Shown here in pieces: positions 1 to 64,000 of a stretch of DNA of 64,000 nucleotides (position 1 is its first letter; each line of letters begins with the position of its first letter). Location of the stretch: contig NC_058378.1 in NCBI RefSeq assembly GCF_018350175.1, positions 59,458,001-59,522,000 of the forward strand, written 5' to 3'. A program made the position numbers and the translations under genes. Source of the stretch: Felis catus (taxonomy: Eukaryota). The notes under the pieces were generated by a model. That model worked only from the letters and a program-made list of their open reading frames with translations. It did no database searches and had not been told where the DNA came from.

Positions 1-792
1 ACCATCACTACCAAATTTTTAATATACTTTAAAACATTTTTGTTACTCTAAAAAGAAATCCCAGAACCCATTAGCAGTCACTGCCCATTCCCCAACCACC
101 TGAATTTCTATTACCAACTCTTCCCAAGCCTTAAGACAACCACTGCTCTTTCTGTCTGTATAGATTTGCCTATTCTTCACATCTCATGGATGTGAAATGA
201 TATACTGGCTGGTCTTTTATGACTGGCTTCTTTCACAACCTGTTAGGTGAATCCAGCTACCACATATGTCCCTTCTATTGCCAAATAATATTCCATTGTA
301 TGGATATATCTCATTTGATTTATCCACTTTTTAGATGAACATTTGAGTTGTTTCCACTTCCTGGCTATTCTGAATAATACTTCCATGAATAACTTTACAC
401 AGGTTTTTGTGAACATGTTTTCAAATGAAAAGATCTGGGGTGTATACCTGGAAATGTAATTGCTGAGTCATATGGTAATTCTGTGTTAAATGCTCTGAGG
501 AATTGCCGGACTGTTTTCCAAAGTGCACCATTTTACATTGCTACCAGAATGTATGAGGTTTCTAAGTTCTCCGCTTTCGTGCTGGCACTTGTTGTTATCT
601 GTTGTTTTTTATTATAGCCATAGTAAGGTGTTAAACAGTAGAATCTCCTTGTGGTTTTGATTCACATTTCGTATGCTTGTTGTCCATTCATGTAGCTTCC
701 TTGGAGAAATGTCTGTTGAAATCCTTTGCTTGTTTTTTAATTGGGTTTTTATCTTTTTATTATTGAATTGTAAGAATTCTCCATCTGTTTTT

Positions 793-996
793 GGGGCACC
801 TGGGTGGTTCAATTGGTTAAGCATCCAACTCTTGATTTCGGCTCAGGTCATAGTTCATGATCTCATAGTTCATGAGTTTGAATTGTTCATCGGGCTCTGC
901 ACTGATGGTGCAGAGCCTGCTTGGGATCCTCTCTCTCTGCCCCTCTCCCCAGCTCATTCTCTCTTTCTCAAAATAAATAAATAAACTTAAAAAAAA
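793..996 (+). mobile_element. CanSINE (tRNA-derived carnivore SINE)
   Basis: ggggcacctgggtgg head, (CT)n segment, aaataaataaa/A tail. Confidence 0.9.
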
Positions 997-998
997 TT

Positions 999-1225
999 GG
1001 GGGTGCCTGGGTGGCTCAGTTGGTTAAGCTTTCGACTCTCAGTTTCAGCTTAGGTCATGATCTCACAGTTTTGTGAGTCCGAGCTCCGCATCGGGCTCTG
1101 CGCTGACAGTGCAGAGCCTGCTTGGGATTTTCTCTCGCTCTTCCTCTCTCTCTGCCCCTCCCCTGCTCACGCTGTCTCTGTCTCCCTCAAAAATAAATAG
1201 ACTTAAAAGTTCAAAAAAAAAGAAA
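999..1225 (+). mobile_element. CanSINE in tandem with (inside the tail of) the previous SINE
   Basis: gggggtgcctgggtggctcagttggttaag head, CT tract, A tail. TSD aagaattctccat(c/t)tgtt at 772-789 and 1226-1243 flanks both SINEs. Confidence 0.9.
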
Positions 1226-1530
1226 AAGAATTCTCCATTTGTTCCAAAGACAAATCCCTTGTTAAGTATATAATTTGCAAATATATTCACCAGTTCTTTG
1301 TGTTGTCTTTTCATTGCCTTGATGGTATCACTTGTTAGAACAAAAGTTTTTTAACTGTGATGAGGTCCAGTTTTATTATTTTTCCTTTTGTTACTTAGGC
1401 TTTTAGTGTCATATCTAAGGGGACTTTGCTTAAGAGGGGCATAAGCACCTGGTATTAAATTTGCCATACTGTAAATTTGCCTTTTACATACAAACTAACT
1501 GATACGTTGTTGTCTAAAATGATGCTTCTC

Positions 1531-2010
1531 GGAGCACCTGGGTGGCTCAATTGGTTGAACATCCAACTCTTTTTTTTTTTTTTTTTTTTTTTTAATTTTT
1601 TTTTTTTTCAACGTTTATTTATTTTTGGGACAGAGAGAGACAGAGCATGAATGGGGGAGGGGCAGAGAGAGAGGGAGACACAGAATCGGAAACAGGCTCC
1701 AGGCTCTGAGCCATCAGCCCAGAGCCCGATGCGGGGCTCAAACTCACAGACCGCGAGATCGTGACCTGGCTGAAGCCGGACGCTTAACCGACTGCGCCAC
1801 CCAGGCGCCCCGAACATGCAACTCTTGATTTCAGCTCCAGTCATGATCTCATGGTTTGAGGAATCAAGCCCCGCTAGGAGCTCTGCGCTGATAGCACAGA
1901 ACCTGCTTAAGATTTTCTCTCTCCCTCTGTCTCTCTTTGCCCTTGACCCACTTGTGCGCACGTGCTTTCTCCCTCTCTCAAAATAAACATTTTTTTAATA
2001 CGTTAAAAAT
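1531..2010 (+). mobile_element. Older CanSINE split by a younger antisense SINE
   Basis: Head at 1531-1571 resumes at 1812; CT tract and A tail run to about 2010. Confidence 0.85.
1572..1811 (-). mobile_element. Young felid CanSINE (SINEC_Fc-type), nested
   Basis: Full-length, CpG-rich, long poly(T). TSD gaacat(c/g)caactctt at 1557-1571 and 1812-1826. Confidence 0.92.
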
Positions 2011-2019
2011 AAATAAAAA

Positions 2020-2180
2020 TGTGATTTCTCAAATTCTAATATGCACAGGCATCAACTTGCTGAAATGCAGATTTTGACTTGATAGGTGTGGAGTGGGACC
2101 TGAGAGATGCTGCGTTTCTCACAGGTTCTCAGATAGATGGCAGTGCTTCTGGTCCAGGGACCATAATTTCAGTAGCTAGG
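2020..2180. mobile_element. MER5-like (hAT-Charlie) DNA transposon relic
   Basis: gaaatgcagattttg...gtgggacctgagag...ctggtccagggacca motifs resemble MER5A. Confidence 0.55.
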
Positions 2181-2729
2181 ACCTAGCAGTTGTTTATATT
2201 TTATATCAAAGCAACAGGAACAGTGAAGATTAATTAAGAAAAGTAATCTCTGTATTTTGTATTTTAACTCTTTTGCTGTAGTTGCCCTTCATAAGATACG
2301 CATGCTCTGTTAGAGAAGAAACCTTTGAGAAATCTTAAGCTGATGAATGTTTTGTTGTTGTTGTTTCGGTTTCTAATCGCGAAAGATTTTAGGCTGGCCA
2401 TCTTTGCTAATGTGGAATTAAAACAAAAGAATTTAATACCAAAACTTTTATATTAGTCAGCCTAACATTTTACTTAATCTTCTCAAATGTGATTCTCCAC
2501 ACAGGTGTTGGTGAGGAAAACATCTTGCTTTTATTTTATACTTTTTTTAATTTAAAGTTAGACCACAAAATGTGAAAATCGATTACCATAAATTTTCAGA
2601 GAAACATACAATATAAAGATGTTACTGCTTTTTTTATCAAAAGCCTGTTTGATGGTTAGTTTTATAAGGATTAATTCATAATCTGACTTCACTTTGTCCT
2701 GTTTCCCCCCCCCCCCTTCCCTTTTCTAG

Positions 2730-2765
2730 GGGCAGCTTCATGACTTCTGGGTACCAGATTCTTAA
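2730..2765 (+). CDS. SLF2: SMC5/6 complex localization factor 2 (FAM178A), last coding exon GQLHDFWVPDS*
   Basis: Polypyrimidine tract + TAG acceptor (2728-2729), then GGG CAG CTT CAT GAC TTC TGG GTA CCA GAT TCT TAA. This matches the recalled SLF2 C-terminus and synteny upstream of SEMA4G. Confidence 0.9.
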   Translation, partial: GQLHDFWVPDS

Positions 2766-5700
2766 CAGGAGTTGAAGCAGCAAAAATATGAACCAAGAGA
2801 AATTCAATAAGAGTTTTTCCTAGAGGAGTAGAAAGAATACTACAGACTCCAGTGGAATGCTTAGAAAATGCGCTGCAATGTGCCACTTGAATGTCTAGTA
2901 TGAAGCTGGTAATGAAGAAATTGCCGTTTCTGAAGCAGACATGAAACGTGATCTGCTTAATTTTAAGGCAACTGGCCTTTTAAAAAGAGCAGAATCCTAT
3001 AACAAGAGGGGAGGGGTAGAAGCAGCTAATAGTTGCATGTCGAATCTGCCCCTATTAACTGCTCTTGTTAAATTGTAAGCCAGTTATCCTTTTTTTTTTT
3101 TTTTTTTTTTTTGGATTGTATTTATGGCACTTGGATAATCACAGGAAATATGTAGGAAAGGGTTTGGACCAACTTGAGCAGTTGGACATGGAAATCAAGA
3201 CCAAGTTCCAGTTGAGTTTAATTTTCTCTTGGTTATTTTAGGACTCAAAAAGAAATCTTAGAACTGAGTTTAATAACAAAAAGGATAAATCTTTTCTGTA
3301 ACTCCTATAAACCACAGGGAGATTTCAATCCATACATTTTCCTTCACTATTCAAGATTATAAATCTGTTAGGTTTTTAAAATACATTTAAAGAGTTGAGA
3401 AACACAAATTTGGTATAGTGTTAGATCCTCCTTAAGGGGAAGAAGTTAAGCTATAAAATAGTATCTCCGTTTTTATGCCAAAACATTCATATGCCGTTTG
3501 TTTTGGATTCCTTTTAAGTGTATATATATTTTTTAAATACTGGTTAAATCTTAGATCCTTGGCTAAATCTTAGAATTCTGGCCCTTGGTTAGCCATATTA
3601 CAGAAGTCTATATTATAGAAGCTTAACGATCTGGACAAGTTTCCAAAAACCTTACTTTTCATGAGTATATGAGCTTGGTAGAGACCTGGATGGAGTTTAT
3701 TCTTTGGAATATTGCACACGTTGTGTGTGCTTGTATTTTAAAGTTGTTGCACTTGAAAACCACAGCTGCTCTAAATTCTTAAACACTGGAAAGCCATCCT
3801 TTGGTTTAAATGGTGGAGGGTTAGTAGAAGTGCACATGCTGATCTTAGCCCAAGGGCCCTTTGAAGCCTTTGGTAGTAATAGACTCTTACTAGCTAACTG
3901 AAAAATTCTTTTGTTGATTGTCCTTTTAGGACGGTTTGTTTCTTGAATGAAAATGCCAACTTTTTTCTTTCAATGTTGACTTGGATGACACTGCTTTCCT
4001 GAGCATTCTCATGTCTCCAGTTGTGGTGGGGGAAGGACGATGGAGAGGAAGGGAATTGGACTGCGCGTTTATGATTTGAGAGGGGAGAAAATAAATTTTG
4101 ACAAAATAGCTTTCTACCTCTAAATTGAGGCTTAGGAGAAAAAAGCATTTTATCTTAAATTTATCATTTACAATAGTATAAATTGTAACTTTTGAGCCCA
4201 TGTCAGGCATTGAGCAGTTAGAGATTTTATAGGGAAGACTTAGTAAATCCAGTTCCCAAGAACCCCAGCTGAATGAGGCTCCAAGAGTCAGACCAACAAA
4301 AGTTTTATTCTGTGTTGAGTTTACTGGTAAGAATATTATTATCTTGATACTACCTCTCAAGGGTATTATTAGAAAATGCCACTTATGGTTAATGAGATAG
4401 ATACAAAGAGTTCTATTTGACAGAAGCTTGAAACTCTGGCATCTATCTGCCCAACAATGGGGGCTTTCACTCTTTGTNNNNNNNNNNNNNNNNNNNNNNN
4501 NNNNNNNNNNNNNNNNNNNNNNNNNNNNNNNNNNNNNNNNNNNNNNNNNNNNNNNNNNNNNNNNNNNNNNNNNNNNNNNNNNNNNNNNNNNNNNNNNNNN
4601 NNNNNNNNNNNNNNNNNNNNNNNNNNNNNNNNNNNNNNNNNNNNNNNNNNNNNNNNNNNNNNNNNNNNNNNNNNNNNNNCCCTTTTGTATCGCAGTTTCA
4701 ACAGATAACTGCTCATCAAATTTAAAACCACTTTGATACATTTTTATTTAGCAGTTCCAATAAGAAAAGTCTCTATTTTTAATTGCCTTTCTTCATTAGA
4801 GAAAAAGACTTCATCTGTCCCTTTAAAAATGGCCAGACATCGGTTTGGGCCCTTGTATTTATGACTCTGGTTAGATATCTCCATCTCCAGGTCATACTCC
4901 AGTCAGTATTTGCATTGGGTTCTCATACAAATCCTGTGATTCTCTTCTAGCACAAGTAGCCCGTGACTTTTCTCCCAAATCAAGGATTATCCTTCTCCCT
5001 CTTGAGTCCCCATGTTTTGTCTCCCTCCTGCTGTTGTTGCCCAGCGAATGGGATGGTAGCGGGGGAGAAGATGTTCATTGCACAGAGAATGTCAGGCCAC
5101 TTTTGGGACTTGGCAAACAAAGCTTGCACTGAGTGGTGGTGTGTTTGGCAATATTACTGTGCCAAAAATAATCTTGTCTAATTTTCTGGATATGTATGTC
5201 AAACTTATTACCCTTCTTGCAAGCTAAAAATTAAGGTACTTGTAAGTGTTTATGCTTTTGTGTGTAACTGTTTGCCTTTTCTAAACTGTTTTTCTCATTA
5301 TCAGAAAATAATAATTCTATTCGTTATATCATGTTAAGTGAAGAGGCTCTCTGTGCACAAAACGCATCTATGTAGCAGTAAAGTAACAGCATTTGTACAT
5401 TTCCTATCTCCTGATGGCAGTGGTGCCTTTGTCACCTTTCAGAAGGTTGGCGTTTGGTTTTGTTTTGCAGTACAAATAATAGCTTGCTTTTGACTTCACA
5501 AAAATCTCCCCAGATGTAAAAGAGAGATAAAGATGTGTTGTCATCCAGGCTCAGTTAGAGCATTTGCATTTTTATTTCTATCAAAACAAGTATAGTTGGT
5601 GGGGACTGGCCAGTAATAATGTGTGGAGTCTTTAAACCAAGGGTAATTTTTAAATTTAAAAATAAAAAATTTAAGAGGTGACCCATTAACAAGTGACTGA

Positions 5701-6025
5701 GTTGGAAAATTAGGGAAGGGACTGTCCTGGTTTGTCTCTAAGGAGGCAAGATTAGGGTACCGGTGGCTGGGCATGTAGAGCATGAACCGTGGTTGTTATT
5801 TCTTACTCATTAACAGTGTTGGTGCACCTCATTATCTGTGCATTTGTTTTCCCTGGGCAGTCCTGTCAGTGAGTTAATCCACCAGCTCTTAGGCAGTTCA
5901 AAAGTAAATGCAGATTTCTTTTCCTCTTTCCTTTTTTTTTTTTTTAAAGATTTTTTTACTACATCTTGTTTAAAGTCCCATGAATGTATGTGTGTGTTAT
6001 TAAAAATGCTTTTTCTCAGTTTGAA
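2766..6025 (+). other. SLF2: SLF2 3'UTR (~3.2 kb, AU-rich, includes N gap 4478-4679)
   Basis: Repeat-poor AT-rich sequence after the stop, ending at ATTAAA 5999-6004. Confidence 0.65.
5999..6004 (+). terminator. Candidate SLF2 polyadenylation signal ATTAAA
   Basis: Upstream TGTA and downstream GT-rich tract (tgtgtttggtaatatttgttt). Confidence 0.6.
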
Positions 6026-6789
6026 CATGTGTTTGGTAATATTTGTTTGGGAGTGGGGAATGGTGAAGTCTATGGAATGTGCTGTTTCTTCCCCTGCCCC
6101 ATCCCCTAGTTTTTAAACTGAATTTTTTTCCCCTCTTGCTTTGGATTCTTCAGTCTGTCTTTTAGCTTGATGTCTCCTATTTCTGGAAAACATAAAGCTA
6201 TGGTAGCACACAGTTCACTTTTACATAACCCATATAATAATCTGCTGCATACTTGGCAGTCAGCAATTCAGTAATCTCATTCTTCCATTACCCCATTCAC
6301 TAGGTTCATCAACAACTATTGCGTACCTGCTACATGCTAGGCACTCTTGAGGATTCAGTGGCGAACAACACAGAGCTCTCCTGAGTCTTACCTTTCTGGT
6401 ATCCAGGTGAAAATACTTTGGTGCTCAGCAAAGTGGACCGGAAAGGAATACCATTGGCCTGGCTCCCTTGTTCTAGAGCCCAGGGCAAAGAAAGGAGAAG
6501 CCATACAATGCAGAGGCAGGGCTCGGGACCACCTCCAACCTGGCATGCAGATACGGTTGTGGGTATGCCAGCTGAGGGGAGACACAGGTTGACGACAACT
6601 CACAGGAGAAACTGTTAATGAGCTTATAGAAGGGTTACCAGAGGCCTCAGTTTCCAGAACCATACCAGTATTTCTGTCTTCTGACAGGCTGGTTTGGAGG
6701 AGACCACTTGTGAGCATTTTAGAGGTGGGAGGAGTGACAGCCAGGTGGAAGCATAGGTGCTGCCTGAAGTACAGAGAGACAGGCAGTAC

Positions 6790-7020
6790 AGCCTTGTGCA
6801 AGTTAAGAGCCTTGACCTTGACCTTAGTCCTGACCTCAGATCCCAGACTGACCATGCCAAACCCTTGATCTTTGTCAAGTTACTTGTCTGAACCTTCACT
6901 TCTTCATCTGTTAAAAGGAATAATAATGATGTCTATCTCAGAACTTGTGAGGATTAAGTGAACTAATCCATGAAAAGTTCTTAGCAAGGTGCCTGACATA
7001 TATGCTAAGTGTTATTATTT
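6790..7020 (+). mobile_element. MIR SINE relic
   Basis: MIR core: cttcatctgttaaaaggaataataa...ttgtgaggattaagtga...cttagcaaggtgcctgac. Confidence 0.65.
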
Positions 7021-7206
7021 AGCTCCAATTCAAAGCTCTTCTCAAATGACAGCTAAAATTGAACTTAAGGCACTTGGTGGGAGCGGGGGTGCAGTTCACT
7101 GACATCTAAGCAAACCAGATATTAAAATTGTAGTGTGGGTGTGCTCTATGCCTTCTGACAGCTTCAGAGGCTTCTCTGTCCAGCTCTGTCTCTACTGGTT
7201 AAAAAA

Positions 7207-7208
<2 letters not shown>

Positions 7209-7262
<54 letters not shown>
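7209..7262. repeat. (TA)n microsatellite
   Basis: Perfect AT dinucleotide run. Confidence 0.95.
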
Positions 7263-7265
<3 letters not shown>

Positions 7266-10200
7266 TTTGTGACGTTTTTTAGGACTCAGCATGCTAATAC
7301 TGAGAAGGGGTGGTGGTTGGTGATTTTCCAGCATTTGTGGACATGTCCTGACACTCCCTTTTCCTTGCTAACCATTCCCCAGGCCGGAGTCAAGAGAGGG
7401 CAAACCAGAAGGCCCAGCTTTGGGTCTGACTCCAAGACGACTGGCTGGGAGGAAAACTTAACAGGCAAAACAGGCTTCTGAGGCACAGTGGAACAGTGAG
7501 ACTACAGCATTGGTGCCCTGGTGACAGTCCCTACCGAAGAAGCACCTCAGCTATACATATGGCCAAAGTAAAGATCACGCCACCCAAAGGGAGAGTGCTG
7601 GGCAAACCAGAGGTGGAGATGGCAAAGCAGGAACAGAAATGCTGCTGCCACAGTGAACAGGAAGCAGGACAACTTGACTAGGCCAGAGTTCTTTGCCTCA
7701 GGGAACCTCTGCTCAAGTTTCAGGAGTTCATACCTACCCCCTTCACCTAGGATCCCTGCTACAGTGAGTAACTGCTCTGTGCGAAGCCTGGAGCAAACAC
7801 TGGTGTGTAGGTGGCTGAGGACAACAGCCACTTTCTTACAGTGGAGTTGGGGACAATAGTCTAGCAAAAACAAAAGCACGTTTTATGTTCCGTGCTTGTG
7901 AAGTACAACAGAAGGTTTTCAGATGGGGTCCTCTCACAGCCACCCTGTGAAGCAGCTGGGGTTAGTGACTTTAAGGATGACTAACGACCTGCTCAAAGAA
8001 TGCCCTGCCTGTGTCCCAGGGCACAGATTCATGGCTAGATTAGGGTTCGTTTCTTGCTTTGATTTTGAGCCGCCTCCACTGTCGGTATTCCCCTCATTCA
8101 TATTTTATCAGCTTGATTGCAGAGAAGAGCATGGTCCATCAAAGGGGCTTCTCATAGAAAGTTCCATTAATTGTCATGACATCTGATCGTTTCATTAGGT
8201 TCAGAGATTGAAGTGGAAGGACAGCAGAGAGAAATGGATTGTGATCTAAATCTATATTATCAGAGATACACTGCTCAACTACTGTCTTGCAAGCGCCATG
8301 CTGGAACTCCGCATTGTAATTTACACATTTTGTTCATTTGGAATGTGTGAGGTTCTGAGTCTGCCATCGTACGCCTTGGAGGAGAAAGGCTTGCCTCACA
8401 GTGTAGGCAAGTGGGATGCTAAACTTGCCACCACATCACTACAGCTGCACAGGTACCTGAAGTCAGCGCTGTGAGTTCTGTGAGAACATGAGCTGCGTCT
8501 CTTAGCCCACTGGGCCCCTGCAGTTTCATTTGTCTCCTGTCTGGTATGATGGGGCTAGCAGCCTTCCTGCCTTCCCTCCACTGTCACCCCCAACCCACTT
8601 GCCCACAGGACTGCAGATTTATTTTTCTTAGCCATGGCTTTCCTGGACTTCCCAGCGTGGACTTCCTTGATCTATCAGGATTTTCTTCTGTGGTCTTTCT
8701 GGAACTATTTGCTGACTTTTCCCTTCTAGTTCCCACTAGGAGCCCTCCCATCTCATCACATCAAACTCACTTTTCTCTTTCACACCCATTCCCTTCTGCC
8801 TACTCCTCCAGTATACGTCTGTGCATGTTTCTGCCTTTGATAATTCCCCTTCAGGTTTACCCTGTATCTCTCTTCTCAGGTTTTTCCGGTACAGATTCTC
8901 CTCTCTGTAAACACAACAGTGAATTTCAAGGCCAGTTACTTAACCTCTTAGAGCCCGTTTTTCCATCTATAGAATGGGGCTATTAATCCCTCAGGACAGA
9001 ATGAGGGTACGGTGTTTTTAAATGAAGCCTGATAGTCTTTGTAAGTGTATGTGTACGCTTTACCATATGCATTTCTCTCAGCTGCCTCCCTCTCCGCATA
9101 CACACACATCCTATTTAGAGTGCTGGGGAAGTGGAAGTGTAGCGTGGGCCCTGCTGTCTAGCGATCTGGAGTCACACACAGCAGCCCAGACTACAAGACT
9201 GTGTATGATGAAGTGCCAAACTAGCTTTGGGGGATATTCAGGAAAGAGGGGTGACATGTCTTTCCCAGGGTCCCTTCAGTTCAATAATGACAAGAGCCAC
9301 TTGAATCTTGTTCACCTTCTCTCAGGCCAGTGTTCACCTGCCTGTTCCCTGACCCCCTGCCTCTCCAGAGCTCAGACACCCAGGTACCTGCAAGAGTCAG
9401 TTACCTATGTCCCTGTGGCCTTCATCATTTAAGTCCTGCTCTTAGGCCCATTGCAATACTGGCATAAATGATGGAGGGAGGAGCAGGCCAGGTCATGGCT
9501 AGAGCTCCGGTTTGATTCAAACCCTAGAGGGGTCTTAAACAGGCCCTGAGGCAGAGGCATGGCCTGAGTTGCAGGGAAACCGCAGCACCAAATGTTGCAT
9601 GGGAGGACCATCATGGTTGAGTCTGAGGAGTTGGGGAGTTGATTCTGAGGGGGGCTTCCTAGATCGCTGCGGGGTGAGGTGGTTGAGCCTAGGAGGGACA
9701 GACAGAATGTCTAATTGCCTATGAGGAGAGTTCACTGGAAGATCTGGAGTAAAAATGATGTTCAACATGAGCTGGAAGGGAAGGAAGGCAGTTATCCGAG
9801 TGACCCAGTCCCTGAGGAGGTGAACCCCGTTACTAAAAGGTTTGGTTGAATGGACAGGTACAAACGGTTGTGGCTTATTCAGAAAAAAAGCATTTTCTGT
9901 GTGAATTTCTTGCCAAGCTGTTACTTCATCCTTCCAAGCCCAACTCCTTTCACCCACTCACAGTCAAGCTGAAGGACCAGGCAGCCGGAGGCTGTGAAGC
10001 TGGGAATCCAGACCCAGTTCTATGTTCAGAGCTGCCCCCAAGGCTTGGCCTCCACCTACCCTGGCCCTCAGCACCCTGGGCAGAGAGCCCAAGAGCGTAG
10101 CAGGAACGCAAGAAGTGAGGTCCATATTAGAAGACTGGTCAGAGGGCCCTCGGAAAGTTAAGCCCCCAGAGAACAGGTTTGCAAGTCCCCAGCAGTAGGC

Positions 10201-10299
10201 AAGTCAGAGGGGTCCTGGGGTTAGAGGGGAGGCAAGGTGGGCCAGAAGCCCATGGAGAGAGCGCAGGGGTGGTGAGGCCACCACCAGGGGGCGATACTG

Positions 10300-10900
10300 G
10301 TGCTGCTGCCCTTGAGGGTGGAGGACGCCAGATGCCCGGAGGCCGTGTGAGCCTTGGCCTCAAACCTTTATTGTGTAGGGTGGGGGGTGCGAAAGAAGAG
10401 AGCGGCGCCCTTCCCTGCACCCCACCCTGTCGGCCCCGCCTCCCTGGCCCCGCCTTCCAGCCCCCGCCCCACCCCCGGCTCCGCCTCCACCCCCCGCCCC
10501 GCCTCCGGCCGCAGCCCCTTCCTCCCGCAGCTGGTGCTGTGGGGCCGCGGAGCAGCGCGTCGCCGTCTCTATGGCCGGGGATCCAAGCGCAAAGGTGAGA
10601 GAGGCAGGGAGCGCGGGCGGCGGCGGGGCCTGGGCCGGGGGGCGGAGGCCAGGCCAGGCCTTCCCCACATCCATTCCACCCTCCAAGCTGGGCCAGGCCT
10701 TTCTCACCGTCAAGTCCCGGGTCCTGCTATAAAGGCGCTGGAGGGGCGCGGGCCAGGCCTCCTGCCGTGCAGGGCGCAGACCCGCCACCGCGGAGTCGGG
10801 GACCGGCGCGGGGCGGGGACCCGCGTGGCGAACAGTGTTCCCCGGGATCTGGGTCACGTCTCCTGGCGTCCGGCGGGATCGAAGGAGAGCTTGTCCTCGA
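10300..10900 (+). promoter_or_regulatory. SEMA4G: SEMA4G CpG-island promoter with probable non-coding first exon (donor AAG|GTGAGA after 10594)
   Basis: High CpG density, multiple GC boxes (ccccgcccc), strong donor, TATAAAG at 10728-10734. Confidence 0.7.
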
Positions 10901-11530
10901 GCTGCAGCAGTAGAGACAGAGGTTAGATCTGAGGAGAGGGAAGACCCTCATACTGTCCAGGATGATGGAAGGAGAGGGTAGCGGGGGAAGGGCTCTCAGG
11001 CCAGAAGAGACGGCCATCCTACTGGGCGGAGGGGAATGCCGCCTACACTAAGCAGGTGGACGTCTGGGATGAAGGTCGAGAGCCTGCTGATCCAACATCG
11101 ATCCTGTTTTGGGGGGGAGGGGGTGCCTCCGTTCCTCAGTTTCTTGAGCCCTAGGATCTAATACTCGGAAGGTGATCAGAGTTCAGGGGGCTGGCCCTAG
11201 GGAGGAACCCAAACTGTGGGACTGGGGGTGGAGTGTGGGGTGTAGACTGGAGACCTTGAAGCCTTGTCGCCACTGGGGGAGGGAGGGCAGCCGCTCCGCC
11301 CCCCGTTTAGCCCCGCCCTCCCTCCCAACAGGTTAAATGGAGGCTGAGAGCCCCTGCCCAACTCCCATATCTAGAACGGCAGCATACAGGGGAGTGGAGC
11401 GGTGCTAAGTTCCATTCCATCTTTCTTTTGCTAAAGCGAGGGGCCTCCTTCCGTCTGGGTTAGGTACCCCTTCCTTTGCAGAGAAGCCCGTTGCATTTGA
11501 ACATCTGAGGTCAGATGCCTCCCTACATCA

Positions 11531-11531
<1 letters not shown>

Positions 11532-11573
<42 letters not shown>
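11532..11573. repeat. (CA)n microsatellite
   Basis: Perfect CA run. Confidence 0.95.
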
Positions 11574-11574
<1 letters not shown>

Positions 11575-11689
11575 TTGGAATCTGGCCTTAAAATTGGGAC
11601 TTTGAGGAAGGGAGGTAGTGCTGCTCTGCACCTCAGTGGACACTGGCAGCCTCCAACCCTGCAGTGAAAACTGGACCCCTGTTTGAACA

Positions 11690-12140
11690 TATGCTGCCTC
11701 TGCACACATGTAATTTGTGTGCCTGAGCACTGTGTGAACATACATGTACTTGACCCTTCTGTTAACATGAACATGCCTGACTTACTGTATCAGTGGGTTT
11801 GTGTGCATGCCCCTACACATATGTATGTGCACGACCTTTCTGTGAATAGGTGTACAATCCTTCATATGCACACGTGTGGATTTATAACCCTCCTTAACTT
11901 CTGAGGCTGTGCGATCTGCTGAATGAATGGATGAGAATATGTGAATAGAGCCTTATTTGTCAATGTGTATGAACGCATCTGGCAGGCCCTTTATATGAGC
12001 ATATGTGTGCACAAACCTCCCTGTGAATGTATGTGTGCATGACTCTCCTATGAGTACATTTGTGCACAGCCCTTCTGTGAACATGTGTGTATGTGCACCT
12101 ATTGTGTGCACATCACCCCCTTCTGGACATGTGTGACTTC
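11690..12140. repeat. Degenerate ~27-28 bp minisatellite (consensus ~CCCTTCTGTGAACATATGTGTGCAYGA)
   Basis: Consecutive units near 11987-12100 (cctccctgtgaatgtatgtgtgcatga / ctctcctatgagtacatttgtgcacag / cccttctgtgaacatgtgtgtatgtgcac), with similar units upstream. Confidence 0.55.
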
Positions 12141-13885
12141 TGCCATGAACCACACTCTGAGTGGTTTCTCTAACCTGGAGTGTGTTCCTCCTGCCCAGTC
12201 CTAGAGCCTGATACCTCATAGCCGTAGGGCTCCCTCTCCACCCCCCACCCCACTTACTTCTGCACTAAGCAAATAGGAGGCCCCAAAGGTAAACAGGTGT
12301 GCCTCCACAGTGAGGGGTGGGGCATGGGCAGTTTGCCTGGGGCCTCGTGCTGCCCAGCCCCCAGATGAGGAGCTGACGCCCTCTAGTCTACACTCTTCTC
12401 TCCACTCGTACTATATTCTCCCCCTCTGGGCTCTGACCACTACAGTGCTGACCTTTACCTCTTGAATAAATGCTCCAAATTCCTGTTTTCTCTCTGGCCG
12501 GATCCTAGTCCTTCCCCTCGCCTCAAGGCCACATAGTTAATATTTGACCTGGAAACGAGGGGAGAGGCCAGTGGCCCTTGTGGCTGTGTCTGTGGGTGTC
12601 TGATGAGATTGGGTGGGTCAGGCTTCCTCCACACCCAGCCCAGTCCAGGAAGCCTTCAAGAGCCACCTCAGAGATCAGGCCTATTACAGGGGTCAGGGGA
12701 GATCTGCCACCTACTTCCACCCCATCCCCACATGACTTGAGAGAGAGTCCAGGTGTGGAATAGTCTCCAGGGTAAGCCAGGGGAGGTGGCCAAGAGCTCC
12801 CATCACTCACCATTTCCATGTTGCTTTTATCTCAACTGGCCTTGCACACTAAAGCATCCTGCATAGACATTACACCTGTGCAGTGCAGCCAGGGGGCCCC
12901 AGATACCCGCCCCCCACCATGTCTATGAATGCCTATTTGCAGGTAGGGACACGTGTGGATGCCTAGCCAGAGAGTGCAGTACAGACTCGCATGGGCAGAG
13001 TAGAGATGTGCACCCCCTCGGAGAAGAATGCTGAGGAGGAGAAGTGTCTAATTAAAGAGAGATTCCAGAGGGAGCTCTCGGGCCAGGGAAAAGAAAAAAC
13101 AAAGGGAAAACAGGACAAAATCAACAAAAGCCCATTAAATGTCTCTGCCAAGCTTTCTTGCATAAGGCACCCCCGCAGGCAGCAGGGGCAGCTGCTGCCC
13201 CAAGTTTGGTCCCATTGTTGGGAGGAGAAGGCATTCTCTCCGAAAACGGAGCTCCACCCGAGACGGAGGCCTAGCTTAGCCTCTGAGTTGGCCAGAGGAG
13301 GGTGGATACTTTGGGTTCGGGTTGGGAGGAGTCTAGGGTCTTGTAAGGAGGGCAAGTTCTACCCAACTTGCATCAGAGCAGAGAAGTGGACAGAGCAACA
13401 GTGAGCCAATCCTGACGTAGGAGTTCTGTGGTCCCTCCCACCAGTGCCCCCTGAAGTCTGGGGGTAATGCCATCCACCTTCCACACACACACAGATAAAA
13501 GAGCTTTTCTACCCTGTTTTTTTCTTTAGAAAACGGACCTCAGAGAACCAGAACTAGTCCTGCTGTCGGGGCAGGGTGACCCCATCAGTGACCTACAACC
13601 CCCTTATGACCCCACAACTCCTTCCCACCATGGAGTTTGTATTTGATGCAGAAAAGCAGTGTGTGATCCATCCCTCCCTCTGACCTCTAACCTGGGATTC
13701 CATGGCCACACAACCCTGTGATTCCATGTCCCCTCGATTCCAGGACCCTCCCTGGCCCCATGACCCCTGACCTTCCAAGTGACCTCCCTGGACCTTGACC
13801 CCTGTGACTATTCTTGCCATCATACCCTGTGACTGTGGCCCTGGCTCCCCTTGGGGGTCTCACTGGTCTGGGCCTCCCCAGAAAA

Positions 13886-16800
13886 ATGTGGGGAAGGCTC
13901 TGGCCCCTCTTCCTGAGCTTCCTCACAGCATCTGCAGTCCCTGGACCCTCACTGCGGAGACCATCCAGAGAACTAGATGCCATCCCACGGATGACCATCC
14001 CCTATGAAGGTTAGATGCCCCCCCCCCCCGCCAAATTTGAAACACAGCAGGAGCCAGGTCTGGGAGTGGGGAGGACACCCCAGGGCTGGGCTCACGACTC
14101 CCACTCTCCCCAAGAGCTCTCCAGGACCCGGCACTTCAAGGGCCAAGCCCAGAACTACTCAACGCTGCTGCTGGAGGAGTCTTCAGCAAGACTGCTGGTT
14201 GGAGCCCGAGGTGCCCTCTTCTCTCTCAATGCCCGTGACATAGGAGATGGGGCTCACAAAGAGGTTAGCCCTTAGAACCTGGAACACCCAGAGGATCTCT
14301 GGCTTTATCCACCTCCCTGGGACCTCGATTTCCTGGAAGCCTCGCCAGCCTTCCATAGCCCCCTGGTCAGATAGCATGGCCCTTCCTAAACCACGTCTCC
14401 CTTACCATCCAATGCTCCTCCTGAAACCTACCTGTACCCCAGTTTCCCCTGTTCCCTGCAGTCCTATACCTGGTCCCACAGATAATGGTGAAAGGGAAGG
14501 GTCCTGGGGTCAACACATCAGCCCATTCCCTTTCCCTGTCTCCAGATCCACTGGGAGGCCTCCCCAGAGATGCAAAGCAAATGCCATCAAAAAGGAAAAA
14601 ACAACCAGGTATGTGGTCTGTCCTTTCCCCAGCTCCTTTCCTTCTCTTCAGTTGGGGATGTCAAGGTTGGTGGGGACACAGATGGAGAGGTATGGATCAG
14701 CCAGTCAGTTGCAGCAACCACAGCAAACACGTGAGTGTAGCCAGAGTGGTGGGCCCTAGGTACAGCACTTCTAATCCAAACAGCTGGTCACCTACCAGCT
14801 TGGCCTATAGTGGCATCTGAATCTCTTCTGGGCTCCTGAGTAAGAATCATGATAGAAATAAGTAATCTCTAGTAAATGCTGACTTAGCCATTATCTCTCC
14901 TAATTCTAAAATAACCCTATGAAATAGTATTATCCTCCATTTTACAGATGAGACAAATGAGGTTTAGTCAAGGACTAGCTCAAATACCCAGTATTCCACG
15001 GAGGGCTGTTAGCGAATTGCCAGTTCTTTCAAGCTAAAGAACAGGGTGTCTGCAGGGGTTCCATGTCTGGCTATGTAACAGATCTATCTGGAGAACTTTT
15101 TAAAAATACGCATTCCCAGGGGTGCCTGGCTGGCTCAGTCAGTAGAGCATGCAACTCTTGATCTCAGGGTCATGAGTTCAAACCCCACATTGGGCACAGA
15201 GCCCAATGAAAGAAGAAGCCCAAAAAGAAAGAAAAAAAACTATATTCCCTGGCCCAGGGGTTCTGATTCAGTGGGTCTGGGGTGGTGTCGGGATAGGTGT
15301 GTTTAACGAGGCACCGCTAAGAGATTTCATCAAAACTGCTGCTGGAGCAGCATGGGTAGGAAGTGGGGCTGGTGAAGCAAGTGGAACCCAGTCACAGAGC
15401 ACTGCAAATGCCCAGCTAGAGGTATGGGTTTTATTCTGTGACAGTGGGCACGCTCACCATTTGGTACTTTAGAGACTCTCAGACTTTAGTGTGCACAAGA
15501 ATCACCTGGGTATGTTATAAATGCAGGTGCTAACTCAGTCAGTCTGGGGAAGGGGCCCAAGATTCTGCAATTCTAACAAGCTTCCAGAGGAAGCTGATAC
15601 TGTTGCTCCCCAAGCCACACTTTGGGTAGCAAGGCTTCAGGAAGACAATTCCCAAAACATGTTCTGAGAAACATTAATTTTCAAAAGGGGGGTTTAATGG
15701 TCAGATGAGTTTGGGAAATGCTGTATGCGTAATCCCACAGTGCACAGCAACATCCCTAAGGCCCTGAGAAGTCCCCTGGCAAGGCAGGTTGTAGCCATGG
15801 TTTCCAACTTATTTGACCACAGAATTCCTCCCTCATCCCCCCTTATTTTTTTGTTTGTTTATTTATTTAAGTTTATTTTGAGAGAGAGTGTGTGTGCATG
15901 AATGGGGGGGGGGGGGCGGGGGCAAGCAGAGGGTGAGGGAGAGAATCCCACACAGGCTCCTCATGGGGCTTGATCCCACAAACCATGAGTTCATGCCCTG
16001 AGCCGAAATCAAGAGTCAGACACTTAACTTACTGAGCCACCCAGGTGCTCTCCTTCCCACCCACCCCCATCCCCCCCCAACCCCCCACTTTTTTTTTTCT
16101 TAGTGTTTGTTTATTTTTGAGAGAGAAAGAGACAGAGCATGAGTGGGGAGGGGCAGAGAGAGAGGGAAACACAGAATCCAAAGCAGGCTCCAGGCTCTGA
16201 GCTGTCAGCACAGAGCCCAATGCGGGGCTCAAACTCACAAACTGAAATCGTGACCTGAGCCAAAGTTGGACGCTTAACCAACTGAGCCACCCAGGGACCC
16301 CGACCTTTTTTAATGTAAACATCTTGGGGAAACACTACTAGAGTAATACTAATCCAGGCCCAGGCACTAGATGGATTAAAATGGAGTAAGTCTATGGGAC
16401 ACCTGGGTGGCTCAGTTAATTAAGCATCTGACTCAGTTCGTGATCTCGTGGTTCATGAGTTTGAGTCCTGCAAGGAGCCTGCTTGGGATTCTCTCTCTGC
16501 CTCTCCCCTGCCCTCTCTCTCTCTCTCTCTCAAAATAAATAAAAATAAACTTAAAAAAATCCTTCTAAAAAAAATCATAAAATAAAATAGTGAGTCTGGA
16601 GGCAGGAAAGGCAGTGAAGGTTGGGGGCATCATGGGGGTCAGAGGAGGAAGGCATGAGCAGGCTAGTGGAGAGAAGGGACCCGGGGAGGCAATGGGATGA
16701 GACAAAAAGGCCTGCATGGATTCAAACCCTGGGTAACAAGCAGGAGGAGGAATCATGAACAAGGCAAACAAGTCGGGGGGGGGGGGGGCTTAGCTTGAGG

Positions 16801-19800
16801 CATTTAATGGGCAGAGAAGAGCAGTGTGGCTGGAGCAGGTGAGGAAGGGGAAGAAGGGGCAGAGCCCTACCATGCAGGGCCGGAAGTGGTAGGCTATGTT
16901 CAGGACTCTAGTGGGCCACTGAAGGTTTTTTAAATACAGCAGTGACACAATCTGGTTTAAAATATGCCTTGGAAACTGGGTTGCCAGAGGGTGCTAATCG
17001 GTAGAATATCTCTGGAAGGAAACCAGACAATGGTAAGAGCAGTCCCCTTTGAAAGCAACAGGGATAAAAGGAGACGCTCTGTTTACAACCTATCCCTTTG
17101 TACCTTCTGAATTTTACACTGTGTACATGCATTCCTCACTCACTGAATAAACAAGTAGCTTTTACAGAGTGGCGGAGGCTTGGGAGAACTGACAGGCAGT
17201 CTCTACAGTTGTCCAGGGAAGAGGCAACAGTGGTGACATGGACTAGGGTGGTGGAGGTGGAGGGGGAAGTGGACCACGTCAGGAGACATGACGACAAAGA
17301 ATCTCGAGGAAGGACTGAACATGGGGGTGAGGGAGTGGGAAGCAGCAAGGATGACTCCTGGAATTGGCTAATAAGATGGATGGATGAAGTGAGGTGGGAA
17401 AGACTGGATGAACAGGTTTAGGAGGGAAGATGCAGGTTAGGGAGGAGGGAATGAGCTAGCTATTGGGTGGAGAGAGGGCAGAGCCTGGGGATACATTTGG
17501 TAGTGTCACCCTACAGGGGGTGTGGGAGCTCCAGGACTAGGGGACACTGCTGAGGAGGAGATGTGAGAGAAGTATCTCAGGGTGGTGGGAGCCCTGGGGG
17601 CCCCCGAACTGGGGGTGCGGAGGGCTGCAGGCAATGCAGAAGCTGGCAAAATGTGTCAGGTAATCCTGACAGTGAGATAGAAGACTGAAGAGGGGTCAAT
17701 GCCGCTGGGAAGCCCGAGGACAGTGGGTTCCAGGGAGTAGTCTGTGTTCCGGGCAGTGAGCAGGCCCACTGGGAACTCAGAACTGTGTCGGGTGGGTGGG
17801 GGCAAGAGCCGAACTACAACGCTGGATTAACGGAAAAGGCCTCTAAGCAGGCTGGGGGCTCACAGCCCTCCCCCACCTCCCCCCCAGACGGAGTGCTTCA
17901 ACCATGTGCGATTCCTTCAGCGACTCAATGCCACCCACTTCTATGCATGCGGGACTCACGCCTTCCAGCCTCTCTGTGCAGCCATTGTGAGTAGGTCTGC
18001 CCCAGCCCAGCCCTTATTGCTGCTCCCTGGCCCTGGACCAGTCTGAGCTTGGGCCATGACCCCTGCCTGTCCTCGAGACCACTGACTTCTGGCCTCGTAA
18101 TCCTCCAGGATGCTGAGGCCTTCACCTTGCCAACAAGCTTTGAGGAGGGGAAGGAGAAGTGTCCTTATGACCCAGCCCGTGGCTTCACAGGCCTCATCAT
18201 CGGTGAGCATGCGCTCCTCCCCACCCTGGCCCCTTATCCATCAGCGTGCTCTTTGGGGGACACGGACCTCGTTGCTAGGACTTGCCACTGATATGTGTTA
18301 TGTGCCTTATTGTATGTGACGTGTCTGTCACGCGTGGCATGCCTGTGCTCCAGATGGAGGCCTCTACACAGCCACACGGTATGAATTCCGGAGCATCCCT
18401 GACATCCGCCGAAGCCGCCACCCGCACTCCTTGAGGACTGAGGAGGCTCCGATGCACTGGCTCAATGGTTAGGAGGATGAGGCACAGGATGTTGGGGGGC
18501 AGGGGACTATTCATCTTTACTCCCTTGGGCAGTTGACATCCCATCCCCAAATTCCCAGGTGAGCCTGTCTATTCCTGAGTGTGGTTGAGTGAGGGGTAGT
18601 GGAGGGGATCCCCATCCTGTCTCAGGGGCCACTTGAACTGCCCAACCTGCAGATGCTGAGTTTGTGTTCTCCGTCCTGGTACGGGAGAGCGAGGCCAGTA
18701 CAGTGGGCGATGACGACAAGGTTTACTACTTCTTCACGGAGCGGGCCACTGACGAGGGCCCCAGCAGCTTCACTCAGAGCCGCAACAGCCACCGTGTGGC
18801 CCGTGTGGCCCGTGTGTGCAAGGTGAGTGGCACCAAGTTTGGGCCAAGAGTGTACAAGCGGAACTTCTGACGCTGACCCTGTGCCCTACCTCCCCAGGGA
18901 GACCTAGGAGGAAAGAAGATCTTGCAGAAGAAGTGGACCTCCTTCTTAAAGGCGCGTCTAGTCTGCCACATTCCACAGTATGAGATGCTACGTGGTGTCT
19001 GCAGCCTGGACACGGACACCTCAGCACGCACACACTTCTATGCGGCCTTCACGCTGACCACACAGTGGTCAGTGCAGGGACAGTGGGGACACAAGGAAGT
19101 GGGGACAGCCTGAGGCCTGGAGCAGAGGTCAACGAGGAGAAATAGGATCCCTTGCGGGGAGGCTGGCTGCAGAGAGAGAATTCCAGGCACATCCAGCTAG
19201 CCTGGAGCCAGAGGCCACAGTGGCCTCCTGACCCTTAGGAGAGGCCCTGAGGCTGAGAGCCGGGGTTGGCCAGGGTTAACAGTGAGCTCCAGGCTGGGGC
19301 AGGTGGCAGGGGGGCAGCCTCCACCCACTGTGGCTCAGGCCCCTCCCCTATGTCCCTTCCTAGGAAGACCCTAGAGGCCTCAGCCATCTGCCGCTACGAC
19401 CTGGCCGAGGTGCAGGCTGTCTTCGCAGGTCCCTACATGGAATACCAGGACGGTGCCCGGCGCTGGGGCCGCTATGAGGGTGGGGTGCCGGAGCCCCGGC
19501 CCGGCTCAGTGAGTGCCCAGGCCTGGGGTCAGTGCTGAGTAGACAGAACCCCCGGGAGGGGCAGGAGGGCCTAGCCTTGGGGGGGGGGGGGGGGGAGGGC
19601 ACGCAAGCAGTAGATTCCTGAGGTTCACTGCCTCTGTCCCCCACCCCAGTGCATCACAGATTCATTGCGCACTCGCGGCTACAACTCCTCCCAGGATTTG
19701 CCATCCCTCGTCTTGGACTTCGTGAAGTTGCACCCACTAATGGCTCGGCCCGTGGTGCCCACACGAGGACGGCCCCTGCTGCTCAAGCGCAGTGTGCGCT

Positions 19801-22800
19801 ATACACACCTCACAGGGACGCCTGTCACCACGCCTGCCGGACCCACCTATGACCTGCTCTTTCTGGGCACAGGTACTTTTGACCCCTGGCCTGGGCCCTT
19901 TGGTAACTGCTGACCTGGGTCCTTGATCCTCGTTGACCGCTCATCCCCTGAATGACTTTTGATCACAAAACCCTGGTGACCAATGATGTTGATTCTTCAA
20001 TGAACACTCACTACTGACCCCCAGTGACCACTGGCTCTTGGTAACTGCGGATTCCTGTCACCAACCACAGTGATATTTGACCCTGATCACTGTTTTTAGA
20101 CCCAACAATTCCTGCCATGACAAGCCCAGAGTTCCCAGCCAGGGAACTGTTCCCAGTCCTGAGTAACTGTTACCGGCTGAATCCTTGTCCCTGACGTCCT
20201 GGCTCCCAAGCTACTCCCATTGGGCTATTGCAGGGGGCTGAAAACAGATTCCATTTCTGGGTTCTGACCCTCTGCCCTTTCCATACCAGCTGATGGCTGG
20301 ATCCACAAGGCCGTGGTGCTGGGTTCTGGGATGCACATTATCGAAGAGACACAAGTGTTCAAGGAGCCCCAGTCTGTGGAAAATCTGGTCATCTCTCCGA
20401 TGCAGGTAGCCTCTGACCCACTACTTGCCAGAATAGGGGGAGGGAGTGGGTGGCTGGGCAGTGGCCGTGTGTGTCTGTAGCTGGGAGTTGGGGGTGTTGC
20501 CAACCAGCTTTCCTCTCTGGCTCCCAGCACAGCCTTTACGTGGGGGCCCCTAGTGGTGTCATCCAGCTACCACTGTCTAGCTGCTCCCGCTACCGCTCCT
20601 GCTATGACTGCATCCTGGCCCGGGACCCCTACTGTGGCTGGGACCCCAGCACCCATGCCTGCATCATAACCAACAGGTCCCAGGGTAGCAGGTAAGAGGT
20701 GGTAGGGGTGTGAGGGTCCCGTGTGAACAGGGGATCAGGGCCTGAGGGGAGGAGGCGGGCCTGCTAGCTGGAGGGGGAGCGGGGGGCGGTTGTTGGCAAC
20801 AGCATCATTGACTTCCACTGGGGAAACTAAAGCTCAGTTCCCCTGTTCGTGAGTTTAGGACAGCACTGATACAGGACATAGAGAGAGGAAACCGAGGCTG
20901 TGAAGGCAACAAGGACACAGGTAAGTGACAGGCATGGACGTGTGTAGGCCTGGCTGCATAGCCTGTCCTCTACGTTTACTGTCATTTGCCTGTGCGTGTA
21001 CGTATCTGAATGGTTGTGTCTGTGTGCTTTCAGCGAGGATGTTCCAGCACAGTGTGGCACAGAGTAAGTGCTCCACAGACATCTGCTGCCCTAAAGGATT
21101 ATAAATGAGGAGAAAGGCTCATGACATAAAAGTTCTTTTTGTCACACCTGAGCTTATAGCCAAGTGTGTGCTGGCGGGGGCGGGAGGGGGGGGCAATTCA
21201 ATGATCACACAAGTAATTCTTTCCATTGGTTTTTGCTACAAAAGGAATACTTGCAACTATAACAAGGATTTGAAGGACAATGAATACTCCCCTGAGGAAG
21301 ATCAGATGACTGAGCTGATACCTAAAGGAGGAGCGGAAGTTAATAGTCATACTAACATGTACTGAGTACTTACTCTGTGCCAGGCGCTGACCGAACACGT
21401 ACACACACGATCTCTCTTATGCTCACAGCATTGCTAGGAGAGAGGTGCCACAATCCCCATCCCTATGAGGGGCAATCTCTCTGAGGTACAGGGAGAGTAA
21501 GTACACTGCCCAAAGTTAATAAGCTATTAAGTAGTGGGGTCAGAATTCAAACCTGACCCCGAACAGTCTGACTGGAGTTTGTGCTTTTCATTACTTCTGT
21601 GCTCTTTCCCCCTGGCCAACCAGCAGAGGGCACAGAGAGGGGGGTGACATCCAAGCAGAGGGGACAGCAGGCCGATGAGCTTGGGGTGTTTGCCAAGAGG
21701 CTGGAGAAGTGGGCAGGGACCATGTTGAGGCGGGGAAGTGGCACAATCAGTGTGGTGTTTTTAAAAGGTTACCCCACTCCTGCATGGAGAATAAATTACA
21801 TGGGGGCCAGAGTGGGCCAGCAGCTGGGGAAGGAGAGAAGTGAACAGGGCTGAGATGGATTCTGGAAGCAGAATCCTGGTGAGAATTAGACACGAAGGTG
21901 AAGGAGAGAGAGAGGCAAGGGGACTCCCCAGTTTCTGACTTAAGCAGCTGAGTAGTTACTGGTGCCATTCACTGTGACAATTCAAGGAAAAGACCTGGTG
22001 TAGTTTGGGACAGAGACTTTGGTCTTAGTTCCTGTGCCATGTTCAAGAGACCTCCCGTGGAGATGCCCTGTGTGTGGAAGATGTTCAGGTCTGTCGATCA
22101 GGGGAGAACTCTGTGCTAGAGACTGAGCTTACAAATCATTGGCAGATCGCAGGCACGGAAACCACTGAGACGGGCCAATGCAAACCTTAAATGGGAACAC
22201 AAACGCAGGAGACCTCATTCAGTTGTCACCATGATTCCAGATTTGCGCTTGGTGCTAGGGACATAATAGTGAACCACCTGACCTGCCATCTCCAACGCCC
22301 TCCCTCAGATAGACAACACTGACCACTCCTCTCACCGCCCCCCCTCCCCACCTCCAGGGCCACCACCACCACTGAGAACCCGCTCTGTCCTCCGAGGTGA
22401 TGATGTTCTCCTGCCCTGTGACCAGCCATCCAACCTGGCCCGGGCCTTGTGGCTGCTCAATGGGAGCATGGGCCTGAATGACGGACAGCATGGCTACCGC
22501 GTGGGCGTGGATGGGCTGCTGGTGACAAACATACAGCCTGAGCACAGTGGCAACTATGGCTGCTATGCTGAGGAGAATGGCCTCCGCACCCTGCTGGCCT
22601 CCTACAGCCTCACAGTCCGGCCGGCCACTCCTGCCCCAGCTCCACAAGCCCCTGCCATGCCCGGGGCACAGCTGGCACCTGACGTGAGGCTACTGTATGT
22701 GCTAGCCATCGCTGCACTTGGCGGCCTCTGCCTCATCCTGGCTTCCTCCCTCCTCTATGTGGCCTGTCTTCAGGGAGGCAGACGAGGGCGTCGAAGGAAA

Positions 22801-23187
22801 TACTCTCTGGGTCGGGCTGGCCGGGCAGGGGGCTCTGCTGTGCAGCTGCAGACAGTTTCAGGCCAATGTCCTGGAGAGGAAGACGAGGGTGATGATGGGG
22901 AGGGGGCTGGGGGCCTGGAAGGTGGCTGCCTCCAGATCATCCCTGGGGAGGGAGCCCCAGCCCCACCGCCTCCGCCGCCCCCACCGCCACCGGCCGAGCT
23001 GACCAACGGGCTGGTGGCACTACCCAGCCGGCTGCGCAGGATGAACGGCAACAGCTACGTGCTCCTGAGGCAGAGCAACAACGGAGTGCCAGCAGGGCCC
23101 TGCTCGTTTGCTGAGGAGCTCAGCCGCATCCTGGAGAAGAGGAAACACACACAGCTTGTAGAGCACCTGGACGAGAGCTCTGTCTGA
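13886..23187 (+). CDS. SEMA4G: Semaphorin-4G, 835 aa (840 with the long donor). Exons: 13886-14009, 14115-14263, 14546-14608, 17888-17986, 18109-18202, 18354-18467, 18653-18822, 18898-19067, 19364-19508, 19650-19872, 20290-20405, 20528-20676 (alt donor 20691), 20859-20920, 22358-23187
   Basis: Signal peptide [15 protein letters not shown], Sema domain ([35 protein letters not shown]), PSI ([11 protein letters not shown]), Ig, TM ([27 protein letters not shown]), C-terminal ESSV. All introns GT-AG; total 2508 nt in frame. Confidence 0.96.
15119..15240 (+). mobile_element. Short CanSINE inserted in a MER5-like relic (~15050-15340)
   Basis: ggggtgcctggctggctcagtcagtagagcatgcaactcttgatctcaggg head, A-rich tail, degenerate TSD (…attccc). 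Confidence 0.75.
15470..15640. mobile_element. MER5A-like DNA transposon relic
   Basis: agaatcacctggg...aaatgcag...ggggcccaagattctgcaattctaacaagct...ccacactttg. Confidence 0.65.
15845..16050 (-). mobile_element. CanSINE
   Basis: Poly-T tail, gagagaga tract, ...actgagccacccaggtgc head in reverse. Confidence 0.8.
16089..16300 (-). mobile_element. Felid CanSINE
   Basis: Full-length reverse SINEC_Fc-like sequence. Confidence 0.9.
16397..16590 (+). mobile_element. CanSINE (internally deleted)
   Basis: gggacacctgggtggctcag head, (CT)n, A tail. Confidence 0.8.
21690..22200 (-). mobile_element. L2-like LINE relic in the SEMA4G last intron
   Basis: Purine-rich L2-type text (ggattctggaagcaga, cagtttctgacttaagcagctg, ggtgccattcactg). 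Confidence 0.45.
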
Positions 23188-23554
23188 GCCCAGCCTCCTA
23201 GGACAAATGCTCTTCCAAGCCAGCCTGTCTGCCCCAGGCTGGGCTGCTGCTTCCCCAACACAGCCACTCTACCTTCACCTCCCTCCCTCCAACTCCAGGC
23301 CCTTCTCCCAACTTTGTGATGTCCCTGTAGGGCTGGCAGAGTCAGGCCCAGCCAAAGTCCCCTCCTCAGTCTCCACAGACCCATCTGTGAGCAGCCCAGG
23401 CCCACCGGTGCTCCTCAGAGGTGGGTACTCCCCCAGGACGTGGAATTCTGTAGACCCAGCCCCAGTTCCTATTCCCTTACCCCAAGCACTTGGGAGGAGA
23501 GGATGCCATCTTCCTGCCCCATTTGTCCGTTCAAATCCTTCCTCTTTCTCCCAG

Positions 23555-23841
23555 GCAGGGCTCTGCAGGTCCAGATGACCTCCAGGTCACCACCCTCTGC
23601 GTGGCCCTATGTGCTGGATGGTCCCGAAACCAGACAAGACCTCTGCCAGCCACCAGAGCCACCTGAGCCCTGCATGCATTCACGTGTGCACACGGATGAA
23701 TGTCTATCAGCTGGGCTGCAGGGCCCCCACCCCCATCTCCTGGAACATTGTGTTTCATCTCTCCTGGACTTTGGGTACCCTTCCAACGGCCATATCCCAT
23801 CCTATCTAGGTTTCTCTCCTAGTCCCAGCCCCATGTGGTGA
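23555..23841 (+). CDS. SEMA4G: Putative alternative SEMA4G terminal exon (GRALQVQMTSRSPPSAWPYVLDGPETRQDLCQPP...)
   Basis: Strong acceptor cttcctctttctcccag at 23554; phase 1 fits donor 20920; resembles the recalled C-terminus of a human SEMA4G isoform. Confidence 0.5.
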
Positions 23842-24627
23842 CCTCTTTGGCAAAAGCTTGGGAACAGGCCAGTCTGGGGAGGTAAGACTGTGTCATTCCC
23901 CTCTTCTTCCTTAACGTGCAGCCCTCTTTGGTCAACCTCCTCACCCCCTTGGTCACTCTCAAGAGTGACAGACAGAGCCCCAGGCATGTCCCTTCACACA
24001 CACGTGCTTACATTTCCACTTGCATTTCTGAGCCTCCCTTTGCTGCCTCGGACCTGTATCTGTTGGGTTTGGTCCATGGACATTTCAGAGGGAGAGCCCT
24101 CTCCCATTCAGCTGTCCTCTCAGACATTTCCCTAGGATGGGTGACCAACACTGCAATGAGCCAGCCTCCCTTTTGGGGACCAAGCATTTGCTACCCCCAG
24201 ACCAGAGCAGGGGGAGGAGATCTGATGTCTCACCTGGCACATGAAGCCCGTTCTTGGAACTATGCAAAGGGCAGAGGCTGGGAGTTTGGATGCTTGGCTC
24301 CCATCCCTGTCCTACCTCACCGGGGCACTTTCAGGGTCCAGGGGCCTCTGAAGTCTCCAGGCCCATATGGGACAATCAAATCCTGACTGAGCTCCCCCAN
24401 NNNNNNNNNNNNNNNNNNNNNNNNNNNNNNNNNNNNNNNNNNNNNNNNNNNNNNNNNNNNNNNNNNNNNNNNNNNNNNNNNNNNNNNNNNNNNNNNNNNN
24501 NNNNNNNNNNNNNNNNNNNNNNNNNNNNNNNNNNNNNNNNNNNNNNNNNNNNNNNNNNNNNNNTGGGCAGAACAGGCATGTGACAGAGTGGGGAGCCTGG
24601 GCTCAGCTCCTCCCCCTCCTGTTGGTT

Positions 24628-24633
24628 AATAAA
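24628..24633 (+). terminator. SEMA4G polyadenylation signal AATAAA
   Basis: Canonical hexamer ~1.4 kb after the stop, followed by a GT-rich tract (atgtgtggtcc). Confidence 0.7.
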
Positions 24634-25435
24634 TACCCTCTTTCCCCACAGCCATGTGTGGTCCGCTTGGTCTAGACTGGCCTTCCCCTGGTCACCAGGG
24701 GGCAGGCTTCTGATTCTATGGAAATGGTGCTGCAGGGTTGGCTCTGCTCCCCATAAAACCATTTGCAGAGGAAACTGGGATCCTCAGGTTCCATCTGACT
24801 GCCCTGAGTGGATACACAGGCCTTTATAACGTTCTCACTACTCACTGATCATGGTGGTATGGGCATGACAAACAAAATTACAACACTTCAAGAATTCATA
24901 CAAAGGTTTCTAGGTTTTTACCTCCTAGCTCTTTTCCTCACTATTCCTCCCCCTTGTTTTGGCTAAGCCTAGAAGATGCTCTCTGTTTATCAGCTCTCTT
25001 GCTCATCCCCAAAAGCTTTTCAGTCCCGTCCCTCCCCCCAACAAAGGGACAACATGAATTCATTTCTGCAGAGGGGCCTGTCTTGGGGAGTAGTTAGTAG
25101 TTAGGACCAGGGCAAGCTTGTTACCAGGGACCTGGCCTAAGAATCAGTCTCCAAGGGTTAGGACTGGATAATCACATGGCCTCTAACACTAACCATCCTG
25201 AAGGGTTGTATGTTCCCCTTCTGGTTTTAGGATAATGAAAAATGGGGCTAGACTTAAAATATACACATATTTTGAAGATCTCAAGTGTAACTTTGGGCAA
25301 GTTTATTAACCTCAGTTTTCTAATCTAAACATTTACACGGATGTAAAGTGACTGTCCTAATGCCAGGTTCGCAGCAGAATCTAAGGTGCTAGCTCTCTCT
25401 AGTTCAATGGTTGCAGAAATAGGACATGGATGGGA

Positions 25436-25660
25436 GGGGCACCTGGGTGGCTCAGCCAATTAAGCATTCACTTTGGCTCAGGTCATGATCTCAGTTTGTG
25501 GGTTTGAGCCCCACATTGGGCTCTGTGTTGACAGCTTAGAGCCTGAAGCCTGCCTTGGATTCTGTGTCTCCCTCTCTCTCTGCCCACCCCCCCCCCCCAC
25601 ACACACTGTCTCTCTCTCAAAAATGAATGTTTAAAAAAAAAAAAAAGAAAGAAAGAACTG
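25436..25660 (+). mobile_element. Felid CanSINE
   Basis: ggggcacctgggtggctcag head, CT tract, A tail. Confidence 0.9.
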
Positions 25661-26022
25661 GGACATCAGAGATTCCTCAGAAGCCAGTCTTGAAACCCCA
25701 CACCTGGATTTGAGATTACTATTATCAGTCTGGATTACAGAGAAATAAAAGCCTATAAAATCCTTGAAGAATCAGGTTTCAAGGATGTCAACTGGGCGAT
25801 AATTAGGAGACTTAACAAAGTCACTGCCCCGCCTCCTATGCAACGAAGACAAGCAGCTCTTCTTTATCCCAAGCAAAAGCTTTGGCGTCAACTTCCCTTT
25901 TGGTGGCCTCCATCTGCCTGCGTGGGCTTGGAATCCCCTGAACCAGAGAGGAAGAAGAGGAAGAACCACCTCCACTGGGGCAAGAGTCCAAAGCCTGGGA
26001 TTGGAGTTGTTGGGGTAACTCT

Positions 26023-27020
<998 letters not shown>

Positions 27021-27470
27021 GTCCTCTTTGAAGGAAGGAGCGGCGAGGAGAGCCTCGAGTTGGGGGCTAGCGCCTTGAGGCCAGGAAGGGCTCAGGCGGC
27101 GGTAGAGATGAGGACGACCAGGAGATCCCCTGGAGGGGCAGGAGTGGTAAAGAGATGATCTAGACAAGGCACAGCGGTGAGGGGCAGTGTGGAGGGTCGT
27201 AGAGGTGAGGTGGCTGCACAGGGCCATGGAGACAGAGAGCCAGATAGAAGCCCACGGACGTGAAAGGGTCCTGTAGATGGCCATAGATGTGAAGTAGCAA
27301 TGAACAGGGGCTGAAGAGGATTCAGAGAGATGTTTATGAGGGAGAAGTTGGAAGAAAGAAACCACCTCCAGTGGGCTCTGTAGAGTGCTGCGCCGAGGAT
27401 CCCTGGGGTCTGACCTAGCGAAGGCCCCCCGAAGGCATTTCAAGTAGTGACTTCCTCGGTTTGACTAGGA

Positions 27471-31333
<3,863 letters not shown>

Positions 31334-34299
31334 AGGCCGTTCAGAGCCGGACACTGAAATGAGCCTGGCCGGACAGGCAGGGGCATAGACTTTTTTAGCC
31401 CTCTGCCAAGACTACCTCTGTCCTGTGGGCCTAAGCTAGGGGTCCTCCACGGAGGGGTCTAACCTAGGGCAGAGTTCCATAGTGAGAGACTTGAGAACTT
31501 CCTGTGTGCCAGGCTTCGTTCTAGGTCCTGGGAATACAGCACTGACAAGACAGATGAGCTCCCTGCCTCCCTAGAACCTGCAGTCTGATAAGCAAGACAA
31601 GAGAAATAATGAACAAACACAAAACGTATTTTTAGACAGTGAGATACACCATGAAGAAAAGAAAACAGGGCAATACGTACAGCCTAGTGTAGATTAAGGT
31701 CGGAACAGATATCTCTAAGCAGAGGACATGGGAGATGGGGCTTAAAGGACTAGGATTGAGCCGTGTGAACATCTGGAGAAAGAGGGATCCAAGCAGAGCG
31801 GAAATGAGATACAGAGGCCCTGAGGTGGGAATGAGCAAATTGAGTTCAAAGCAGTGGGTTCAGGCCCCCTGAACGTAGAAGGGAATAGAGGACTTCTTGC
31901 CAAACTCAAACCTAGGCTTGTGGAGGCAAAGGGTGACATGGTGGGTACCAGACTCCTCTGTTGCCCATTCTGGACCCTGCCATGAGGTGGCACTTCCTAC
32001 CATTGATTGGATCCTAGGTGCTTGACCCTGTAGTATCAGGGTCCCAAAGGTGGAAGCTGGCCAGAGAGCCATGGAAGGAAGCGGAGCCCAGAGTGCCTGC
32101 CACATGGACACAGATTCCATATTCTGTCACCTCAGACCACTGGGGTGGATAGTCATGACTTTTTGTAGAGCCTTTTCTAGTTTTACTGAAAACAGTTTTT
32201 CCATGGCCTTGGTTTCTGTGTTTTTTTCTTATTTGTCCACCAGGTGTCTCCCCAGTCTAGAACTGGATTTTCCTCTTGTTTCAATAGGGAGTCTTAGCTG
32301 TGCACTCCCAAGGAAACAGGCATTAAAGGGCCTTCACCCACACAACCCCTTATACCTCTTCTTGGCTTAGGGATGACAGAATGGTGTCTCTTTATCCTTA
32401 TCTTCCCTGAAGATCTCCATGTGATCCCTGGCACAGGTGTGGGTCACTGGGCCACATGTCTAGGCCCTGCCTGACCAGCTGTTCCTCAGTGATAGGAGCC
32501 ACTCACTGACCTGAGTGCGGGTTCCGCATGCTGCCTTCTTATCGGACTCCCCATCCATTTGCCTCATCCTTGTACACTCAGTGTTTGTCTTATGTCAGTA
32601 TGTGTCAGAACTCCTAGGATTCTTTAAAAATGAAGAACCTAGGGCCTACTCCCCTCCCCCCACCAACACACACACACAGATGTTTCTGATTCTAGAGGTT
32701 TGAGAAAAGTTACAGGATTTCTCGTCTTTAACAAGTACTGAAGGGGATTGTCATGTAAGAGACTTGTGAAAAATAGTTCTAAATGATGGCACTTTTCCAT
32801 CTCACTTCCTCTGATACCCTTAAGCCCTATTTTCCCTTTAGATTTGCATGCAAGAGTGGTCAGAATGCCAGGTGTCCTGAGGGAGCTGGGGAGAAGCCTT
32901 TTGTAAGGGTAGGCGGAGGTTTCCTGCTCCCTCCAGGCAGGGCTGCCTTATCAGGTTCCCGCAGTCCACCTAAGCGGGCTTCTGGGGCCCTGTGGAAGGC
33001 TCTGGGCTCTCTGGTCTGTTGGGTGTGAGAACTATGGCTACAGCTGACTCCTGAAATAGACCGTGGAACAAAGCTGTTCTCTGGGGAAGAACCTGTGGGG
33101 GAGGGAGGGGGTAGTTCCTCCAGGGCCTCCCTTCTTGGGGGTCTCCCAGACTGGCTGGAGCCAGGCCTCCTAATCCCGCAGTAATCATTCCCAGCCGCCG
33201 GCTGGTCTAGGCCTCATCCAGGGTCTATAACAACGTCAGCCATGCCTTCCAGATGCACACCACCAGGTCAGTCCTACCTCTAAGGATGTGGGTTCTACAT
33301 CCCACATTCTGATCTACTGGGAACTCCCGGTGAGTTCTCAGGAAATCTCTGAGGTCCCTGTGAATTGGTGATAGAGGGACAGACACACACTTGCCTGTTT
33401 GTCTTGCCCCACCCTCCTAGCAGACTCCCTGCCCGGCACAATCGAGAATAATGATGGGGGGCAGGGGAAGCTAATGCTCCCCCAGCCCTCCCCCTACACA
33501 AACACATTCCATTGCACCCCTGTCTTAAACTCCTCACATCAAGATTAGCCCAAAGTATGTTCAAGAGTCCCAGGAGCCTAGAAAGCAGTGGGGGAATCCC
33601 TGGGAGCCACCGTCCCTGTACCCAACCAGAGCAGATTAAGTCCAATTACCCTGGTTCTGCCTATGTCCAATTGGATATTAAGAATCTCCTTGAGCATTCA
33701 GGAAGGGCCTGGCCAAGCAGGGTCCAGCTGGATCTGCAGCTCTCTCAGATTCCGGGTCACATTTGTCTGTGAGGGGGGCAGCTTCAGTCCTCCAGCAGCT
33801 TCGTTACTGCAGATGGGTTTGAGAAGGGACTAAATTCACTGCACTCCCGCTGCCCAAGTATTCAGGCTGCGAGTGTGGCCCAGATACCTATAGACCTCGC
33901 AGTCTGTGCCTTCCCACAGGCCGCCTCCGGTGCCATGGAGGGAGGGAGCCCTAGGTGCCTCCCTGCAATACAAGGCAACTTCCTGTTTGTGCCTGTGGGT
34001 GGAACTTTATGAGTCTAAGGGAAGCCTGGCCCCTGCTCTGTGGGGGGCCAGAACTGGCAAGCACACTCACCTGGGCAGACACCTACTCCAGGGGAGGGGG
34101 AAGGTAGTGGTGCTAGGGCAGCTCTGACCCGAGGGTGGGGCGGGGTCTGTTTTGGTGAAACCTGAGCCTTCTTTGTCTGCTTCCTAGGGGTTTTCCCGGT
34201 GCCTAGGGAAGGAGCCGAGAGTGGACTTGGTTTGGCTCCCCACCGGGTCGGGCAGGTGGCAGTAAAGCCCTATCGCCAACTTGGTTAGGGCACCCAGGT

Positions 34300-35200
34300 A
34301 GTTTAGCTCTCGGTCACGTGCTGCTCGGCCCTTTCCCAGGTCGCAAGCCAAATCCAGAAGGCTGTGAAGTCGGAGGCCAGCGGAGCAGCCTCAGGCCACC
34401 GTTGAGCTACTGCTGGGCTGGATACCGGGTCGGCTGCTGAGGGGGTGCTGGGCAGACCACTCCCCTCCTGGGCCGGGGGCGCGGCCTCAGCCGCCCCGCC
34501 CCGCCCCGCTCCACCAGGCCCGGCCAGGCGGGCGCCCGGAGTCCGGAGCCCGGAGCTGGCTGGGAGCCGGCGGATCTGCGGCGAGGAGGTGCCCGCGCTG
34601 GAGCAGGAGCTGGGCGGGAGCTGGAGCGGCGGCGCAGGTGGCGCTGGGTGAGTGGTGGGGACACGGAGGTGTCGGAACTCCAGCCTTCCACACATCCCGG
34701 CTCCGGAGCGAACTTTCCCGATCTGGGGAAGCCGGGGACTGGAGTGAGAAAGGGGTCCCCACTCTGGGCGACGGGGGCGGGGCGCAGGCGAGGAGTCTGA
34801 ACAGGGAACCGACACAAACTCACACCAGCGGGCACACACACGCGCGCACACAGACCCACGCACTTGGGACACACGAACACACGTGCATTCAGGAAAGGAC
34901 GCGCCCCATAGATTACCCCTGCAGTCCCTGGAGCAGCGCCACTGGCCCGCACGGACCCCCAGCGGACAGAGCGCTCTGCTGTCGCGCACTTGACGGGGGT
35001 TGGAGATAAAGGGCTGCCCTGTGACCGCCGACGGGGGCGGGCCGGGTGGGACACCTCCCGAGGTTCCTGCTTCCTGGCCGCCCACAGGTGAAGACTTAGA
35101 CGTAAACAGGCGCCCAGCACGTGATCGCTTCGCAGACAAGTGGGCTGTGCTCCCCCACCCGCGCATCAGGGCGAGGACCTCCCTCCCCAGTCCTGGGCGA
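34300..35200 (+). promoter_or_regulatory. LZTS2: LZTS2 distal CpG-island promoter / non-coding first exon (donor TGG|GTGAGT after 34647)
   Basis: CpG-rich, GC boxes, E-box cacgtg, strong donor. Confidence 0.65.
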
Positions 35201-36699
35201 GTCTGCAAGGTCTCCAGCCGAGCAGTATTCCATTCTCCTTCCAGAGAAGTGTTAAACCTTCCCACAGAAGTGGGAACAGAACGCCCCCTGGAGTCCGGGT
35301 AGCGCAGGACTGGAGACTTGCACTGGGTGGGGTGACCTGGGCTCCTCTCCTTCCTTCACCCGAGCATGTTCGTGGTGCCCTCATCCCTGAAGGTATCGAA
35401 GAAGGGAGTTATTTTTGATGGCAGTGTACAGCAGCCCCTGCCCCATACCTCCAGTCCAGGGAGCAGCTGCCTGAGCCTTAGTGGGTCCCCTTCCTACCAC
35501 TCCCCTCCTTGCACAACTGGGAGCTCTTCCCCCCAATGTAGGAGCAGAAAGCCCACTCCTGCGAGGGTGGGAGCCCTTTCCCGGACAATGCATGAGGGTA
35601 AATGTCCCTAAATACAAGAGTGGGCCTATCTCCCTCCCCTAGAAGGGAGGATGAGCCCCCTCCCTCAGGGAATGAGGGAGTGGGCAGCGGCCTTCTGCCT
35701 CCCTCACCGCCCCACCCTCCACCCCTACACACATGCTGAGCCCAGCTGCTGCCTGAGCTTCTGGGCTGGCTGCCAGAAAGGGGAGGAGGCTCCTGGTGCC
35801 CCAAGAGGCTGGGATCAGGGCAAGGCCAGGGGAGGGGGTCTCTATTGGGGAAGGGGGGGCTCAGTCTGTTCTTGTAAGGCTCAGGGTCTGGGATGAGCCT
35901 GAGGGTAGTTGGGTTATGTCTCCCTTTCCAGGGAAAAAGAAAGAAAAACAACCCTTTCCATAGAGCTAAAAATAGAGCTGAGAGCTGGCCAGGGCTGTGG
36001 CCTGGAAGGGGGGGATGCTCCTTCCTGGGGCAGAGGAGCTCTGGCAGGCCTTGGCCTTGGGGGTGGGGTTGCAAGTAGGGGGTGGGAAGCTGTTCTTGCC
36101 CAGGGGTGTGGGCATCAGCTGACCTGACTGGGGCACAGAGACCCTTCGGGGAAAGTCTGTGTGGTAGAATGTTTGTGAAACTCACTGTTTATGAAAGTTG
36201 TCTGACTGTGAATGAGACCACCAATGTGTGAAAGATGCTTAGGAGAGGAAGCCTATTTAAGATCCTGAGTCGGTAGTAAGGACTTTGAGTTGTTGTGAAA
36301 GACTGTGCACAACAAGGTTTGTGACACGGAGTATGTCTGTGTGTGCGGTGGCCTGAAAGATTATGGAAAGGAGCGTGGAACCACGTGATGGATGAGACTG
36401 TGTGATTGTGGCTGCGTGGGACTGACTGCATGTGGGAAAGGTCGTGTGGGTGTTATGAAGACTGTGGTGTTTGCCAGAAGGTGAGAATATCTGCGACCCT
36501 GAGAAGGCAGAGGAATGTTGTCAGCTGTGAGACTGGTGTAGGTTTGGACCGGCTCACCGCAGTGATTGTTGGGGGACCAGGGGCTGCGCCTCTCTCCCAG
36601 CAATGACCTCCTTCTTACATGATTCTGAGGGAAGGTTGGGGAGCAGAGAGCCGCGCCTGAGACAGGCCTGGGCTCGCGCAGGAGAGGGTACAGGGCCGG

Positions 36700-37650
36700 G
36701 GAGTTGTGTAGAGGCCCCCAAGGTGGAGGGCGAGGGGGTGACTGAGTGTATTCACCGAATGCGCCGCCAGGTGGCGCCGCCTCCGCAAGTCCAAATATTC
36801 CTCCACCAACCGCTGGGGGTGGGGGGCAGGCCCGGCGCGAGCCTCGGCCCCCGACTCATCCTGGGGCGCAGGGTCCCGGTAGCAGGGGTTGGGGCGGGGG
36901 AGGGGCAGCCGACTCTCGGCGTCTCGCTCTGGACTCCGAAGCCCGAGAGTGTGTCTAGCGGGGGAGGCTTCGACCGAAGAAGCGGAGGGGGAAGGGCGGC
37001 CGCCTTGGCGCCCGGCCCTTTGTGCTCGAACAATGACCAGCTGCTGCTGGCCCCGGGGCCCGGGTAGGGGTAGTAGAGGGTGACCCGCGGCCGCGGCCGA
37101 GTCCTGAGCCGACCGGCTCTCGGAGCGGGGGCGCGGGGGGACGGGGATCCTGGGTCCCCCGGCGCAGCCCCCGCGAGCGCCTGGTCGGCCTCGCGTGACG
37201 CGGGGTGCCTGCGCGTGTCCGCGCCCGGGGCGGGGACGCCCCTCCGACCCCTCCCCCGCGCTGCGCCGCCCACTCGGGCCGGCCGGGGGCCGGCCGGGCT
37301 AGGGGCGCCGCGGAGGCGGGGCCGGGCCGGGCGGCTCCGAGTGGCCGCGCGCGGGCTGGAGCCGGGCGGCGCGCCTGTGGAGCGCTGGGGGCGGCCCGGG
37401 GCTGAGCATGGAGCGGCGCGGCGGAGGTGAGGGGGAGGGGGGGGCCGGGCTGGGAGGCGACCCGGGGGCGCCCCCAACTTGTGCGCGGCGGTGGGCGGGT
37501 GGGGAGGAGGCGTCCCCCAGCCGCCCGCACTTAATAGAGGCGGGGAGGGGGGGGGTGTCGGGGGGGCCCTGGAGGGTGGGTTGGGGGCTCCCGGCTTCCT
37601 ATCGCGGAATGCGAACTCGTGATCCCAGGCTCGATCCCGCTTGACTAGTC
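36700..37650 (+). promoter_or_regulatory. LZTS2: LZTS2 proximal CpG-island promoter / alternative first exon (donor GAG|GTGAGG after 37426)
   Basis: Very CpG-dense block with a strong donor at its 3' side. Confidence 0.65.
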
Positions 37651-40022
37651 CTTGGAGTTTGGTGGGGGGGAGACTTTCCCCAACTCTTCAGCCCCCAGGA
37701 CAGGTCTGCGGGAGTTGGGCTTAGCCAGATCTGCCCGGGGCCCTGGCCGAAGCCAGCACCCGGCTGCCCCCGGCCCACGAAGGGGGTGTGCGTGCGCTGT
37801 GCCAGAGTGATTACTCAAGGAGTGCTGGGAGAGCCAGGGGTTCTCTTTCCCACAGACACAACGCGTTTCTCAAAATGGAGCCTCCACTTGCCCCTCCTCT
37901 CTCGGGCTCCCGCTCTTGGAGCCCGGCTGGCTGGGCCTGGCTTTCCAGAGGCCTGGCTCTGGCTCCTTGGGCGTCTGGCTCTCGGGGCCCAGCTTCCATG
38001 TCTCTTCTGGGTTTAGGGGCCCCTGGCTCTGTGGGGTTCAGGTCCCTGGGCTCACTGGTTCAGCCTGTCTCCCTGTCTGCCTGACCCTGGGGTCTCTCTT
38101 GAGTCTTTGTCTCTGGTCGTTTGGGCCCCTGTCTTTCTCTGAGTCCGCCTGTCTCCTCCCCTTACTTCTCACTTTCTCAGTGCTCGCTGAAGTGGGCAAA
38201 TGCAGACAGCGGTGCCAGCCTCCACTGCCCCCTAAGAAGCCCCTAACCCCACAGCTTTCTCCATGCCCTGGAGTGGTGGGGGAGAGGGCAGAGAGGCGGT
38301 GCCCCGGCTGCCTGGCTCGGGGCTGGCACTTGCCGATGGGCTCAGCGCACCCCCACCCCACCCCCAACCCCCGCTTCCAGGCTCAATCTGGATACCTTCC
38401 CGGTTCTCATGGTCTCCTGACTTGAGTGGGGAGTGGAGGGGGAGCCTCGTGCGATACAAGCAAGAAAGAAGGGGAACGGACCCGGCAAAGGAGTCAGATA
38501 ATGTGTCTGTCCTTTCCCCACACTCGAATGAGTGACAGAAACCAGGCTCCTGCTCACCTAGGTGGCCCTGCTTGCCACCCAGGCTCCCAGCCACTCTCAC
38601 ACATGCTCTGCGCGCACACTGCTCGGCACCCGCTTGTGCACACTCACTTCCCTGTTCGTATGCAGTTTCCACGTAAACTCACGTACATGTGAATGGACAT
38701 CTATCCAGAGATGTTCTCTTCTCTCAGTCACGTTCATACAGCACAAATTTACTTACTACATATGCAGTTACCACTTTTCCGTATTTCCTAAGAGTGATCC
38801 GGAGGCACGCACACACTCGTGCACATACGAACTCACACATACGAATATATGAATGGACTCATACCTCTAGTCAAACATACATACACTCAGATGCACTCGC
38901 GTTTTCACACATTTTCACATACACGCGAAGTAAGTTCATTTCCATGCGCCTGTGCACAGCCCGACACACACCGATGAGTACAAACGCACACTCCTGTTCC
39001 GACTCGATTCCGTCCACTTCTTGGCCCTCGCTCTGCGTGATGATTTCAGCAGATGCCTGAGTCCTGGTCTTCGGCCTCGGGACTGGGGAGGGAGTTCCGG
39101 GCGGAGACTTGCTGTCCGCTTCCAGGAAGGAGCAGAGCCTGGGGAGGTGGAGCCCTCTTCCCTGGATTCCAGGGAAATGAGATCTTAGAGCAGCTGCCAA
39201 AGGTGATGGTGGGGCTTCTACCCTCATCCCGTCCGGGTTACTCTGGGGAATGTCTAAAGCCGCGTGGTTTCTTAGAGGTTGGTGGCATGCCTGTGTAGGC
39301 TCCTTTAGGCCTGATTGATTGGGTATGGTGAGGCCGGGAATTGTCATGGAAACACGCATGAGCCTGTATCCACCTCTGGAAGGCGGGAGACCCCAGAGGG
39401 CACCTGTGGGCTCCCTAAAAGCTCTGGGTTTCTTGTTCGGTCAGCTCCACCCTTGCTGCCTCTCTGGGAGAAACTGAGGCCCAGCTGGGGGAGGCTGGGC
39501 ACTGCCTGGCCTTGGCTCTTTATTCCCTAATTGCCATCTGAGTTGCTGCTGACTCTGTCCCTGAGGTTGCCTGTGCCCAAACTGCCCTCTAATGAGGCCA
39601 CCTGTCCTAGGGGACCAGGAACATGTGCTGGGAGCTGGCAGAGAGCTCCCTCCTAAACTTGAGTCCTAGCCTCCATGAGGGATGCAGGTTCAGGCTGGGG
39701 CCTGGGCCTCTGCTGTTAAGGGCCCTGCGTAACCACCAGGCCTCACATCCCATCATCATCTTTGCTTGTAGAGTCAGTCGTTAGCCCTGTTCAGACCAGA
39801 GTTGGGCAGTGGCCTGGGTCCCAGGAAGAAGTCAGGTTCGTGCTAGTGCTTGGAGGGGGAAGTTGCGGGCAGTCAGGGGGCTGTTTGTCCTGGGACGCGG
39901 GGTCAGGAGAGGGACTCAGGGACTCGGATAGGGAGGGACCTCAAGGTGAAGGGACTCTTACACCCCTGCCCTGCTCACAGGTTCCCCTGGAGGCCCTTGG
40001 CCAGGCCTGAGCCCCTGTCGCC

Positions 40023-43000
40023 ATGGCCATTGTGCAGACTCTGCCAGTGCCACTGGAGCCCACTCCTGAGGCCACCACTGCCCCACAACCTCCAGCCATG
40101 GGCAGCGTGAGCAGCCTCATCTCAGGCCGGNNNNNNNNNNNNNNNNNNNNNNNNNNNNNNNNNNNNNNNNNNNNNNNNNNNNNNNNNNNNNNNNNNNNNN
40201 NNNNNNNNNNNNNNNNNNNNNNNNNNNNNNNNNNNNNNNNNNNNNNNNNNNNNNNNNNNNNNNNNNNNNNNNNNNNNNCCAGCTTCACCTACATCAACGA
40301 GGACTTCCGGACAGAGTCACCCCCCAGCCCGAGCAGTGACCTTGAGGATGCCCGAGAGCAGCGGGCACGCAACGCCCATCTCCGCGGCCCCCCACCCAAG
40401 CTCATCCCTGTCTCTGGAAAGCTGGAGAAGGTGAGGACCAGCCCTTCCTTTGGGGCCTGGGTGGAATCAGGAGCCCCTGAAGAAGCCGGAATTTGAGGGT
40501 CGATTCAGAGGAAAGAATGTGGGCTCCCGATTCACCAGACCTGGGTTCTAATCCCAGCTCTGCCTCCTTCTAGCTGCATGACCTTAGGAAAATCACTTAA
40601 CCTTTCTGAGCCAAAGTTTCTGCACCTGTAAAATGGAGGTAATAGGTTAGCTCTCCTGTGATCGTTGTGAGCATTCGATCAAATAACGTACGTAAGGGTT
40701 TAGCCTAGTACCTGTCACCTAACGTACTCAATAAATGTCAGCTGCTCAAATTACTGTTACTGCACAACACCTACATGTCTGACGTTGAACGAGGTCTTTG
40801 ACTTTGCTGAGCCTCCGTTTCCTCATCTGTAATATGGGGATACTGATGATATTTTACTTGTATGGCTGTTGTAATGATTAGAGATGAACCTTTTAAATTG
40901 CTTGATGTAGAGGACATCAGGAGGCCCTCAGCCGGTGGTAGCATTTATTATTAACATGTGGGGACCGGGACCCCAGATGGGAGGGCAGGGAGTATGATAA
41001 GGGCTTTGAAAGATTGGGCAGCTGATCCCCAGTGTCCCATGGCACCTCATTTCAGAACATGGAGAAAATCCTGATCCGCCCAACAGCCTTCAAGCCAGTG
41101 CTGCCCAAACCTCGAGGGGCACCATCCCTACCTAGCTTCCTGGGTCCTCGGGCCGCCGGACTGTCTGGGAGCCAGGGCAGCCTAACACAGCTGTTTGGGG
41201 GCCCTGCCTCGTCCTCCTCTTCCTCCTCCTCCTCGGCTGCTGACAAACCCCTGGCACTGAGTGGCTGGGCCAGTGGCTGCCCGTCGGGGACACTGTCTGA
41301 CTCCGGCCGAAATTCACTGTCCAGCCTGCCCACCTACAGCACCGGGGGTGCAGAGCCAGCCAACGGCTCCCCAGGCGGGCACCTGCCCTCCCACGGCCCC
41401 GGGCGGGGGGCACTGCCGGGTCCAGCCCGAGGGGCCCCTACTGGGCCCTCCCACTCGGACAGTGGTCGGTCTTCCTCCAGCAAGAGCACAGGCTCCCTGG
41501 GAGGCCGTGTGGCTGGGGGGCTCTTGGGCAGCGGTGCCCGGGCCTCCCCTGACAGCGGCTCCTGTGGGGAGCGCTCTCCGCCCCCGCCCCCACCCCCGCC
41601 ACCCCCTTCGGATGAGGCCCTGCTGCACTGTGTCCTGGAAGGAAAGCTCCGAGACCGTGAGGCAGAGCTGCAGCAGCTGCGGGACAGTCTGGACGAGAGT
41701 GAGGTGACCATGTGTCAGGTGTGGTCAGCAGCGATAATGGGGGTGGCATGGCAGGACATCCAGAGGTGCTGGGGAGTCCGAGGAGCATTTCTGTTTGTGC
41801 TGGGTGGGGGGGGCGGTTCCCCAGCCCAGCTGTCCGGCGTAACCTGCAGAGTGGTAAGGAATCGAAGCCAGCGCCACCGTCTGCTGTCTTTCAGACTTGA
41901 GCAAGATACTTAATGGTACTGAGCCTCGGTTTCCTCATCTATAAATGGAGATATTTATCATGAGGATGAAGTAAGGCAAAGGCTGTAAAGTGCTTAGAAT
42001 AAACGCCTGGCACCTAGAAACTCCTACGGAAGCGCTTGCTATTATGGATTGTTTCTAGCGTCCTAAAAGTGGTTGTGATTATTGTCGCGATCATTATCCC
42101 GGGGCAGCGGAGCCTGCCGTCCCTGAGCCCAGCCACTGGGCCGCCAGAGCAGTCGGTGACCGGGGAGTTGTGGGCGGGCGGGGCTCGGGGTCGGGGGTGG
42201 GGGAGCCGCCAGGACCCAGGGCCGCCTTGTCGTCCCCAGGCTTACGAGGACCGGCAGCGGCACTGGCCGCGGGAGCGCGAGGCCCTGCGGGAGGACGGCG
42301 CGGCCCAGGCACAGCGGGCACAGCGGGCCCAACAGCTGCTGCAGCTGCAGGTATTCCAGCTGCAGCAGGAGAAGCGGCAGCTGCAGGACGACTTTGCACA
42401 GCTGCTGCAGGAACGGGAGCAGCTGGAGCGGCGCTGCGCCACCTTCGAGCGGGAGCAGCGGGAGCTCGGGCCGAGGCTCGAGGAGACCAAGTGGGAGGTG
42501 GGCCAGACCAGGAGGGGCAGGGAGCGGGGCCTGCTGGGAACAGGAGTCCAGCCACACCCACCCCCTCTGGCCTGCTACTCCTAGAGGACCCCCCCACCCT
42601 CCCCTCTGTGAGATGAAGCTCCCCCTCTGACCTTCCTTTCTGGGTGGGGGTCTCCCTGTGCCACCCTCGTGGGGCTCCTCAGCAGTCGGGTTTAGCGCTC
42701 ACACAGCCAGTGGTGTTCCCACCCGCGGCCTCCCGACCAGTTAAGAATAAGAACGTAGTGCTGCTGTGCGCCGGGCACCGTTCTATGTCATATGGGGGGG
42801 GATCTTCTAATCCTCATAACAGCCCTGCCAGCTGGGTGTTGTTAACATCCCCGTTTGAGGAAACTGAGGCCCAGAAAGGCTGGAGCCCAGGATTACAGCT
42901 AGTCCGTGGCAGGGCTGAGATTTGAACTCAGGCCATCTGGCTCTAGTGTCTATGCTGTTAACCAAGACACCGCGGTGCCTGCCTGTGGAAACGTGGGCAC

Positions 43001-43987
43001 TGCCCTCAACCGCACCCACTCCTGCACGGCCTGCCCCCAGCCTGTCCCCAGGGCTCGGTGGTGCCTCACGATGGTTTAAAGACACCTGCTCTGAAGGAGA
43101 AAGATCTGGATCCGTATTTCCCTTCAGCCACTCCCCAGCTGTATGGCTCTGGACGTATCACTAAGCTTGCCTCAGTGTCCCCATCTGTGTTCCGGGTGTC
43201 ACGATCGGAGAGCCTCTCCCCACATACCCGGCGTGATTCTCAGGGCCCGACCCCCCGGGAGAACTCTTCTCACCATCCTCCTCCATTCCTCCCCCCACCA
43301 CAGGTGTGCCAGAAGTCAGGCGAGATCTCCCTGCTGAAGCAGCAACTGAAGGAGTCTCAGGCGGAGCTGGTGCAGAAGGGCAGCGAGCTGGTGGCGCTGC
43401 GGGTGGCGCTGCGAGAAGCCCGAGCCGCACTACGGGTCAGTGAGGGCCGGGCGCGGGGCCTGCAGGAGGCGGCCCGGGCTCGGGAGCTGGAGCTGGAGGC
43501 CTGTTCCCAGGAGCTGCAGCGGCACCGCCAGGAGGCCGAGCGGCTGCGAGAGAAAGCCGGCCAGTTGGACACCGAGGCCGCCGGACTCCGGGAACCCCCC
43601 GCGCCACCTGCCACCGCCGACCCCTTCCTCCTGGCCGAGAGCGATGAGGCCAAGGTGCAGCGGGCAGCGGCCGGGGTCGGGGGCAGCCTGCGGGCCCAGG
43701 TGGAGAGGCTGCGGGCCGAGCTGCAGCGGGAGCGGCGGCGGGGCGAGGAGCAGCGGGACAGCTTCGAGGGCGAGCGGCTGGCCTGNNNNNNNNNNNNNNN
43801 NNNNNNNNNNNNNNNNNNNNNNNNNNNNNNNNNNNNNNNNNNNNNNNNNNNNNNNNNNNNNNNNNNNNNNNNNNNNNNNNNNNNNNNNNNNNNNNNNNNN
43901 NNNNNNNNNNNNNNNNNCGCCGACCTGGGCCTGGCCGAGCCGGCCCCCTGCATCTGCCTGGAGGAGATCACCGCCACCGAAATCTAG
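40023..43987 (+). CDS. LZTS2: Leucine zipper putative tumor suppressor 2, ~670 aa. Exons: 40023-40430, 41056-41718, 42240-42497, 43304-43987 (N gaps 40131-40278 and 43786-43917)
   Basis: MAIVQTLPVPLEP, PPKLIPVSGKLEK, LIRPTAFKPV, SDSGRNSLSSLPTY, Fez1-like coiled coil ([22 protein letters not shown]), C-terminal ITATEI; frame maintained. Confidence 0.95.
40510..40950 (+). mobile_element. Two MIR relics in an LZTS2 intron
   Basis: acctgggttctaatcccagctctgcc...tctgagcc...tgtaaaatgg and gagcctccgtttcctcatctgtaatatgggg. Confidence 0.7.
42750..42960 (-). mobile_element. MIR relic
   Basis: taatcctcataacagccctg...gaggaaactgaggcccaga...gatttgaactcagg. Confidence 0.65.
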
Positions 43988-45479
43988 GGCCCTCGGCGTC
44001 CCGGATCTGCGGGGAGCCTTGCCGACAGGGGGGGGGGGGGCGGGAGCCTCAGGTCCACTGAGGGCCCCAGAGCCGCCCGTCCCCCCGCCCCAGGGGTCCA
44101 GGCCTCTGGGCCTCTGCCAAGAACTTGGGGCTGCCCTGTGACTCGGATGAGCAAGATCAGACTCCTCGAAGGTCCCCGTGTTCACTGTCACACAGGTTCC
44201 CGCTCACTCGACCCGTTTCACTCCCCAGCTGCCGCCATTGCCACTCTGCCGACCGCATTCATCCCAGACGCCCGGGGTGGGTGGGGGGGATGGGGGGTGC
44301 TGGGAAGAAGAAGGGGTTCCCTCGTTTCCACCCTCCCCTACCCCGAAGCCAGAGAGAGCCAGACAGTGCCAGCTGCTCCAGATGTGCCTGCCCCCACCCT
44401 GCCCGTGTCGGGCGACAGGGCTGGGACTGGGGTCTGACCCCCAGGTTCCAGCTCCGCAGCCTGTCTCCCAGGGTGAGGGGCTGTAGTCAGACCAAAGGAA
44501 NNNNNNNNNNNNNNNNNNNNNNNNNNNNNNNNNNNNNNNNNNNNNNNNNNNNNNNNNNNNNNNNNNNNNNNNNNNNNNNNNNNNNNNNNNNNNNNNNNNN
44601 NNNNNNNNNNNNNNNNNNNNNNNNNNNNNNNNNNNNNNNNNTTTCTGTTTGTAAAAAAAAGACGAGTGTGCTAGAGAGAGTTGATGGGAACTTCTTTGAC
44701 CCCCTCTTTCTGACCCCTCGTGGAGGTCTTGGGGGGAGAGAGAGGGTGATGGGGGATGGACAAATCCAGTGGAAAGTGTGAGATCCTAGCGGACCACCAC
44801 ATGAAGCGGTCTCCCAGGATTTGAGAAACTAGAAATGCTTTGCATCCTATCCCTTGCACAGAACACTGCTTGGGGCTGGGGGACGGATGCAATGACCCCC
44901 CCCCACCCGGGCCCTGAGAGTCCATGTTCCTCAGTGCTTGGGGGCATTAAAGGAGGCCTCATGAGAAAGGGCCTGCCAATCCCAAGCTCCAGACCTTGGC
45001 TTTCTCCCAACCTCTCCCAGTCGTGGGAGGTTGGGGGCAGTGCGCGGGTGACACAGCCTACCCCGCAGCACCTTGTCCTTGACACCAAGTTTATCTGGAA
45101 AGGGCAGAGCCTTAGTGACAGCGGGGGAGGGAAGAAAGTGGGGAGGTCTGCGCCAGCAGTGTGGAGCTCTGGGAGGAGGCAAGTCGAGGAGCAGTGAGAG
45201 GTTCCTGAATCCCGAGAGGAGGGGAGGAGGGGAGGTCTGGGAGACAGCAGGAGGGTCCTGGGAGGGCAGCGGGAGGATCTGAGGTCAGTGGGAAGAGTCC
45301 CGGCATAGGTGGAGAGAGTCTGGGGTTAGTATCGGGAGTCCGGAGGGGTCGGAGAAGGGACTGGGCTGGCGGTCCGCTGGAGGAGACTGGCATCAGTGGG
45401 AGGGATCTGGGAACTGGTGGGAAGAGCATTTATGGGAGGTTCTGGGAGGCAGTGGGAAGGAATGAGTACCAGGAGGGGG

Positions 45480-63503
<18,024 letters not shown>

Positions 63504-64000
63504 CTAGCCCTGGAGCAAAGGGCCCCGCGTGCCCCGGGCTCCATGAGCCTTCCGTGCGGGACTGGGGTCTCAGGGACCGGGAGCCCCCACCTCCGTTGCC
63601 TCACAGCAGTGTGTGCTCCAGGCCTGCGGAGGGAGAGCAGGGGTTGGGACAAGGGTGTGAATGTTGCCCTTGCTGCCTCCCAGAACTTCCACCCCTCGCC
63701 CTGATTTGAGCTTCCTGCCCTCCCATGCCCTAGGCCCCTCACGTCTCCCACCCCTGGCCCAGTCCAGGCACCATCGTGGATTTTCGGAGTCATTTATACC
63801 ACGCCAGTGGGAACCTCTCATTCACCCCTCATTCCTGCTCTCAGCTGAGTCATCCACCCCAGTGACCAGTTCTCAGTAGAGGCTGAGAGAGTGGAGATGG
63901 ATTCTTGCGGGCCCTAGGGTTTCAAGTGGTGTGAGAGAAATTGGGGGCAGGACCAGTCACTGCACGCCTTTCCTTGTGTTTGTGGGCAGGGGGCTCATGT

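Follow-up and report, generated by a model that had tools for sequence, protein, structure and literature searches.

The DNA analysed here, referred to as the window, is a 64,000-nucleotide stretch of the Felis catus genome (RefSeq assembly GCF_018350175.1, contig NC_058378.1, positions 59,458,001 to 59,522,000, forward strand). On its sequence, the gene in the window can be assigned to the LZTS/Fezzin family as the ortholog of LZTS2. Its last exon encodes a Fez1 domain (PF06818, E 1.6e-65), the top LZTS2 matches are 95–97% identical over 220 amino acids encoded by a later exon, and the named Felis and Panthera entries have the same first 25 residues. The features of the 5' region discussed below are collected in Table 1.

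Table 1. Features of the LZTS2 5' region, numbered from the first nucleotide of the window; a slash marks an exon end.
Feature	Position	Strand	Remarks
Distal first exon, no ATG	34555..34647	+	donor TGG/GTGAGT after 34647
End of another candidate leader exon, ATG 35366 in frame 0	35366..35392	+	three emballonurid bat models, 1 mismatch in 21 nt, AAG/GTATCG
Middle leader region, several ATGs	36119..36480	+	orthologous to bat 5' exons; candidate donors 36154, 36480
Proximal CpG-island first exon, 5' end approximate	37263..37426	+	best donor GAG/GTGAGG after 37426
CTGAGC, one base from a GTGAGC donor	37402..37407	+	jerboa exon seemingly ends at the equivalent place
5' part of candidate overlapping uORF	37408..37426	+	ATG 37408 ctgagcATGg (-3 A, +4 G), 19 nt to donor
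3' part of candidate overlapping uORF, exon 2, frame 2	39981..40069	+	crosses Met1, stop TGA 40067-40069
In-frame TGA just 5' of Met1	40008..40010	+	Arg in bat and rabbit models
Met1 and 25-aa N-terminal extension	40023..40097	+	gtcgccATGg; head kept across jawed vertebrates, common to LZTS3
Met26 and MGSVSSLISG N-myristoylation-type N terminus	40098..40130	+	ccagccATGg; 10/10 residues identical to the LZTS1 start of this genome

The coding sequence of LZTS2 opens with two in-frame ATG codons, Met1 and Met26. Orthologs were taken as the best 120 of 504 homologue matches, and 111 of these 120 combine a Met1 head with an MGSV[SG]S motif at a spacing of 22–39 amino acids. The motif itself is present in 114 of the 120, three of which begin at it, and the six in which it is missing are truncated, internally spliced or variant models. 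The set ranges from sharks and bony fish through amphibians, reptiles and birds to mammals. Between the two methionines, the linker is otherwise freely variable, and the residue preceding Met26 forces a purine at position -3 in 82 of 88 distinct rows, such a residue being found among non-mammals in 51 of 57 rows, compared with 11–43 of these rows at the remaining 14 positions of the linker; the counts come from related rows and hence describe a pattern rather than give a p-value. The five rows with proline before Met26 belong to eel-lineage fishes. At the level of sequence, the two-start layout of LZTS2 is well supported from shark to mammal.

The N-myristoylation consensus consists of a Met-Gly start with serine or threonine at position 6, and MGSVSS at 40098 satisfies it. 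Initiation at Met26 is accordingly predicted to give an N-myristoylated membrane or junction form of the protein. Both a cytosolic location and one at cell-cell junctions have been described for LZTS2, and the endogenous protein is seen at junctions whereas N-tagged constructs miss the junctional pool (PMC8423818). The same paper surmises an internal start yielding an N-myristoylation signal conserved among LZTS proteins, so the idea of internal-start myristoylation of LZTS2 is already in print as a surmise. LZTS2, LZTS1, LZTS3 and N4BP3 are all missing from the myristoylome supplements of PMC10696250 and PMC4200515, and the sole LZTS2 row in a HeLa start-site table (PMC13219423, 9 of 13 files covered) is labelled "Annotated".

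Human HeLa CAGE data list eight LZTS2 peaks that fall, by their offsets from the start codon, into two clusters. The distal cluster (-5468 to -5455, 169 tags) corresponds by raw offset to 34555-34568 in the window and the proximal cluster (-2760 to -2710, 287 of the 456 listed HeLa tags) to 37263-37313. The human gene has two promoters, at offsets matching both candidate first exons of the cat. Bat and rabbit models contain in-frame segments of 14 codons that back the acceptor 42 nt upstream of Met1; this acceptor has the form CACAG/ before 39981 and is the most pyrimidine-rich of the 21 AG sites in 39900-40130. Other leader exons were mapped by converting the N-terminal extensions of annotated models back into codons and placing these on the window. 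Back-translated bat models end exactly at the GT donors 36154, 39202 and 35392, and a rabbit extension leads to 38490, a site at which the +1 GT of a donor is missing from the window; for P0031, P0050, P0174 and four marsupial extensions this procedure gave no clean match. Mammalian models show six or more alternative exon ends in the leader, which is thus evolutionarily labile. Because bat and rabbit have an arginine codon where the cat has the TGA at 40008, frame-0 upstream ATGs would produce N-terminal extensions in those models and uORFs in the cat.

Several of these leader exons carry upstream ATGs of their own. If spliced to 39981, ATG 35366 would open an 18-codon uORF whose end leaves 12 nt to Met1 and 87 nt to Met26, which, judged from the cat sequence, would be a better geometry for bypassing Met1 than that of the uORF at 37408 described below. 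A human Ribo-seq catalogue of 7,264 ORFs (PMC10032668 supplement) contains one LZTS2 row, the middle-exon uORF c10norep145, whose orthologous region in the window lies at about 36244-36402; a uORF of the 37408 type is not in that catalogue. With upstream ATGs in these other exons, transcripts from the distal region are not reliably free of uORFs.

The uORF that is of most interest here begins in the proximal exon. Joining 37426 to 39981 would give a 35-amino acid ORF that is out of the Met1 frame and stops 28 nt upstream of Met26, with about 360 nt between its stop and the next exon junction. Conditional on this junction, the ORF would be an overlapping uORF in the accepted sense, with its AUG in the leader, off frame, and its stop past the main AUG. 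The upstream ATG (uATG) lies about 95–145 nt from the mapped TSS region, and in this genome there is no good donor upstream of it. The preliminary description had given the strong-context ATG, donor, acceptor, length, stop and 28-nt gap correctly, and its distal exon without an ATG, its two promoters and its acceptor at 39981 were borne out as well, zero ATGs being found across 34010-35365.

The frequency at which such an arrangement would arise by chance was estimated from the CpG islands of the window, which contain 18 ATGs (5 in strong context) per 4000 nt, so that 0.56 ATGs and 0.16 strong ATGs are expected per 125 nt of island. Combined by hand arithmetic with the rates at which off-frame stops occur in the LZTS2 coding sequence (11/511 and 6/511 codons), this density puts the full uORF geometry at about 3%. 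Dinucleotide shuffles of the exon reproduced the geometry in 6.3% of 3000 cases, a figure that is biased upward because the shuffle preserves the AT dinucleotide. The arrangement is uncommon, not remarkable. The peptide encoded in the uORF frame has no homologue among proteins of near or greater length or among 1.84 billion representatives, which is weak evidence since such peptides are seldom called. A search of metagenome contigs for mammalian counterparts gave 310 protein-pattern matches, 0 of them confirmed, and a 26-nt exon pattern gave 0 matches; a look-up of similar windows listed none. RNA structure around Met1 and Met26 does not exceed that of shuffled sequences (z -0.57), and an explanation based on a hairpin was dropped. 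No account of this LZTS2 uORF was found in the literature, most subscription journals lying outside the search.

These figures bear on a reading in which the uATG is near-neutral, being weakly used or confined to a minor splice form, and the ratio of long to short protein is set by leakage past Met1 only. Chance alone accounts for the 0.56 ATGs expected per 125 nt of island, the exon ends of the leader vary between mammalian models, and the lack of a homologue in the uORF frame, although weak as evidence, fits as well. On the other side, the strong context of the uATG and its distance from the TSS region lead one to expect capture of scanning ribosomes wherever the ATG is exonic, and this genome offers no good donor that would remove it. 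We regard a near-neutral uATG as unlikely.

The proximal donor also enters an explanation of the Met26 form by splicing, in which a cryptic acceptor at 40096 (ccccacaacctccag/ccATGg) would skip Met1. This acceptor has 12 pyrimidines against 13 at the main acceptor, and splicing the proximal donor to it would set ATG 37408 in frame (21 nt). However, a MERR start occurs in 0 of 247 retrieved proteins and no mammalian model begins at an intact MGSVSS, a single goat entry beginning at a variant MG, and we consider this route to Met26 very improbable.

The sole cross-species view of the proximal exon comes from the jerboa. The first nine residues of the jerboa isoform P0216 map best to 37375-37401 with 4 mismatches in 27 nt, the best fit among 104 donor-like sites, although this is one predicted model from one species and both donors may be in use. 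Among 5000 shuffles of the peptide, 244 fit as well anywhere, 20 in the proximal exon and 7 at a donor-like site. Alignment of the peptide to the 37426 donor was rejected, with 9–12 mismatches compared with 4. The jerboa exon would thereby end 25 nt earlier than in the cat, placing the site of ATG 37408 at intron position +7, and the jerboa has an ATG of its own in frame 0. The human 187-nt UTR, which equals a 145-nt exon plus 42 nt, is compatible with either donor and was dropped as support for the one at 37426, since 37401 fits too. At the 3' end of the uORF, Glu or Asp at residue 16, the source of the GA of the stop codon, is widely kept, and the third base of codon 15 is unreadable from protein sequences. 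The uORF layout of the LZTS2 leader appears to vary among mammals, and the uATG most likely became exonic when the donor moved from 37401 to 37426 in the cat lineage, the direction of this move being tentative.

Ribosomes that translate an overlapping uORF elongate past the main start, here Met1, as is established for such uORFs (PMC3387777), and those that initiated at the uATG would yield the Met26 form solely through reinitiation. Reinitiation is reported to fall beyond 13–18 codons and to work best at a spacing of 80–90 nt (PMC6614817). The 37408 uORF, with 35 codons and a gap of 28 nt, lies outside this permissive geometry, but the limits are not strict, the same source itself reporting about 80% reinitiation for a uORF of 58 codons and a gap of 42 nt. 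When a toy scanning model is given assumed parameters (capture of 0.8 at the uATG and 0.9 at Met1, reinitiation 0.1), the uORF raises the Met26 share from 0.09 to 0.33 and brings total output down to 0.27, with the absolute amount of the short form unchanged; over 18 settings the Met26 share ranges from 0.11 to 0.89. Within the model, the tilt toward Met26 is bought by repression of the long form. This leads us to see the uORF as a brake that would tilt the ratio on top of a leaky-scanning route open to every transcript.

The preliminary description had proposed that promoter choice acts as a conserved toggle, the proximal promoter adding the uORF and leading by reinitiation to the myristoylated Met26 form, and the distal promoter giving the long non-acylated form. 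The exact geometry of the uORF, the strong context of both the uATG and Met1 and the activity of both promoters in human are in keeping with this, SAPAP3 (PMC3387777) and TP53BP1 (PMC10193022) provide precedents, and the Met26 share in the toy model climbs to 0.85–0.89 at a uATG capture of 0.95 and reinitiation of 0.3. Against it, the jerboa exon seemingly ends upstream of the ATG site, and the ORF is missing from the human Ribo-seq catalogue although the proximal promoter accounts for most of the listed HeLa tags. In addition, uATGs occur in other leader exons, the arrangement has a chance level of about 3–6%, and its length and spacing are suboptimal for reinitiation by the values in PMC6614817. 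A conserved toggle thus seems improbable. What stands of the original proposal is Met26 as a conserved myristoylation-type second start, for which the motif, both methionines and the -3 purine are all conserved, together with the two promoters and the acceptor. The uORF-driven promoter toggle is not supported as a conserved feature, given the jerboa donor 25 nt upstream, the different uORF in human Ribo-seq and the other uATGs, and the assignment of the long form to distal transcripts is unsafe on account of the latter.

The interpretation that we favour, and hold as a whole to be somewhat better than an even bet, combines two in-frame starts, a Met26 form that is predicted to be N-myristoylated and a uORF that is likely to be a lineage-restricted brake on Met1, not a conserved switch. 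Whatever the transcript, ribosomes would get to Met26 through leaky scanning with a contribution from reinitiation, and where the uORF is present it would lower total output and tilt the ratio of long to short form toward Met26. The geometry in the sequence, the conservation of both methionines along with the Met26 motif and the -3 purine, and the two human promoters are demonstrated, whereas we infer use of the 37426 to 39981 junction, initiation at either the uATG or Met26, acylation of the product with myristate and the size of the effect. Several points count against this interpretation. For the Met26 form, these are the absence of LZTS2 from both myristoylome supplements, where the paralogs are missing too, and the lone "Annotated" row of the HeLa table. 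The strong context of Met1 suggests that plain leakage may be small and that a device for bypassing it would be useful, the jerboa evidence is a single predicted model and the human UTR suits both donors, the paralogs LZTS3 and N4BP3 have candidate uORFs with a similar logic, and the high reinitiation reported after 58 codons (PMC6614817) shows that a long uORF need not prevent it.

In this genome LZTS1 starts directly at the MGSV motif and has no in-frame upstream methionine, whereas LZTS3 (Met at -108) and N4BP3 (Met at -33, in weak context) have one upstream of MGSV. The N-terminal heads of LZTS2 and LZTS3 align; the N4BP3 row was out of frame and was excluded from the paralog alignment. 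LZTS3 has a uORF that is conserved with human, and its second ATG, at -779, would with candidate donors at -686/-683 and an acceptor at -126 run through Met1 and terminate 73 nt short of the MGSV methionine. The CpG-island exon of N4BP3 ends in gccagcATG/GTGAGT, and joining this terminal ATG to eight candidate acceptors would give a stop 6 nt before Met1 in four cases, a stop far upstream in three and an in-frame ORF in one. CAGE rows labelled LZTS3 and N4BP3 were set aside as nearest-gene assignments distant from those promoters. The shared -31 position of a stop in LZTS2 and LZTS3 was likewise rejected as a signal and is a probable coincidence, because vertebrates differ in the length of the linker and stops in frame 2 occur often.

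A family-wide version of the mechanism can be formulated from these paralogs, in which LZTS2, LZTS3 and N4BP3 hide an LZTS1-type start behind an upstream methionine and leader uORFs dose the anchored and soluble Fezzins. The ORF of each leader ATG (37408 and 35366 in LZTS2, -779 in LZTS3, the exon-terminal one in N4BP3) could end between both methionines or just before Met1, with the uATGs turning over among lineages. We regard a uORF-gated myristoyl switch common to the family as speculative and improbable.

If correct, exposure of a myristoylation signal by a second start conserved in vertebrates would account for both locations of LZTS2, and studies with N-tagged LZTS2 would report on one proteoform only. 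The conservation of both methionines and of the -3 purine, and the head shared by LZTS2 and LZTS3, strengthen the surmise in PMC8423818 and open it to direct tests. Promoter and splice choice would control lipidation if the ratio of the two forms were set by leader uORFs. The 37408 uORF itself makes a weak candidate for a conserved control element.

Among known systems, LZTS1/PSD-Zip70 is the closest in protein sequence, its first 10 residues being those of the LZTS2 Met26 start, exposed here without a preceding in-frame methionine; Konno is said to have described its N-myristoylation in 2002. For LZTS2 itself, the internal start put forward by Baskaran et al. 2021 (PMC8423818) concerns the same gene and the same idea and explains the junctional location, and in the available passages of that paper it stands as a surmise without a mechanism, a uORF, a link to promoters or a direct test. 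The class of mechanism in which a uORF sets an isoform ratio is already known from SAPAP3 and TP53BP1, as far as the available parts of both papers describe it. In SAPAP3, a scaffold protein with alpha and beta isoforms, uORF2 in a GC-rich leader cuts the full-length product and favours a downstream in-frame start; in contrast to the arrangement considered here, this was established by mutagenesis on a single mRNA and, in the parts available, a promoter switch or lipidation is not involved (PMC3387777). TP53BP1 resembles the arrangement proposed for LZTS2 in that a uORF supplied by an alternative promoter diverts initiation beyond the main AUG (PMC10193022). There, however, a uORF of 5 codons that terminates 15 nt short of the main AUG acts by delayed reinitiation to give a small protein in another frame, whereas the 35-codon LZTS2 uORF overlaps Met1 and would lead to a protein truncated in frame.

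In two rodent LZTS2 models, P0033 and P0045, exon 2 is left by splicing straight after Met-Gly-Ser (corresponding to the region of window 40098-40112), and these models thereby lack Ser6 of the myristoylation motif. In the predicted jerboa models P0215 and P0216 both LZTS2 methionines are skipped. The cat window contains GTGAGC after 40106. Control of LZTS2 lipidation at the level of splicing is thereby a possibility. Of the LZTS2 features listed below, the candidate leader exon has an exon end that is shared by emballonurid bat models. A SINE-like insertion, presumably of the carnivore type, is positioned at window 30530-30745; it has a poly-T tail together with an AG repeat.

Candidate LZTS2 leader and splice features in the window
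Feature	Window position	Description
Candidate leader exon	35366-35392	Frame-0 ATG that would open a uORF of 18 codons, with its stop 12 nt before Met1
Intron stretches	38455-38490 and 39167-39202	The orthologous sequence forms 5' exon ends in rabbit and bat models
Cryptic acceptor-like site	40096 (40074-40097)	Between Met1 and Met26

Upstream ATGs were also observed at the paralogous cat loci. For N4BP3 (L011, G000:C1), a CpG-island exon at -5310 from the MGSV Met terminates exactly at gccagcATG, directly followed by GTGAGT, and the reading outcome of this exon-terminal ATG would depend on the choice of acceptor. The LZTS3 leader (L010, G000:C10) carries ATGs at -849 and -779 relative to the MGSV Met. 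If the candidate splice is right, the second of these would open an ORF that runs across Met1 and stops between the two methionines. The LZTS1 start (L009:3963-4067, G000:C11) is overlapped by an out-of-frame ATG located 97 nt upstream.

When compared with the human Ribo-seq ORF catalogue, the 36-aa uORF of the -849 ATG in the cat LZTS3 leader is nearly identical to c20riboseqorf10. The catalogue also contains an LZTS1 uoORF, whose peptide start is similar to that of the cat ORF, with DCPLL in common, but whose frame is different.
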